A stretch of 64,000 nt of DNA from a virus (Duplodnaviria > Caudoviricetes). Where the stretch lies: the IMG/VR virus record IMGVR_UViG_3300028048_000064, positions 1 to 64,000 of that record; one strand, written 5' to 3'. A program made the position numbers and the translations under genes. Of this stretch, positions 1 to 64,000 are shown piece after piece; within the stretch, counting starts at the first letter, position 1; every line of letters begins with the position of its first letter. The notes under the pieces are model-generated. The model was given only the letters and a program-made list of their open reading frames with translations. It was not told where the DNA came from and ran no database searches.

Positions 1-890
1 AATTTAGAGCCATCCCAATACATAAAGAAAAGCACAGGACATTCCCAATCCCCACCGGCATCAGCCATGACATATGAGATACCGTTAGTAACTTTTACTT
101 CATTACCTATTGAATCACAATTTTCAAAATCAAAATTAACTTTCTTTAAGTCTTTGTGTAATTCACTTAATTCCGGAATATTTTTGTAAGGTCTGCAATA
201 TCTGTATACGAAATTTGATATGGAAAATTTACCGCTATACTTATCTTGATATTTATCCCATATTTCCCTAAGTTTGTCTTCAAATTCTTTTGGTGTAATT
301 TTTGCTGCTGTTCGGCCTTGTTTTGCAGGTTCAATATCAAGATTGACAGTATAGTGTTTACCTTCTGAAATAATCTCTTTGAGGGTATTTTCTGATATGC
401 AGATTACTTTTCTTTCTTTACTTTCAAATCTAACGACATTGTTATCACCAATTTTCTTGGCTACATCCTTGGTTTGTATCTTTGCTTGTGTTGGTTTATC
501 TTTTCTTATTTGTCTTTGTTTTTCATGTGGCTTGATAAATGCATTCTTAATGCCTGCGTCTTTCTTGGCTTGCTTGAAATCATGTATTGCCTTAGTTGCA
601 GTACCGAGGGTGTTATTAACCCAAGTTTTCATTGGTTCACCACCATTAAGAATAAACTCATCCGATTTAGGCGTACCTTTATAATTGTCAAAGAAGTTCT
701 TGATACGTTTCATCTCCTGATATGAAATTGTATTCATATCCAATACGTTATTAAGACGTTTATAGCCATCAATAGTCTTATCACCGGTATAATTATCCAA
801 TGTTGTTTGCAAGTGTTTCCTTATACCTTTTGCTAATGGGAACGTCCTATTATTTAATTCTTGGTTGCCTTCAAATATGAGATGTAACAT
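1..890 (-). CDS. Hypothetical phage protein, runs off window start (not in ORF track)
   Basis: ATG at 888-890 overlaps the stop of 890..1411 (TAATG). Frame MLHLIFEGNQELNNRTFP...GGDWECPVLFFMYWDGSK stays open to base 1. Internal motif ERKVICISENTLKEIISEG. Confidence 0.85.
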   Translation of the reverse strand, partial: MLHLIFEGNQELNNRTFPLAKGIRKHLQTTLDNYTGDKTIDGYKRLNNVLDMNTISYQEMKRIKNFFDNYKGTPKSDEFILNGGEPMKTWVNNTLGTATKAIHDFKQAKKDAGIKNAFIKPHEKQRQIRKDKPTQAKIQTKDVAKKIGDNNVVRFESKERKVICISENTLKEIISEGKHYTVNLDIEPAKQGRTAAKITPKEFEDKLREIWDKYQDKYSGKFSISNFVYRYCRPYKNIPELSELHKDLKKVNFDFENCDSIGNEVKVTNGISYVMADAGGDWECPVLFFMYWDGSK

Positions 891-1411
891 TACTTATTGC
901 CTTGTTTCTTGTTTATTTTAAGCCTTAATTCTTTAAGCCATGCATAAGGAAGAGAAGAAAAATCAAAGCTTTCAATCATCTTATTCAAGACAATTGCTTG
1001 CTGTTTTGTAGAAAGTGTCTGCATAGAGTCAACAAGGATTTTCATTTTCCTAATGACACTTTCAGGTACTTTTACCAAATCATCGTTTTCATTTCCATTA
1101 CCAAGTGTATCCAATTCCTTATTATTATAAAAGTCATCAACACCATCTTGGTTAACATCACTCTCTTTTAATGTACGTGGTCTGAAAGCAAAGCCCGCAT
1201 ATCTATTGTAGGCTTGTGATGACAATTTATTGGCAAAGTCATCAGTTGGTTTTTCAATACCTTGTTCTTCACTGCTTTGCTTACCAGGTACTGAAATCTC
1301 AGATTGACCATTGTATTGTTTGAAGTCACCATTATCAAGATAGCCGAAACTTTCTTTCTCTGCTTCAGCCAATTGTTTCTCAGTTAATTTGATTATACGT
1401 TTATTTTCCAT
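890..1411 (-). CDS. Hypothetical, probable virion/internal head protein with IIKLTEKQL leader
   Basis: 173-aa ORF; N-terminal motif shared with other ORFs in the window; TATTTAT motif upstream. Confidence 0.75.
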   Translation of the reverse strand: MENKRIIKLTEKQLAEAEKESFGYLDNGDFKQYNGQSEISVPGKQSSEEQGIEKPTDDFANKLSSQAYNRYAGFAFRPRTLKESDVNQDGVDDFYNNKELDTLGNGNENDDLVKVPESVIRKMKILVDSMQTLSTKQQAIVLNKMIESFDFSSLPYAWLKELRLKINKKQGNK

Positions 1412-1431
1412 ATTTATAATCAGTTATTCAC

Positions 1432-1448
1432 CTATTTATTATAAATAG
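1432..1448. promoter_or_regulatory. Divergent pair of putative late promoter motifs (CTATTTAT-T-ATAAATAG)
   Basis: Palindromic TATTTAT/ATAAATA between divergent genes 890..1411 and 1462..3450. Confidence 0.5.
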
Positions 1449-1461
1449 CATACATTCGGCA

Positions 1462-3450
1462 ATGGGTCATATTTTATATCATAATAGATTACCTTTTGGT
1501 TTCAGACTTGACAGAAGTGAGTATTGGGATTTTTTCCTAAGTCAGCCGAGTTATGGTTCAGATAGTACCGGAGTAGGATTATCTGACAGATGCCTTATAA
1601 CATATATTGATACCACTGATACAGATTGTGTACAGTTTGACCGTCTTTATAGCAAATCGGAATATTTTTGGGATGAAGCCGTTAATAATGGCGTTTTACT
1701 TAAAAACATTGGTTATACAGGCGTTGATAATGGATTGATTAGTTATCAGAAAGACAGAATAAGCAATGAACAATTCCTTAAACTTTACAAGCATTCAGAA
1801 TATAGTATAGAAAAGGGTGACTTACGTTTATTATTAAATAAGGTAAACGGAAATAATCAGATTTTCACATATGACAATGATTTCATAGAGGAAGATGGGA
1901 TGCTTGTTTCAAAGTTAAATGGTGGTTTTTTCCAAGGTTTCTTCAAGACTGATGATAACTATTGTGTTTTGCCTAAGAATATTGCTAACGGAACCACTTT
2001 TGAAGTTGTATTAAAAAAACATGACTTTGAAAAAGACGGTAAATACACAATGAATGACATGTATAAGGAGAATAAGGGTTTATTCCTTTATATTGGTACA
2101 AGAGCTGAAAATAAATGGTGGAAGGGCTTAAAGACAGAATTTGACCCTACTAAATCCATTAATGGTTTCGTTATAGATGGCTATGTTAATTCAGAATATA
2201 CAGATACAAGTAATATAAATGCAAATTATATTAAACCATCCGGTAACTACTTCTTTGTAGATGAATATCTTGCTGATGGTTATCAGACTGATGAGTGCGA
2301 AGACAAATGCTGTTGTAATAAAACAACAAGCCAAGGGAAACCAATACCACCATCTACGTCAACTATGCCTAAGTTTACTTACCCTGAAGCATTGAACGTA
2401 TATGAAGATAATGCTGTATGGTTTGACCAAAACGGTCATTTATGGGTAGAAAATGAGTTGTTAACAACAGGTAAAGTTACTGGCGGTCATATTTCCCCAT
2501 CATCAAGGCATAAATGCGGAAGCTGTTATAAGTATTTTGCCGACGGTTATATAAAATCAGATTATTACGATAATTACTGTACTTGTGATATCTATGCAAG
2601 GGAAGATTATATCAAACCTGAAGTATATATTGACGAGGATGAAGACCTTGTAATGAGTGATGGGTATAGTATAAAGCAGCCTAATATAAAAGAATATAGA
2701 AGTGACAACAAATTCTTGATGTTCGACAGAACATGTGACGGATATACAACAGAGAATTGGGTTGAAGGCAGTGAGGTAATCATTACAGATGTACTTACAC
2801 CAAAAATTGAGAACTATTTTCTCTTGTTTAATAGAACATGTAATGGTTACACAACTGAGACAATTGATAAACTTTTGTATGAACAAAGCCGCACATATAA
2901 TATATTAGGCGATTTGTATAATAATGCATTAGGCTTCCAAATTGATGATAATGGGAGAATTGGTTATAAATATCTGGTAAAAGATTGCAAAACAGAAGAA
3001 GGATATAGGATTGAAAATGAATGGTCAGGTGAAAATGCTGTAAGAGAGGACAAATGGAGTACTGTTACTGTTAAAATAATACCTTTGAGTAACCATTACA
3101 GAGAATGTTCTGAAACATCAAATCCGACAGATAAAATGAAGCTGATGATTTATGTAAATGGAAAACTTAAACTTGTTTCAAAAGATATACCATCGCTTAC
3201 ATTAAGAAAACTTAATGATGCTTACAGCAAACAGGAAGGTGTACCTTATAATATATCATTAGGTGGCGGTTCACAAGGTTTGTGTGATGTAATCTATCTT
3301 AATTACCGTAAATTACCGGAGTATTCATTACCAATTGAAAAGGCATTTGCAGGTACATTTATTGGTTACATAAAGTCACTGCGAATACATAATTGTGGTA
3401 TTTCTTATTCAGGAATAGTTCAAAATGCTATTTTTGACGGATGTTTCTAA
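1462..3450 (+). CDS. Putative virion structural protein with LamG/concanavalin-like C-terminal region
   Basis: C-terminal WSTVTV...LMIYVNGKL...ISLGGG...FIGYIKSLRI pattern; internal repeats F-x-RTC-D/N-GYTTE; heads the fibre gene cluster. Confidence 0.6.
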   Translation: MGHILYHNRLPFGFRLDRSEYWDFFLSQPSYGSDSTGVGLSDRCLITYIDTTDTDCVQFDRLYSKSEYFWDEAVNNGVLLKNIGYTGVDNGLISYQKDRISNEQFLKLYKHSEYSIEKGDLRLLLNKVNGNNQIFTYDNDFIEEDGMLVSKLNGGFFQGFFKTDDNYCVLPKNIANGTTFEVVLKKHDFEKDGKYTMNDMYKENKGLFLYIGTRAENKWWKGLKTEFDPTKSINGFVIDGYVNSEYTDTSNINANYIKPSGNYFFVDEYLADGYQTDECEDKCCCNKTTSQGKPIPPSTSTMPKFTYPEALNVYEDNAVWFDQNGHLWVENELLTTGKVTGGHISPSSRHKCGSCYKYFADGYIKSDYYDNYCTCDIYAREDYIKPEVYIDEDEDLVMSDGYSIKQPNIKEYRSDNKFLMFDRTCDGYTTENWVEGSEVIITDVLTPKIENYFLLFNRTCNGYTTETIDKLLYEQSRTYNILGDLYNNALGFQIDDNGRIGYKYLVKDCKTEEGYRIENEWSGENAVREDKWSTVTVKIIPLSNHYRECSETSNPTDKMKLMIYVNGKLKLVSKDIPSLTLRKLNDAYSKQEGVPYNISLGGGSQGLCDVIYLNYRKLPEYSLPIEKAFAGTFIGYIKSLRIHNCGISYSGIVQNAIFDGCF

Positions 3451-3490
3451 AACGAAATAATATTTATTAATAAATAAACTATAACGAACA

Positions 3491-5857
3491 ATGAATAACA
3501 AGGGAATAACATACTTTAGACTGAATTCGCCTTATGAGGGCGATATCACTAAGAATTGTGCCTTGGACGGATACGAAGTTGATAATAATTTCTTGACACT
3601 TGAAGGTCGAGACATAAAGGCTATTTATGTGAGAGACAACGAGATAGAGATTGAACTTATCAATGGACAACTGATTAAGTCCGGTGATGTTTTCAGTAGT
3701 TTTGCACAAGATTTAGACATAGAATTTGACACCGAAAATGGTATTCTGTATGTTACGCAAAACGGAGAAACAAAGGCAATTGAAGGATTTGTTACCGGTT
3801 ATGGTACAAAGGGCGCTGTTGCTACTGATAGCACATTGCTTGGTAGCGGCAAACCATCAAATCCATTGTCTCTTTCACCTCTTTACAAACCAGGTGTTTA
3901 TCGTCCTGTAAAGAAATTCATTGACCTCACTGTTGATACTGACTGCAATCATTGCGGTTGTCCTCAGCATGGTCGAATTGAAGATTCTTTGCCAGATAAA
4001 CGCACTCTGTTGCCCGGCGACCGCTTCCTTGTACGCACAGAAAATAGTGATTATGGTTTCCTTTACAACTATGAAGGTGTCAAGAAAATTGCTTGTGACT
4101 TGAATGAAAGTCATTCTGAATGGAGAATACCTACTAAGGAAGACTGGGATGATTTGCTTAACGCTATTGAACCATGTGCTGAGGATAAGACCCATTCAAG
4201 TGCTTCTTCAAACATGTGGCTTGGCCGTCTTGCAGGTAAATTCTTGAAAAGCAAGTATTTGTGGCGTCCTGAAGGTTGCCCATGCAATGAGAACGGAAAC
4301 AACAATAGCGGTAATAGCAACACGTGCTTTGATTATGGTGATGATGCTAATAACGAAGGTACAAATAGCAACAACTGTGTAAACAATTGCTCATGCGGAA
4401 GACCTGAAACTGAATGTGACCCGATGCACTGTGGAGAGTATCATTCTTGCCATCACAGACCTAAGAAACATGGTCACGGTGGACTTGATGTATATGGCTT
4501 TGGTGTAACGCCAGCAGGTTATGCTGACGATGGTGGTATGTATGGCTACTTTGGTGAACGTGGTATGTTCTGGACAGCAACAGTTTCAAGAAGTGGTGCA
4601 AGTTCATATGCTAAGAGATTTGACTATAACAAGTCAAGTGTATATCAGGACATCGTTCCTACTACACTGTTCCTTTCTATCAGACTTGTAAAGGATTATA
4701 CAGGTGATAACTTCTTCGAAAGAGAAGATATCTTGACTGATAACTATCCAACTGTCTTAATGCCATCTGCAAGTAAAGGTCATAAGGTTTGGACAAGTGT
4801 TAATGTTGCTTTGAGTAACAGATGCTATGAACCAATGATACCTAATGATGGTAATGGCATGACCATGATTAAGAAGTATTTCATCTATGAATGGGATGGA
4901 AGAACATGGATTACCAATGAGATGAGGGAAGGTGAGATTGTAACAATTATGCATGCACCTAATGGTAAACATAGTATACCTTACAAACTTGTTAACCATG
5001 AGCTTATTGACTTGAACCTCAGAACCGTTAATGCAGTCCTCCACATTATTCATCCTAAATTGGAGAACCTTGAACATCTTATCAATGTTGAGAAGGAAAG
5101 AGCAATTGCCGCTGAGGAAAGACTTGAAGCTGCTATTGACAGTACAACATCACGCCTCGAAAACGAAATTCTTGAAAGACAGGCTGCTGACGAAGCACTC
5201 AATAACAAGATAGATAATGAAACAGCACAACGTATTGCTGCTGATGAGGCATTGACTGCTGCACTTGAACAAGAGGCACAAGCAAGAGCCGACAAAGATG
5301 CAGAAATTGAGGCTAACCTTAATGCTGAAATCGAAGCACGTCAAGCTAAGGATGCAGAACATGACCAAGCAATTGCAGATGAGATTGCTGCACGCATTGC
5401 TGCTGATGAAGAGGAAAAGGCTGCAAGAGAAGCTAAAGATGCTGAACTTGAACAAGCAATTGCTGATGAAGCTGCTGCACGTGAGGCTAAGGATGCAGAA
5501 TTAGAACAAGCCATTGCTGACGAAACTGCTGCACGTATCGCTGCTGATGAAGAGGAAAAGACCGCAAGAGAAGCTAAAGATGCTGAACTTGAACAAGCAA
5601 TTGCTGATGAAGCTGCTGCACGTGAGGCTAAGGATGCTGAACTTGAACAGTCAATCGCTGATGAAGCTGCTGCACGCATTGCTGCTGACGAAGAAGAAAA
5701 GGCTGCAAGAGAAGCTAAAGATGAAGAAATTGAAGGTAAGCTACTTACCGCAGAAGGTACTGAATTTGACAAGGATAATGGCGTTCTTACATTAAAGAGT
5801 GCTGCCGGTACAAATGATATTACCGTTCAATTTAGTTTCAATTTCGGTGAAATCTAA
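3491..5857 (+). CDS. Fibre-like protein: Fibrobacter succinogenes major (FISUMP)-like domain plus coiled-coil stalk
   Basis: YGFLYNY, WRIPTKEDWDDL, AGKFLKS, GFGVTPAG, FWTAT, SIRLVKD motifs followed by Ala/Glu coiled-coil repeats. Confidence 0.7.
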   Translation: MNNKGITYFRLNSPYEGDITKNCALDGYEVDNNFLTLEGRDIKAIYVRDNEIEIELINGQLIKSGDVFSSFAQDLDIEFDTENGILYVTQNGETKAIEGFVTGYGTKGAVATDSTLLGSGKPSNPLSLSPLYKPGVYRPVKKFIDLTVDTDCNHCGCPQHGRIEDSLPDKRTLLPGDRFLVRTENSDYGFLYNYEGVKKIACDLNESHSEWRIPTKEDWDDLLNAIEPCAEDKTHSSASSNMWLGRLAGKFLKSKYLWRPEGCPCNENGNNNSGNSNTCFDYGDDANNEGTNSNNCVNNCSCGRPETECDPMHCGEYHSCHHRPKKHGHGGLDVYGFGVTPAGYADDGGMYGYFGERGMFWTATVSRSGASSYAKRFDYNKSSVYQDIVPTTLFLSIRLVKDYTGDNFFEREDILTDNYPTVLMPSASKGHKVWTSVNVALSNRCYEPMIPNDGNGMTMIKKYFIYEWDGRTWITNEMREGEIVTIMHAPNGKHSIPYKLVNHELIDLNLRTVNAVLHIIHPKLENLEHLINVEKERAIAAEERLEAAIDSTTSRLENEILERQAADEALNNKIDNETAQRIAADEALTAALEQEAQARADKDAEIEANLNAEIEARQAKDAEHDQAIADEIAARIAADEEEKAAREAKDAELEQAIADEAAAREAKDAELEQAIADETAARIAADEEEKTAREAKDAELEQAIADEAAAREAKDAELEQSIADEAAARIAADEEEKAAREAKDEEIEGKLLTAEGTEFDKDNGVLTLKSAAGTNDITVQFSFNFGEI
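5340..5730 (+). repeat. Coding tandem repeat, 141-nt period (18-aa plus 29-aa coiled-coil units)
   Basis: gctaaagatgctgaacttgaacaagcaattgctgatgaagctgctgcacgtgaggctaaggatgc occurs at 5432 and 5573; units AIADEAAAREAKDAELEQ and AIADExAARIAADEEEKxAREAKDAELEQ. Confidence 0.9.
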
Positions 5858-5906
5858 GCATAAAAATATTAAATAATTTAATAAGTTTGATATAATATAA
5901 AATAAC

Positions 5907-8900
5907 ATGAATAACGATTACAGATTGCAATTACTGAGTCATTCTGAAATCTTCCCTACAAGAGAAGAGGCAATTGAGTACATAGAGGACAACTTTAAAA
6001 GTGTCGCTTTATGGGGCGAACCTGCCCTCTTCTTCTACGGAAACGAAAGATTTCCAAAGATGATTCTTGTAGTCGGTGCAAGTCATGATTCAAGAAAACC
6101 TCGTATTTGTATTATTGATGATGCCGAACTTAGGGAACTCATCAGAGAGGTGAGAGAAGCAACAGAACAAAACACTGAAGATATTGCTAAAGCAGCCGAA
6201 AGGATACTTAATATCATCAATGTTGTTGGCCTTACTCTTGATGAGAATAAAATCAAAGACCAAATCTCTTATGACCCTGATAGGACTGATGAACTTATTG
6301 GTGAGGCTGAGACCGTAGCCGAGGCAATTGCCATCATTTCTACATTTGTACAGAGAAAATTCAAGGAAATGGAACTCTCTGTTGAGGATAGTAATTCTAT
6401 TGATTTTACCCTTGATAAGACAGAAAATGGTACAACCCTTACAGGTGATGTCAAGATTTCAACCGATGGTAATGATGATGACTTGGACTTCAATAATAAT
6501 ATTGTAGGCATTAAGACTGATGGACTGTTTGCATCTTGCAACATTGAATATGATGCTGAAAGAAACCGTCTTATCTTCACTACCTCCGGTATGAAGAACG
6601 GCCACTTCGTAACTGATGCAAATAAGAAAATCATTGACTTTGGTGCTCATACTATCTACACAGCAGATAATGAAGACCATAGCGTACAGGTTACAATTAA
6701 CCAAGAACGTGGTACTATTTCTGCTGATGTGAAGATTTCAAGTGATGATGACAACTTGCTCGTTGAAAAAGACGGCAAAATGTATGTTTCTGCACGTGCT
6801 AAGAACATTAAGTATAAGGATACCAATGTAGGTGCTAAACTTAATTCAATCGACGATGCAATTGAGGACATCTATGATAAAATTCAAGTACTTACTATTG
6901 AAGACCTTATTGTAGGTGATGAGAGTGACACTATTCTTACTAAGGCTATCAAGAGAGAAAATGGTGGTTATACCATCACTTCTGATGTAAGACTTAGCAG
7001 TGACGAGTCTATTAAGATTGGTAATGGTGGTATCAGAGCAAATATTGACATCAATGTTGATACTACTAACAACAAACTTATCTTGTCAGTCGGTAATGTA
7101 CAGAAGGAAGTTTCACTTCCTGGCGTAAGTATCCTTGATAATATCTACTATGACCCCGTAAACAAGACTATTGTTATTACTTGGAAAGATGGTTCACAGC
7201 AGACTATTATCCCTGTAGGTGATATGCTCAAGACTTGGATTGTGTCCAACGACCCAACAAGTCCAATCGTATTGACCAAGACAGAACCAAGTGTTGCCGG
7301 ACAGCCGGAGACTCTTTCGGCTAACCTTAAACTTGCTCCAACGGATAATATTATCGGTAAGGATGCACAGGGTTATATCTATGTAAGAGGCTCTGAGATT
7401 GACAATAAGATTGCTGTTGAGAAAACTGCACGTGAAAATGCTGATGCTGCATTAGAAGCTGCTATTCAGTCTGAAAAAGATGCAAGAATAACTGCTGATA
7501 CAGTATTGCAAAACAACATTAATAGTGAGGCTAATGCACGCCATGCTGCTGATGATGAGCTGGAAAATGCTATCAACGCTGCACGTGAAGAGGCTGCTAA
7601 TGCACTTAATGCCAAGGCAAACGAAATCTATGCAAGAATAGATTTGGATGAGGATAAGATTGAACAAGCTTCTGATGATGCTGCCGAAGCAAAATCACTT
7701 GTTGAACTTACAAATGCAAATCTTGAAGCAGAGATTAACCGTGCTACAACAGCTGAAGGTGTAAATGCAAATGCTATTGCCGGTGTTACCACACGTGTAA
7801 CCACCCTTGAGAGTGGACTTGCAACTGAAAGAGATGCAAGAAGTACTGCTGACGCAGTTCATGATGAACAGATTTCTAATCTCCGTAACGCCCTTGCTTC
7901 TGCTGAGGTTTCGCACCAAGAAGATATTGACAGACTTTCTGGCGAAATCGCAGAAAATGCAAATGCAATCACAATCCTTAATGGTAGTGAGAGCACCAAT
8001 GGCTCTGTAAGAGAAACCGTTAAAATTGCTAAGGATGAACTTACCCTTGCAATTAATAACGAGAAAACTCGTGCTGAGGCTAAGGAAAATGAACTTGCCG
8101 CCGATATTGCCGCTGAAGTTTCAAGAGCAACTGCTGCTGAGACCACAACCCTTGCAACAGCTAAGGCTTACGCTGATGATAAAGCATCTGCCGCAGAACA
8201 TAATGCTAACGATTACACAGATGATGCAAAGGCTGAAGCAATTCAGACTTCAAAGGCATACACTGATGAAAAGGTCGCTGATAATCTTGCAACTGCTAAG
8301 GCATATACCGATGACAAGGCTGCTAATGTACAGCACCTTGCTGAGGATTATACCGACGATGCAAAGGCTGAAGCAATTCAGACTGCTAAGGACTATACTG
8401 ACAGTAAGGTTACTGCAAGTGATACCGCTTCTAAGGCTTATACCGATGCTGCAATTGCCAACGAGCAAACACGTGCACAGGCTGCTGAGACAGCAAATTC
8501 TAATGAAATTGTAGCACTTAAAGCAAAGGATATTCAGATTGATAGTGAACTTGCTAATAAAGTTGAAACAGTTACAATTGTTAAGAGCACTGCAAGTGAC
8601 TATCAGTATATACTGAAAGTTGATGGCGTTGATGCAGGCGAAATCAATATTCCTGAAATCGACATGCTTCATGAGGTTACTTATGACCCAGTAAGCAAGA
8701 ACATCAGATTTATCTTCAATACTTCTGAAGGCTATTCTGAAACTGTTATCAATATTGCAGACCTCATTGACACATATCTTGCCGGTAATGGTTTGACACT
8801 TACTGATAATGTATTCTCTGTAAAGATTAATCCTGCAAGCGAGTTCATTTCAGTAGATGAAAACGGTATTAAAGTAAGTGGTATCAGTGAAGCACTCTTG

Positions 8901-10727
8901 ACAAAGGCTAATGTTGGTGACTCTTATACCAAGGCTGAATCTGATGCCAAGTATCTGACAGAACATCAGGATGTATCAATGTTCGCTGAAAAGTCTTACG
9001 TTGATGAGAAAGATGCTGAAATCAATACACATCTTAATAATGTTGAGGCTAAGGCTGATGAGAATACTGCCAAGGTTGCTATCATTAACGGTAACGAAGC
9101 ACAGGAAGGCTCTATCAAGAAAGCACTGAAGGATGCTAAGGATTACACCGATGCTGAGGTAAATTCTGAAAAGAACCGTGCTATGGCTGCTGAAACTGCT
9201 AATTCAGATGCTATTGCCATTATCAACGGTAATGAATCACAAGCAGGTTCAATCAAGAAAGCACTTGCCGATGCTAAGGCTTATACCGATGCAGAAGTGG
9301 CTACTGAGAAAAACCGTGCTGAGGCTGCTGAAAATACACTTTCTGATGCTGTTGCAATCATTAATGGTAATGAGGCACAAGATGGTTCTATCAAGAAGGC
9401 TCTGAAGGATGCTAAGGATTACACTGATACTGTCGTAGCTGATGAAAAGACAGCACGTGAAACTGCTGACATTGAAATCAATGCTGCCATTGACCAGAAG
9501 GCCAATAAGAGTGAGGTTTATACCAAAGCTGAAATCGAAGGTAAGGGTTATCTTACATCAACTGATATTGCTTCGCTTGCTACAAAGGAAGAAGTTAATA
9601 TTGAAAATGCAAGAGCCGTTGCTGCTGAGACTAACCTTGCTACAGACATTGCTTCCGCAAATGATAATATTTCAGCCAATGCAAATGATATTGCAGACTT
9701 ACAAGCAGAGGCTGCTCGTCTTAACTTGATTGTTGATGAGACTAACACTGTTAAACTTACCAAGAGTAAGGATAATACTGGCACTGAACTTGCAGCAAAT
9801 GTTAAACTTGATGCTGTTAATACCAATATCATTAAAGTAAGCGGTAATGGTCTTTATGCTGATGTTGAAATGTCTTATAGTCAAGCAACCAATAAGATTA
9901 CATTCTCTAATGGTTTGACCACACAGGTATTTGAACTTGCAGGTGCTTCACTCCTTGAAGATGGTTACTATAACTCAGCAACAAAGCAGATTATACTTAT
10001 CACAAGACTCAGTGATGGTACTACAAGACAGATTACTATCGATGCAGAAGCATTAATCCATACATTAAAGGTTGATAACGGTACAAATAACCCAATCAAG
10101 TTGTCTAAGACTACTGATAGTGAGGGTGTTGATGTTATCAGTGCAAGACTTGACATCTCTACTGAAAGTCATAACCAAATCCTTAATAACAACGGTACAC
10201 TCTATGCAAGTAATGAGGCTTCCCAGCATACTGCACTTTGGAACGGTACTGAAAAGTCCCTCCAAGAGGTTATTGAACTGTTGAAGGTTACTGCCGAAGA
10301 AGGTGGCGAAGCTGCACAAGAAATTGTTGAAATTAAGGCCGAACTTCAAGAGGTTGAACGTAATCTCAGAGCAATGGAGTCAACTGTTTCAACACTTTCT
10401 ACAAGAGTTAGTGAAAATACTTCTGCTATTTCAGCTAATACAGGCTCTATCAATACTCTGACATCTCAGATGAATGAGGTCAACGGTAAGATGGCAATCC
10501 TTGAAGGTAAAGTCACTGACGTTGAGGAACTTGTTGGTACTTACGAGACACGTGTAAGCAATCTTGAAAGTGACATGACAAACGTCAAGTCAAATGTTAC
10601 AAGCCTTATCAACGATGTCAGCACAATGCAGACACAACTTGGTGACATCAGTGGCTTGAAGACTGTTGCACAAAGACTTGAAGACCTTGAACAGGCTGTG
10701 AATGAGGCCGATTATGGCACATACTAA
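5907..10727 (+). CDS. Long tail/whisker fibre protein (1606 aa) with coiled-coil and AKAYTD stalk repeats
   Basis: Alternating beta-rich and coiled-coil segments, AKAYTD/AKDYTD repeats, C-terminal DYGTY. Confidence 0.75.
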   Translation: MNNDYRLQLLSHSEIFPTREEAIEYIEDNFKSVALWGEPALFFYGNERFPKMILVVGASHDSRKPRICIIDDAELRELIREVREATEQNTEDIAKAAERILNIINVVGLTLDENKIKDQISYDPDRTDELIGEAETVAEAIAIISTFVQRKFKEMELSVEDSNSIDFTLDKTENGTTLTGDVKISTDGNDDDLDFNNNIVGIKTDGLFASCNIEYDAERNRLIFTTSGMKNGHFVTDANKKIIDFGAHTIYTADNEDHSVQVTINQERGTISADVKISSDDDNLLVEKDGKMYVSARAKNIKYKDTNVGAKLNSIDDAIEDIYDKIQVLTIEDLIVGDESDTILTKAIKRENGGYTITSDVRLSSDESIKIGNGGIRANIDINVDTTNNKLILSVGNVQKEVSLPGVSILDNIYYDPVNKTIVITWKDGSQQTIIPVGDMLKTWIVSNDPTSPIVLTKTEPSVAGQPETLSANLKLAPTDNIIGKDAQGYIYVRGSEIDNKIAVEKTARENADAALEAAIQSEKDARITADTVLQNNINSEANARHAADDELENAINAAREEAANALNAKANEIYARIDLDEDKIEQASDDAAEAKSLVELTNANLEAEINRATTAEGVNANAIAGVTTRVTTLESGLATERDARSTADAVHDEQISNLRNALASAEVSHQEDIDRLSGEIAENANAITILNGSESTNGSVRETVKIAKDELTLAINNEKTRAEAKENELAADIAAEVSRATAAETTTLATAKAYADDKASAAEHNANDYTDDAKAEAIQTSKAYTDEKVADNLATAKAYTDDKAANVQHLAEDYTDDAKAEAIQTAKDYTDSKVTASDTASKAYTDAAIANEQTRAQAAETANSNEIVALKAKDIQIDSELANKVETVTIVKSTASDYQYILKVDGVDAGEINIPEIDMLHEVTYDPVSKNIRFIFNTSEGYSETVINIADLIDTYLAGNGLTLTDNVFSVKINPASEFISVDENGIKVSGISEALLTKANVGDSYTKAESDAKYLTEHQDVSMFAEKSYVDEKDAEINTHLNNVEAKADENTAKVAIINGNEAQEGSIKKALKDAKDYTDAEVNSEKNRAMAAETANSDAIAIINGNESQAGSIKKALADAKAYTDAEVATEKNRAEAAENTLSDAVAIINGNEAQDGSIKKALKDAKDYTDTVVADEKTARETADIEINAAIDQKANKSEVYTKAEIEGKGYLTSTDIASLATKEEVNIENARAVAAETNLATDIASANDNISANANDIADLQAEAARLNLIVDETNTVKLTKSKDNTGTELAANVKLDAVNTNIIKVSGNGLYADVEMSYSQATNKITFSNGLTTQVFELAGASLLEDGYYNSATKQIILITRLSDGTTRQITIDAEALIHTLKVDNGTNNPIKLSKTTDSEGVDVISARLDISTESHNQILNNNGTLYASNEASQHTALWNGTEKSLQEVIELLKVTAEEGGEAAQEIVEIKAELQEVERNLRAMESTVSTLSTRVSENTSAISANTGSINTLTSQMNEVNGKMAILEGKVTDVEELVGTYETRVSNLESDMTNVKSNVTSLINDVSTMQTQLGDISGLKTVAQRLEDLEQAVNEADYGTY
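9075..9450 (+). repeat. Coding repeat, 138-nt (46-aa) period, three copies
   Basis: IINGNExQxGSIKKALxDAKxYTD starts at about 9081, 9219 and 9357. Confidence 0.85.
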
Positions 10728-10739
10728 AAAATACTAAAA

Positions 10740-10773
10740 AATTATCGGGAAATGAAATACTTTCCCGATAATT
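10740..10773 (+). terminator. Hairpin, putative intrinsic terminator or processing stem
   Basis: aattatcgggaaa-N8-tttcccgataatt just after the stop at 10727. Confidence 0.65.
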
Positions 10774-10826
10774 CAAAATATTTATAATTAAAATTAAGAA
10801 ATAAAATTTATATATTATAATTGATA

Positions 10827-12764
10827 ATGGCTAATAAAACATTACAACTTTTTAGAAATGCTAGCCTTTATGCATCTCATGAGGCTGCGTTAAATGCTTT
10901 GAAAACACAACTTGAAAGCGCTGCTGATGGTTCTCCCGTTCTTGCACGTTATACTACAACCGTTGAAGAGGGTGGTGTACAGAAAACAGTTGAACGTACT
11001 TTGCTTGGTATCGCAGGTAAAACCGCAGGTCAGTACGAAATTTTCGACAACCAGGGTGGTAACGATGCTATTAGAAAAGCAATTGACGCCCTTGATTATG
11101 CGGGTTATACACTTCGTGAAAGCGAAGTATTTGCAACTGTTACTGAAACTAATGGTGTAATTGCTGCTACTGGTAAAAATCTTAGCGGCATTAAACTTGC
11201 TGGTTATACCGTAGGTGGTGATGATAGCGGTAAGATTGCTACTACTGATACACTTGGTGAAGCACTTGGTAAGTTGCAGGGTCAGATTAATGGTATGGAC
11301 AAGGCCGCTGATGTTCAGAATGGTAAGGTTGTTACAACTGTAGCTGAGGCTGATGGTAAGGTTTCTGAAACCAAAGCTAATGTTAAGGATTTGCAACTCG
11401 GTGGTTATTCAAAAGACACTGATGCAACTGGTAGCATTGATTCTACCGACACAATTAATGCTGCATTCAGCAAGATTGAAAATGCAATTGCTGCTAACAC
11501 TGTTGCTTCAGATGATAAGACTATTACAATTGATAAAACAGGTGGTGATACAGACCTTTCTGTAAACATTGATAATGCAACTTTGGTAAAGAATAACACT
11601 AATGGCACTATTAGTTCTGCTTTAAAGGTTTATAAATACAATGCTGATGAAACTGCTGCACTTGGTGCTAACGTTAATGAAGCCTACCAGCTTCAGGCCG
11701 GTGGTACAACGAAGGGCACCGCTATTGGCGATGTTATTAAGATTTATAAAGATAGTTCATTAGTTAATATCTATCTTGGTCACGTGGATGATAAATTGAA
11801 AAATGCCGATGCACAAGGTGAGTCATCTGACACTGTAATAACTAACGGTACAGGCGATACTGCTCTTGTTTATGTTGTACAGCTTGCTAATGGTAAGTAT
11901 AAATTGGCAGCAGTAAATGTTGAAAGTTTCTTACAGGAAAGTGAATTTGCAAATGGCTTGCAGGTGAACAATCACGTTGTTTCTGTAAAAGTAGATTCTA
12001 CTTCTGAAAGTTTCTTGACTGTTGATGCAGGTGGCGTTAAGTTAAGTGGTGTACAGGCTGCAATTACCAGTGCTATTGAAGGTCTTGATGTAACTAACGA
12101 TACAGCTGTTGCTGGTCAGTATGTTGCTGCAATTGAAGAAACTGATGGTATTGTTGCTGTTAAGGCACGTGCTAACGTTTCTGAGGCTGTTCTTAATAAC
12201 TACACTAAGGGTAGTACCGGTACTGCTGTTGCTGCTACAGATACTATTAATCAGGCAATTGGTAAGTTGGAAAATCAGATTGGCAATGCAGGCGCTGCTT
12301 CAAAGACTACTTTGACAGAGGTTGCCGCTGATGCTACAATTCCTGCTACTGGTGCTCCAAAGATTGTTGTAACAAAGTCTACCAAAACTGATGGTCATTA
12401 CAACTATGATGTTACTGCTCAGGATATGGCTTCTGCTGCTGTACTGGCTGCTGAAATCGCTGCTCGTAAGGCTGTTGATGGACAAGATGGGCAAACTTAT
12501 GCCGCTAATACATCTGCAAACTACATTAGTGACGCAACTTCATTGAACAATGCTGACGTTAAGTTGGATGCTGCTTTGAAGAATGCTAATGAGGCAATGC
12601 TTACAGGCGTTGCCGCTGGTAACGGTATTCATGTATCAGAAAAGAGTGGAAAATCTCAGACAATCACGGCGGTTGCTGTAACTGATGACCCAATTATTGA
12701 GGTTACTGCTAATGGCATTGGCACTAAGGATACTGCTGTTTGGGATTGTGGTACTTATCAATAA
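10827..12764 (+). CDS. Fibre-like virion protein
   Basis: ATG at 10827 preferred to TTG at 10821; Thr/Ala/Gly-rich with repeated TDT-x-x-x-A-x-x-K-L/I-E/Q; ends WDCGTYQ. Confidence 0.75.
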   Translation: MANKTLQLFRNASLYASHEAALNALKTQLESAADGSPVLARYTTTVEEGGVQKTVERTLLGIAGKTAGQYEIFDNQGGNDAIRKAIDALDYAGYTLRESEVFATVTETNGVIAATGKNLSGIKLAGYTVGGDDSGKIATTDTLGEALGKLQGQINGMDKAADVQNGKVVTTVAEADGKVSETKANVKDLQLGGYSKDTDATGSIDSTDTINAAFSKIENAIAANTVASDDKTITIDKTGGDTDLSVNIDNATLVKNNTNGTISSALKVYKYNADETAALGANVNEAYQLQAGGTTKGTAIGDVIKIYKDSSLVNIYLGHVDDKLKNADAQGESSDTVITNGTGDTALVYVVQLANGKYKLAAVNVESFLQESEFANGLQVNNHVVSVKVDSTSESFLTVDAGGVKLSGVQAAITSAIEGLDVTNDTAVAGQYVAAIEETDGIVAVKARANVSEAVLNNYTKGSTGTAVAATDTINQAIGKLENQIGNAGAASKTTLTEVAADATIPATGAPKIVVTKSTKTDGHYNYDVTAQDMASAAVLAAEIAARKAVDGQDGQTYAANTSANYISDATSLNNADVKLDAALKNANEAMLTGVAAGNGIHVSEKSGKSQTITAVAVTDDPIIEVTANGIGTKDTAVWDCGTYQ

Positions 12765-12796
12765 ATTGTTTTAAATCAATAAATTACATAAATATT

Positions 12797-12828
12797 AATT
12801 CCTGAGTATTAAAGGTTACTCAGGAATT
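12797..12828. terminator. Bidirectional intrinsic terminator
   Basis: aattcctgagta-N8-tactcaggaatt plus T-run between convergent genes. Confidence 0.8.
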
Positions 12829-12840
12829 TTTATTTTAATA

Positions 12841-13332
12841 TTATATTACCATTAGTGTAATTACTAATAGTATATAAGATACAACTTCAAATATAAATGT
12901 ATATTTTTCTTTATTGAATAATGTCCATATACCGCCAATTGTAGCAATAGAAATAATTGTGCCCCAATATCCAAATATTGCAAGCCAAATAAGAGCAGTT
13001 ATAAATGCAACAACCCCCGAAGTATAATGAATTATACCCTCTTCTTTAAGTTTGAATAATGGAGTTAATCCTGCAAATATCATTCCACTACAAGAAAGGA
13101 AAACAAGAAATTGAAATACATCCGGTGTAATACCAATCCATGTGGGAAATATACACAGTGCGGAAACAATACAGAATAGGGTGAATTGTTTATTTCCACT
13201 AAATAGTTTTTGCTGAATATAAGCAGTGTCACTTATTGATTCCGGAAGAACACCTTTATTAAGGTATATCATTAATCCATTATAGAATATAAAATTAAAT
13301 AATCCAAGTATTAGTAATATGTAACTCATCAT
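12841..13332 (-). CDS. Multi-pass membrane protein
   Basis: 163 aa with 5-6 hydrophobic segments. Confidence 0.75.
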   Translation of the reverse strand: MMSYILLILGLFNFIFYNGLMIYLNKGVLPESISDTAYIQQKLFSGNKQFTLFCIVSALCIFPTWIGITPDVFQFLVFLSCSGMIFAGLTPLFKLKEEGIIHYTSGVVAFITALIWLAIFGYWGTIISIATIGGIWTLFNKEKYTFIFEVVSYILLVITLMVI

Positions 13333-13353
13333 TTATAATAATTTAAAAATTAA

Positions 13354-14838
13354 TTAGTATGGAAAATCATTCTCATTTTCTTCAACGTTAATCGTAAAAT
13401 CATGGTCAATAATATCAAATATATTGCCAATTACAACATTGTATTTCTTTGACACGAAATTATTGGAGTCTGTATCCTCATCAACAATTGCAAGTATTCT
13501 ATCGGGTATAATACCTTCTTCAATAAAGTCAGTAACCTCACTTTCAGTAAGTTGGTTAATAGCATTATTATACATTGTCAATTCAAGTTGGATTTCCTCT
13601 TTTTCCAATTGTTTCTGTCTTTCAAAGTAATCAGCCTTTATCTTCTCCCAATCCATCCCTATTTCATTAACATATGGTGGAACTTTATCAACAGTAGTCC
13701 AGAATTTAATTTCCTTATCTTCCATTGTCATAAGTTGCTCATATGTATCTTGGTCTGTTGGATTATAAGGTTGGCCGGATACAAGTTGACATTCCTCTTC
13801 TGTGAATTGTTTTCTATCATCCGGATTACTTATAAGAATATTAGACACTTCTTTACCCTTTTCATTTATCTTTGTACGAATGTCACGTGAGAAACATACC
13901 AACAACGGCTTGATTTTCTTATTGAACATTTCAACGTATTTATCCACGTTATATTCGAAATTATCGTCACAGAAATGGTCATCCTCATCCTCAACAATTT
14001 CATTTGAAAGAAGAATACAATTGAATATAAGCCTATCTTCCTCTCTGAATGAATTGCCATATTGGATTTTACCAAAATCAGATTTTGTTATCCATTTACC
14101 ATTAGGCTGTTTCATTTCGTCTGGACGCTCTTTCTTTGCCTTGGTGTATAGTTTTTCCAACTCCTTGGTAATATTGGCTTCTTGACCGTCTATTAAGGCG
14201 TAGTAATCAGTTACACGCTTTACATCAGAGTCACCTTTCTTTGAACCGGTGTTAATGTAGTATATGCTGTCACCCATGTTCACATTTAAATTGTGCTTGA
14301 TTGCAAGTTCATACCACGCTTGGCGTGCTTTCTTTGTACCACCAGCTGTAAGTTGCTTGCAGTTCTCCAAATAGTTGGATATTGAGGTTTTTATTTTACC
14401 AACTGTTGCAATATCTTTAAGTGGTATCTGAAGATTGTATATTTTTTCTACATAATCATAGTATGCTTCAAGAAATTCCTTACCTTTTCCTTCAAGTAAC
14501 AAACGAATGCCTACATCAAGAAACTTCTCAATGTATTTTGGGATTTTTTTGGATTTGATTGAGTTACCGACAAGTTTAATAGAACCGTCCGGCATAAGGT
14601 CGGCATAGTTCTTACGTGAAAATTGTATGCACGCATCACAGTACTCATCCACTCCAAGTCCATTCTTTAAAATACCACCATTATAAGCCTCATACATAAA
14701 TGTATCTTCAAATTCGGCTACGTCTGCTTCAACGCCAACGTATTTTTCACCTTTTTTTACATTTCGGCCTTTCCCAAGCCCGATATATGGGTTTTCTTCG
14801 GTATAACGGTACTTCTTTGGTTTTTGGAAATTAAAACC
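13354..14838 (-). CDS. polB: DNA polymerase B, C-terminal fragment (frame open upstream of the ATG at 14697)
   Basis: Frame reads GFNFQKPKKY...EDTF-MYEAY...SRKNYA...KLVGNSIKSK (palm end and thumb); GGT at 14836-14838 is in frame with 14697. Confidence 0.9.
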   Translation of the reverse strand, partial: GFNFQKPKKYRYTEENPYIGLGKGRNVKKGEKYVGVEADVAEFEDTFMYEAYNGGILKNGLGVDEYCDACIQFSRKNYADLMPDGSIKLVGNSIKSKKIPKYIEKFLDVGIRLLLEGKGKEFLEAYYDYVEKIYNLQIPLKDIATVGKIKTSISNYLENCKQLTAGGTKKARQAWYELAIKHNLNVNMGDSIYYINTGSKKGDSDVKRVTDYYALIDGQEANITKELEKLYTKAKKERPDEMKQPNGKWITKSDFGKIQYGNSFREEDRLIFNCILLSNEIVEDEDDHFCDDNFEYNVDKYVEMFNKKIKPLLVCFSRDIRTKINEKGKEVSNILISNPDDRKQFTEEECQLVSGQPYNPTDQDTYEQLMTMEDKEIKFWTTVDKVPPYVNEIGMDWEKIKADYFERQKQLEKEEIQLELTMYNNAINQLTESEVTDFIEEGIIPDRILAIVDEDTDSNNFVSKKYNVVIGNIFDIIDHDFTINVEENENDFPY

Positions 14839-14840
14839 TT

Positions 14841-14960
14841 TCAGCCGTCGGTGTTGCTCATGACATTCATCCCAAGGGCATTAACTACTGTCCCATCGAG
14901 AGATATGTCGTACACAACACCGACATTTTGGCTATCCTCCATTTTTTTACTGTTCAACAT
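14841..14960 (-). mobile_element. Split intein C-fragment (IntC, 36 aa) plus first three C-extein residues TDG; ORF missed by the track
   Basis: MLNSKKMEDSQNVGVVYDISLDGTVVNALGMNVMSN|TDG*: block F VYDI, terminal Asn, Thr+1 completing PolB motif C. Confidence 0.9.
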
Positions 14961-14978
14961 ATTATATTAATTTACTTG

Positions 14979-15010
14979 CAAAATTACTAAATTTTATTTG
15001 ATTAACCAAA
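14979..15010 (-). promoter_or_regulatory. Bacteroidetes-type housekeeping-sigma promoter for IntC-PolB(C)
   Basis: Minus strand TTTG(15010-15007)-N20-TAatTTTG(14986-14979), 18 nt before the ATG at 14960. Confidence 0.75.
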
Positions 15011-15019
15011 ATATATCAG

Positions 15020-16903
15020 TTAATTTTTCTTAAACCATTTATAAACTGCTGTTCCGCAATCATAAATTCTGTACCATTTTTGTTGCTTACAGAACTCACT
15101 TTCGCTCATATCATCCGGGCATCCATATTTTTTTACAAGAATGCTCTTACGATAATTAAATCTATTTTTCCTCATATCACCTATCACATAGAAATAATTT
15201 GGCGGTGAAAAATGGGCGAAATCAAAACCGAGTTTATTATAAAGGTTGCCTTTAGACCATCTTCGGTCTGCATATGAGACAACACTATTTGGATTATAGC
15301 AATCAACAAAATATTTAAATAGTTTTGATGCCCCGCCAATAACAGTTGTGTTAAGTTTATTACAAAACCTAAGTAACTCATATTCCATTTTACCATCGCC
15401 TATAAAATGTCTTGATTTCCCAAATGTCATCAATGAAACTAATTCTTCATTATAATATAACCCTAACTTAATTTGGCTCGGACACCAACCTTGTATATGA
15501 TTATTCTCTAAGAATTTAGTACATTCCTTTGTTGGAACTTCTCTAATTGTGCATCTTCTAGCGTAGATTTTATTGTCTATTTTGTTTAATAAATTAGAAA
15601 TCATTGATTTCCATATATTTTTCTTATATATCCATTCGTCTTCAAAGATATGAATTAGTCTAATACCGTTCTTTTCGCATTCATTAGTCTTCCATATATG
15701 GTAATTTTTTGGCCTGTTATTTTCGTTATGCCAGAATACGCCATCAAATTCAAATGCTATTTTTAAAGAAGGAATGTACACATCAAGTTCTTTGCCATTA
15801 AGAATTGCCCTGTCATTGTTATGAACATCTGTATAACCAAGAGTTTTGATAAATTCAGCAATCTCTTTTTCTTTTGAAGATGAGTTACAATTATGATATG
15901 GACAGCCATGACCTTGTAAGAACGAATTAGCTTCAATATAAAATGTACGCCCGCATTCATTGCATTTTACTTCAACTTTCTTATCTGATGCTATATATTC
16001 ACTCAATACTGTGTATTTATTATCTCCGTGTATTAGTTCAGCATCTTTTATAAACTGTTCTGTTGTTTTAGTTTTATTTTTAGCAATAAGAATTTTATTA
16101 CATTCCGGACATGGGTCTCCTTTTAAGGAATTATTAAAAAATGTGTTTGCTTTCCTTGTAAATTCATGACCGCATGTTCGACATGTACACTTCATTGGTT
16201 TCATTGTGCCGTCATATGATGTATAATCCACCATTATTGACGGATATAGTCCATTCATTCGTTTTTTAACTTCTTCTAAGGGTAAACGTTGTTTTGCGCC
16301 GCTTTTTCTACCGGCGCATTTTTTACAGGAATAAACACCAGCCAAAATGCTAGAAATCTTTTTAAAATCTTCTTTACCACAGGTTTTACATTTAACAGAA
16401 ACGCTGTCTTTTTTTATATTTTTTTCTCCTTCAAATTGTTTAATATCAAAACCTTCAATTTTTTTTATCAATTCATTATATGAAATAGTTTCTTTGGGCA
16501 ATTCTTTACACCAACATCCTCCTGTTTTAGATGTAATAAAATCACATGCAATCTTTGTAAAAATATTTCCGCACAAATTACATCTTATAGTTATTTTGCT
16601 ATGACTATTCTCATATTCAGTTTCTATATTTGGTAATGAATACCTATTGCCAAACCGTTCTTTAACCGTTTGAACAAAATGTTCCCAATTATTTTTAGAA
16701 TATGTTGCGGCATACTTTTTACCACAAACAGGACAACCTTGACCACGTAGATGATTATGCGGTGTCTGCTGAAATCGATAACCACATTTTTTATGCGTCA
16801 TCCACATTTTAATTTTAGTTTTAATATAACTGTCTGGTTCATAGATATATTCATCCCCATGAACTTCACGCGCTTTATTTTCAAACCATTCGTAATTGTG
16901 CAT
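15020..16903 (-). CDS. Free-standing Hef-like homing endonuclease (Zn-finger repeats, Vsr/PD-(D/E)XK-like core, GNAT/Mom-like C-terminus) inside polB
   Basis: CxxC and HLxGxGCPxC repeats; ELDVYIP...FEFDGVFWH; YELLRFC...GGASKL...SYADRRW...RIYDCG. Confidence 0.8.
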   Translation of the reverse strand: MHNYEWFENKAREVHGDEYIYEPDSYIKTKIKMWMTHKKCGYRFQQTPHNHLRGQGCPVCGKKYAATYSKNNWEHFVQTVKERFGNRYSLPNIETEYENSHSKITIRCNLCGNIFTKIACDFITSKTGGCWCKELPKETISYNELIKKIEGFDIKQFEGEKNIKKDSVSVKCKTCGKEDFKKISSILAGVYSCKKCAGRKSGAKQRLPLEEVKKRMNGLYPSIMVDYTSYDGTMKPMKCTCRTCGHEFTRKANTFFNNSLKGDPCPECNKILIAKNKTKTTEQFIKDAELIHGDNKYTVLSEYIASDKKVEVKCNECGRTFYIEANSFLQGHGCPYHNCNSSSKEKEIAEFIKTLGYTDVHNNDRAILNGKELDVYIPSLKIAFEFDGVFWHNENNRPKNYHIWKTNECEKNGIRLIHIFEDEWIYKKNIWKSMISNLLNKIDNKIYARRCTIREVPTKECTKFLENNHIQGWCPSQIKLGLYYNEELVSLMTFGKSRHFIGDGKMEYELLRFCNKLNTTVIGGASKLFKYFVDCYNPNSVVSYADRRWSKGNLYNKLGFDFAHFSPPNYFYVIGDMRKNRFNYRKSILVKKYGCPDDMSESEFCKQQKWYRIYDCGTAVYKWFKKN

Positions 16904-16977
16904 ATTATATTTGTGTTATATTAATAAATATACGCTAATGCGTAATTGTTCATCGATATTTAATTCTTTTTAATAAT

Positions 16978-19515
16978 TTATATGCAATTCCTTAAATATA
17001 ATATACCGGCAATTAATGTTTTGCATTCCGAAACTTTGGATAAATCCATTTTTGAAAGAAATTCTTTTTTACATTCAATAGTAGCATTAAGCAAATCGGT
17101 TGGTATTGCTTTTAATTTGTTGTTTGAAAGAAGCTTTATATATTTTTCTATACGTGATTTATCTATTACAATTCCATTATTTGAAATGCCATCTGCATAA
17201 TATTCTAACTTAGTGTCTGAATTAATCTGTGACGGCTTGATTTTTTCTTTATTTGAGTTGAAAAGGCTGTGGTCTTCCGTGACATCAATACACATACTTT
17301 TCTCATTATCAGATATTTTATATATCGGTTTTGTAGTTCTATGGCGATAGATGTAACTTGGTTCAACCCACCCACTTCTGCAAAGTACATAGTACTCTTT
17401 TGGTGAATAATCATATTCACGAGCAAGAACATCTATTTCAATTTTATCTTCATTGATTAGTTCTGAAATAGGTTTGATATCAATTAGCCCACTATCTTTG
17501 TATTTTATGAATAATGGTGTATCAGGTGTGAAACTGTCACCAACGATGGGCTTGTAGTTATATTCATCCGATAAATTTGCTCCATTGAATTTAGATAATG
17601 TGCTAAAATGCCCAATCATAAGACGTAGCATTTGTCTACCTGTACATGTAGTCTGCTCTGGGCCTTGACAATTTGTATCTGTCCAAGGGAATGGTGTGCC
17701 TGAAGATGCACCTCCGAAGTAGGAATTGCCTAAAATTTTGAATGGAAGCTGAAGTGTATCATTTACACCGGATAATACCTTAAATTTAGCTGCATCTTCC
17801 AATAATTTCTTCTTTCTCTCCGCATCATTTTCTTTTTCTGCTTCTTTTGCTGCTTTTTTTGATTTTTTTCCATATGACCCTTTTAAATCTTTGTAATGCT
17901 CACGCATTGACAAAATGTATTCAAGCATTGACAGTAGAACATCCATTATATCAACACTATTATCAATATTATATGTCAAAATAATTGACGGATAAAGTGA
18001 GTTATAGTCGAGTTTTACCACGTCAGATACATGTCCTACGGCGAGAAGCCTTGATAACCCACCTACAAAGGGATTTTTTGCTATTATTTCCGGTACAGCA
18101 AGGTTATGTTCATAACTCCAACCGAGCATAATATATTTCCAAATCGCAGCAGTACCCATTGTACAAACTTTTTCATATGAAACCGGAAGCATTTTACTGA
18201 CAAGATAGTTAGATTGATTATAAGTCAATTCTACTTTATCTGTTTCCCACAAGTCATCGAGAAGATATCTCTGTACAATATATCTACCACTTACATATTC
18301 ATATACAGTATCATTTGAATTGTCCTTTAAATAATGTTTATTATTTTCATAATAGTCAGTATATTTTGGTGAATTGTCTTCTAACACCTTTGATAATCTT
18401 TTATCATCAACTTTAAACCATTCACCATCTATATTATTAAATGCATATGTTTCTGAAAGGTCTTCCCAAGTAGTGTTAATGAGTTTACCTGGTACATAAA
18501 CACGGTTTTCTTTATTAAGTTTGGTGAATTTGGTAATATATTTAAGATTTGCTGATTTAATATTACTATTAATAGCCATTGCACGTCTAACAGCAAACAA
18601 TGAGTCAGTAAGATTAGTACCCCACATTACAGTAGGGTAGAAATATTCCATTTCTCCGCCAAGTTTAAGTACTTGTTGTTTTTTCTTCTTATATACACCT
18701 TTTCTGAAATATTTAAGGGTAAAGTCACCCATATTAACACCCCTTAGTTTAAGACGTACATCAACGAAATTCCAGTCAAAGTTCTCTGTATTATGTCCTG
18801 TTATAACATCTGGCTGTAATTCCTTTATTATTTCAAAGAACTCACAAATGGCTTTAAATTCATTTTCTTTCTTTTCCTCACCTTCACCTTCAACGGTTAA
18901 AATTTTTTCATAACCTTTGTTAGTCCTTATACCAATTTGGCTTATTGCATCTTTCTCTGGGTCAAGTCCTTCTGTCTCCAAGTCCCATTCCATTCTGAGA
19001 AGGTCATCATAATCATCATACCCTTTGAACAATCTTCTGCCGGTTTGTATCATATATTGTTCGTTAGGTGCAACACAGATATATTCTTTTAAACCATAGT
19101 TTTTATCACGTTGGTTTGGATATATTGGTCTGCCGGCTTTTTTAAAAAATTCCATGAATTTAGAATAGGTCATAGGAACTTTTGCATAGAACATAAGCTT
19201 ATAACCATTCTTCATACGTTCCGGTTCTGAACCATCATCTCGTGTAGTCCTCAATGATTTTACACCTATTCCATATTCGGACATTTTAAGTTTAATTTGT
19301 TTTCTATTACCGTCGAATAGGTTTTGTGCTGTACTTTCTTTTGTCCATACAAAAGGAAAGAAGTTTTCCCTCTTAATCATTTTCTTTCCTTCTTCATTGC
19401 GGTATATGATGCTTACCTTATTATCATCATAACCACATTCAATCTTAATAATTCTTTCCATTGGGTCGGAACCATTCAAGAAAAAATCAATATCTTCTTT
19501 ACTTACTTTTGACAT
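16978..19515 (-). CDS. polB: DNA polymerase B, N-terminal fragment fused to split intein N-fragment
   Basis: ExoI WDLETEG, ExoII HNTENFD, motif A DYNSLYPS, motif B KILGNSYFG, motif C cut at IVGD. Confidence 0.93.
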   Translation of the reverse strand: MSKVSKEDIDFFLNGSDPMERIIKIECGYDDNKVSIIYRNEEGKKMIKRENFFPFVWTKESTAQNLFDGNRKQIKLKMSEYGIGVKSLRTTRDDGSEPERMKNGYKLMFYAKVPMTYSKFMEFFKKAGRPIYPNQRDKNYGLKEYICVAPNEQYMIQTGRRLFKGYDDYDDLLRMEWDLETEGLDPEKDAISQIGIRTNKGYEKILTVEGEGEEKKENEFKAICEFFEIIKELQPDVITGHNTENFDWNFVDVRLKLRGVNMGDFTLKYFRKGVYKKKKQQVLKLGGEMEYFYPTVMWGTNLTDSLFAVRRAMAINSNIKSANLKYITKFTKLNKENRVYVPGKLINTTWEDLSETYAFNNIDGEWFKVDDKRLSKVLEDNSPKYTDYYENNKHYLKDNSNDTVYEYVSGRYIVQRYLLDDLWETDKVELTYNQSNYLVSKMLPVSYEKVCTMGTAAIWKYIMLGWSYEHNLAVPEIIAKNPFVGGLSRLLAVGHVSDVVKLDYNSLYPSIILTYNIDNSVDIMDVLLSMLEYILSMREHYKDLKGSYGKKSKKAAKEAEKENDAERKKKLLEDAAKFKVLSGVNDTLQLPFKILGNSYFGGASSGTPFPWTDTNCQGPEQTTCTGRQMLRLMIGHFSTLSKFNGANLSDEYNYKPIVGDSFTPDTPLFIKYKDSGLIDIKPISELINEDKIEIDVLAREYDYSPKEYYVLCRSGWVEPSYIYRHRTTKPIYKISDNEKSMCIDVTEDHSLFNSNKEKIKPSQINSDTKLEYYADGISNNGIVIDKSRIEKYIKLLSNNKLKAIPTDLLNATIECKKEFLSKMDLSKVSECKTLIAGILYLRNCI
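16981..17535 (-). mobile_element. Split intein N-fragment (IntN, 185 aa)
   Basis: Block A SFTPDTPLFI directly after IVGD; block B DVTEDHSLF; no block F/G before the stop. Confidence 0.9.
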
Positions 19516-19594
19516 GTCTATTTAATATACTTTTTGTTTATGTTTAAACCCAGTTAAGTTGCATCTAAGTGAACATCATGGGTATTTTCGTGTG

Positions 19595-19626
19595 CAAATA
19601 TACTATATTTATTTTAAATAGTTAAA
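19595..19626 (-). promoter_or_regulatory. Bacteroidetes-type promoter of polB
   Basis: Minus strand agTAtaTTTGca (19602-19595) with a TTTA variant of the -33 box. Confidence 0.6.
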
Positions 19627-19663
19627 TATTAACTGTTAAAAATTATTAATATTTATATTTGTA

Positions 19664-20527
19664 ATGGATATTATCAAAGAAAGTGAATTAAAGCAATTAA
19701 TCAAAGAGGCTTTAGCTGAGGTGCTTACAGAGCATGATAATTACTATACCCAATATTCAGATATTGAGGCTGAATTATCACATTATAGAAGAAGTTTCTA
19801 TAATAAAGTTGTTATGCTTTGCTGTGATAAACCTTATATCAGTAAGTTTTGGGAATTTTTCAGTAATAATATGAAGAAACTTAACATTCCTATGGTAGTA
19901 TCTACATTTTGGTCAAATGATAAGGAAATGCCAGCGAAGATGACGATATTAACAAATAATGGCGTAAAGGAAATTAAACTTAAAGGGAATGGTGATTTCT
20001 TGTCTGACGAGGTTAAACAGATAATGAGCTATGTTGATATGGTTGTTACAAATCCGCCATTTGGAAATGGATTATTTTCAAAATTTTTGCAGAGACTCAA
20101 GAATTTGAATAAAAAATTTATTGTAATCGGTCCTACTAAATCTGGTTATGATGGTAAAGTATTTAATATGATTAAGAACGGTGATGTGTCTATTGGTTAT
20201 AATTCTGACATGAAATTTACAGACCAAAGAGATGGCGGTAAGAGAAAACAAGTTCAAAGCACGTGGTTTACAAATATGGAAAAACCACAGAAAGGTAATT
20301 TCAGACAGAGTGGAAATATAAGTAATTACCAAAAGTACGACAATCTCAATGCAATAAACGTAGATTATGTGAAAGATATACCATCAGACTATGATGGAAT
20401 GATTGGTGTTCCACCGTCTGTTATAACAAGTATTGACCTTAATTTATATAAATTAATCGGAAGTTATAGAAATCTTAGAATTAATGGAAAAGTAGTACCA
20501 AAGAGAATTGTGATACAGAAGAAATAG
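19664..20527 (+). CDS. EcoRI-methylase-like adenine DNA methyltransferase with IIKESEL leader
   Basis: YYTQYSDIEAEL, GNGDF, DMVVTNPPF, KKFIVIG, YQKYDNLNAINV, IPSDYDGMIGVP. Confidence 0.75.
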   Translation: MDIIKESELKQLIKEALAEVLTEHDNYYTQYSDIEAELSHYRRSFYNKVVMLCCDKPYISKFWEFFSNNMKKLNIPMVVSTFWSNDKEMPAKMTILTNNGVKEIKLKGNGDFLSDEVKQIMSYVDMVVTNPPFGNGLFSKFLQRLKNLNKKFIVIGPTKSGYDGKVFNMIKNGDVSIGYNSDMKFTDQRDGGKRKQVQSTWFTNMEKPQKGNFRQSGNISNYQKYDNLNAINVDYVKDIPSDYDGMIGVPPSVITSIDLNLYKLIGSYRNLRINGKVVPKRIVIQKK

Positions 20528-20554
20528 TTAGTCATGTACTAAAAAAATCATTGA

Positions 20555-20956
20555 TTATTTCTTTATTCCACTGTCACTTATTGTAATAACTAAGTCCTCA
20601 GCAATTGGTGCAATTAATTCACCTTTTGGAAACGTTAGTCCGTCAACAGTCAAGTTATCATCAAAATTGATTTTAAACTGTCCAATATAAGTACCGGCGG
20701 TATCTGTATCACGTTTGTTCCATCTATATTCAATTACACAAGCATCCTCACAACCGGAATCTTCCTTATCAACAACATATGCTTTTGCATTTGCTATCTT
20801 TTTTACACCGGTTTCCATATTTGTCATTGTAAAAGTTACAGTAGCGGCTTGAAGTGCAAAATAAGCCTTGCGGAAGTCATGTCTTCCGTCATTTATAACC
20901 TCCATACGCAGGTTAGGCAAAGTAGAGCCTTTAGTTAGAAAAAATGTCATTGCCAT
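20555..20956 (-). CDS. Small virion protein, BppU N-terminal-like
   Basis: ATVTFTM...IEYRWNKRDTDTAGTYIGQFKI pattern. Confidence 0.55.
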   Translation of the reverse strand: MAMTFFLTKGSTLPNLRMEVINDGRHDFRKAYFALQAATVTFTMTNMETGVKKIANAKAYVVDKEDSGCEDACVIEYRWNKRDTDTAGTYIGQFKINFDDNLTVDGLTFPKGELIAPIAEDLVITISDSGIKK

Positions 20957-20977
20957 TTTAGATAATTTATATATATT

Positions 20978-20989
20978 ATAAATATTTAT
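20978..20989. promoter_or_regulatory. Overlapping divergent late-motif pair ATAAATATTTAT
   Basis: Palindrome containing TATTTAT on both strands, between two divergent structural genes. Confidence 0.5.
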
Positions 20990-21012
20990 TTTAATAAAGA
21001 TAGTATTGAAAG

Positions 21013-22176
21013 ATGGCTTTAAGCAAGGAAAAAGAAAAACTTTTCAGACAGGTAAGAACACGTTTAGGTATTACTGTACGTTCTGTTGAACTTACAGATG
21101 ATATGCTGTGTGATTTACTTGAACAAGCTGTTGGAGATTATACGGAAAAAGTACAGAATTTCATTATTGAAAGTAACTGGGCACAACTTTATGGTAAAAA
21201 TTTTAATAATCCAATTACTAATCAAGATATTGCTTATGCCCTTACAGCAAGGTCACTTGATATGGTGAAAGAATTTGGGCAATGGTATAGTAAACAAGTA
21301 GGGTTACAACAACAAGGGAAGTGGGAACTTAAAAAAGATTTTTTCAAAATTGAAGAAGGAAAACAAGTTTATTTAGTACCTGCCGGTAGAGAAATCAATA
21401 AAGTACTTTGGGTTACTCCACCAACAACACAAACCGCATTATGGGCTAATTATGGTGGCTTTGCGACTGCTTTCGGTGGCGGTGTGATGGGCCAAATGGG
21501 TCTTGGTGCTGCAAGTGTATTTGGTGGCACCGGAAGTGGATATGGAATGGGTGTCGGAATGTGGGCATTACCATTTGCCGACATTGCAGTTATGGCTGCT
21601 GACTTGTCTTTTAAGAACCAGATGATAAGAAGTGACCTTGTTTATAAAGTAACTGCCGGACCTGATGGTTCACATTTAATTCATCTTTTATCGACACCTG
21701 GAAGTAAATTAACATTTGGTGCAGGAGGATTTCCCGGTATGTATTCACTTAAAGACTGTTATGTTTGGTACACATATTATGATACAAATGAAAACAACGT
21801 TGATGACTGTAGAAAAGAAAACCCATATGTAATATTATCACCAGACCAAGTACCTATGGATGAACTTGATTATGAGTTACTGAATACGCCATCTAAGAAC
21901 ATTGTTCGTCAATTATTGGTCGGTTTAGCTGCTGAAACTTTGGCTGTAATACGTGGAAAATTCAGTGGCAATATCCAAATGTTGAGCAGCCCGGTTCAGA
22001 TGGATTATGGCATGCTCATTTCACTCGGTAATCGTGAAAGGGATAATGCAATGAATGATTTAAAGGAACGTTTACAGCGTATGTCACCTTATGAAACAAT
22101 GAAAAAGAACGCTGATATGGTTGAAGATTTAAAACGTCTTCAGAGTGGTGTTCCTCTTGGAATTTATGTACATTAA
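21013..22176 (+). CDS. Neck protein (T4 gp13-like)
   Basis: VRTRLG...VELTDDML N-terminus, IRGKFSG near C-terminus, ends PLGIYVH. Confidence 0.7.
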   Translation: MALSKEKEKLFRQVRTRLGITVRSVELTDDMLCDLLEQAVGDYTEKVQNFIIESNWAQLYGKNFNNPITNQDIAYALTARSLDMVKEFGQWYSKQVGLQQQGKWELKKDFFKIEEGKQVYLVPAGREINKVLWVTPPTTQTALWANYGGFATAFGGGVMGQMGLGAASVFGGTGSGYGMGVGMWALPFADIAVMAADLSFKNQMIRSDLVYKVTAGPDGSHLIHLLSTPGSKLTFGAGGFPGMYSLKDCYVWYTYYDTNENNVDDCRKENPYVILSPDQVPMDELDYELLNTPSKNIVRQLLVGLAAETLAVIRGKFSGNIQMLSSPVQMDYGMLISLGNRERDNAMNDLKERLQRMSPYETMKKNADMVEDLKRLQSGVPLGIYVH

Positions 22177-22208
22177 TTTAAAAAATAATTCTTTAAATAT
22201 AAAAAATT

Positions 22209-22466
22209 ATGAAGATTATAGACGATATTGTTAAGAAATTTGGTGTAGATAAGATTTTACACTTTTTAGGTGGTGGATGGATTACATCTGCATTTTCTCC
22301 TATTGGTTGGTGGGGTATTCTCATCGGTTTTATTGTAATGTTTGTATTGAGTGTAATTAAAGAGAAGTTCCTTGATACATTCTTTGATTGGACGGATATT
22401 ATTGCTGCTACTTGTGGTAGTGCTACTGCTGCTGTAATCTATTTGATTTTAAGTTGGATAATTTAG
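22209..22466 (+). CDS. Small membrane protein (VanZ-like DKxLH motif)
   Basis: DKILHF...KE...DWTDIIA with 2-3 TM segments. Confidence 0.65.
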   Translation: MKIIDDIVKKFGVDKILHFLGGGWITSAFSPIGWWGILIGFIVMFVLSVIKEKFLDTFFDWTDIIAATCGSATAAVIYLILSWII

Positions 22467-22467
22467 T

Positions 22468-23169
22468 ATGATTATTAAATTAACTGAAAGTCAATACGAT
22501 GATATATTAAACGACCCATTGCTCGATGATAACAATGAATTTTCCATTGATGTTCTGAAGGCAATGGATTGGAAAAACTGTCATGAACTTGATGCTTATT
22601 GCCAAAGATGTGGTTTATCACGTCTTGGCAGTGGCATTGGGCGAATTGTTTATGCTCTTGATGATAATCTTGTGATTAAGGTAGCAAATGGAAGCCATGA
22701 CCAAAACGAGGGTGAGGTTTTTGCTTATAGGAATATGTCAGATGAAATGAGGGAAATGGTTCCTACAATATTTGATTATGACAAAAGTCATTTAAGACCG
22801 ATGTGGATTATTACTGAGCGTGTTTTACCGGCATCTTATGCTGATTTTCAGAAAATTCTTGGAATGGATTTTGGTAGTTATCAGAGTCAACAAGATATAA
22901 AAGACATGAATAATGATTTGAAGTCATATGAAAAGTATCCAACCTATAAGGGTAATGGTTTAAACCTCATGTTATTTCTTGAAGATTACGGAGAGGGAGA
23001 TATATCATTATATATGAATGACTTGAAACACAACGAATGGCTAAATACTTTATGCAAAATGTTAAACCAAGGTTTTGTATCTTATTGGGAACTTGAAAAT
23101 ATTGAGAATTGGGGATTGGTTCACAGAAATGGTAAAACAAGTATTGTTATACTTGATACCGGTATGTAA
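22468..23169 (+). CDS. Protein-kinase-like fold protein with IIKLTESQ leader
   Basis: LGSGIGRIVY, VIKVA, QNEGE, WIITERV, ENWG, ILDTG. Confidence 0.65.
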   Translation: MIIKLTESQYDDILNDPLLDDNNEFSIDVLKAMDWKNCHELDAYCQRCGLSRLGSGIGRIVYALDDNLVIKVANGSHDQNEGEVFAYRNMSDEMREMVPTIFDYDKSHLRPMWIITERVLPASYADFQKILGMDFGSYQSQQDIKDMNNDLKSYEKYPTYKGNGLNLMLFLEDYGEGDISLYMNDLKHNEWLNTLCKMLNQGFVSYWELENIENWGLVHRNGKTSIVILDTGM

Positions 23170-23174
23170 TATAA

Positions 23175-23621
23175 TCATGTAGCAAACTTTAACCTCATAT
23201 CTCTCATTGCAAACATTGTCTCAACATCGTCGTATTTATCTCCAAAGTGTATTACAATTCTGCATGGTTCTGGATATTCTTCTGCTTCATCAAGGTTTTC
23301 ATAAGCTAATGCTACGATTTGGTCACGACAGTCCTGCATACTGAAGCAGCAATTATCTTGTGCTAAGTCCAATTTAATATTTGTTTTAAGTTCCTTGACA
23401 TAATCATACATTGTGTCATCTATCATTAACATTTCAAGCCTTTCATTGCAACTTGGCTTTTCAGACCAACCATCTGCAAATGTATCTTCTGTATTTTCCG
23501 ATAAAAGGAAATGGTATATGTTAAAACCATCGCTGTTTTTACCGATATATAGAACAAATACAACTTTTAAGTTAGATGTATCTGTAAATTCCATATCCAT
23601 TATATTACTTTTTTCTTCCAT
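23175..23621 (-). CDS. Hypothetical protein
   Basis: 148-aa acidic ORF immediately downstream of the exonuclease gene. Confidence 0.75.
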   Translation of the reverse strand: MEEKSNIMDMEFTDTSNLKVVFVLYIGKNSDGFNIYHFLLSENTEDTFADGWSEKPSCNERLEMLMIDDTMYDYVKELKTNIKLDLAQDNCCFSMQDCRDQIVALAYENLDEAEEYPEPCRIVIHFGDKYDDVETMFAMRDMRLKFAT

Positions 23622-23625
23622 ATTT

Positions 23626-24132
23626 TTAGTCTGTAAGTAAATATTTTTCCCTTATTTTACAATATATTTCTCCACAAGCTCTGGCATCGTCTAATGCATT
23701 GTGGTGATGTTTTAATTTTATCTTTAATCTTCTGCAAACAGTATCAAGTTGATAGTTATACATGTTTTTTAAATACTCTCTGCTAAGTTTAAGTGTATCA
23801 ATGTATTCATAATTATTGTTTGTACCAAATTCCTCATTACAAGCATTAATACAACTTTTTTCAAACCCAACATTATGTGCTACAATTGGGCTGTCACCAA
23901 TCATTTTATCAACTTTTTCCCATACTTCGGCAAAAGGTGGTGCATTTTTTACATCTTTGTAGTGTAAACCATGTACCTTAACACAGTGATATTCTTCAAG
24001 TTGAGTTGGCGGACAGACAAGTGAGTAAAACTCATCTATTATTTTTCCATCTTCAAATATAACACATGACAGACTGCATACAGAAGCACGCCAATGTTCA
24101 AGTGTTTCAAAATCTATTGCTGCAAATCTCAT
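23626..24132 (-). CDS. DEDDh 3'-5' exonuclease (DnaQ/epsilon-like)
   Basis: IDFET, VAHNVGFE, IDTL, HHNALDDARAC. Confidence 0.9.
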   Translation of the reverse strand: MRFAAIDFETLEHWRASVCSLSCVIFEDGKIIDEFYSLVCPPTQLEEYHCVKVHGLHYKDVKNAPPFAEVWEKVDKMIGDSPIVAHNVGFEKSCINACNEEFGTNNNYEYIDTLKLSREYLKNMYNYQLDTVCRRLKIKLKHHHNALDDARACGEIYCKIREKYLLTD

Positions 24133-24223
24133 TGTTTCTCTGTTAGAATTATATATTTGTCTTCAAGGTCATCATATTATGAAATAAGGTCAAACCACTC
24201 TTCGTGTAATTTATTGTATTCTT

Positions 24224-26233
24224 TTATTTATCCTTTTCTGATTTTATTGTTTCATCCATTACAAGGCCTTTACGTAATACTTTTTCGAACATGTCTTGCG
24301 ATATTGAGTCAGTGAATAACTGATAGATACACAGAGCATCCTCTTTTTGTGTTATTCTGTATATACGGTCTTGCATCTGTCTGTTTGATGTTTCAAGCCA
24401 ACTGTAACTATTGAATACCATTATATGTGATGCAGTAAGAGTTAAACCAACACCGGCTGATTCAATCTGACCTATAAACACTTTGATTTTGGGATTTTCC
24501 ATGAAATCCTTTTCGGATTTATCCTTTTGTTTTGGTGTCATTTTACCGTCATAGACAACTGCTTGTTTGCCGTAGTATTCCTTAAATGCATTGATTTCAC
24601 TTGCATAATTGCATGCAATAATGACTTTTTCTCCATCTTCTATGTAATCATTTACAAGTGCAATTGTATTTGGAACCATTTCCTTAGCAAGGAACTGCCT
24701 TACCAATGTACCTTCAACCAATTGTCTGTATTCTTCATTGGTATTATCACCATTTTCCTCTTGTGCTGCAACATATTCATCCCATAGTCTGTTATATTCT
24801 TCCTTTTGTTTTTCATCAAGGTCATAATAACGTGTATCAAGATACTTATTCACCATGCCACCAATATCTGATGCAAGTCTTCTGATGTAGATATGTTTTA
24901 TTTTTTCTCTCAATTCATCAAGATTTGATGAGCCTTTCGGTATAATGAATGTTTGGGCATGGTCTTTTATAAAACTATATGCAATAGCTTTTCCTTGACG
25001 TGACATGGCATCCCATTTTGTATGATATGTCTTTTCATATACAGACAACCATTTATTCCATTCACCAGGTTTAAACATTTCTTGTCCTTCACAGTATGTC
25101 TTGATGTAATACTCGTAATCTTTTGTAACATCGGCATCAATCAGTCGTAAAATGTAATACAAATTCATTGGTGTATTTGTCAATGGAGTACCAGTTACAA
25201 GAAATACGTGTCCGATATTTGATTTTCTAAGGAAGTCATAAATAACCTTGTATCTGTTGGATGTATTATTTGATAGTTTCTGTGCTTCATCAATAATAAC
25301 ACAGTCAAAATTTGAAGTAAACAAAGGACTATTAAGCAATGCTTTCTGGATATCAACTTTTTTGTTTGATTTAACTTGCTTATTAACCATCTTGCCTGTT
25401 TTTTTATCTTTAATCATTACAGGTACTTTCAGTTTCTCCACTTCACCGTTCTTGCCTTGTATTTCTTCTATTCTATATTCATTCTCATAAGGGATTTCAT
25501 AATAGTTTTGAACAATGTCATAGTTGATTACTGTGAATTTACCTGTCGAACCATCCCATTTTGAACCACTTATAACCACAATGTCATTTGGGTCTTCAAA
25601 TAATGATATTTCACGTTTCCATGTTGATTTAAGCGATGCTGTTGTTATAACAAGAATTTTCTTACAACCACTGCAAATGGCTGATACACAGGCACTTACA
25701 CTTTTGCCCAAGCCCATGCTATCTGCTAAAATACATTTTTTATTAGCAACAAGGAATTTAACGGCTTCTTCCTGATGGGGCTTTAATTTCATTCCGTGTA
25801 ATGCTAATTTTTCATTATATGGGGTAAAATCTATATCAAGTGAATTATGGTCAATAACATGCAATGGCGTAAGAATTTGCCTTTTATTAATATACATTAA
25901 TAACGGTTGTACAGATTGTCTATATTGAGCATAACAGTGATATGAATTTTTCATTTCTCCGATGATTGAAACAATTTTAAGTTTTTCGGGTACAAAGTCA
26001 AGCCCATATTTTTCTTTCAACTGCTGTCCATATTCTGATGTAATCTTTACCACTTTGTTTAGATGTTCAACTTGGTAGTCCTTGTTGCAGAGTATGTATT
26101 CTGTATCAAACCCACCCTCTGTAAGAATGAGTTTATGAAGGGAATGCATTTTCTTATAGTATAGAATTTGATTATTCTCTCCGTTATATTCCTCAATAAT
26201 CCTATATGCTTTACTTATTGAACTTTCTTTCAT
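24224..26233 (-). CDS. SNF2-family (HARP/SMARCAL1-like) helicase
   Basis: LKPHQ, LADSMGLGKS, IIDEAQ, TGTP, AGVGLTLT, QMQDRIYRITQ. Confidence 0.9.
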   Translation of the reverse strand: MKESSISKAYRIIEEYNGENNQILYYKKMHSLHKLILTEGGFDTEYILCNKDYQVEHLNKVVKITSEYGQQLKEKYGLDFVPEKLKIVSIIGEMKNSYHCYAQYRQSVQPLLMYINKRQILTPLHVIDHNSLDIDFTPYNEKLALHGMKLKPHQEEAVKFLVANKKCILADSMGLGKSVSACVSAICSGCKKILVITTASLKSTWKREISLFEDPNDIVVISGSKWDGSTGKFTVINYDIVQNYYEIPYENEYRIEEIQGKNGEVEKLKVPVMIKDKKTGKMVNKQVKSNKKVDIQKALLNSPLFTSNFDCVIIDEAQKLSNNTSNRYKVIYDFLRKSNIGHVFLVTGTPLTNTPMNLYYILRLIDADVTKDYEYYIKTYCEGQEMFKPGEWNKWLSVYEKTYHTKWDAMSRQGKAIAYSFIKDHAQTFIIPKGSSNLDELREKIKHIYIRRLASDIGGMVNKYLDTRYYDLDEKQKEEYNRLWDEYVAAQEENGDNTNEEYRQLVEGTLVRQFLAKEMVPNTIALVNDYIEDGEKVIIACNYASEINAFKEYYGKQAVVYDGKMTPKQKDKSEKDFMENPKIKVFIGQIESAGVGLTLTASHIMVFNSYSWLETSNRQMQDRIYRITQKEDALCIYQLFTDSISQDMFEKVLRKGLVMDETIKSEKDK

Positions 26234-26261
26234 TTTTTGCTAAAATTCTCTTTCTTTGGCG

Positions 26262-26293
26262 CAAATATACTATTTTTGTTTTAAACTTCCAAA
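26262..26293 (-). promoter_or_regulatory. Bacteroidetes-type promoter of the helicase operon
   Basis: Minus strand TTTG-N20-TAtaTTTG. Confidence 0.75.
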
Positions 26294-26319
26294 CTATTTA
26301 TAGAAAAATTTACTGGAAT

Positions 26320-26844
26320 ATGCCAAATAATTTAAATACACCGATAACAAGGAACAATAAATTCTACTCTCAAGATGATTTTGAGTATGAAACAGACCTT
26401 CTGATGGAATACCTTGAAGAAGATTTGAACCAGACTGTTGTGGTGTATGAAGTTGATAGACAAAAAACAAATGTAAATGCAGTCTATAAAGAGGCAAAGG
26501 ATGGACAAATTAGATTTAAACCGCCAAAGGAAATACCTTGTATGTACGAACTGAAAGACGCTGATATTAAGACTTATGACTCAAAAACCAATACAGGTGT
26601 ATATGTTGTCAATGGTAACTTGATATTGCATGTTATGCCGAAAATACTTGAAAAATATAAATGTGATATTAGACGTGGTGATTATATTGGCCTTCAAATT
26701 GATACAAACAGAATGGTCTATTTTTCGGTGGTAAATGATGGAAAGGTTAATACAGCAAATCGTTTCTATGTTGGTGCATATAAAGTTGCATGGATGGAAG
26801 TTATTTGTGCTCCTGTGCCTATGAATGAATTTAATGGAGAGTAA
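26320..26844 (+). CDS. Head closure/neck protein (gp14-like), likely start ATG 26320
   Basis: VVYEVD...NAVYKEA...F.PPKEI...DIRRGDYI; TATTTAT at 26295; the track start at 26206 overlaps the helicase gene. Confidence 0.6.
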   Translation: MPNNLNTPITRNNKFYSQDDFEYETDLLMEYLEEDLNQTVVVYEVDRQKTNVNAVYKEAKDGQIRFKPPKEIPCMYELKDADIKTYDSKTNTGVYVVNGNLILHVMPKILEKYKCDIRRGDYIGLQIDTNRMVYFSVVNDGKVNTANRFYVGAYKVAWMEVICAPVPMNEFNGE

Positions 26845-26853
26845 AATACGGTC

Positions 26854-27990
26854 ATGACTAAAATACAGCCCAAAAAGAGTATAACACCAATAAAATTCCG
26901 AAATAAAACATACGGAACTGAAAGACGAAGAGATATGGCACGTGAAATTCTGTATAAAGAAACGGAATTTCCAAAGCCTTTAAATTATGATGACATAGAT
27001 TTCGCTTTTGAGGAATTTGTGAAGGAAAATGTGGCTAAATTTGAAAATACTGCTTATCCTGTATTTACTCTTTACAGCAATCAGAGATTTTCAGAATATA
27101 CACAGAATTGGCAGCACACTGATGAGGAAGGTAATCTGCTTTTGAATTTTGTAACTGTTAATAGGGATAATAATCCCAAACCAGGTTCTAATCAAGGTGA
27201 ACTGTGGAATATACCCGGTAACAGATATTATACTATGCTTGTAAAAGATGTTCTTGATGATAATGGAACAGAAAGTTATGAAGTCTATTCAATGAAACAA
27301 CCATATGCCGTCGATTTAACTTATAGGATAAATTTCATGACTTCAACTTATGAGAATATCAATGCTTTCAATAACCATATCAATGATTTATTCAAGGCAA
27401 GACAAGTGTATATACGTCCAAACGGCCATTATATCCCTATGATTGTTGAGGAAGTCAATGATGAAACCTCATACAGTATTGATGAACGTAGATTTTTCTT
27501 GCAATCAATTGGAATTAAAGTGATGGCATATATCATCAACAAGGAAGATTTCAAGATTGAGAAAAAACCTAAACGCATCATGATGTTTATGGAAGGTGAT
27601 ACAAAACGTCCGTCACCTACGGTTGATATTGATGAATACACAACTGATAACCCTTTGAAGTATCTTGCATTAGACCTTACAGTTGGTTTAGAGTCATATC
27701 ATGATAAAGTCGAATTTGACATTGATACAGATATGAATGTCGAAACAATTGAAAGGGAAAATATCAGAAGTATGAGAATATTTGTAAATGATACAATGTA
27801 TTTTACCGATAAAGGATTTAAACTTAAAAACGGTGATAATGTAAAAATCAAGGTCAATAAGTTTGATGATGCTGATACTGCTAAGATTGTTTTTAAGGGA
27901 TATAACCCAAATGTGACATATAACTCTGAATATGTTCCCGAAAAAGCATCTGATGAAGTTGTTAAACAAGAATCAATAATTGTTGAATAA
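26854..27990 (+). CDS. Tail terminator/completion protein (gp15-like)
   Basis: Position between neck and sheath; DDIDFAF...QPYAVDLTYRINF pattern. Confidence 0.55.
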   Translation: MTKIQPKKSITPIKFRNKTYGTERRRDMAREILYKETEFPKPLNYDDIDFAFEEFVKENVAKFENTAYPVFTLYSNQRFSEYTQNWQHTDEEGNLLLNFVTVNRDNNPKPGSNQGELWNIPGNRYYTMLVKDVLDDNGTESYEVYSMKQPYAVDLTYRINFMTSTYENINAFNNHINDLFKARQVYIRPNGHYIPMIVEEVNDETSYSIDERRFFLQSIGIKVMAYIINKEDFKIEKKPKRIMMFMEGDTKRPSPTVDIDEYTTDNPLKYLALDLTVGLESYHDKVEFDIDTDMNVETIERENIRSMRIFVNDTMYFTDKGFKLKNGDNVKIKVNKFDDADTAKIVFKGYNPNVTYNSEYVPEKASDEVVKQESIIVE

Positions 27991-28067
27991 TAAAAAAAAT
28001 CAATTAATATTGAAAAATTTTCCCAGTACTAGGTACCATAACGTAGTAGACTAATGCTAAAGTTAAC

Positions 28068-28117
28068 AAATTTTTATTTTTTAATAAATAAAAATTTAGG
28101 TCCTAGTATCTAGGACC
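28068..28117. repeat. Two tandem perfect inverted repeats in an intergenic region
   Basis: aaatttttattt-N6-aaataaaaattt (28068-28097) and ggtcctag-tat-ctaggacc (28099-28117). Confidence 0.85.
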
Positions 28118-28162
28118 AAAAGAAATAAAGAAAATATATAAAAGAAAAAAGAAAAGATAGAA

Positions 28163-28519
28163 ATGACGTGCATCGGACAGATTTATAAATTCATAGAGGC
28201 AAACCGTTCATTGGAAAAACTTGTTTCACAGAATAATGAATATCCAATCAAGACTGCTTATAAGTTAATAATAACAAAAAAGTTGCTTGACGAGGCTATA
28301 GATTATGTTATGAGCCGTTTTACAGATGTATGTGGAGGCAATGTAGATTTTGAAAACTTAACAGATAGTCAGAACGCAGTATTAAATGAAATTTTATCAC
28401 AAGATATGGAAATTGAATTACCTGATATAAATCCCGAAGACATATTTACATCAGAGAAAATAACAGTTTCTACAACTGATGTAGAGAATATTTTGTTTCT
28501 TCTCAGAAAAAACAACTAA
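28163..28519 (+). CDS. Hypothetical protein
   Basis: 118-aa ORF with A-rich initiation region. Confidence 0.7.
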   Translation: MTCIGQIYKFIEANRSLEKLVSQNNEYPIKTAYKLIITKKLLDEAIDYVMSRFTDVCGGNVDFENLTDSQNAVLNEILSQDMEIELPDINPEDIFTSEKITVSTTDVENILFLLRKNN

Positions 28520-28595
28520 TAAATATCAGATACACGTACTTTTAGGTTTCTAAATGATATTTATTATAAAATAATTCGTTAAATAAAACAGAATA

Positions 28596-31500
28596 ATGGC
28601 AAATACAAGTAATAATAGCGCAAGACAGACTCACGTAAGTCCAGGTATCTATACAAAAGAAACTGACCTGACTTATGCTTCAAAGTCTCTTGGTATCACT
28701 ACTTTGGGTGTTGCCGGTGAAACCGTAAAAGGTCCTGCTTTCCAACCAATAACAATTGAAAATTGGAGACAGTTCCAACAGTTCTTCGGTGGTACTAATA
28801 CTGATAAATTCAGAGGAAGTCAATATCCTAAGTATGAGTTACCATATATTGCACAGTCATATCTTAAACAATCTAATCAACTTGAAGTATGTCGTGTATT
28901 AGGTCTTTCTGGTGTAAATGCAGGCCCTGCTTGGGTGATTACTGTAAAAGGTAAGACCGGTAGTGTATATAACGACATGGTATTATGTGTACTTCGTTCA
29001 AGAGGTGAACACAAGAAGGCAGCATTCATACGCCATGCAACGCCTGAAGATATGGCAAATGGCATCTGCAATGATATCTATGAATACGACGGAATTGTAT
29101 ACTATGCTGACAACGTAGAACTTGAAGCAAGTAAGACACTTGATTTCGGTAGTGAATGCAGACCAAGTGCTGTAACAGAAGATGGTAATTTCGCAGTTAA
29201 TGTAAATAACTACGGACGTTTCACAATCGTTGTAACAACGGTAAATGGTGATACAAAGAAGTATGCTGTATCATTAAATCCGGGTGAAAAGAACTTTATT
29301 TTGAATGTTCTTGGTGGAGACCCAGAGATTGGTGAATCTGAAATCTATGTTGAGGAACTTTATGATGTTGCTTTGCAACAGTTGATTGAAAGAGGTGAAG
29401 TTACTGCAATCAATCAGCAAGTTTCTGAATATAAACTCACTTACATCGTTCCTAAATTCGCTGACGTAGAAGATATTCTTACCCAAGAAGAAGATACACT
29501 CACTCATAGAGATGTAGGTAAGCGTTTCCTGTATAGTTCAACAGAGTCAAAGAATGGTGATGGTAATCCGTTGAAAGTACACATCTTCACTAAGGAAGGT
29601 GCTCTTAAAAATGGCGAGCCTGGTGATACTAATGGTATTGCTGGTCATATTTACACTGTAATGCCTTATACAACTTCAGAGGGCACAAGAGAATACTATT
29701 ATGGCGAGATTGAAACTGAGGAAGAAGTTCTGTCAACTGAACGCAACGTTGACCCAGATTCTCATGTATTTGATAATGCCGTAAAGGTTAAGTCTGATGA
29801 TTCATTCTATGTACTTGCAACAAGTGGAGAAGGTGGAGCAACAGATGTTATTCCAGTAACACTTGACTTCAATAACTACAAAGAACAGTACAGATATGCT
29901 TCAACTCCTTGGATTGTATCTGAAATGAAGGGTGATGCTACTAACGTAGAACTTAATAGACTGTTTAGATTCCATACAATTTCTGATGGTAATAATGCTA
30001 ATACAGAGGTTAAGATTTCAATCGAGAATATCAGTCCTGAAAATGGCACATTCGATGTTATTGTACGTGCATTCTATGATACTGATGCTGCTCCTGTAGT
30101 CTATGAGAGATATAAGGGTGTTGATTTGATTCCGGGCAGTCAGAATTATATTGCTTTGAGAATTGGTTCATTCGATGAGTCTTATGAAACCAAATCTAAT
30201 TACATTACCGTAGAGGTTAATGAGAACGATAAGACTAAGGCTTCTATCCCTGCTGGTTTCTTAGGTTATCCTGTCAGAAACTATAATGGCGTTGCAATTC
30301 AGACTAATGCAAGAAATGCTGTTAAGCCATTCTTACAGTATAACACAAATGTTGATGAGGATATCAGAATTAACAAGCAGTACTTCGGTCTTTCTAACTT
30401 GACAGGTATCGATGAGGATATTCTTAGATATAAGGGCGTAGAGGCTTATGATGAAAATCCAAATGGTTTGACACCTGGCTTCCACCTTGACGCACGTATC
30501 TTCGACGCTGCTTATAAGGCAAGTGCAACTGACCCTGGTATCAAGAACCAAAAGGTTAGTGTCGATGGTATAGATGGTTATGATTGGGTAACTGTTGGCG
30601 CAGGTAATCAGACATCATTTGGTATTGAACCAAGAATTGGTGATGAGGCTACCATGGCCGGTACTATCTACGAGGATAAGAGATACCGTAAATTTACCCT
30701 TGCATTCTGTGGTGGTTTTGATGGTTGGGATTACTATCGTACATCAAGAGGTAACTCAGATGACTTCAAATACACTAAGTATAAGGGAAAGATTAACAAG
30801 AATAGTGGCATAGGTACTATGGTATCAGTAATCAAGAATCCTGAAGCATATGGTTTTGCACAGGATGAGAAGATTTTGAACTCTGACTTCTATGCTTATC
30901 TGTCTGCTTATCGTCAGTTTGCTAATCCTAAGACCATTGATATTAACGTATTTGCTACCCCTGGTATTGACTATGTTAATCAGAACTCATTGGTTGGTGA
31001 GGTTATCAATATGATTGAGGAAGAACGTGCAGACTCTGTTTACGTTGTTACTACACCTGATAAGCCATACGGTGCAAGTGATTCTGAAAGTGATATGTTT
31101 ACCCCAACAGATGCTGTATGGAACCTTGAAGACTCTAATATTGATAGTAACTATACTTGCTCATACTATCCTTGGTGCAAGTACTATGACGAGGACAACA
31201 ACAAGTATATCTATCTGCCACCAACACGTGACGTAGTACGTAACTTTGCTTACACTGACAATACTAAGTATCCTTGGTTTGCAGCAGCTGGTTGGTATCG
31301 TGGTGAAATCGAAGAGAATGGTGTAAGGCCTAAGAAGTCACTCAAACTCGGTGAACAAGATACCCTTTATGCAGGTCGCCTTAACTTCATTAATATGTTT
31401 GCTAAGGAAGGTATGAAGATTTGGGGCGATAAGAACATGCAGGAACGTGAGTCAGTAATGAACAGAATTTCTAAGAGAAGACTACTTCTCCGTATTAGAA

Positions 31501-31772
31501 AACTTTGCTCAATTGCTTGTATCGGACTTATTTTCGACCCAAATGATAATACAACTAAGCAGTCATTCGAAAGCGCTGTTACACCAATCCTTGACAATAT
31601 TATGTCAAATCGTGGTATCGTTGATTGGAAACTCGAAATTGACGATAGTCAGGAGGCTCGTGACAGACTTGAATTACCTGCTAAGATATTTATCAAACCC
31701 ACACCTAATCTGGAATATATCACAATTGATTTCACTATTAGTAATCAGGGAACTACGTGGGATAATATATAA
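28596..31772 (+). CDS. Contractile tail sheath protein (gp18-like)
   Basis: SPGIYTKETD, GETVKGP, PWFAAAG, IWGDK, RISKRRLL, IFDPND, IKPTPNLEYI. Confidence 0.95.
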   Translation: MANTSNNSARQTHVSPGIYTKETDLTYASKSLGITTLGVAGETVKGPAFQPITIENWRQFQQFFGGTNTDKFRGSQYPKYELPYIAQSYLKQSNQLEVCRVLGLSGVNAGPAWVITVKGKTGSVYNDMVLCVLRSRGEHKKAAFIRHATPEDMANGICNDIYEYDGIVYYADNVELEASKTLDFGSECRPSAVTEDGNFAVNVNNYGRFTIVVTTVNGDTKKYAVSLNPGEKNFILNVLGGDPEIGESEIYVEELYDVALQQLIERGEVTAINQQVSEYKLTYIVPKFADVEDILTQEEDTLTHRDVGKRFLYSSTESKNGDGNPLKVHIFTKEGALKNGEPGDTNGIAGHIYTVMPYTTSEGTREYYYGEIETEEEVLSTERNVDPDSHVFDNAVKVKSDDSFYVLATSGEGGATDVIPVTLDFNNYKEQYRYASTPWIVSEMKGDATNVELNRLFRFHTISDGNNANTEVKISIENISPENGTFDVIVRAFYDTDAAPVVYERYKGVDLIPGSQNYIALRIGSFDESYETKSNYITVEVNENDKTKASIPAGFLGYPVRNYNGVAIQTNARNAVKPFLQYNTNVDEDIRINKQYFGLSNLTGIDEDILRYKGVEAYDENPNGLTPGFHLDARIFDAAYKASATDPGIKNQKVSVDGIDGYDWVTVGAGNQTSFGIEPRIGDEATMAGTIYEDKRYRKFTLAFCGGFDGWDYYRTSRGNSDDFKYTKYKGKINKNSGIGTMVSVIKNPEAYGFAQDEKILNSDFYAYLSAYRQFANPKTIDINVFATPGIDYVNQNSLVGEVINMIEEERADSVYVVTTPDKPYGASDSESDMFTPTDAVWNLEDSNIDSNYTCSYYPWCKYYDEDNNKYIYLPPTRDVVRNFAYTDNTKYPWFAAAGWYRGEIEENGVRPKKSLKLGEQDTLYAGRLNFINMFAKEGMKIWGDKNMQERESVMNRISKRRLLLRIRKLCSIACIGLIFDPNDNTTKQSFESAVTPILDNIMSNRGIVDWKLEIDDSQEARDRLELPAKIFIKPTPNLEYITIDFTISNQGTTWDNI

Positions 31773-31793
31773 AAACTTATATAATAAGCCATT

Positions 31794-31828
31794 AAAGAGG
31801 GATTTCTTAAATGATTTCCCTCTTTTTA
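31794..31828 (+). terminator. Intrinsic terminator after the sheath gene
   Basis: aaagaggga...tccctcttt followed by T-run. Confidence 0.65.
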
Positions 31829-31849
31829 ATGTTTTTTAACTAAAAATAT

Positions 31850-31880
31850 TTTGTTAATTAAAATTAAATTAGTATCTTTG
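31850..31880 (+). promoter_or_regulatory. Bacteroidetes-type promoter
   Basis: TTTG-N19-TAtcTTTG. Confidence 0.75.
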
Positions 31881-31890
31881 CAAAATAAAA

Positions 31891-33561
31891 GTGAAAAATA
31901 TGTCATATAATATAAAACCTTGGAAAGATGTTTTGGAAAAATTCCGTGAAATACACGGAGATAAATATAATTATTATTCTGATACATATAGCGGCAGTGC
32001 TAATAAAATGAAAATACGCTGTAATATATGTGGCTATGAATTTGAACAAACTCCCAATAAACATTTATTGGGAAGAGGTTGCCCTAATTGTGGAAAAACT
32101 AAACTATGGACAAATGAACAGTTTATAAATGCTGTAGAGAATAAATTTCCGGAACAGTTTACCTTTGAAAAAACAAAATATATTAATCAACGAACACCAA
32201 TTGTTATCACATGTAAAAAACATGGGGATATTGAAGTTAATCCAAAAACTTTTCTTAATGGTGGTGGATGTAAATTCTGCCAAAAAGAAAAAAGAGAAGA
32301 ATTTAAAAATAGTTTTTCAGAACGTGCAAGGAAAGTACATCCTATTGAAGAAGAACTTGACTACAGTAAAAGTGAATATGTTGATTATCACACAAAAATT
32401 AAGATAATATGTCATAAGAAAGATGAATATGGAGTAGAACATGGTGAATTTTGGCAAACACCTGCACATCATCTAAATGGAGAAGGATGTCCTAAATGCA
32501 AAGGTAATACTAAGATGAATGGGTATGATTTTGTGATTAAAGCAAAAAAAGTACATGGCGATAAATTTTCTTATTTTGAAGAAAAATATATTGGTTATAA
32601 TGAAAATACTGATATTAAATGTAATACTTGCGGTAGAATTTTTCAGCAGACCCCACATAATCATCTGAAAGGTGAGGGATGTCCGTATTGTATATGTAAT
32701 ATCTCAAAACCAGAAATTGATATAAGTGATTTTATTTCACAATTTGCTGATATAAGTACTAATAATAGAAAAATATTAAATAATTCAAAGGAAATTGATA
32801 TTTTAATACCTTCTAAAAATATAGCATTTGAATATGATGGCTTGGTATGGCATTCAGAAAAGTTCGGTAAAGATAAAAACTACCATTTAAACAAAACAAA
32901 AGAATGTTTGAATAACGGTATTCAACTTTATCATATATTTGAGGATGAATGGATATATAAACGTGAAATTGTGGTTTCTAAAATTAAAAACATAATAGGC
33001 ATAACTGAAAATAAAATATTTGCAAGAAAATGTATAATAAAGGAAATAACTGATATTGATACAAAGACGTTCCTTAATGCAAACCATCTACAGGGTTATT
33101 GTAATTCAAAATACAGATATGGATTATATTACAATGATGAATTAGTATCAGTTATGACATTTGGCCATCTGCGCAAAAATTTAGGAAGCAAAGGTAATAA
33201 TAATGAATATGAATTACTTAGGTTTTGTAATAAATTGAATACTACTGTTGTTGGTGGGGCTTCTAAACTTCTTAAATATTTTATAAAGTCAATTCAACCT
33301 AATAGAATTATAAGTTATGCTGATAAGAGATGGAGTAATGGTAATCTTTATAGAAAAATAGGATTTAAACAATTAAAAGATAGTGAGCCTGGCTATTTCT
33401 ATGTGGTTGGACAACACAGGGAAAATAGATTTAAATACCGTAAGGATGCTCTTATTAAAGAAGGATATGATAAGAATAAAACAGAACATGAAATAATGTT
33501 GGAACGTGGTATATATAGGATATATGATTGTGGAATGATGGCATTTGAAATAAAATTCTAA
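31891..33561 (+). CDS. Hef-like homing endonuclease (Zn-finger repeats, nuclease core, GNAT/Mom-like domain)
   Basis: Paralog of 15020..16903: EIDILIP...FEYDGLVWH, YELLRFC, SYADKRW, RIYDCG; start may be ATG 31900. Confidence 0.8.
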   Translation: MKNMSYNIKPWKDVLEKFREIHGDKYNYYSDTYSGSANKMKIRCNICGYEFEQTPNKHLLGRGCPNCGKTKLWTNEQFINAVENKFPEQFTFEKTKYINQRTPIVITCKKHGDIEVNPKTFLNGGGCKFCQKEKREEFKNSFSERARKVHPIEEELDYSKSEYVDYHTKIKIICHKKDEYGVEHGEFWQTPAHHLNGEGCPKCKGNTKMNGYDFVIKAKKVHGDKFSYFEEKYIGYNENTDIKCNTCGRIFQQTPHNHLKGEGCPYCICNISKPEIDISDFISQFADISTNNRKILNNSKEIDILIPSKNIAFEYDGLVWHSEKFGKDKNYHLNKTKECLNNGIQLYHIFEDEWIYKREIVVSKIKNIIGITENKIFARKCIIKEITDIDTKTFLNANHLQGYCNSKYRYGLYYNDELVSVMTFGHLRKNLGSKGNNNEYELLRFCNKLNTTVVGGASKLLKYFIKSIQPNRIISYADKRWSNGNLYRKIGFKQLKDSEPGYFYVVGQHRENRFKYRKDALIKEGYDKNKTEHEIMLERGIYRIYDCGMMAFEIKF

Positions 33562-33637
33562 CTTTGTACCTTGATGTTTACTTTTTAGTCACATTATAAT
33601 ATTTATATATAAATAACAATAATAAAGATAATATATA

Positions 33638-34876
33638 ATGGGAAGACCACGTAAAACAACAGAAGAATGGTTTGAAGAGTGTAAAAAACGCCGTAAGGAT
33701 AAATGTAAAAATTTAAAATTAACTGAAAATTCGGTTTATCTTGGGCGTGAAAGTTTAATTGAACTTGAATGTACTAAGCATAATATAAGGTTTAGTTATA
33801 CAGCAGACTCTATTCTTAGAAGGGATACTATGTGCCCGGAATGCCTAAAAGAATATAGAGGAACTGATTATAAATCTTGGGAAAATAAAGCAAGAGAAGT
33901 TCATGGAGATGAATTTACATATCCTTATCTTAAAGATGAATATAAAGACATGCATAGTATGATTACCATGTTATGTAGTAACGGTCATACATTCAAACAA
34001 GATGCAACAAGTCATTTATCAGGGTGTGGTTGTCGTAAATGCTATGAAGAAAGTTTAAAGAAGCCAAAAGTTAGCTTTGAAGAATATCTTAAATTGGAAA
34101 AAGAAAAATTTGGAGATAAATTTGATTTAAGTAAATTTGAATACAAAGGTTTAAAAGAAAAATCAATTTATATTTGCCACTGTAAAGATAAAAATGGTGT
34201 TGAACATGGTGAATTTGAACAGTCACCATCAGCACATCTTAGAAGTAAAACAGGATGCCATAAGTGTTGTAATGAGCTAATAGCAAAAACACAAACTTTA
34301 ACAACAGAAGAATTTATTGAAAAGGCATTAAAAGTACACGGTGAAGACTTCAATTATAAAGATGCAAAATATATTAATGCAAAGGAAAATATATGGTTAA
34401 CATGTAATAATTGTGGCAATCATTTTCAAATAACACCAGATAATCATTTAAGAGGTGAAGGCTGTCCAAAATGTAATAAGAGTAAATTAGAAAGAAGTCT
34501 TGGTAATTTTTTTGAAAGTAAAAATATAGAATATGTTAAGGATTATATGAATAGTTTTAACAACTTAAGAAATGATTTTTATCTTCCTAAATATAATGTA
34601 ATAGTTGAGTGCCAAGGAACACAACATTTTAGACCAACATATTTTGGAAATTATAATAAAGAAAAGGCTGAGAGAAATTTAGAATATACTATTAGTTGTG
34701 ATGTACGTAAAAATAAGATAGCCAATGATTTAGGAATTAAGATTTTATATTTTATGGATAAACATAACTTTAAAGAGGAATACTTGGATAATGAAAAATA
34801 CTCTAAAATATATCAAAAAGATAACTTATTCACTAATATGTGTTCCATATTAGAAAAAATAAAAGAAGGTAGTTGA
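33638..34876 (+). CDS. Zn-finger-repeat homing endonuclease-like protein lacking the GNAT-like tail
   Basis: HLxGxGCxxC repeats; SKLE...DFYLPKYNVIVECQGTQH...DVRKN. Confidence 0.78.
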   Translation: MGRPRKTTEEWFEECKKRRKDKCKNLKLTENSVYLGRESLIELECTKHNIRFSYTADSILRRDTMCPECLKEYRGTDYKSWENKAREVHGDEFTYPYLKDEYKDMHSMITMLCSNGHTFKQDATSHLSGCGCRKCYEESLKKPKVSFEEYLKLEKEKFGDKFDLSKFEYKGLKEKSIYICHCKDKNGVEHGEFEQSPSAHLRSKTGCHKCCNELIAKTQTLTTEEFIEKALKVHGEDFNYKDAKYINAKENIWLTCNNCGNHFQITPDNHLRGEGCPKCNKSKLERSLGNFFESKNIEYVKDYMNSFNNLRNDFYLPKYNVIVECQGTQHFRPTYFGNYNKEKAERNLEYTISCDVRKNKIANDLGIKILYFMDKHNFKEEYLDNEKYSKIYQKDNLFTNMCSILEKIKEGS

Positions 34877-34892
34877 AATCTCTACCTTCTTT
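34862..34892. terminator. Bidirectional terminator
   Basis: aaagaaggtag-N9-ctaccttcttt between convergent genes. Confidence 0.7.
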
Positions 34893-34919
34893 ATAAGTTA
34901 TTCATTATCAGTAGGTTAA

Positions 34920-35408
34920 TTAGAAACTGAGGATACAGTACTGGGGACGTAATGTTAATGTCCATGTACTAAGTGAGTCGTCATCATAACTTAACTCACC
35001 ACCTGAAGCAGAAACAATCATTGCAGACTTGATAATCCATTGTGATACAGCAGTTCCGGTTGGATCCAACATCTCTAAGATGAGGTCTCTTTTATATGCA
35101 GCAGCATAGCCTTGACGTCCGGTAACTGATTCTGAATGAAGACGTACCCACTCCATAACAGCTTGTGATGCACTTGGGCCAATAGGGTCTCGTAGCTCGC
35201 AAGTAATTTGTTCCCACAAGTAGCGTCCAACCACCCAACTTGAAGTATTAAGGAATTGGATTTCAGTTTCATTTTGTGTAATTGTAGGACGTGAGCATGA
35301 TGATACCCACCATTCCTGTATTCCTAAATCTGAAGGAAATCTAAGTAAAAATCGATTTTTCCTGAGTGGCTCATATTCCACCGGCATCTTCAAGAGCATA
35401 TCTGGCAT
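34920..35408 (-). CDS. Tail tube protein (gp19-like)
   Basis: YEPLRKNRF, SRPTI, LRDPIGPS, VMEW, GYAAAYKRDL, LDPTG. Confidence 0.88.
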   Translation of the reverse strand: MPDMLLKMPVEYEPLRKNRFLLRFPSDLGIQEWWVSSCSRPTITQNETEIQFLNTSSWVVGRYLWEQITCELRDPIGPSASQAVMEWVRLHSESVTGRQGYAAAYKRDLILEMLDPTGTAVSQWIIKSAMIVSASGGELSYDDDSLSTWTLTLRPQYCILSF

Positions 35409-35494
35409 TTGTGTATGTAAGTAAATAATATTTTTATTTTTATATTCTCTTTTTGTTATTTTTCAATTATAAATATGTTAAAAAACATTTTTTA

Positions 35495-35526
35495 TTTGCT
35501 TTTTTAAAAAAATTGTAGTATTTTTG
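35495..35526 (+). promoter_or_regulatory. Bacteroidetes-type promoter
   Basis: TTTG-N20-TAttTTTG. Confidence 0.7.
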
Positions 35527-35568
35527 CAAACGGGATTAATATATATAAATAAGTATTAAAATAAAGAT

Positions 35569-37458
35569 ATGACAAAAGAGGAAAGATTTGAAGAATTTAA
35601 ATTAAAGGCTGTCAACACCCATAAGGGGTATTATATATATGACAAGGTTGATTATATAAACAGTACAACTAAAGTATGCATCATTTGTCCGCTGCATGGT
35701 GAATTTTGGCAAACACCGGCAGCACATATACAAGGGCAACATTGTCCTAAGTGTGCTAATAAAAAACGTGGAGATACTTTTAGGGGCAACAAGGATAATT
35801 TTATTTCAGAAGCAAGGAAGACACATGGTGACAAGTATGATTATTCAAAGGTAGAATATGAAAGTATGATGAAACCGGTTGAAATAGTGTGCAGCAAGCA
35901 TGGCTCTTTTTGGCAGATACCAATGCTTCATGTAAAAGGTCAAGGGTGTCCTAAATGTGCCGGACGTAACCATACAAATGAAGAAGTTGTTGAAAGGATG
36001 CAGTTGGCACATCCTTATGAAGACTATGACTATACAAAGGTTGAATTTACAAAGATGCATAACAAAGTGTGTATTGTGTGTCATAAAAAAGATAAGGACG
36101 GTAATGAACATGGTGAATTTTGGCAAACACCGGCCAAACACATTTATGGAAGGGGCTGTCCTAAATGTGGAAATATAAAGAAAAATGTTGATAGAAAAAT
36201 AACAGTAGAAAAGTTTAAAGAAAGAGGAAACAAGATTTTCAATGGGTTTTATGATTATCAATATGTGGATTTTGAGAATTTACATGATAAAGTTGATATA
36301 GTTTGTCCTGTTCACGGAAAATTTAAACAGATTGTTTGTGACCATTTGAATGGGCATGGTTGTACACAATGTGCTATTGATAAAACAAAATCAAATACTG
36401 AAGAATTTATTGCAAAATCTAAGATTATTCACGGTGGTAAATATGATTATTCAAAAGTAAATTATGTAAACAGTTATACTGAGGTATGTATTATATGCCC
36501 GGAACATGGAGAATTTTGGCAAGACCCCGGTACACATCTTAAAGGATGTGGTTGTCCTAAGTGTGGTAAGATAATTTCAAAGAATGAAGAGGAATTATAT
36601 CAATTTGTTTGCAATCTTGTTGGGGTAGATAATGTTATAAGAAATGACCGTGAGGTACTTAATGGAAAGGAGATTGACATATACATTCCGTCATTGAAAG
36701 TAGGAATTGAATATAATGGCGTTGTATGGCATTCAGAGAAGTTTGGTAAAGGAAGAAATTATCATATAGACAAGCTTAACGCAGCATTAGATAATGGTGT
36801 AAAACTAATTCAGATATTCGAGGACGAATTTATTGACTGTAAGAATATTGTATTAGGAAAGATACGTCATATATTAGGATATGACAATTATCAAGAGAAG
36901 ATATTTGGTAGGAAGTGCGAAATAAGGGAAATAGACAGATATACTTCAAAGGAGTTTCTTGTTACAAATCACATTCAAGGTTATGTTAAGTCAACAATGC
37001 ATTTAGGTGCGTTTTATAATAATAAGTTAGTTGCTGTGATGTCATTTAACAACATACAGAAAGGTGGTGATAAATGGGAATTAACGAGGTTTGCAAGTGA
37101 TATAACCAAGTTATGTTGTGGTATTGGTGGAAAGTTATTTAAATATTTTGTAGAGAAATACAATCCATCATATATAAAATCATTTGCTGATAGGAGGTGG
37201 ACAATGGATGAGAAATGTAATCTTTATACGAAACTTGGTTTTAATCTTGAAGAGATATTGAAACCAGAGTATAGGTATATAGAGAGTGGTTCTTATAAGA
37301 GGGCACACAAGTTTAATTTCAGAAAGAATACGTTAAGTAAGAAGTACGGTTTACCGTTGACAATGACTGAAACTGAGATGTGTGATGAGATTGGTGCTTA
37401 TAAGATTTGGGATTGCGGATTGCTAAAATATGTGTGGAAAAATAAAAAAATGCAGTAG
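35569..37458 (+). CDS. Hef-like homing endonuclease (five Zn-finger repeats, nuclease core, GNAT/Mom-like domain)
   Basis: YDYSKV.Y...IICPxHGEFWQ...GCPKC repeats; EIDIYIP...EYNGVVWH; WELTRFA, SFADRRW, KIWDCG. Confidence 0.8.
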   Translation: MTKEERFEEFKLKAVNTHKGYYIYDKVDYINSTTKVCIICPLHGEFWQTPAAHIQGQHCPKCANKKRGDTFRGNKDNFISEARKTHGDKYDYSKVEYESMMKPVEIVCSKHGSFWQIPMLHVKGQGCPKCAGRNHTNEEVVERMQLAHPYEDYDYTKVEFTKMHNKVCIVCHKKDKDGNEHGEFWQTPAKHIYGRGCPKCGNIKKNVDRKITVEKFKERGNKIFNGFYDYQYVDFENLHDKVDIVCPVHGKFKQIVCDHLNGHGCTQCAIDKTKSNTEEFIAKSKIIHGGKYDYSKVNYVNSYTEVCIICPEHGEFWQDPGTHLKGCGCPKCGKIISKNEEELYQFVCNLVGVDNVIRNDREVLNGKEIDIYIPSLKVGIEYNGVVWHSEKFGKGRNYHIDKLNAALDNGVKLIQIFEDEFIDCKNIVLGKIRHILGYDNYQEKIFGRKCEIREIDRYTSKEFLVTNHIQGYVKSTMHLGAFYNNKLVAVMSFNNIQKGGDKWELTRFASDITKLCCGIGGKLFKYFVEKYNPSYIKSFADRRWTMDEKCNLYTKLGFNLEEILKPEYRYIESGSYKRAHKFNFRKNTLSKKYGLPLTMTETEMCDEIGAYKIWDCGLLKYVWKNKKMQ

Positions 37459-37472
37459 TTATTTACTGCATT
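37449..37472. terminator. Hairpin spanning two convergent stop codons
   Basis: aatgcagta-N6-tactgcatt. Confidence 0.55.
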
Positions 37473-37855
37473 CTTTTTAATATGTTTAAAACATTATCTC
37501 TTACATCCATTTCAAGTTTTCTTATGACTTCATATCCGCCGCCACCATAACAATTTTTATCTGTGACACATGCAATATCATATTTGTCATATACAGCATC
37601 AAGTATGTCATCTGTTAAGATATCTTGCCAACAGTCATGGACTTCATTTTCTATGATGTCAGGATTATTAAGCATATCTTCTTCATCAAATTGATTTAAG
37701 ACATGTTTGCTTAATACATTAATTGCTTGTTTATATTTAGCATCATTTAGTTCAGTCCATTTGTCTATATTAGCTTCTTTTAATACCCTTTTTACAGATG
37801 TAGCAATAATATTATGAAACTGACTTTCTGTTAGTCTTATACTTTTCTTAGTCAT
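37463..37855 (-). CDS. Hypothetical protein with IRLTESQF...VKRVLKE leader
   Basis: 130-aa ORF with the shared N-terminal motif. Confidence 0.75.
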   Translation of the reverse strand: MTKKSIRLTESQFHNIIATSVKRVLKEANIDKWTELNDAKYKQAINVLSKHVLNQFDEEDMLNNPDIIENEVHDCWQDILTDDILDAVYDKYDIACVTDKNCYGGGGYEVIRKLEMDVRDNVLNILKRMQ

Positions 37856-37879
37856 TTTACAAAAAATATATAAGAGGGA

Positions 37880-38311
37880 TTATACAGTTTGTTGTGGTTG
37901 TTTTTCTGCTTTGTTTGCATCTTCTGCTGCCTTGTCAACTGTTTGCCAGATTTTTTTGAGTAGCTGATAACTAGAAGAAGTTGGGTTATTTGCCAACTTT
38001 GAAATACCTTGAAGTGACAGAACACGTATTTTATCAATAATAGGCTTAATCTCAGCATCTACTTGTGACAAGTTCTGTGCAACCTTATCATCTTCTTCTG
38101 ATTTGAATGGTGTTGTATCCATTTGCTGTTGTGCTTCAGGTGATGCTTGTCGCATTTGTGCAAGGTTTGCCTTTGGTGGCAGTTGGTCTACATCTGCCAT
38201 TGGGTCATTATTTTCTCCGAATACAAGGCTTTCGACGGTCAGAGATGGTGTTTTATCTCTGAGAATAAGTTTCATTTCCTCAATCAGATTGCTACTATTA
38301 TTTTTATTCAT
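37880..38311 (-). CDS. Hypothetical, probable head-associated protein
   Basis: 143 aa with Q/P-rich linker; TATTTAT motif upstream (38342-38348). Confidence 0.7.
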   Translation of the reverse strand: MNKNNSSNLIEEMKLILRDKTPSLTVESLVFGENNDPMADVDQLPPKANLAQMRQASPEAQQQMDTTPFKSEEDDKVAQNLSQVDAEIKPIIDKIRVLSLQGISKLANNPTSSSYQLLKKIWQTVDKAAEDANKAEKQPQQTV

Positions 38312-38403
38312 ATCTTTAAAAACGTTCTTAAATTATATATAATAAATATTAGGTGAAAAATAAAAATTAATGTAATTATATTATTGAAATATATTCATTT
38401 TTA

Positions 38404-38973
38404 ATGAAACAACCGGTAAAAGGCGGAAATAAAATAAAAAGGAAAACAAAAACAGTTAAGACTGGTAATCACAATCCATTTCGTAAGAGAAATCATACAC
38501 AAGAATATGGTACTTCAAAATTGGAGTATGATTTTGCACATGATTTCTTGGATAAATTGGGCTTAAAGTATGTTTACCAATTTTGTGCGGTCTCAATTGG
38601 GAGGTATTTTGACTTCGCAATTACGGCAGTTGAGAACTATCCTTACAAATATGTTATTAAGGAGGGAATTAATAGTATTGACCAAGATGCACAATGGTTT
38701 AAACCCGATTTCATCATTGAGGTGGATGGTGATTATTTTCATTCAAATCCATTATTAGTAAAGGAGGATAAACTTAATCCAATGCAGAAGCACAATAAGT
38801 TTGTTGATAAGTTAAAAGATGAATGGTGTGGAATGAATTGTATTCCTTTACTGAGAATATGGGAGTATGATATAAGACATAACCCCAAGAAAGTCATTGA
38901 TATGATTTGTGAGTATTCAAGTGCAGCAAAGAAAAGACAGATGATAAAGGAAAATAAAAAGAAGCCACATTAA
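38404..38973 (+). CDS. DUF559/Vsr-like endonuclease
   Basis: SKLE, YFDF, IIEVDGDYFH, DKLKD, LLRIWE. Confidence 0.75.
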   Translation: MKQPVKGGNKIKRKTKTVKTGNHNPFRKRNHTQEYGTSKLEYDFAHDFLDKLGLKYVYQFCAVSIGRYFDFAITAVENYPYKYVIKEGINSIDQDAQWFKPDFIIEVDGDYFHSNPLLVKEDKLNPMQKHNKFVDKLKDEWCGMNCIPLLRIWEYDIRHNPKKVIDMICEYSSAAKKRQMIKENKKKPH

Positions 38974-39035
38974 CTGTTGATAATAAGTTAATTATGAATT
39001 AGGTTTATATTAAGATAAATTTTAATTGATGCGAA

Positions 39036-39629
39036 ATGAGAGCAGTATTATATGTACCATACAGTAACGGTGATGCACGCAATGGTTTCAAGTATGACAA
39101 GGAGATAAGTCAGAAAGAATATGCTGCCGCTATGGTTGATTATTACAATCAGCATAAGGATGGTATTGATAGTGTTTTTTACAGCAAGGGTTTAGGAAAG
39201 AACATTGCTGTAAATGGTTTTAGGAAGGAGAAGGTTAAATATAACCAACAGACTTTCTATTATCAGCCTGTTGAGGCAAAGGTATTTGATATTGATGGTA
39301 AAGACGAAAAGATTGATGAGTTAATTCAATTCTACAAGACAGGAGAACAATTTATTGTTATTGTTGCCTTATTGAATTTATCATCTGCTGACGAGACAGG
39401 TGAACTTGAAAGTGATATTAAGTCTTGGACAAGTGAGAGTATAAAGATAAACCGTACCAATAGGATGACAGAGGATGAGAAACTGAAAAGCCTTTCAAAG
39501 AAAAGTCTGAAGTTGAAGTTTAAAGACTCTAAGTCAAGCGCTATTTTGAAGAATTGCAAAATGGTTGAGGTTTACTCAAGGAATAAATTTGCATTGCTTG
39601 TTGAAAGTATAGATTTTGTACAAGAATAA
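39036..39629 (+). CDS. Hypothetical protein
   Basis: 197-aa ORF in the tail gene cluster. Confidence 0.75.
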   Translation: MRAVLYVPYSNGDARNGFKYDKEISQKEYAAAMVDYYNQHKDGIDSVFYSKGLGKNIAVNGFRKEKVKYNQQTFYYQPVEAKVFDIDGKDEKIDELIQFYKTGEQFIVIVALLNLSSADETGELESDIKSWTSESIKINRTNRMTEDEKLKSLSKKSLKLKFKDSKSSAILKNCKMVEVYSRNKFALLVESIDFVQE

Positions 39630-39668
39630 GGCTATTAAAAATTAAAGATATATCTTTTTTAAAAGAAC

Positions 39669-41207
39669 ATGGATATTATTAACACAAATGGGAAGATGTC
39701 TCCTGAAGAGTTTGCTGCAAGAAGGAAAAAGGAACTTGCAATATTAAAGGCTTCAAATCAGATGCTTGAGGATGCAAAAAACAACCTTATTGCAATGAGT
39801 GAAGATGATATAGATATTCATAAGTATGCCGGTACACAAGAGTTGTCTAAACAAGACAAAATTAAGGCAATTGAAGAGGCACAGAAAGAGAATATTGCAG
39901 CAGGTCAGGCATATTATGGTGCGTCACCGGAAGAAATAGATAAGGCAACATATGGTGAACCTGATAAGGCTTCCATAAGGGCTTATGAAAATAGGCTCAA
40001 GATGAAGGGTATTACTGATGAGGAAATGCGTAGGAAAAGCATAGATGGTGCTATTGCCGAAGTAGTTGAAAACGAAGAGAGTAAACCAAAGCGTCGTTTA
40101 GGAAGACGTAAAAAGGAAAAGAAAGAGGAAGCAACTGAAACAGTATCACAGACGCAGGTAGAAAAAAAGAAAACAACTGTTGATGAGGTAGTAAGTGAAC
40201 CGATTGTTGAAGAAAAGAAATTTGAAACATCAAAGGAAGTATCATCAAAGATGGAAATAATCCAAGATGCGAAACCGTATATTGGTGGCGACGGTTTCAA
40301 GTTGTCAGATATACCTGATTACGTCCAATATGACATAATCCCTTTGCCATCTAATGGTGAATGTTATCCACATAAGAAGGATAGAATACCAGTGGCTTAT
40401 TTGACAGCATCTGACGAAAATATTATTGCATCCCCTAATATGTACCGTGATGGTAAGATTATTGATGCAATCCTTAGTAGAAAGATTTTGGATAAGACAA
40501 TTGACCCATCAACATTATGTGAAGGTGATAGGGATGCTGTTATCCTTTGGTTAAGGGCTACAGGGTATGGTGCTGATTTTCCTGTTAGTTTCACAAGTGC
40601 AACAGATGAGAATAAGACAATCAAGACAAAGGTTGACCTTAGTAAGTTGAAGTATAAGGATTTTAATTTGAAAGGTGACGAAAATGGTTTATTCAGTTTC
40701 TATGACAGTAAGGGTAATGAATTAAAATTCAGATTCTTCACCAAGGGTGACAAGGATAAGTTATCAAAGGATTTTGAAAAACGTGCAAATATTCTTGATG
40801 TTACAGAGATTGGCAAGTGTACTGAGATATTGAGGGAATGCTTTAACAGAGATACTTCATTGGAAGGTGATGATAAGGAAGATGTTAAGGATGCAATTGA
40901 TATATTGAATGAATGGGCAAATACCTATGAAATTGATGAAAGTATCGAAAAACTCGGCTATAATACCTATATAACAGAGATGATGAAGTTGCACACTGTA
41001 TCTATTAACGGTAATACTGATAGAGAGTATATTTCTAATTTCATTGATAACATGAGGTCATTGGATGCTTATTCATATAGGAATTACATTACAACAAATA
41101 CACCGGGTGTTGATTTCAGAATAAAGATTAATATCCCAGAGTCAGATGGAGGTGGCTCTTTTGAAACCTTTCTTAGACTCGACGATTTTGTTTTCACTAA
41201 TGTATGA
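39669..41207 (+). CDS. Baseplate hub assembly protein (T4 gp26-like) with charged N-terminal extension
   Basis: IPLPSNGECY, YLTASDENI, GDRDAVILWLRATGYG, PGVDF; lies upstream of tape measure. Confidence 0.7.
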   Translation: MDIINTNGKMSPEEFAARRKKELAILKASNQMLEDAKNNLIAMSEDDIDIHKYAGTQELSKQDKIKAIEEAQKENIAAGQAYYGASPEEIDKATYGEPDKASIRAYENRLKMKGITDEEMRRKSIDGAIAEVVENEESKPKRRLGRRKKEKKEEATETVSQTQVEKKKTTVDEVVSEPIVEEKKFETSKEVSSKMEIIQDAKPYIGGDGFKLSDIPDYVQYDIIPLPSNGECYPHKKDRIPVAYLTASDENIIASPNMYRDGKIIDAILSRKILDKTIDPSTLCEGDRDAVILWLRATGYGADFPVSFTSATDENKTIKTKVDLSKLKYKDFNLKGDENGLFSFYDSKGNELKFRFFTKGDKDKLSKDFEKRANILDVTEIGKCTEILRECFNRDTSLEGDDKEDVKDAIDILNEWANTYEIDESIEKLGYNTYITEMMKLHTVSINGNTDREYISNFIDNMRSLDAYSYRNYITTNTPGVDFRIKINIPESDGGGSFETFLRLDDFVFTNV

Positions 41208-41385
41208 TAACTATGAAAAAGATTTAAAGACGGAACTTTGGCTGTGTCATAAGAACATGAATTTGTCTATGGATGAGATACTTAACATGCCAATCAGTGA
41301 CCGAAAATTCTATATTTACATGCATAATAGGGGCATTGAAGAAGAAAAAGAAAAAATGAGGAATACTTTTAAGAGGAAGCACTAG
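41200..41385 (+). CDS. Small tail/baseplate assembly chaperone
   Basis: ATG at 41200 overlaps the upstream TGA; LSMDEILNMPISDRKFYI motif; directly before tape measure. Confidence 0.65.
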   Translation: MYDNYEKDLKTELWLCHKNMNLSMDEILNMPISDRKFYIYMHNRGIEEEKEKMRNTFKRKH

Positions 41386-41434
41386 TAAAAATGTGCTTCC
41401 TTTATTATTTATAATTGTACAATAATGTTTTTGA

Positions 41435-44400
41435 ATGGCAGTTAATAATACATATTTTACAAAAGAAGAGGAAGAGATTGCAAGAAGTCTTGGTGTTGCT
41501 GCCGAGAACCTTTCAGATATGGTGGGGATGATTAATGAATTATCTTCACTTGAAAGTGGTATAGAAGCGTTAGATAAACAAATAAGTAATCTCGACGCTA
41601 AAATAAATGATGCTGCCACAAGTGATACAGAAAAGGCATTATATACGTTAAAAAAAGAAGAACTTGACGCACAACGTGAAAACAAAAAAGATATTTTAAC
41701 CAAAAAAATTGGCCTTTTTAACAAGACAACAGGTAAAGATTGGAACAATGCTGCAACCAAAGATGATTTAAAAGATGCTGCAAGTAAGGCTGAAGAGGCA
41801 AAGATGTCAAAAATTTTTGGCAAAAATGGGTCAAAAATCACCAAGATTAATAAAGGCATTGAGGCTGCTGCAAAGGTTTTAGATGCAATTAAGGACTATG
41901 TTAAACTTGGATATGATTTACAACTTAATCAATTAAATTATATTCAAAAGGTTAATAAGGCTGGTCTTACTGTCGCAGGTTCAAGATTAACTAAAGCAGT
42001 ATCTGGTTCATTGACCGGTATTACAAGCGGAGCAACAGAAGGTTCTTTTGCTGCCGCAGGAAATGCAATTGAATTACAAAAGGAAATTGCAGACTATGGA
42101 AGACAGCAGCGTATGGCTGAACTTCAGATGAGAAACTATGAAAAAGTTAGGATTACTGAGGCTATAACAGGTACTATTTCTGCTGCTGCTACAGGTATTG
42201 GAACTATTATCGGCGCTGCTGCCGGTGGTCCAATTGGTGCTGCTATTGGAGCAGGCATTGGTATGATTGTTGGTAAAGTTGGTGAACTTTTTACAACAGT
42301 CCTTAAAGGCGAAACACAACTTAGTGAAAAACAACTTGAAATAATTAATGAGCAAACAGAGCAAATGGACTCTACAATAAGTTCACTTGCTAAAAATACG
42401 TTAGATTTCACTAAGAATATTAATGAATTTTTCTTAAAGTCTGAAAAGGCTGCTACTGATATTGGTATTGCCTTTGGCTATAGTAGACAACAATTAGAGG
42501 ACTATAAGAGTAGTGCATACCGAACCCAAATTGTTATTTCAAAGTGGGGTAAGACATTAGAAGATTTAGCACAGATACAGAACCAATATGCCGAAACAAC
42601 TGGTAGAAACATTCAGATGTCTTCTAATGAAGCAGACACAAGTTTTGCATTAGGGAGATTCGTTGGTCAAGATATACAGTTGAATATTGCATCACAGATG
42701 GAGCTGTTTGGTAAATCCATCTCAAACAGTAATGAAACTGTGTTTGAAATGTACAAGAATGTCAATAGAATGGGGTTAAGTGGACGCAAGTTTGCAAAAG
42801 ACTTGGCACAGAACCTTAAAATGGCATCAAAATACAATTTCAAAGGTGGTGTTGAAGGGTTGATGAAAATGTCAATGTGGGCACAGAAGACACGTTTCAA
42901 CATGAATAGTCTTTCTGGTATGCTTGATGAAATACAAGGTGGTGGTATTGAAGAACTGATAACAAAATCAGCAGGTTTCCAAGTACTTGGTGGCCGTGCT
43001 GCAATGCATAGTGACCCACTTGGAATGATGTTTGATGCTTGGGCAGACCCACAGGCCTATGCTAAACGTATGCAGGATATGACAAAGGGCTTCGGTAGGT
43101 TTAATAGTAAAACCGGTGAAACCGAATTTAATATCAATGAGTCAATGCAACTTGCACAGATAGCCAAACTACAAGGCCGTTCTGTGGAAGAAGTCCGTAA
43201 TGAGATTATCGAAAGGAATAAGCGTAATAGAGTTGAAGGTATGCTTAATCCTAATGAGAAATTCTCTGAAATGGATAAAACAGCCATAGGCTCAAAGGCA
43301 CATGTTGATAAAAATGGTGAATGGGTTGTAACATTGTCTAATGGTGAGGAAAAACGTGTCAATGAATTGAACAAGGAAGACATTGGTCATCTTATGCCAG
43401 AAACGAACGATGAAAAACTTGTTGAATATGCAATGGACTCAAGGGATTACCTTAGCCAAATTGCTGCTGTTACAACACGTGGTAAAGCATCACTTGTTGT
43501 GGATAATGAAGGCAAGTTTAAAGAGCACCAAACGGAAACAATTAAGGAAGAAAAAAGGTTTTTTGATAAAACAAGAGCTGAGATAAATGAAATATTACGA
43601 ACAGAACTTGTTTTTATACAAGATACACAAAAACTGCAACATAAGATTTTCACTAATAGTTTAGAGGTTATTAAGGAAGCAAATAAAGCTATTATAAATA
43701 GAGCAACTGACATTGCAAAGCAATTAGTAACTGCTGATAGTATCATTAGAGAATATGTGAATATACTTACAATAAAAGATGAAAATGAACGTAATAAGGC
43801 ATTAGTTGACTTCAGTAAAAGAAGACTTATTACGCCTCAGGATGAAAAAACACAAAAAGAAATAGAAATGCATTCCACTGCCGCAGAAAAGGCTAAACAA
43901 AGGGGTGATGTCAAATCAGAACTAATACACAAAGCAGAAGAACAACGTGCTAAAGGAGAGTACAATAGTGCTTTTTTAACTAATATGGGGCTAACTCAGT
44001 TAACAACAAATCCAACTATGCCTGACGGTGTTGTCTACGGTTCTTCAATGATGGTTTCAGCACCTAATATTGTGCCTATACACGATGGAATAGTAAGTGG
44101 CGGTTCTACTTATAATACATCTAAAGTAACTAATAATGCAAATATTAATAGAATACACGATGGAATAGTAAGTGGTGTATCTTCATCTGAAAACCCAAAT
44201 ATTTCCATTATACATGATGGCGTTGTTGGTGGTTCTACATCTATTTCTCCAAAGATATTACCGACAAATACAAATATTACTACTATTCATGATGGTGTTG
44301 CCAATGCAAATGGTACATCATTGATGGTATCAGCACCTAAGATTGTACCTATACATGACGGTATAACGCAGTTTGCTGCTGCTGACCCGAAGGATACTGC

Positions 44401-44677
44401 ATTGTTTGCAAAGACCGGCGGTCCATTTGACACATTATTCAATGGAATATTTGACAAGATTAACTCGATGTCTGATGCTATGTCTTCCGGTATGAATTTA
44501 TCAATTAATGGCAAAATAGAACTTACAGGACAGAACGGACAATCAGTTGATATAATGAGTATGTTGCAATCAGACCCAATGTTTATACGTAAGATTACAG
44601 AGATGATTGTTTTACAGATGAACAATAATGCCAATGGTGGTAGAAATGAAATGTTCCATAACAGATTTAGTGCTTAA
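41435..44677 (+). CDS. Tape measure protein
   Basis: 1080 aa, helical, Gly/Ala TM-like stretch GAAAGGPIGAAIGAGIG; position after chaperones. Confidence 0.8.
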   Translation: MAVNNTYFTKEEEEIARSLGVAAENLSDMVGMINELSSLESGIEALDKQISNLDAKINDAATSDTEKALYTLKKEELDAQRENKKDILTKKIGLFNKTTGKDWNNAATKDDLKDAASKAEEAKMSKIFGKNGSKITKINKGIEAAAKVLDAIKDYVKLGYDLQLNQLNYIQKVNKAGLTVAGSRLTKAVSGSLTGITSGATEGSFAAAGNAIELQKEIADYGRQQRMAELQMRNYEKVRITEAITGTISAAATGIGTIIGAAAGGPIGAAIGAGIGMIVGKVGELFTTVLKGETQLSEKQLEIINEQTEQMDSTISSLAKNTLDFTKNINEFFLKSEKAATDIGIAFGYSRQQLEDYKSSAYRTQIVISKWGKTLEDLAQIQNQYAETTGRNIQMSSNEADTSFALGRFVGQDIQLNIASQMELFGKSISNSNETVFEMYKNVNRMGLSGRKFAKDLAQNLKMASKYNFKGGVEGLMKMSMWAQKTRFNMNSLSGMLDEIQGGGIEELITKSAGFQVLGGRAAMHSDPLGMMFDAWADPQAYAKRMQDMTKGFGRFNSKTGETEFNINESMQLAQIAKLQGRSVEEVRNEIIERNKRNRVEGMLNPNEKFSEMDKTAIGSKAHVDKNGEWVVTLSNGEEKRVNELNKEDIGHLMPETNDEKLVEYAMDSRDYLSQIAAVTTRGKASLVVDNEGKFKEHQTETIKEEKRFFDKTRAEINEILRTELVFIQDTQKLQHKIFTNSLEVIKEANKAIINRATDIAKQLVTADSIIREYVNILTIKDENERNKALVDFSKRRLITPQDEKTQKEIEMHSTAAEKAKQRGDVKSELIHKAEEQRAKGEYNSAFLTNMGLTQLTTNPTMPDGVVYGSSMMVSAPNIVPIHDGIVSGGSTYNTSKVTNNANINRIHDGIVSGVSSSENPNISIIHDGVVGGSTSISPKILPTNTNITTIHDGVANANGTSLMVSAPKIVPIHDGITQFAAADPKDTALFAKTGGPFDTLFNGIFDKINSMSDAMSSGMNLSINGKIELTGQNGQSVDIMSMLQSDPMFIRKITEMIVLQMNNNANGGRNEMFHNRFSA
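44018..44362 (+). repeat. IHDG repeats near the tape measure C-terminus
   Basis: Five IHDG plus one MPDG; identical 23-mer atacacgatggaatagtaagtgg at 44078 and 44153. Confidence 0.85.
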
Positions 44678-44750
44678 ATTTCCGTTTAAAAATGATTTTT
44701 TAAACTATATATTTATATAGGTTAAGAATTACTAACTGACATATATTCAT

Positions 44751-47700
44751 ATGATAAACAGAGATGATATAACAGCAGGTTTTAACTATGGCGTTGATAC
44801 ATTAAACAAAGTAACCAGACGTGCCGTAACTAAGACAAACGACTTCATAAACAACATTCTTGGAATGAAGATTGACGAACGTGTTGATTTTAATGACATG
44901 AATTATGAGTTTATGAAACGTTTTATGGCTGTCAATATCAATGAGCGTGATATTACGTTGTCAATTCTTGGGCAAGATGCTCATCTGTTTGGAGACCCTA
45001 ATGCTATTTCAGGGCAAGCACAGAGGCCTTCTTATACAAAGGGCATGAATTATGTCGAGGATTTTGTATCATATGTTGATGCAGAAGAACAAGAGGGTTG
45101 GAATACAACAAGGGTTGCCAAGCAAACAAATAGGTTCTATCGTGACCCTTATGAGGAACCTGTTAATTTATATCCTGATGAACTTGATAGCGGTTATGGA
45201 AAAGATTTCAAAAAGTGGAATTTAAATGACAATAAAAATTCCATCATAAATAAAACAAAGAGACTTTTCTATGAAAAGAAGATAAACACCATTATCTCAA
45301 AGTTCGGTACTGCTGTAGATGCTGGGGAAAATCTTTCACCTGGTAATGGTGATGCAAGAACAATTGAAGCCGGCATGTCACATGGACGTAACTTGCTACA
45401 GGCTGCTGCTGAGAAAGAAGGTATAACCGGTGAATATGATATAAACGGTTATAATAATCCATATTGTCGTGTTTGGACGCATCATTATCAATATGATAGA
45501 TTAGATAAACTTATCCGCCCATTTGTTATAAGAACATCAAATGGCAATACTGAGGTAAGAAGCCTTAAAGATTTACATACTTGGAAAGGCTTTGAAAATG
45601 CGAATGAAACTGCTTATAGTTGGAAGGGTAAATCCAATGACGGATGGGAAAAATCTGTATTGGATAATAACGGATTTGTTAAGATAACACCGAAATATCA
45701 AGGTGGGGGTAAAAATAATGTACACACCAAGGATTGTATGTTTTCAATTGAAAACCTTGCATGGAAAGGTTATGACCCTTATTCATTTGAACAGGCGCTT
45801 TCTTGGGAACAGCGTGGACCACTTGGCGGAAGAATAATGTGGTTTCCACCTTATGGTTTGACGTTTAATGAAACGACACAAGCAAATTGGAACTCAAATA
45901 CATTTATCGGACGTGGTGAAGACGTATATACATATGTTAATACGGTTAGAAGTGGAACATTGAGTTTCATTATGCTTACTGACCACCCATCAGTTATTGA
46001 CTATGCCAACTGGTATGATGGTCGTGGAGGTACGGATGATTTGACAGACACAGATATTTTAAGATTCTTTGCAGGATGTGACAGTGGTGATGGAAATGAC
46101 AAATATAGTCTTTTATCAAAGGTTAAACCAACACCATTGACAGATGAGTTTGTGAAACAGACACATACGAAAGAAGAAACTGCAACGCCAGATATACTTA
46201 AACCAGAGCCGCCAGTAAAACCACAACCGGAAATTAGGGAAAGTGTTAAGAAAATACAGTTTGTGGTATTTTATCCCAATAACTATTCAGGTACATATGA
46301 TTATCCAACAAATGAAAGTGGCATGGTTGATGCTATTGCATATTTGTTGGGTGGTAATGGCTGTAATAAGGAATACAATTCAGATGAAAGTGATTTTGGC
46401 TCTGATATTGAAATCAAGTTTGATAAATTTGACATCGGAAATGCAAAAGGTTATGAAATGTCAAGTAATGGCATAAGCAATAAAAATGCACAAGATAATA
46501 ATGGTGATTACATTGTTGGTTCTAAAATTACTTGGTCACAAGCCAAAAGCAAAAACATTAAGACTTATCAGCCAAATGACAATAGAAGATGGTATTATAG
46601 AATAGATGGCATTTATAAAAATGGCATTCTTAATAGTGATTTCTATCGTAATACATATGACCAAATACTTGCTGTTGAAGGAAACTATCAAGATACAAAG
46701 GGCTTCAATTTAAATCTTGATGCAGAAGCAGTTAAAAATCAAAATCTGATATTGACAGAGGATGCAGACCTTTATTCTTTGGCAGAGATTGCCTATGCAA
46801 TTGTTAAAGATAAAGATAAGTATTCTGATATACGTGACTATTTGGCAAGAAAATTGAATGTTGACTCTGGGCAACTAAGTGACCGTTTAACTGAACTTAT
46901 TAATTTATTTACAAATGGTAAGTTAACGGAGGTTGAAGCATATGGCTATTCTAACTCCCATGGTTCAAATAGAAATCAAAAGACAAATGATACACGAAAT
47001 AATGATTTGGCAACACAGAGAGCAACCACAGTTATTGATTGGTTGAAGAAAATGGATGTAATTAACAGTGATGTTAAGTATAAGACGGATTTCAAATCAA
47101 GCCAAGGTGTTACAAGTAAAAATGTTTCATCAGATGCTGCCAAAAAATATCGTTCAGCTTTGGTAACTATGTCTTTTACACTTACAGAACAAGTTAATCT
47201 GTCCGATACAACTGCTGAACCTGAGAGTGGAGCAGATGTTATCCAGAGGTATCAAGGTTATACCTTTATAGGTGTTGACACTTACTCAAAACGTCCAATG
47301 TATCAGGATGAAAATGGTATCATTTGGTATGAAGACACAAAGGGTGTTTTGAAACGTTATGAAACTGTTACTATACCGGATGCTGAAAGAAATACACTGA
47401 AATTCAGTGACATAAAAAATAGTGATGGGCGAATGCTTCTATTCTATAGTAAAAACAAAGAAGGCGACAATACTATGAATAACCTGCGTTATGACCAAGA
47501 ATACTATTTCTATAAGCATCTTGAAAAGGATAATCCTATTGTATTTAAGAAACTAACAGAAAAACTAAAGTATTTTGACCCTGCATTCCACTCTATGACC
47601 CCTGAAGGGTTTACAGAACGTCTTACATTCTTACAGCAATGTACAAGACAAGGAAATACTGTAACTGCTTCTGATAAAAATGGTAAAACAGCAAGTAACC

Positions 47701-48080
47701 TTGCATTTGGTAGACCACCATTCTGTGTCTTGAGAATAGGTGACTTCTATTATCAAACCATTGTGATTGACTCAATTAATATAGATTATAATGTTTCTGG
47801 TGGTTTGCAATGGGATTTAAATCCTGAAGGTAATGGTGTACAGCCAATGTTGGCACAAATTAACATTTCATTTAAATTTATCGGCGGCGGAGACCTTGGA
47901 GGACCGATTAGAAGATTGCAGAATGCTATGACATTCAATTATTATGCTAACAGTAGACTGCACGATAATAGAGCAGACAGAATTAAATATAATTGGGATG
48001 ATAAGACCAATGGTGCCATTGATAATAGTGTAAATAGCAGTGATAGCTATGCATATATGACAAAGATGGCAGATAAATAA
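44751..48080 (+). CDS. Baseplate/tail-tube-initiator-like protein with OmpA-like insertion
   Basis: WNSNTFIGRGEDVYTY and PPFCVLRIGDFY flank VEAYGYSNSHG...NNDLATQRATTV...YRSA. Confidence 0.65.
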   Translation: MINRDDITAGFNYGVDTLNKVTRRAVTKTNDFINNILGMKIDERVDFNDMNYEFMKRFMAVNINERDITLSILGQDAHLFGDPNAISGQAQRPSYTKGMNYVEDFVSYVDAEEQEGWNTTRVAKQTNRFYRDPYEEPVNLYPDELDSGYGKDFKKWNLNDNKNSIINKTKRLFYEKKINTIISKFGTAVDAGENLSPGNGDARTIEAGMSHGRNLLQAAAEKEGITGEYDINGYNNPYCRVWTHHYQYDRLDKLIRPFVIRTSNGNTEVRSLKDLHTWKGFENANETAYSWKGKSNDGWEKSVLDNNGFVKITPKYQGGGKNNVHTKDCMFSIENLAWKGYDPYSFEQALSWEQRGPLGGRIMWFPPYGLTFNETTQANWNSNTFIGRGEDVYTYVNTVRSGTLSFIMLTDHPSVIDYANWYDGRGGTDDLTDTDILRFFAGCDSGDGNDKYSLLSKVKPTPLTDEFVKQTHTKEETATPDILKPEPPVKPQPEIRESVKKIQFVVFYPNNYSGTYDYPTNESGMVDAIAYLLGGNGCNKEYNSDESDFGSDIEIKFDKFDIGNAKGYEMSSNGISNKNAQDNNGDYIVGSKITWSQAKSKNIKTYQPNDNRRWYYRIDGIYKNGILNSDFYRNTYDQILAVEGNYQDTKGFNLNLDAEAVKNQNLILTEDADLYSLAEIAYAIVKDKDKYSDIRDYLARKLNVDSGQLSDRLTELINLFTNGKLTEVEAYGYSNSHGSNRNQKTNDTRNNDLATQRATTVIDWLKKMDVINSDVKYKTDFKSSQGVTSKNVSSDAAKKYRSALVTMSFTLTEQVNLSDTTAEPESGADVIQRYQGYTFIGVDTYSKRPMYQDENGIIWYEDTKGVLKRYETVTIPDAERNTLKFSDIKNSDGRMLLFYSKNKEGDNTMNNLRYDQEYYFYKHLEKDNPIVFKKLTEKLKYFDPAFHSMTPEGFTERLTFLQQCTRQGNTVTASDKNGKTASNLAFGRPPFCVLRIGDFYYQTIVIDSINIDYNVSGGLQWDLNPEGNGVQPMLAQINISFKFIGGGDLGGPIRRLQNAMTFNYYANSRLHDNRADRIKYNWDDKTNGAIDNSVNSSDSYAYMTKMADK

Positions 48081-48098
48081 ATGTTTAATTGAAAGAAT

Positions 48099-48413
48099 AT
48101 GGCTTATTACGATAGATATCAGAAATTTAGAAAAGACGGTGTTATTGATATAGTACCATTTGTGAGGATTAGTGAGAATGATACAGATTTATACATAGTG
48201 TATGATAAGTCAAGAATGCGTATGGATACACTATCTTATAAATACTACGGAGACCCTGACTATGGGTGGCTTATTTTGCAAGCAAATCCACAGTTGCCAA
48301 CAATGGAATATTTCATATCAGATGGAATTAGGATAAGGATACCTTATCCTTTGTCAACTGCAATATCAAGGTATGAGCAAGCCATTGATGAATACAATGC
48401 TGAGAATAATTAA
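48099..48413 (+). CDS. Baseplate wedge/LysM-like protein (gp53-like)
   Basis: RMDTLSYKYYGDPDYGWLILQANP...IRIP. Confidence 0.8.
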   Translation: MAYYDRYQKFRKDGVIDIVPFVRISENDTDLYIVYDKSRMRMDTLSYKYYGDPDYGWLILQANPQLPTMEYFISDGIRIRIPYPLSTAISRYEQAIDEYNAENN

Positions 48414-48432
48414 CATCTTTTAACTAAAATAA

Positions 48433-48464
48433 TTTGGATTATTCAATATTATTTATTACCTTTG
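48433..48464 (+). promoter_or_regulatory. Bacteroidetes-type promoter
   Basis: TTTG-N20-TAccTTTG. Confidence 0.75.
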
Positions 48465-48505
48465 CACCACAAAAGAAAAGTAAAGTTAATAAATAATATT
48501 TTTTT

Positions 48506-49360
48506 ATGAAACAGTTTGTATTATTTTTAATCAGTTTTTTGACAGTTGCCGTTTACGGACAGAAAGTAAATAGTAATGGTGAAAAGATGGTTTCAAAGTT
48601 AGTGATGGATAAAATCACTGTTAAAGGGAAGGTGTATGAAACAAGGACATATAATTTTTCATATAACTCCAAAAACCGTTTGATGGCTATTAACTGTGAC
48701 GTAAAAGCATATTCAGGTAATAGATATGCTTATTCTCGTCGTATTATTATGGAAAATAATGGTACATCAATTAAACGTAAGGATTATTTAGACGGAAAGA
48801 TTGATAACAGAGTAACTTATAAATACAAAGTAGATAATTGGATGATTACCGGTAGTAATAGGGTACATCTCCCTGATGCGGATAATGATATTGTTGATAT
48901 ACGGACTGTTTATAAGTATCAGAATGGAAGGCTTAATGAAATATTACTTCGATGGTACGTAACTAACAAGGATGTTATTAATTGGTCGCCATTAAAGGAA
49001 AGATATCATTATAATATTGAGTATAAAGATGGTAATCCATATTCAGCAAATAGGGAAAAGCAGAGGGAGTATTTTTATGAGGATTTAGTTAATGACACCA
49101 ATATTAATCTTCATGCTTTGTTGTGGGATAAGACAGGACAGATTACTATTGATAATATTGATATGGAATATTTCACTGAATGGGTGCCGTTTAAAGCGTA
49201 TAATTTGTTAGAAAAAAGTTGCATTGGTGATGAACCTTATGATATTCATACTGATATTGACTATGATTTTGATGAGGTTGGAAATTTAAAGAATGCTTAT
49301 TTAAAAATGACAGGTTCTGATGTTATAAATAGAAAAATCACTATTATGTATCTGTATTGA
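48506..49360 (+). CDS. Secreted beta-rich protein with Sec signal peptide (moron)
   Basis: MKQFVLFLISFLTVAVYG|Q signal; Tyr-rich beta-hairpin pattern; NDTNINL motif. Confidence 0.75.
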   Translation: MKQFVLFLISFLTVAVYGQKVNSNGEKMVSKLVMDKITVKGKVYETRTYNFSYNSKNRLMAINCDVKAYSGNRYAYSRRIIMENNGTSIKRKDYLDGKIDNRVTYKYKVDNWMITGSNRVHLPDADNDIVDIRTVYKYQNGRLNEILLRWYVTNKDVINWSPLKERYHYNIEYKDGNPYSANREKQREYFYEDLVNDTNINLHALLWDKTGQITIDNIDMEYFTEWVPFKAYNLLEKSCIGDEPYDIHTDIDYDFDEVGNLKNAYLKMTGSDVINRKITIMYLY

Positions 49361-49366
49361 AAAATG

Positions 49367-49422
49367 GTATGTTAGATAGTTATATTTAGATTAGAGGTAA
49401 TATAACCATTTAACATACTTTT
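49367..49422 (+). terminator. 20-bp hairpin with T-run just before the hub gene start
   Basis: gtatgttagatagttatatt-N12-aatataaccatttaacatac-tttt. Confidence 0.65.
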
Positions 49423-49425
49423 ACG

Positions 49426-52400
49426 ATGGCAGAAACACTAAAAAACACAGTAAATCAAAACAAGCGTATATTATATGTAGAACCAAATGATGTCTATGGG
49501 AATATTAACGGTGTTCCTATGGCACCGGATTATTCTGATTATTGCATATCAGTAAATCTTATTGCAGAAGTAGTTACACGTTATCGTCAAACAGGTGGAG
49601 AGTCTGCTAAAAAAATTGTTTGCACTTTTTCTTGCAGACCTGGTGATGAAAGTGCTAAAACTTGGGTTTCTTTTCTACAAGGTGAAGATGCTAAGAAGTA
49701 TGGTGGTTCAAATGGTAATTTCCTAACTACATTCTATACGGATATTGACTATGATGATGTAGTTAAGAAAAATATTGTTGAAGGTTTTGGTATTGAAAGT
49801 GTACAAGTTTCTTTTGAAAGTTACTATACTCCAACAGTTGTTATTAAGTTTGTTGATGTAAGAGGTTCTTCTTTATTTGGAAGAGAGGAAGCAGTACATG
49901 AAAGTGGAGAAGATTTGTCTTCGTCAAGTGTTTTTGGTGTTTTCTTTACAGTGCCATATCCTAAATTTAAAATTCAGATTAAGGGATTTTACGGACGTGG
50001 CGTTACCTATCAATTAACATGTTCTGATTTTAAGGCTTCATTTAACTCACAGACAGGTAATTTCGAAGCCGTTGCTACCTTTATCGGTTATTCATATTCG
50101 TTGCTGACAGATATTCCGTTAAGATATCTGGTAGCAGCGCCTTATTGTAATTATATTGGTCGTGATTATTGGGAAAAACATTTGCACACTCCTGCATGGG
50201 CATTAAGTGACGGAAAACATCCACAAAAATTATTTGCTGTTATAGAAAAGATTAAATCTCTTCTCAATGACAAAGAAATAAAGAATAAGTTAATGTCCGA
50301 TGAAGAAACAGAACAGAAAAACAACATCAAGAATGAAAGGAGTCAACTTGCAACATTAGCAACTTCTTTAAAAGAATATATAAGCGCTTTAAGGGGATTA
50401 AATGAAACAAGCCAAAGTATATGGGTTAATGGTGATGAAGCAAATGATGAACAACTGATAATATTTGCTCACACAGATAAGGTTACTGTTGGGGATAAAG
50501 TTAGTCTTGCAAGTAAAACCTTTATTGAAGCATTTGATAATTATAATACTTCAAATAGAGGAAAAGCATTTAGTAACAACTTTTTGCCAAATTCATCCCA
50601 TTCTTCAAAGCAACCAAATGATAAGTTAGTTTTTACTAAATTATGCGATATTGTTAAGGAAAATGGTGTTATAACAAAACTTACATTTAGGTGTGAGAAG
50701 CAAAATGTTGATGGTATTAGGTCGATTGAACTTAATAATGGTATACGCATGTCTGAAACATTGGCAAAATACCTTTACAATGACAGCCACCTTGAAAATA
50801 ACGGTATTAGGGATTACTTTGGAGAATATTGTTATATCTTCAATCTTAACAAATTCCTTGGGGAGATAAATGAGAGGATTGAAAATTTAAATAAACAAGA
50901 TAAGGATATTAACAGAAAGGTTGCAGAGAAGGTACAGAAGGCTGCAAGTTTGGAATTAGGATTTACGCCTTATATCGGTGATGTATTCAAGATAATTATG
51001 TGTCATCTTGAAACATTTATTCATATGATGTGGGGCTGCTATCATAATATTGATAAAAGCAATCGTTCACCGGAATTTCTTAATTTGCCTTTGGATAAAA
51101 CTGATTTTGCCGGTCTTGATGAGAATAAAGGCCAAATAGGTGCATGGCCTGGCTTGTTTAATAACGGTAAGAAGACAAAAGATGGTGGTGATGAAGACAA
51201 ATCCATCGAGTCATTAGCTTGGGTTGGCGATTTTAGTCACAATTTTGAAGAGGAACGTTTTGTTGTATCATTATATAAGGCAATAAGGCACGTAGCAGAT
51301 GACACAAAAACTCCATCTAAGCCGCTTACTTTGGTTTCTGGCTTTCCAATTATGCCAAGTGACATAAATGATATGTCCGCCATTTTCGGAAGCAGCACAG
51401 AGAATAATATGTCAGCGTTGGCTGGTTATCTTTCATTTAGGGCAGCACAGATTTTTGGTGTGTTATTGAAAGACAAACCAACAATAGAATTGGCTAAAGC
51501 ATTTGGTAAGATGGATGCATATAACTTCTTCAGTTTTATGCAGTCAAGGAGTGAGTTGAAAAACAAATATATTGAAGCAGCATCTGGTAATTCTATGGAA
51601 AATATTCTATATGGAATATCAAAGTGCTCTGATGAGTTTAACACTTATTGTCAGAATACATTCCAAGAAACAAATAAGGCACGTCATTCATTTGAAACCG
51701 TTTATTCAATAAATAAGGAATACAATAAGAGGGAAAGGCATCCAATGTTTGTTGAAGATAGTTCCAACATGAAATATGTACATTATTACACAAAGAGTAA
51801 GGTTGGAATGGTTCCTGATATTATTGCATCATATAAAAAATATGAAGATACATTTGAATATAAAAAGGTAGGTGATGCAGAGCCTTATTTTGAGTTCAAA
51901 AAAACAAACTCAGATGATAATGCATGGAAACAAGATAACCTTTTACATAAGTCAAGCGATGCAACATTGTTTGGTAATAGCGAAGTTGTAAACTACATCA
52001 ACGATGATATGTTCAATATTGATACTAATTCATATTTGTCAGACTCTGTAAAACAGAAATATGATGAGTTGAAAAGTGGTACGTTCAAGATTTATGGCGA
52101 TGAGTTCACAGATGATTTCAAGAATGTACTTGAAAAACTATGGCATGTCGAGGATGATGACTATGGCAAATATTTCAAGGATAATGCTTATATGTTAAGT
52201 AAACCTTTGAACAGTTTAGGCATAACTGAGGGTGAATTGTATCCAATTGGTAAAGCAAAGGATGATTTGTCAAATGCACCAGTAACTGTTGATAATGAAA
52301 AATGGCTTGAGACTACTAATAGTAGCATATCTTATACTTCTACTGATGATGATGGAAAGTGGGTAGATAATGAAGGAACAGAGATGTCCGTAAGTAATCT

Positions 52401-55400
52401 TTCAGTAAGGTACATTCAAAGCGTATTCCCAAAGTCAAGTGGTGAATATGAATATCAAAATCTGTTTGGAGACCCATTCTATTACTTACAGAATGATGAA
52501 GTGGCGAAAACCGGTAGTGAGACAATATCAGATAGTGACAGTGACGAAGATAAAGCACAGAAGACAAATATTAGATTACAGCGTCAGAAACGTGTAAAGG
52601 CATTGTTATTCTTGCATTGTCTTAACTATAATATTAAAGATATTCCGCAGTTCTTTAATAGAAACAAGAAGTCAGGTGGTATATATGCATTGCCTTATGG
52701 CTATGTATTATTGCTTGGTGGCTTGCTTTGGAGAAAGAAGTATTTTGACAAGAATAATGTTGACCCAATACAAAGTGGCTCAAATGGTTATAAAACAGTT
52801 GGTAATGGAAATACATTATTTACCAAACTGAAGGATGGACAATATAGGATGTGTGCATTAATGGATAGTGATAGTGCACAGAAATATAATGTTACAGTTG
52901 CATCATTATTTGGTGATAGTTGGGTACCTGATTACCATATTATGAATAAATTCATTTCTGTTTTCGAAACATTCGTCAATGGTGAATGGGGACGTATTAT
53001 GCCCAAACTTGAATTAAAGAGATATGAAAAAGAAGTTACTGATACAAGTACAACATATAAGGTTAAGACATATACGTGTGAAACATTCAAGAAAGATGTT
53101 GCATTGTTTAAGGAAGAGTTGAAATTCTCTCTTCAAAATGACAGACCTATCTATGTTCAAGATTTAAAGAAGACAATTGAAAGAAATGCCTATATTTTGC
53201 ATCGATTAGGTTTTAAGTATTTCAGCAACTTCTTTGATAACTATCGTTACATATATGTCAAGAAGGACTTCAGAGATGGCGGTTCGAGAGGTTTGTTATT
53301 ATTGTTGAATGAAAACAGCGTTGAAACGCAGAAAATATTAAAGGATATATATACAAGAAAAGTAACTGTAACAGACTCCTGTGGTTATTCTTATAAATGT
53401 GGTGAAGTAAGCAGTGATAATGAAATAAATATAAGTGGTGAGATATTCAAGGCATATCTGTCAAGTTTTAGGTCTAAGATAGAAGATATAGCAAGGGATG
53501 ATAACAGCAGTACATTAAGTGAATACGATGATAGTTTCACTAATGTAAAGAGAGATATTGTATTACCTATTTATTTGTATTTGAAGACATTATGGGATAG
53601 ATGGCTTGTTTCAACTCCAAATAGGAAGTTAAAGGATGGACGTACAATAAGTTATGAGGATTATTATAATGTAGAGAATTTCTACAATAGTTTCATATTC
53701 ATTGACTCATTCTATACAAATATATATAAGAAACTACTTATAAACTGTGATTCACTTAAAACCTCATATCTTGGAAGAGATGAGGACGGAACATTATTCC
53801 AATTTATTGGTGATATAACAAAAGACCATCATTGTATCTTCCTTGCTTTACCGGATTATATTGATATGGGCAATGCCGACAGCAAAACAGCCGTTGATGA
53901 AATGAAGAACATGTTCAGACCAATTCCATATACTGAAATGAATGATTTGGATTGTGAGAATAGGTTTGTAGTGATTTATTCCCCAAGAATGTCAGAATAT
54001 CCAACATCAGATACAGGACATAAAGCAGATTATATCAAGATTTGGAATCCTGTTACAGACAGATGGGATGACACTTTGCCCGATACATTCACAACAGAAC
54101 CAGTAACTGATGGTAATACAGATTTGGTTTCACGTTATGGGTATTATGTACCGTCATTTGGCGTTGCATTTAGCAGACAGAATAATAACATGTTCAAGGC
54201 TATTAATCTTAACATGACAAGCCCACTTGTAACATCAGCATCCATTAATGCAGCATCACGTATTGCAGAGATGGGGTCTGGGTCATCACATAAGGTGGCA
54301 TTTATGGGTCAGGACTTATATCCGGTTTATAGCAATTATTCTTATGTCTGTGAGATTGAGATGTTGGGTAATGCACAAGTACAGCCTTTGATGTATTTCC
54401 AATTGATGAATATACCTATGTGGAGTGGTGTATATATGATATTTAACGTAACCCACACCATTTCAGCAGGTAACATGGTTACAAGGTTCAAGGGAATGAA
54501 ACTTGCAAGAAATCCACTGCCTTATAATTCAGAATGGTTCATGTTTAATCCGGAAGATGTTGACTATGAACCATATGAAACCGGTGATTATTCAGACAAT
54601 GAGGAAGAAAATACAAGTAACGATAGTAGTGATATTGTTGTTATTAGTGGGGATAATTATACACGTTCCAATAATCCTGGCAATCATTATGATGAATCTG
54701 AAAACTATGCCGGTGGCGAAAAAGGCACAACATATACTACAAGGGATAGTTGTCCCGGTGGTGACAAAAGGGTAAGTTCTAAAATCAAGAAACTCTATAA
54801 TGAATTATATGAGGAAATTAAAAACTACCAAACAAAGAATGGCGGTAAGATGACATGGAATGTTGGTATCACAAGTGTTGGACATGGTGGCCATACAAAG
54901 GGGTCACAGCATTATAGAGGTTACGCAATAGACTTGCAATTGACAAAGTTTGATGAAAAGGGTAAGTGTAAAGGGCTTGTTAGTGGTAAGAATAAGACAC
55001 CTGACAAGAATTATTTCATTGTCATGGATATACTTTTCTCACTTCATTTCAAAGATATACGTCAGTGCATTTATGAAGTATATGATACGGGCCAATATTA
55101 TGACCCAACAAGACAATATCAGCCAAAATGTTTGCATATTGGCGTAAAGGAAACTGATGAGCATCAGAAACAACTTGCGCATTTCTTCTGTGATAATGGC
55201 GGGTATAATAATTATATCTTTAATGGTAAAGAATTACTGCCAGAATTTAAGGGTATTGCCTCCAAGTATTATAGAGTAGATAAAGGGCGATTAAAGGGAG
55301 TATTCATTAATTTTAAAAACTATAGTACATCACAACTTGATGCACTGTTTAATGGAGTAGGCAGTAGTAGTACGGGTGGATGTGATACTACAGCTGTGGC

Positions 55401-55854
55401 TTCTAATCTCAATGGGTCAAATAAGGGGAATATTAAAATTGTACGTTATTATCTTAAACAAGAACTTGATATAAATGATATACAATTCTGCGGTATTGCA
55501 GGTAACTTAGTTCAAGAGAGCAGTTTCAACCCAAAAGCAGAAGAATATCCGGGTAAAGAAAATTATGGCGGTAAAGGTATTGCTCAATGGACAGGTGATA
55601 GAAGAAAAAAAGCAACTGAATGGTTAGGAAAGCCAATTATAAAAGCATCTTTGAAAGAACAGACAAATTTATTAATTTATGAGTTAAATGGTACAGAAAA
55701 AAATGCTTTGAAGGAACTTAAGACAGCAACAACGGTAGCGGATGCAGTTAGGATATTCTGTGAGAAATATGAAAGGCCAAAAGCAGTAGAACTTTGTCAG
55801 AGAATTAAGTACGCTAATCTTGTAAAACAGATGATTGATGGTGGGCAAATCTAA
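49426..55854 (+). CDS. Large baseplate hub/tail-associated lysin with M15-like peptidase and phage tail lysozyme domains
   Basis: N-terminal FGIESVQV...FVDVRG...PYPKF...KGFYG; EMLGNAQVQP...G.Y.I..VTH; SQHYRGYAID...LHIG; GIAGNLVQES...GIAQWT...YERP. Confidence 0.8.
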   Translation: MAETLKNTVNQNKRILYVEPNDVYGNINGVPMAPDYSDYCISVNLIAEVVTRYRQTGGESAKKIVCTFSCRPGDESAKTWVSFLQGEDAKKYGGSNGNFLTTFYTDIDYDDVVKKNIVEGFGIESVQVSFESYYTPTVVIKFVDVRGSSLFGREEAVHESGEDLSSSSVFGVFFTVPYPKFKIQIKGFYGRGVTYQLTCSDFKASFNSQTGNFEAVATFIGYSYSLLTDIPLRYLVAAPYCNYIGRDYWEKHLHTPAWALSDGKHPQKLFAVIEKIKSLLNDKEIKNKLMSDEETEQKNNIKNERSQLATLATSLKEYISALRGLNETSQSIWVNGDEANDEQLIIFAHTDKVTVGDKVSLASKTFIEAFDNYNTSNRGKAFSNNFLPNSSHSSKQPNDKLVFTKLCDIVKENGVITKLTFRCEKQNVDGIRSIELNNGIRMSETLAKYLYNDSHLENNGIRDYFGEYCYIFNLNKFLGEINERIENLNKQDKDINRKVAEKVQKAASLELGFTPYIGDVFKIIMCHLETFIHMMWGCYHNIDKSNRSPEFLNLPLDKTDFAGLDENKGQIGAWPGLFNNGKKTKDGGDEDKSIESLAWVGDFSHNFEEERFVVSLYKAIRHVADDTKTPSKPLTLVSGFPIMPSDINDMSAIFGSSTENNMSALAGYLSFRAAQIFGVLLKDKPTIELAKAFGKMDAYNFFSFMQSRSELKNKYIEAASGNSMENILYGISKCSDEFNTYCQNTFQETNKARHSFETVYSINKEYNKRERHPMFVEDSSNMKYVHYYTKSKVGMVPDIIASYKKYEDTFEYKKVGDAEPYFEFKKTNSDDNAWKQDNLLHKSSDATLFGNSEVVNYINDDMFNIDTNSYLSDSVKQKYDELKSGTFKIYGDEFTDDFKNVLEKLWHVEDDDYGKYFKDNAYMLSKPLNSLGITEGELYPIGKAKDDLSNAPVTVDNEKWLETTNSSISYTSTDDDGKWVDNEGTEMSVSNLSVRYIQSVFPKSSGEYEYQNLFGDPFYYLQNDEVAKTGSETISDSDSDEDKAQKTNIRLQRQKRVKALLFLHCLNYNIKDIPQFFNRNKKSGGIYALPYGYVLLLGGLLWRKKYFDKNNVDPIQSGSNGYKTVGNGNTLFTKLKDGQYRMCALMDSDSAQKYNVTVASLFGDSWVPDYHIMNKFISVFETFVNGEWGRIMPKLELKRYEKEVTDTSTTYKVKTYTCETFKKDVALFKEELKFSLQNDRPIYVQDLKKTIERNAYILHRLGFKYFSNFFDNYRYIYVKKDFRDGGSRGLLLLLNENSVETQKILKDIYTRKVTVTDSCGYSYKCGEVSSDNEINISGEIFKAYLSSFRSKIEDIARDDNSSTLSEYDDSFTNVKRDIVLPIYLYLKTLWDRWLVSTPNRKLKDGRTISYEDYYNVENFYNSFIFIDSFYTNIYKKLLINCDSLKTSYLGRDEDGTLFQFIGDITKDHHCIFLALPDYIDMGNADSKTAVDEMKNMFRPIPYTEMNDLDCENRFVVIYSPRMSEYPTSDTGHKADYIKIWNPVTDRWDDTLPDTFTTEPVTDGNTDLVSRYGYYVPSFGVAFSRQNNNMFKAINLNMTSPLVTSASINAASRIAEMGSGSSHKVAFMGQDLYPVYSNYSYVCEIEMLGNAQVQPLMYFQLMNIPMWSGVYMIFNVTHTISAGNMVTRFKGMKLARNPLPYNSEWFMFNPEDVDYEPYETGDYSDNEEENTSNDSSDIVVISGDNYTRSNNPGNHYDESENYAGGEKGTTYTTRDSCPGGDKRVSSKIKKLYNELYEEIKNYQTKNGGKMTWNVGITSVGHGGHTKGSQHYRGYAIDLQLTKFDEKGKCKGLVSGKNKTPDKNYFIVMDILFSLHFKDIRQCIYEVYDTGQYYDPTRQYQPKCLHIGVKETDEHQKQLAHFFCDNGGYNNYIFNGKELLPEFKGIASKYYRVDKGRLKGVFINFKNYSTSQLDALFNGVGSSSTGGCDTTAVASNLNGSNKGNIKIVRYYLKQELDINDIQFCGIAGNLVQESSFNPKAEEYPGKENYGGKGIAQWTGDRRKKATEWLGKPIIKASLKEQTNLLIYELNGTEKNALKELKTATTVADAVRIFCEKYERPKAVELCQRIKYANLVKQMIDGGQI

Positions 55855-55872
55855 AAAAAGTTAATAGTTTAT

Positions 55873-55903
55873 TTTGATATTTCAAATAAAAGCAGTATCT
55901 TTG
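55873..55903 (+). promoter_or_regulatory. Bacteroidetes-type promoter
   Basis: TTTG-N19-TAtcTTTG. Confidence 0.75.
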
Positions 55904-55926
55904 CAATGTAAAAATGATAAAATGGT

Positions 55927-56541
55927 ATGCAAAAACTTGCAAATATTGTAACAAAGGGTAATAAAGACCAATACAGTAAGATATATAATGTAGTCAGTTC
56001 ATGTGAAGGGATTGACTGTGATTTACCTACGTTATATATAGGTCTTTCAAGTGCGAAGAAGTGTATAGATAACTTTTCTATATTGAAAAAACATTATAAA
56101 GACCAAAACTGTTGGTGGACATTTACCAAGACAGAACGTAGGAATGATTATATCAATGATTTGGAACAATTCCAAGAGGATGTAATACTTAATGCATTGA
56201 AGAATGTAAGATATGAATATGTTGATATTATCAAGTACAAGAGAAAACGTATAGTTAATTTCATCAAGTATATCTATTCCAATTCAGATAAACTATGTTT
56301 CATTACAAGAGGTAGTAATTTTATCTTCATCTATGATGTAAAGTTAAAGACGGTTTTCGGCTTGTCGTTGTCATTATGCGAATATTTAGGTATAAACAAA
56401 CATAAGATAATAGAAAAGATTAAGTCAAATAAGTTTAATCAATTCATACCAAATGTATCGTTTCTTAATGCTGATATTAAGCGTATAATCGGCAATAACA
56501 CTCATTACATAATGCCTTTGTATAGTTATTTTAGAAAATAA
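55927..56541 (+). CDS. Hypothetical protein
   Basis: 204-aa ORF behind a host-type promoter. Confidence 0.75.
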   Translation: MQKLANIVTKGNKDQYSKIYNVVSSCEGIDCDLPTLYIGLSSAKKCIDNFSILKKHYKDQNCWWTFTKTERRNDYINDLEQFQEDVILNALKNVRYEYVDIIKYKRKRIVNFIKYIYSNSDKLCFITRGSNFIFIYDVKLKTVFGLSLSLCEYLGINKHKIIEKIKSNKFNQFIPNVSFLNADIKRIIGNNTHYIMPLYSYFRK

Positions 56542-56581
56542 CAACTATTTATAATATATAATATTAATAAGGTATAATAAG

Positions 56582-56875
56582 ATGCCACAGAGATTCATAG
56601 GTAAAAACCCACATAAGAAATGCATACGTCCTATCAGTAGGATGATATTGGCTAATAGTAAGCCAACTACAGTTAATGTGGAGACAGAAAATAAAAAAGT
56701 TAATGAAGAAAACGAAATGAATACCATAGAGCAGTTGAAATCAATAGTCGGTGATGAAACCAAAATCCCAAAGAGGAAAGTAAAGGTTGAGAAGAAAGAC
56801 AAGGGTCTTATCGAGCGTACTGAGGATAGTACCATACTTTTGACTGAAGATGATAAAATGATGCTTAACGATTAA
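56582..56875 (+). CDS. Hypothetical small protein
   Basis: TATTTAT at 56546; C-terminus KGLIERTE...ILLTEDDKMMLND. Confidence 0.7.
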   Translation: MPQRFIGKNPHKKCIRPISRMILANSKPTTVNVETENKKVNEENEMNTIEQLKSIVGDETKIPKRKVKVEKKDKGLIERTEDSTILLTEDDKMMLND

Positions 56876-56882
56876 TAAACCA

Positions 56883-57689
56883 ATGGCAGTTGTTGATAAG
56901 GAATTACTTAAGAAGTATCATCTTGAGGAAGCGCAGAAACGTTTCCAACAGATTTGTGAATATAGTTTTATCACTAAGCCTATTCTTGATGAAGAGGGTG
57001 ATGATGATGTAGATGATAATCAGCAGCCTGATATGACTAAACAGGATGCACCTCAGCAGATGCCGCCACAAAATAATGATAATGGCGGCAACAACATGCC
57101 ACAAGGTATGGGAAATGATAATAATGGTGGAGATATGCCACCAATGACAGATGATAATCAACAACCGGATGGTAATGACGAACCTATGGATGTTGATTTT
57201 GAACCGTCAGATGAACAGCCGGAGGATGATGCTGATAAAAACGTAGACTCCATGCAGGATGGCGATGAAGTCATTGATGTTGATGAACTGACTCAAGCAC
57301 AGGAAACTGCTGATGTCAAGATTGATGGTGTAAATGACAAACTCCAAGACCTATTGGCTGTTACAACCAAATTCATTGCAGCCGTTGACCAAAATAATCA
57401 GAAGATTGATGATTTGAGAGCTGAGTTTGAAAAACGTAACCCATCTGAAGAAGAGAAAATTAATATTCGCTCACAGGCATCTGCCCCATATTCTGAAACA
57501 CCTAAGAGTTTCTGGGATAAAAAGACACAGGATTCTAACTATAATGTCATTTATAATAACGATGTTGACCCTGATAAAGAGGAAAAGGAATATGTAATCA
57601 CAAAGGCTGATATAAACGGCAATGATGACCGTTCTCTTGCAAGGTCACTTGACTATCCGTCAAAATTACAAGATTTTATAAACTTTTAA
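56883..57689 (+). CDS. Acidic low-complexity protein, possible prohead core/scaffold
   Basis: LEEAQKRFQQICEY, D/Q/P/N-rich linker, coiled coil. Confidence 0.65.
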   Translation: MAVVDKELLKKYHLEEAQKRFQQICEYSFITKPILDEEGDDDVDDNQQPDMTKQDAPQQMPPQNNDNGGNNMPQGMGNDNNGGDMPPMTDDNQQPDGNDEPMDVDFEPSDEQPEDDADKNVDSMQDGDEVIDVDELTQAQETADVKIDGVNDKLQDLLAVTTKFIAAVDQNNQKIDDLRAEFEKRNPSEEEKINIRSQASAPYSETPKSFWDKKTQDSNYNVIYNNDVDPDKEEKEYVITKADINGNDDRSLARSLDYPSKLQDFINF

Positions 57690-57718
57690 CATTAAAAACA
57701 TAATTTCAGACTATTTAT

Positions 57719-57760
57719 ATACAGTAATTCGGAAAAATAACCGGTTACTGTATTTTTTTT
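57719..57760 (+). terminator. Intrinsic terminator
   Basis: atacagtaattcgg-N8-ccggttactgtat plus T-run. Confidence 0.75.
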
Positions 57761-57771
57761 GTACGAAAAAT

Positions 57772-57802
57772 TTTGAAATGTGAAAAAATGGTAGTATATT
57801 TA
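57772..57802 (+). promoter_or_regulatory. Bacteroidetes-type promoter (variant) for the ssb-tdk-recA genes
   Basis: TTTG-N19-TAtaTTTA. Confidence 0.6.
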
Positions 57803-57861
57803 CAGCGTGAAAAAGACAATATGATATAAATTATAAAATAATTAAATATATTTTTAGTAAA

Positions 57862-58962
57862 ATGACAGAAAATATTAACTTAAATGTAAACACAAGTGCG
57901 GATGTAATTCTCCGTCAGCGTGAAGCAATTTTAGCAAAGAAAGACAATCAGCAATTTAAGAAGAAGTTTGAATTTGATGAAAAAAATTATCTTAACTTGC
58001 GCCTTAACAAGGGTGAAACTCAAAGAAAAGTAACAGTTAGAATTCTACCTGTAAGTGCGGATAACCCAACACCATTCCTTATTCTTCATACACATTCAAT
58101 GAAGGTATCTACTGAGGTTTCAAAAAGTGGATACAAGTCGTTTATTTGCCTTAATGAAGATAAACTGCCAAATCATGATGGACGTGGATGCCCATTGTGT
58201 CAAAAGTCAGCTGAACTACTTAAGCAAAGTAATGCAATTCCTAATGATGAAGCACATAAGGCTGAGAGAAAGGCACTTTTCAAGCAAGGAATGCAGTATA
58301 AGTCCAAGGAAACGTTTATTGTACGTGTAATTGAACGTGGCCATGAGGATGAAGGTGTTAAGTTCTGGCGCTTTAATGCCCATAACGATGGAACAGGTAT
58401 CTATGACCAACTTATGTCAATCTTTGATAATAGGGCACAGGAATCAATTGATACAGGTGATGCCTATTACAAGATAGAAAACTATGCAGATGACGGTAGT
58501 GCAGGATATAGACACGTTAAGATTGATGAGGACGAATACAATAGTCTTCCTGAAAATGAACGTACCATTATCCCTTATAATGTATTTGACTTGAATAATG
58601 GTAAGGATTTCATTATCACACTGCAATATGTCCCAACAACTGACAAGACAACCATGACTATCAATGACGCAGGTAAGGAAACACCTCTGTCAAAGGATAT
58701 CAATAAGGCTATGGCTTGGGTTAATGACGAAAAGACTTGGGAAGATTTGTATTCCCTTAAATCATTTGAATACCTTGACCTTATATCTGAAGGAAAAGTT
58801 CCATTCTATAGTAAAGCAGAAGAAAAGTGGGTGGATAAGGCAACCGTAAGCAATGATGATATTGCAGCAGCAGAAGCACGGAAGATTTTGGAAGGAACAT
58901 CTGATTTTAATACAACACCACAACTTGATAATGATGATAATGGGGATGACCTGCCATTCTAA
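57862..58962 (+). CDS. Single-stranded DNA-binding protein (T4 gp32-like)
   Basis: VRILP, C...CPLC, GVKFWRF, FDLNNGKDF, acidic tail DDLPF. Confidence 0.85.
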   Translation: MTENINLNVNTSADVILRQREAILAKKDNQQFKKKFEFDEKNYLNLRLNKGETQRKVTVRILPVSADNPTPFLILHTHSMKVSTEVSKSGYKSFICLNEDKLPNHDGRGCPLCQKSAELLKQSNAIPNDEAHKAERKALFKQGMQYKSKETFIVRVIERGHEDEGVKFWRFNAHNDGTGIYDQLMSIFDNRAQESIDTGDAYYKIENYADDGSAGYRHVKIDEDEYNSLPENERTIIPYNVFDLNNGKDFIITLQYVPTTDKTTMTINDAGKETPLSKDINKAMAWVNDEKTWEDLYSLKSFEYLDLISEGKVPFYSKAEEKWVDKATVSNDDIAAAEARKILEGTSDFNTTPQLDNDDNGDDLPF

Positions 58963-58974
58963 ATAAGATTAAAT

Positions 58975-59004
58975 GGTCTAATTGACAAGAAAATCAGTTA
59001 GACC
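58975..59004 (+). terminator. Hairpin after ssb
   Basis: ggtctaattga-N8-tcagttagacc. Confidence 0.6.
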
Positions 59005-59045
59005 TAATTAATTTTAATAATAAAAAAATATGTTTTATTTATAAA

Positions 59046-59702
59046 ATGGCTAAATACTATTATTATTTTGGGTCAATGTCTTGCGGTAAAACAGCATTGC
59101 TTTTGATGAAGGCACATTCTTTTGAGGAACGTGGAATACCGTTTTTGTGCATAAAACCATCCATTGATGATAGAGACGGTGAAGATATTATCAAATCAAG
59201 AATTGGTCTATCAAGAGAATGCATTTCATTTGACACAACGCATAATCTATATAAGTTTATTGATAACTATATTGTTAATGTGACTATACAAGGATATGAT
59301 AGACCTAAGTGGATACTTGTTGATGAATGCCAATTCCTTTCAAAAGAACAAGTTGACCAACTTGCAGAGGTCGTTGATAATCTTGACATTAATGTGATGT
59401 GCTATGGGCTTAGAACTGATTTTAAAAGTGATTTGTTTGAAGGTTCTAAGAGATTAATGGAGATTGCTGATGACATTGAGGAAATAAAATCATCATGTGG
59501 ATGTGGAAGAAAAGCAATTATCAACGCAAGAATTGATGAGTTTGGTAATATCATAAGCGAAGGTGAACAAATTGAAATAGGTGGAGATGATAAATATATC
59601 TCACTATGCAGAAAATGCTATAAAAAGGCAATAGAAGAACAGAGGCAGGTAAAAAATAATAATACCTCAGAAAATGTAAATATAAATTTTAATGAATTAT
59701 AA
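59046..59702 (+). CDS. tdk: Thymidine kinase
   Basis: GSMSCGKT, ILVDECQFL, YGLRTDF, C.CGRKA, YISLCRKC. Confidence 0.95.
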   Translation: MAKYYYYFGSMSCGKTALLLMKAHSFEERGIPFLCIKPSIDDRDGEDIIKSRIGLSRECISFDTTHNLYKFIDNYIVNVTIQGYDRPKWILVDECQFLSKEQVDQLAEVVDNLDINVMCYGLRTDFKSDLFEGSKRLMEIADDIEEIKSSCGCGRKAIINARIDEFGNIISEGEQIEIGGDDKYISLCRKCYKKAIEEQRQVKNNNTSENVNINFNEL

Positions 59703-59707
59703 AAGAT

Positions 59708-60877
59708 ATGGCACAACCAATTAAAAAAGGAGCAGGAATAAAGGCTGCTAAATTTGATATTAATGAATTTAAAAGTAAAAAATTAAAAATTGCACCAGTA
59801 GCCGAAAAGCCGATGGAATGGTTTATACTGCCAAAAGGATTTCAAGATGCAATAGGCCTTCCTGGTATACCAATGGGATATTTTTGTGGGTGCTATGGAT
59901 GGAACTCAACAGGTAAGAGCACCATAAAGAACTGTTTGATAGCAGCAGCCCAAAAACAAGGCGTTTTACCGGTGATTTTTGAAACAGAAAGCAATTTTGA
60001 CTTCAAATACGCAATAAATTGTGGAATGCAAGCTGAACCTGTCTATGGTGAAGTCGAGCACATTGATGAAGAAACTGGTGAAGTAACTACATCAGAAGAA
60101 ATCGTTGACTATCAGGGTAATTTTATTCTTTTCACAAATGAAGCAATGTGCGAATATTGTGGCGATTTGGATTATAGCACAATGACAAGAAAGGCAACAA
60201 AGAGAAAAGTTGCAGTAATCGAAGATATTGCATACATCATAAATGATTTGATAGATAAACAAGAAAGTGGTGAGTTGCCTGTTAGCTTACTATTTGTATG
60301 GGATAGTGTAGGCTCGATAACATCTTGGAAATCATTTACTTCCAAAGCCGGCAATAATATGTTTGATGCCTCAAGTATTGCAACTGCATTCAATACGATT
60401 GTCAATACGAGAATACCTTCATCACGAAGTAAGAAATCAGAATATACTAATTCATTCTTTATTGTCAACAAGATTTGGGACTCGTCAATGGCAACTATGG
60501 GTAAGCCATCTGTGAAACTCAAAGGAGGCAACTCATTCGAATATTCCTTGCGTCTTCTTGTGGCTTGTGGAAAAATCGTGACATCCGGTGTAAAGAAATT
60601 GGAAGCAACAGTAAAGGGGGAAAAGTATGAATATGGTAGTGTTGCACCCATTTCAATAAAGAAAAATCATCTGCCAAGTCCATTTAATATAACGAGGGAA
60701 GGAAGCTTATATTGTGTTAATAGTGGTATAATTTCAGAGGATGAAATAGACTCTTATAAAAAGAAAATACTTCCTGATATTATCAAGCAATTAAAGAGTG
60801 AGGATAAAACAGGTAAGATGACAGATATTAGTGAAACAGACGTTGTATTCACAGAAAGCGAAGAGGAAACATTGTAA
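59708..60877 (+). CDS. uvsX: RecA/UvsX-like recombinase
   Basis: GIPMG, Walker A GWNSTGKS, FVWDSVG, KGG, KNH. Confidence 0.85.
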   Translation: MAQPIKKGAGIKAAKFDINEFKSKKLKIAPVAEKPMEWFILPKGFQDAIGLPGIPMGYFCGCYGWNSTGKSTIKNCLIAAAQKQGVLPVIFETESNFDFKYAINCGMQAEPVYGEVEHIDEETGEVTTSEEIVDYQGNFILFTNEAMCEYCGDLDYSTMTRKATKRKVAVIEDIAYIINDLIDKQESGELPVSLLFVWDSVGSITSWKSFTSKAGNNMFDASSIATAFNTIVNTRIPSSRSKKSEYTNSFFIVNKIWDSSMATMGKPSVKLKGGNSFEYSLRLLVACGKIVTSGVKKLEATVKGEKYEYGSVAPISIKKNHLPSPFNITREGSLYCVNSGIISEDEIDSYKKKILPDIIKQLKSEDKTGKMTDISETDVVFTESEEETL

Positions 60878-60932
60878 TATCAAGAAGAATAACAATAGAA
60901 TAAGTTATAGAACGTCATAAACAGAAAAACCA

Positions 60933-60966
60933 TAATACAGACTGCAAATAATTGTAGTCTGTATTA
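60933..60966 (+). terminator. Hairpin after recA/uvsX
   Basis: taatacagactgcaa-N4-ttgtagtctgtatta. Confidence 0.7.
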
Positions 60967-61109
60967 GTTGGTAATAACCATTCTAAAATTAAGATAATAT
61001 GTAAATTGCACGGCTCATTTATCCATATGACATCTATTTTACAGATACTGATGATTTGATAGAATATATTAATAAAGAAACATTAAAAATAGAATTTAAT
61101 GACGATTAA
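60967..61109 (+). pseudogene. Remnant of a Zn-finger homing endonuclease
   Basis: VGNNHSKIKIICKLHGSF (60967-61020) matches the repeat unit of the intact endonucleases; a second frame reads YPYDIYFTDTDDLIEYINK; no start codon. Confidence 0.6.
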
Positions 61110-62019
61110 TGAACAGTTAGGAAAGGACTTTTCAACTCACTTATTTATTGAGTTTTTCTTTCAGAAGAGTAAGCGTGGTTTTCTGTTAGAGCAGTCAGGC
61201 AGTTATGAACATCGTAGGATGCTTATAGAGCAATACGGCGTTTTTAACGGTTGTTATGAGATTGCCAAGAAAATTTCTAATGAACTACCGCAGTTATATA
61301 AGGAAAATAAGATTTTTATTCCAATTGAAAGTGAATTAATTTGGAAAGTTGAGATTATTTCAGATAAAGGTGTGGAGATAATGTCTTATGACCCGGATGA
61401 AACTATATTAAACAATGTTTTTAACATTATTAAACTTGTTATAAGGGTAAATCCATCTTATATTGGCGCAAAAGATATAATTCCGTTGTTTATGCATGAA
61501 TTGACACACGCTTATCAAGATGTGCAGATGTATAAAAGTGGAAAAAGTTACATAGATGCACTTGATAGCGAGAAATATTTTGATAATCAGACTGGTAGTT
61601 ATGCCAATGAAAGTGAAATTAAGGATAAAATATCATATTTTCTATATTTTTCCAATCAATTTGAGCGTGGTGCATACATGGCTGAACTAAGTGGCATGTT
61701 AATGACCAATAAGCACAAGTTTTCAAGTATTTCAGAAGTTATTGAGTTCATTAAGGGTACTGAAGTGTATAATTTCTATATTGATAGTGTTGCAGATGCA
61801 GTTTCAATAATGAAATTAAAGGATAATTCAGAAAGAAAATTAGCAATTGGTTATTTCAATGAACTTGGTGGAAGAAAATTCAATAGTTTTAGTGAGTTAT
61901 ATACGTGGTTGAGGCATCGCTGTAGCAGTATAAAGAAGAAATTTGAGAAAACAATTCCTAATATTATATATAATAATGTAGAAATGAATGCATTTTTAAG
62001 GCAAAATGTTTTGAAATAA
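61099..62019 (+). CDS. Putative zinc metallopeptidase (HExxH)
   Basis: FMHELTHAYQ with downstream ERGAY. Confidence 0.6.
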   Translation: MTINEQLGKDFSTHLFIEFFFQKSKRGFLLEQSGSYEHRRMLIEQYGVFNGCYEIAKKISNELPQLYKENKIFIPIESELIWKVEIISDKGVEIMSYDPDETILNNVFNIIKLVIRVNPSYIGAKDIIPLFMHELTHAYQDVQMYKSGKSYIDALDSEKYFDNQTGSYANESEIKDKISYFLYFSNQFERGAYMAELSGMLMTNKHKFSSISEVIEFIKGTEVYNFYIDSVADAVSIMKLKDNSERKLAIGYFNELGGRKFNSFSELYTWLRHRCSSIKKKFEKTIPNIIYNNVEMNAFLRQNVLK

Positions 62020-62040
62020 ATCTAAAAAGTAGTATATTTG
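62010..62040 (+). promoter_or_regulatory. Bacteroidetes-type promoter
   Basis: TTTG-N19-TAtaTTTG. Confidence 0.75.
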
Positions 62041-62092
62041 CAACTGAAAATAATATTAATAATAATATAAGTTTAATTAAAAGAATAGAAAC

Positions 62093-62377
62093 ATGAAAGT
62101 AGTATTGAAAAAAGAGGCAGAATTTGAGTTCTGTGAGGAAAAGTACACAGCCATTCCAAGTGTTGTGCTTAGTACGTTAGTTGGTAAGCCTGAAGAGTCA
62201 ACAGGTCCTGCTGACCCTGAGTTGCCACGTGTTATTGTATTTGAGAATAAATCCGATTATATTGCCAATGCCGGTAAATATAATATTGACTACGATAGGA
62301 ACGTTTTTGTATCCCAAAAGGGGCAATTTTTCTGTTATGAATTAAACAATGCCGCAACCAATACCAAAGAAGATTAA
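62093..62377 (+). CDS. Hypothetical protein
   Basis: 94-aa ORF after the promoter; overlaps the next gene by 29 nt. Confidence 0.65.
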   Translation: MKVVLKKEAEFEFCEEKYTAIPSVVLSTLVGKPEESTGPADPELPRVIVFENKSDYIANAGKYNIDYDRNVFVSQKGQFFCYELNNAATNTKED

Positions 62378-63512
62378 GGAGAAAAACCCGGAATTAGGTG
62401 TGAAGACATTTAACACCTTGCTTGTGGATGGTTCTAATGTGTTAGAGCTGTCCTCGCTTGGCGATAAAACAATGTCAAGTAAAGGAAAACGTATCGGAGG
62501 TATACAACAAATGCTTTTACAGATAAAACTCCTAATGAAAAAGGCCAATTTTAGATATGTTTATGTCTTCTGGGACCCGAATGAAGAGGGTGGATATTAT
62601 CGTTATCTATTAAACAATGAATATAAAGCCAATCGTGACAAGAATTTCACTGTTGATGAAGGCCTTTCTGACTATATGAAGGAGTATAATGCCAAGCTTA
62701 GAAGCATGCAGAACTACTTCTTTAATAAGAAAAGGAAAGAAAAGACAGATGAACAGAAGAAAGACAAAGAGATTTTCTATGAGCAACGTGAGGTTTTAAT
62801 GAATTGTTTTGAAGAATTGTTTGTCAGACAGTGTTTATGCGAAAAAGTAGAGGCTGATGACCTTATAGCCTATTATGTAAACCATAAAGTACCTAATGAG
62901 CGTATTGTCATTATGTCAAATGACAGGGATTTAACCCAATTAATCAGTGATGATGTCATTGTTTATATACAGCAGAAGAAGAAATTCATTAATAAGAAGA
63001 ACCATACAGAGGAAATGGGTTATTATTATGAGAATGTCTTGTTGAAAAAGATGATTTGCGGTGATTCTTCTGATAATATTAAAGGTGTAAAGGGTGTTGG
63101 TGAGACAACATTGCTTAAAAACTTCCCTGAATTGAAGAAAAGAAAAGTTACACTCGACGAAATTGTGGATGGGGCAAGAAAAATCAACCAAGAAAGGGAA
63201 AAAAACGGTAAAAAACCTTTACTTTGGGCAAAAAACATAGTTGAAGGAGTAACAGATGGGGCACAAGGTAACAGATTATATGAAATAAATGAAAAAATCA
63301 TTGATTTGAAGCATCCTTTGATGAGTGATGAAGCAAAGGAACTAATGGATAGTCTAATGTATGCCCCACTTGACCCTGAAGGTCGAAGTTATGACAATTT
63401 ATATAAAATTTTGAGTGATGCTGGGGTTGAAGAACTGACAAATCCATCAACTTTTAGTAATTTTTTCATAGAATATACATATTTGATTGAAAAAGAGAAG
63501 AAAAAAACTTAA
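62349..63512 (+). CDS. 5'-3' exonuclease/flap endonuclease (T4 RNase H-like)
   Basis: LLVDG, YKANR, EADDLIA, SNDRDLTQL, GDSSDNIKGVKGVG. Confidence 0.92.
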   Translation: MPQPIPKKIKEKNPELGVKTFNTLLVDGSNVLELSSLGDKTMSSKGKRIGGIQQMLLQIKLLMKKANFRYVYVFWDPNEEGGYYRYLLNNEYKANRDKNFTVDEGLSDYMKEYNAKLRSMQNYFFNKKRKEKTDEQKKDKEIFYEQREVLMNCFEELFVRQCLCEKVEADDLIAYYVNHKVPNERIVIMSNDRDLTQLISDDVIVYIQQKKKFINKKNHTEEMGYYYENVLLKKMICGDSSDNIKGVKGVGETTLLKNFPELKKRKVTLDEIVDGARKINQEREKNGKKPLLWAKNIVEGVTDGAQGNRLYEINEKIIDLKHPLMSDEAKELMDSLMYAPLDPEGRSYDNLYKILSDAGVEELTNPSTFSNFFIEYTYLIEKEKKKT

Positions 63513-63518
63513 ATTTAT

Positions 63519-63549
63519 TTTGAAGTGTGGAAAAAACGTAGTATATTTG
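63519..63549 (+). promoter_or_regulatory. Bacteroidetes-type promoter
   Basis: TTTG-N19-TAtaTTTG. Confidence 0.75.
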
Positions 63550-63604
63550 CAATCGAAAATTAGAGATAGTATATATAGTTTAACAATTAAAATTTTTAAC
63601 AAAC

Positions 63605-64000
63605 ATGTTAGAAAACAACATTAAGAAAGAGGCAAAGGTCGTTGATAATGAAGCCTATAAGGAGAGATTTCAGTTCCTTTTGTGGGTAAACGACAACATT
63701 ATTTGCCAACGTTATTTTAAAATAAACGGTTTTAACAATGATTCTCTACGTTCTCTTGAGTTTAAGGAGACGATGGACAACGTAACGAAGATGATTAAGG
63801 ATGACTTGCTTTCCAAGAGTCGTATTTTTATGTGGTACACCAGGGAAGAACCAATTAAGATGAGTGGTTTCCTAAGTAATTATGACGGTCTTGAGCAGTC
63901 TGACATTCTTGCACTTACTTCTGCTAATTATGAGGGCAATATTCAACTTTCGAATGGTCAAGTAATTAACAAGAACTATTTCAGTTACCCTGAAGGTATT
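63605..64000 (+). CDS. Hypothetical protein, runs off window end
   Basis: MLENNIKKEAK...FLLWVNDNIICQRYF, open to 64000. Confidence 0.8.
   Translation, partial: MLENNIKKEAKVVDNEAYKERFQFLLWVNDNIICQRYFKINGFNNDSLRSLEFKETMDNVTKMIKDDLLSKSRIFMWYTREEPIKMSGFLSNYDGLEQSDILALTSANYEGNIQLSNGQVINKNYFSYPEGI

Follow-up and report, generated by a model that had tools for sequence, protein, structure and literature searches.

A Gly-stop-Gly gap behind a split intein in the DNA polymerase gene of rumen jumbo phages, probably read by a ribosomal stop-hop

How is a polymerase produced from a gene that, shortly after the C-terminal half of an intein, runs into a stop codon and continues a few nucleotides further on in another frame? 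This question is raised by the polB locus of a jumbo (giant) phage from the cattle rumen that is contained in a 64,000-nt stretch of the viral record IMGVR_UViG_3300028048_000064 (hereafter, the window). The locus consists of the following features:

17536..19515, minus strand: PolB N-extein, 660 aa, ending in ...KPIVGD, comprising the exonuclease domain and the beginning of the polymerase domain
16981..17535, minus strand: IntN, 185 aa, the N-terminal half of the predicted split intein, followed by the stop codon 16978-16980
15020..16903, minus strand: free-standing homing-endonuclease-like ORF, 627 aa, between the intein halves
14853..14960, minus strand: IntC, 36 aa, by translation MLNSKKMEDSQNVGVVYDISLDGTVVNALGMNVMSN, the C-terminal half of the predicted split intein
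14844..14852, minus strand: the first three C-extein codons, ACC GAC GGC (T-D-G), from the sequence and its translation
14844-14846, minus strand: GGC, the third C-extein codon and proposed take-off codon
14839..14843, minus strand: coding gap TGA AA, that is, the stop TGA (14841-14843) and a 2-nt spacer AA (14839-14840)
14836..14838, minus strand: GGT, the proposed landing codon, on which the tRNA would re-pair without the codon being decoded again
14833-14835, minus strand: TTT, the codon at which decoding would resume (F of FNF)
13354..14835, minus strand: the rest of PolB-C, 493 codons from TTT plus the stop, with 1223 homologues

Judging from these components, the polB of the window is a 'fractured gene' in three parts, namely, an ORF for PolB-N and IntN, a free-standing endonuclease-like gene, and IntC with PolB-C, the intein halves being predicted to form a split intein. 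The N-extein matches PF03104 (E 8.6e-13) and PF00136, and in intein-less homologues VGD runs directly into TDGFNF, with VGDTDGFNF contiguous in 48 such loci. IntN begins with SFTPDT, contains the block B motif TEDH, shows a weak match to the Nanoarchaeum NEQ068 chain and aligns with positions 2-82 of the 83 in the TIGR01445 intein_Nterm model (E 0.0015; 19.5 bits, below the cut-off of 24.5). The motifs for splicing are present, with Ser1, TEDH and the ...MSN|T end of IntC (terminal Asn, Thr at +1); the penultimate residue of IntC is Ser, not His. In more than 100 relatives, the same IntC is fused in frame to PolB-C. The 627-aa ORF combines a Zn-ribbon array with a Vsr/PD-(D/E)xK-like nuclease, and its C-terminus weakly resembles Mom (PF14311, 3.8e-8; weak matches to PF18741, PF25680 and TIGR00632 Vsr, the latter with E 0.029). 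Homologues of this ORF adjoin IntC in gapped and gap-free relatives alike.

At the end of IntC, the minus strand (14861..14830) reads AGC AAC ACC GAC GGC TGA AA GGT TTT AAT TTC. The 39-aa ORF (14841-14960, minus strand) terminates with ...NVMSNTDG*, that is, SN|TDG-stop, and the 493 remaining PolB codons resume 8 nt onward in another frame. The frame of PolB-C is open from 14880 to 13354 but its first ATG, GTG or TTG is found only at 14697, so that 47 codons after the landing codon contain no start. An earlier note made from the sequence alone had described this offset of PolB-C behind IntC, which is borne out by the sequence and the ORFs, and had proposed that a move of 8 nt from GGC to GGT rebuilds IVGDTDGFNF. 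The latter proposal has gained support from the recurrence of gap variants in relatives and from the intein-less homologues, which read ...PIVGDTDGFNF... without interruption; because they are contiguous at this point, the proposed join is the normal motif of the family.

Contigs from four runs, each belonging to a different study, retain the 8 nt with 0 gaps; the runs include one at depth 70, two further DNA studies and a 3363-nt contig from an RNA library of another study, the RNA-library evidence being in the form of contigs, with DNA carry-over possible. A joined form without the 8 nt was not seen in the run contigs searched. An assembly error, which the earlier note considered a real alternative, is therefore ruled out as the source of the 8 nt, given that independent runs carry the gap unchanged. 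A blastn search against the INPHARED phage records gave no match. The contigs of the runs also bear on the possibility that the 5-10 nt are removed or edited in the RNA before translation. Such a micro-intron would also restore TDGFNF, and it has no direct support; the metatranscriptome contig keeps the 8 nt with no joint reported, an Rfam scan of three related loci yielded no family match, and we know of no splicing system that removes inserts as short, and as diverse in sequence, as these. We consider this explanation exceedingly improbable.

The gap recurs far outside the phage of the window. Among approximately 55 related rumen jumbo-phage contigs, there are approximately 21 variants of the pattern Gly-stop-N(0-4)-Gly at one and the same codon, with shifts from +5 to +10 nt that cover all three frames and with 2-7 nt between the two Gly codons. 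A conserved pattern of this kind is what the earlier note proposed to look for in related phages. The variants include GGT TA GGT (+5), GGT TAA GGY (+6), GGC TGA A GGC (+7), GGC TGA NN GGN, GGC TAA CT GGA and GGT TAA AT GGT (all +8), GGY TAG NTA GGN (+9), and GGC TAG CTGA GGT and GGT TAG CTAA GGT (both +10). In every true match, a stop codon (TGA, TAA or TAG) directly follows the take-off codon, where the search pattern permitted 8 codons, and a wider scan permitting any insert found no insert without a stop in the true context. The landing position is a Gly codon (GGT, GGC or GGA) in every variant, and at take-off all true-context matches, loci found by homology included, have either GGC or GGT. 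The metagenome scan was restricted to GGY take-off codons; in viral contigs, 9 matches with GGY and none with GGA or GGG were found, an absence that is weakly significant because about 30% of the ungapped IntC alleles use GGR. All true variants thus lead from GGY to GGT, GGC or GGA, codons that are readable by the same peptidyl-tRNA, with the limitation that GGA forms only two of the three base pairs with tRNA-Gly(GCC), the wobble position being non-cognate. The recurrence of this design is far beyond chance. A private recent insertion, the other alternative in the earlier note, agrees with the absence of the gap from the nearest relatives (L007-L010), which read SNTDGFNF unbroken, but is ruled out by the many variants in diverged relatives.

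To go by the sequences of all these variants, only a hop would yield TDGFNF from each of them. Conventional recoding would have to be of several kinds: the +5 and +8 variants would call for -1 frameshifting, the +7 variant for +1 frameshifting, and the +6 and +9 variants for read-through or suppression of the stop. Each route would insert two or three residues after DTDG (TDG-LKG-FNF in the window). The landing frame of the window is indeed open for 14 codons upstream, and the phage encodes a suppressor tRNA with the anticodon UUA that could read the TAA gaps of relatives. However, the stop in the window is TGA, which this suppressor does not read, and the coding sequence after it resumes at an offset of 8 nt; among the variants in relatives, only +6 and +9 are in frame with the stop. 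The window site contains no slippery heptamer (X XXY YYZ), a P-site shift from GGC to CGG retains only the middle base pair of the anticodon, and the shifts across the variants span all residues modulo 3. Both +10 variants contain a +1-frame stop directly before the landing codon, so that two frames are closed and simple frameshifting cannot serve them. Furthermore, no residues are inserted between DTDG and FNF in the homologues listed, none of which tolerates an insertion at this position of motif C. Given that three different mechanisms would be needed at a single codon, such mixed recoding appears very unlikely.

A second alternative is that PolB is made in two pieces, whereby IntC-TDG terminates and is trans-spliced to PolB-N to give ...IVGDTDG, and PolB-C is separately re-initiated at or near GFNF by coupling and binds non-covalently. 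Naturally split PolB enzymes are known from certain T4-like phages and from Methanothermobacter; moreover, the stop ends the IntC-TDG ORF in every variant, and gap lengths in any frame would be harmless to two separate ORFs. An ATG or TTG is present at residue 6 (FNFQ-M) in 16 of the 30 distinct gapped loci, but Met at this position is equally common in uninterrupted alleles. None of the gapped loci has an in-frame ATG, GTG or TTG at the landing codon or before it, and 11 of the 30 lack a start codon throughout the 22 codons that follow. These codons are nevertheless conserved, and their divergence shows the periodicity of coding sequence (0.22/0.11/0.54 for the three codon positions). The same observation makes unlikely the initiation of PolB-C at ATG 14697 that the earlier note allowed for. 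Finally, two separate ORFs would leave the duplicated Gly codon without a reason. A two-piece polymerase is, in our estimation, unlikely.

The interrupted gene appears to be the only source of this polymerase. In G001 (409.5 kb, 100% complete) and G002 (334.7 kb, 96% complete), the gapped gene is the only PolB, and in G000 the PolB-C of the window is present in a single copy. The dN/dS ratio is 0.07 between the PolB-C of the window and that of L007, and 0.05-0.15, at dS of 0.4-2.3, between gap-sharing sister lineages, in which the landing codons change only among Gly codons. These ratios indicate strong purifying selection on PolB-C in the gap-sharing sister lineages. Part of this selection could be older than the gap, as the IntC module seems to pass from one lineage to another. 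Indeed, the IntC modules of different phages are far more similar to each other than the respective PolB-C, so that this module looks horizontally mobile. The gap, situated at the border of the intein module and 9 nt into the C-extein, is confined to intein-bearing alleles (5 of 29 compared to 0 of 48 intein-less ones; p 0.006).

Confinement to a mobile module could also be taken to mean that gapped alleles are non-functional, the gap being a scar that nuclease action or repair has left in a selfish intein module, with the polymerase supplied by co-infecting relatives; many related phages share single samples, and the nearest relatives are gap-free. Against this stand the PolB-C ORFs of 470-500 codons, which are intact in all full-length gapped loci, and the low dN/dS between the sister lineages. 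In a quick IQ-TREE tree, 12 gapped sequences form a clade within which one intein-less row is nested, and +9/+10 TAG-type gaps persist in this clade over branch lengths of up to 0.55. The gaps are also of uniform design, a stop with a matched Gly codon, as opposed to random indels, and the phage of the window is found in several studies, at depth 70. Loss of function is thus quite improbable.

Given a real break in the only PolB gene and the recurrent variants of this Gly-stop-Gly break in relatives, we infer that ribosomes most likely hop over the gap; the efficiency of the hop and the splicing step are likewise inferred. The proposal, to which we assign a probability of roughly 0.7, is that the gap is read by a stop-hop of peptidyl-tRNA-Gly(GCC) followed by protein trans-splicing. 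A ribosome starting at ATG 14960 would translate the 36-aa IntC and then T-D-G, and would reach UGA with peptidyl-tRNA-Gly(GCC) on GGC in the P site and the stop in the A site. In a fraction of ribosomes, the tRNA would release GGC before RF2 acts, the mRNA would slip by 8 nt, the anticodon would re-pair with GGU and decoding would resume at UUU. The predicted hop product, IntC-TDGFNF...PolB-C, would be trans-spliced with PolB-N-IntN into a PolB of 1156 aa with motif C IVGDTDGFNF, whereas terminating ribosomes would release the 39-aa IntC-TDG. The junctions expected from a hop are ...SNTDGFNFQK or ...IVGDTDGFNFQK, with the precursor reading ...NVMSNTDGFNFQK and the spliced product PIVGDTDGFNFQK.

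Unstimulated stop-hops in synthetic E. coli constructs reportedly occur at rates of about 1% or less, which seems low for a sole replicative polymerase. The lack of a stimulatory RNA structure, the GGA landing codons in some variants and the gap-free nearest relatives count against the hop. In the window, a 77-nt segment folds worse than its shuffles (z +1.46), the folded loci range from z +1.46 to -1.0, and across 29 loci the upstream arm is no more complementary to the gap than in permuted pairs (p ~0.2); a strong 8-bp stem is present only in L003 and L126. A stimulatory hairpin was therefore rejected. The nascent chain at take-off is the IntC peptide, the sequence of which is already constrained by splicing. 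A tie to the phage's own tRNA-Gly(GCC) was also rejected: the gene is 100% identical in the gap-free G003, and BLAST finds none in the gapped G002. A search of G000 for other hop-like sites (codon-stop-N-synonymous codon leading into a long start-less ORF) returned only the PolB site, and promoters or terminators between 14700 and 15150 do not rise above shuffles. The mechanism has precedents: matched codons around a stop are the arrangement used in synthetic stop-hops, and mass spectrometry in E. coli has confirmed bypass of the 10-nt gaps in the Hau3 terminase (PMC5009743, PMC10732093).

A separate question, on which we are less confident, is why there is a gap at all. Because it adjoins the mobile intein module, 9 nt into the C-extein, it may be a scar of nuclease action at an invariant motif, or may protect this motif from nucleases as the gap of T4 gene 60 does from MobA. 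Any benefit of the gap is not obvious, since the nearest relatives manage without it. A tie to the resident endonuclease gene was rejected: homologues of this gene flank IntC in gapped and ungapped alleles alike. The endonuclease of L007 is 89% identical to that of the window and its locus has no gap, and in G002 the matches to PolB-N and PolB-C are only ~870 nt apart, too little for a 627-aa gene; hence self-immunity against the phage's own endonuclease is unsupported as stated. A more far-reaching scenario, which we put forward tentatively and which is rather less probable than its negation, is that a mobile split-intein module which homes among rumen jumbo phages carries the Gly-stop-Gly gap as a functional component, and that the gap is read by a short, stimulator-free stop-hop in any frame and is kept either as a DNA shield of motif C or as a device that sets the ratio of full-length PolB to truncated PolB-N capped by IntC-TDG; together, such loci would form an intein-linked class of stop-hops that is general in phages and so far unrecognised. 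A regulatory role of the 39-aa IntC-TDG in capping PolB-N is speculation.

Among known decoding events, few are as rare as translational bypassing. Its natural cases, whether accepted or candidate, comprise T4 gene 60 with its homologues, the byp elements of yeast mitochondria and the terminase of Hau3. A stop-hop at the short range considered here, most likely the one at work in these phages, would be a rare kind of decoding that has not yet been shown in nature. The rumen phages provide a natural series of ~21 alleles with gaps of 5-10 nt in three frames, all located at the same codon of an essential polymerase gene and with no evident stimulator. If the hop is real, short hops would be dependable enough for essential genes, a ready-made allelic series would allow the minimal requirements of take-off and landing to be probed, bypassing would be linked for the second time to homing-endonuclease or intein mobility, and a single gene would need both a ribosomal hop and protein trans-splicing. 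Because gene callers split such genes, with ORFs of 39-41 aa followed by a 5'-truncated PolB-C on record, the polymerases of these phages may be mis-annotated as broken.

Among the known systems, T4 gene 60 shares with the window a Gly take-off codon followed by a stop and a matching Gly landing codon (10.1101/2022.08.31.505936; PMC5009743), and in both cases an essential replication gene is split by a mobile endonuclease element and the gap interrupts highly conserved coding sequence. The gene 60 gap protects the DNA from nicking by the homing endonuclease MobA (10.1101/2022.08.31.505936; PMC5009743), and a similar protective role is conceivable here, although the close endonuclease homologue in L007 is accompanied by no gap. 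The T4 gap is 50 nt long compared to 5-10 nt in the rumen phages, and the gene encodes a topoisomerase without sequence homology to PolB. Unlike in T4, no take-off stem-loop was found at the window site, and the split intein implies that the hop must precede protein trans-splicing.

The closest match in form are the synthetic stop-hops in E. coli, in which matched codons flank a stop at shifts of +5, +6 and similar and no further signals are needed (Weiss et al. 1987, in PMC5009743); the +6 variant of relatives, GGT TAA GGT, has exactly this form. The synthetic sites are engineered and of low efficiency, whereas those described here are natural, recurrent and located in a sole essential gene. 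According to a 2016 review of recoding, a natural in-frame stop-hop was not known, shorter counterparts having long been presumed (PMC5009743). The large terminase gene of Streptomyces phage Hau3 (Smith et al. 2013; PMC10732093) similarly contains short frame-disrupting inserts in an essential phage gene, with flanks that are contiguous in relatives; bypassing of its 10-nt gaps was proposed, with a junction peptide from E. coli in support (PMC10732093). The trigger in Hau3 is not a stop but UUA, a rare sense codon for which a connection with the growth phase of the host was proposed; stem-loop and Shine-Dalgarno stimulators were proposed, none of which is evident here; only three genes are known, compared to ~21 variants in the rumen phages; and there is no link to an intein.

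The fractured genes described by Dassa et al. (2009, PMC2677866) have the same organization as the window, with an N-extein and IntN, an endonuclease ORF, and IntC with the C-extein. No break after IntC was described there, and bypassing was mentioned only as an unlikely alternative for the intervening hundreds of bases (PMC2677866). Finally, the mitochondrial byp elements of Magnusiomyces capitatus (PMC5009743) which ribosomes skip, resemble the gaps of rumen phages in being many short, mobile-looking inserts in coding sequence with matched take-off and landing codons. The byp elements, however, are 27-55 nt long and occupy many sites per genome in yeast mitochondria, in contrast to the gaps of 5-10 nt at one site of phage genomes, linked to an intein.

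The PolB gene of the window is fractured into three minus-strand ORFs, a layout that agrees with the fractured-gene arrangement of Dassa et al. 2009 (PMC2677866):

16978-19515, minus strand: PolB-N (660 aa, ending KPIVGD) fused to a 185-aa IntN split-intein half (starting SFTPDT and carrying TEDH)
15020-16903, minus strand: 627-aa zinc-ribbon and nuclease ORF
14841-14960, minus strand: 39-aa ORF comprising the 36-aa IntC half (ending NVMSN), T-D-G and a TGA stop

The remainder of PolB is displaced by 8 nt, in a frame that stays open between 14880 and 13354 and has its first ATG, GTG or TTG at 14697. By Pfam, the first ORF contains the exonuclease and polymerase domains of PolB; its IntN part matches the NCBIfam model intein_Nterm below the cut-off (E 0.0015). 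In the middle ORF, Zn-ribbon repeats are combined with a Vsr/REase-like core and a C-terminus that weakly resembles Mom (Pfam matches to zinc-finger, REase-like and, weakly, Mom-like families; weak Vsr match in NCBIfam); in the related locus L003, two endonuclease-like genes are found in tandem upstream of IntC. The 59-nt spacer ahead of IntC (14961-15019, minus strand) contains TAATTTTG ~25 nt upstream of the ATG, which we take to fit the Bacteroidota -7 promoter motif TAnnTTTG; a sigma-70 scan around this spacer gave no signal above shuffles. The window record, an IMG/VR virus contig 149,924 bp long, has an estimated completeness of 41% and thus represents a jumbo phage; it occurs in sequencing runs of bovine gut metagenomes.

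Between IntC and PolB-C, the minus strand (14861-14830) reads AGC AAC ACC GAC GGC TGA AA GGT TTT AAT TTC, exactly as the earlier note had it. Contigs of four runs from four studies cover the site without an indel and keep the 8 nt. They come from the probable source run (a 92-kb contig at depth 70), from a metatranscriptome library (3363 nt, spanning 14665-15400 with 0 differences), from a third run (376 nt, 14531-14906, 2 substitutions) and from a fourth (77 nt, 14801-14877). An assembly error, which that note had entertained, is thereby excluded. A joined version without the 8 nt did not appear among these contigs, which may hide rare variants and, in the RNA library, may derive from DNA; they accordingly speak less strictly against RNA processing of the 8 nt.

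Among 1223 PolB-C homologues, most of the top 120 consist of one ORF of 520-551 aa with an unbroken SNTDGFNF, and intein-less alleles read PIVGDTDGFNF. The join proposed in the earlier note, a move of the ribosome from the take-off GGC over the stop to the landing GGT, thus rebuilds the normal sequence of the family. In several relatives, ORFs start just past FNFQ, and their DNA contains a similar break with other inserts: GGC TGA CA GGA (L003, L004), GGC TGA AC GGT (L005, L006) and GGT TAG CTAA GGT (L002). Five more forms came from 80 IMG/VR loci sampled by homology (GGC TGA AT GGC, GGC TGA AT GGT, GGT TAA AT GGT, GGT TA GGT and GGC TGA A GGC), and scanning viral and metagenome contigs for the pattern raised the count to ~21 distinct variants in ~55 true matches, including the in-frame GGT TAA GGT and GGC TAG CTA GGT. 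Each of the shifts +5, +6, +7, +8, +9 and +10 is represented, and some landing codons are GGA. A recent insertion private to this phage would be in line with the gap-free state of its closest PolB-C relative, L007, but not with this recurrence of the Gly-stop-short gap-Gly pattern.

Although the scan admitted any TRN codon 3' of the take-off codon, all true matches have a stop there; the three stop-less pattern matches all lack the IntC context. A wider scan for any insert of 1-12 nt yielded no further insert in the true context, and the same patterns, when tied to the intein-less context (GAT or GAC ACN GAY...), matched nowhere. In an unbiased sample, 5 of 29 IntC alleles carry the gap versus none of 48 intein-less ones (Fisher p 0.006, with loci that are not independent). 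Other intein alleles at the same PolB site (L010, L043, L056, L062, L065, L067, L076, L084) end in CHN|TDG or IAHN|TDG and have differing IntC bodies (ISANGTFVNALG..., STEDGTFICGINGII...); therefore, several intein lineages target this motif. None of these alleles contains a gap. In L042, L044, L045, L094, L098 and L110, PolB-C is broken again past ~residue 70 by 240-330 nt with a frame change (e.g., L044:3216-3548; L094:6256-6499); no Rfam family matched in the three loci scanned (L044, L094, L110), and this interruption may represent a small intron or some other mobile insert.

Whatever the decoding route, a single mechanism has to operate in each of the three frames and give a working motif C. 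Frameshifting fails for the +10 variants, the +1 frame having TAA or TGA immediately 5' of the landing codon, and read-through fails for the out-of-frame variants; moreover, either would add 2-3 residues immediately after the catalytic DTD, a place at which the listed PolB homologues show no insertion. Separate initiation of PolB-C is unsupported: no gapped locus has a landing-frame ATG, GTG or TTG at or upstream of the landing codon, and in 11 of the 30 distinct gapped loci such a codon first occurs at residue 23-59 (residue 48 in the window), yet the 22 start-free codons that follow the landing site in these 11 loci diverge like coding sequence, the mean pairwise differences at the first, second and third codon positions being 0.22, 0.11 and 0.54. 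We therefore favor a stop-hop at the PolB gap, with a probability of roughly 0.7. With the stop codon in the A site, peptidyl-tRNA-Gly would dissociate from GGY and re-pair at the next Gly codon, a sequence of steps known from synthetic constructs (PMC5009743). A genome-wide scan of the window record for similar sites returned the PolB site alone.

The main weakness of the hop is its efficiency without a stimulator. No stimulatory structure emerged: the 77-nt region of the window folds worse than shuffled sequence (z +1.46), and complementarity between the upstream arm and the gap across 29 loci is not above that of permuted pairings, the exception being an 8-bp stem in L003 and L126. Known stop-hops without stimulators are inefficient. 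The GGA landing codons, too, fit the hop less well. The phage encodes a tmRNA and tRNAs that include a UAA-reading suppressor, outside the window in the full record:

124728-136201 (L135): cluster of 23 tRNA genes, including Gly(GCC), Gly(UCC) and the UUA-anticodon suppressor
134483-134882: tmRNA gene, tag GETTYALAA
136130-136201: suppressor tRNA, anticodon UUA

The tmRNA and the ochre suppressor could be signs of late stop-codon recoding or of ribosome rescue. A link between the gap and the phage tRNA-Gly(GCC) is ruled out because this gene is identical in a gap-free relative (G003).

Also in favor of the hop, PolB-C of the gapped alleles is under selection. It is intact in full-length gapped loci, and sister pairs with a common gap show dN/dS of 0.05-0.15 at dS of 0.4-2.3, their landing codons varying among Gly codons alone (GGT vs GGC in L090/L116 and L102/L114). 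The gapped gene is, furthermore, the sole PolB in a 409.5-kb genome (100% complete, with inverted terminal repeats) and in the 334.7-kb genome G002 (96% complete), and the only one detected in the window record.

A maximum-likelihood tree built quickly from 60 PolB-C sequences requires at least 10 changes of the gap state; the gapped loci were partly found via the gap pattern itself, and therefore no frequencies can be read from this tree. Distant backbones bear the same gap type, and one 13-row clade, in which 12 rows are gapped and the intein-less L027 is nested among them, keeps +9/+10 TAG-type gaps. Over its last 27 codons, IntC is 80-98% nucleotide-identical between phages whose PolB-C proteins are just 50-63% identical. 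Near-identical IntC modules carry unlike gaps (L102 +6 vs L105 +8; L017 +8 vs L122 +9). The window IntC is closer to those of L017 and L003 than to that of L007. Contigs of related phages from run X4 agree with the window over IntC, the gap and five codons past the landing site and diverge below 14823, a possible recombination boundary for the intein module. These comparisons suggest that the split-intein module moves horizontally. The gap, at its 3' edge and 9 nt into the extein, varies freely in length, as would be expected of an untranslated spacer.

The gap in T4 gene 60 shields conserved coding DNA from nicking by MobA (10.1101/2022.08.31.505936), and by analogy the PolB gap could plausibly be a shield of this type or a repair scar at a nuclease site. 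Such a role relative to the resident endonuclease is not supported: L007 is gap-free, yet its endonuclease is 89% identical, and G002 (L094, L128, L139-L144) has a +8 gap, yet only ~870 nt separate the PolB-N end from PolB-C (~150597-151463), too little for an endonuclease gene, so that this appears to be a split intein without one. A regulatory role of the terminated IntC-TDG peptide is speculation. A literature search found no paper describing a hop after an intein or in PolB; among published cases, T4 gene 60 with MobA, the synthetic stop-hops and the 10-nt UUA gaps of the Hau3 terminase come closest.
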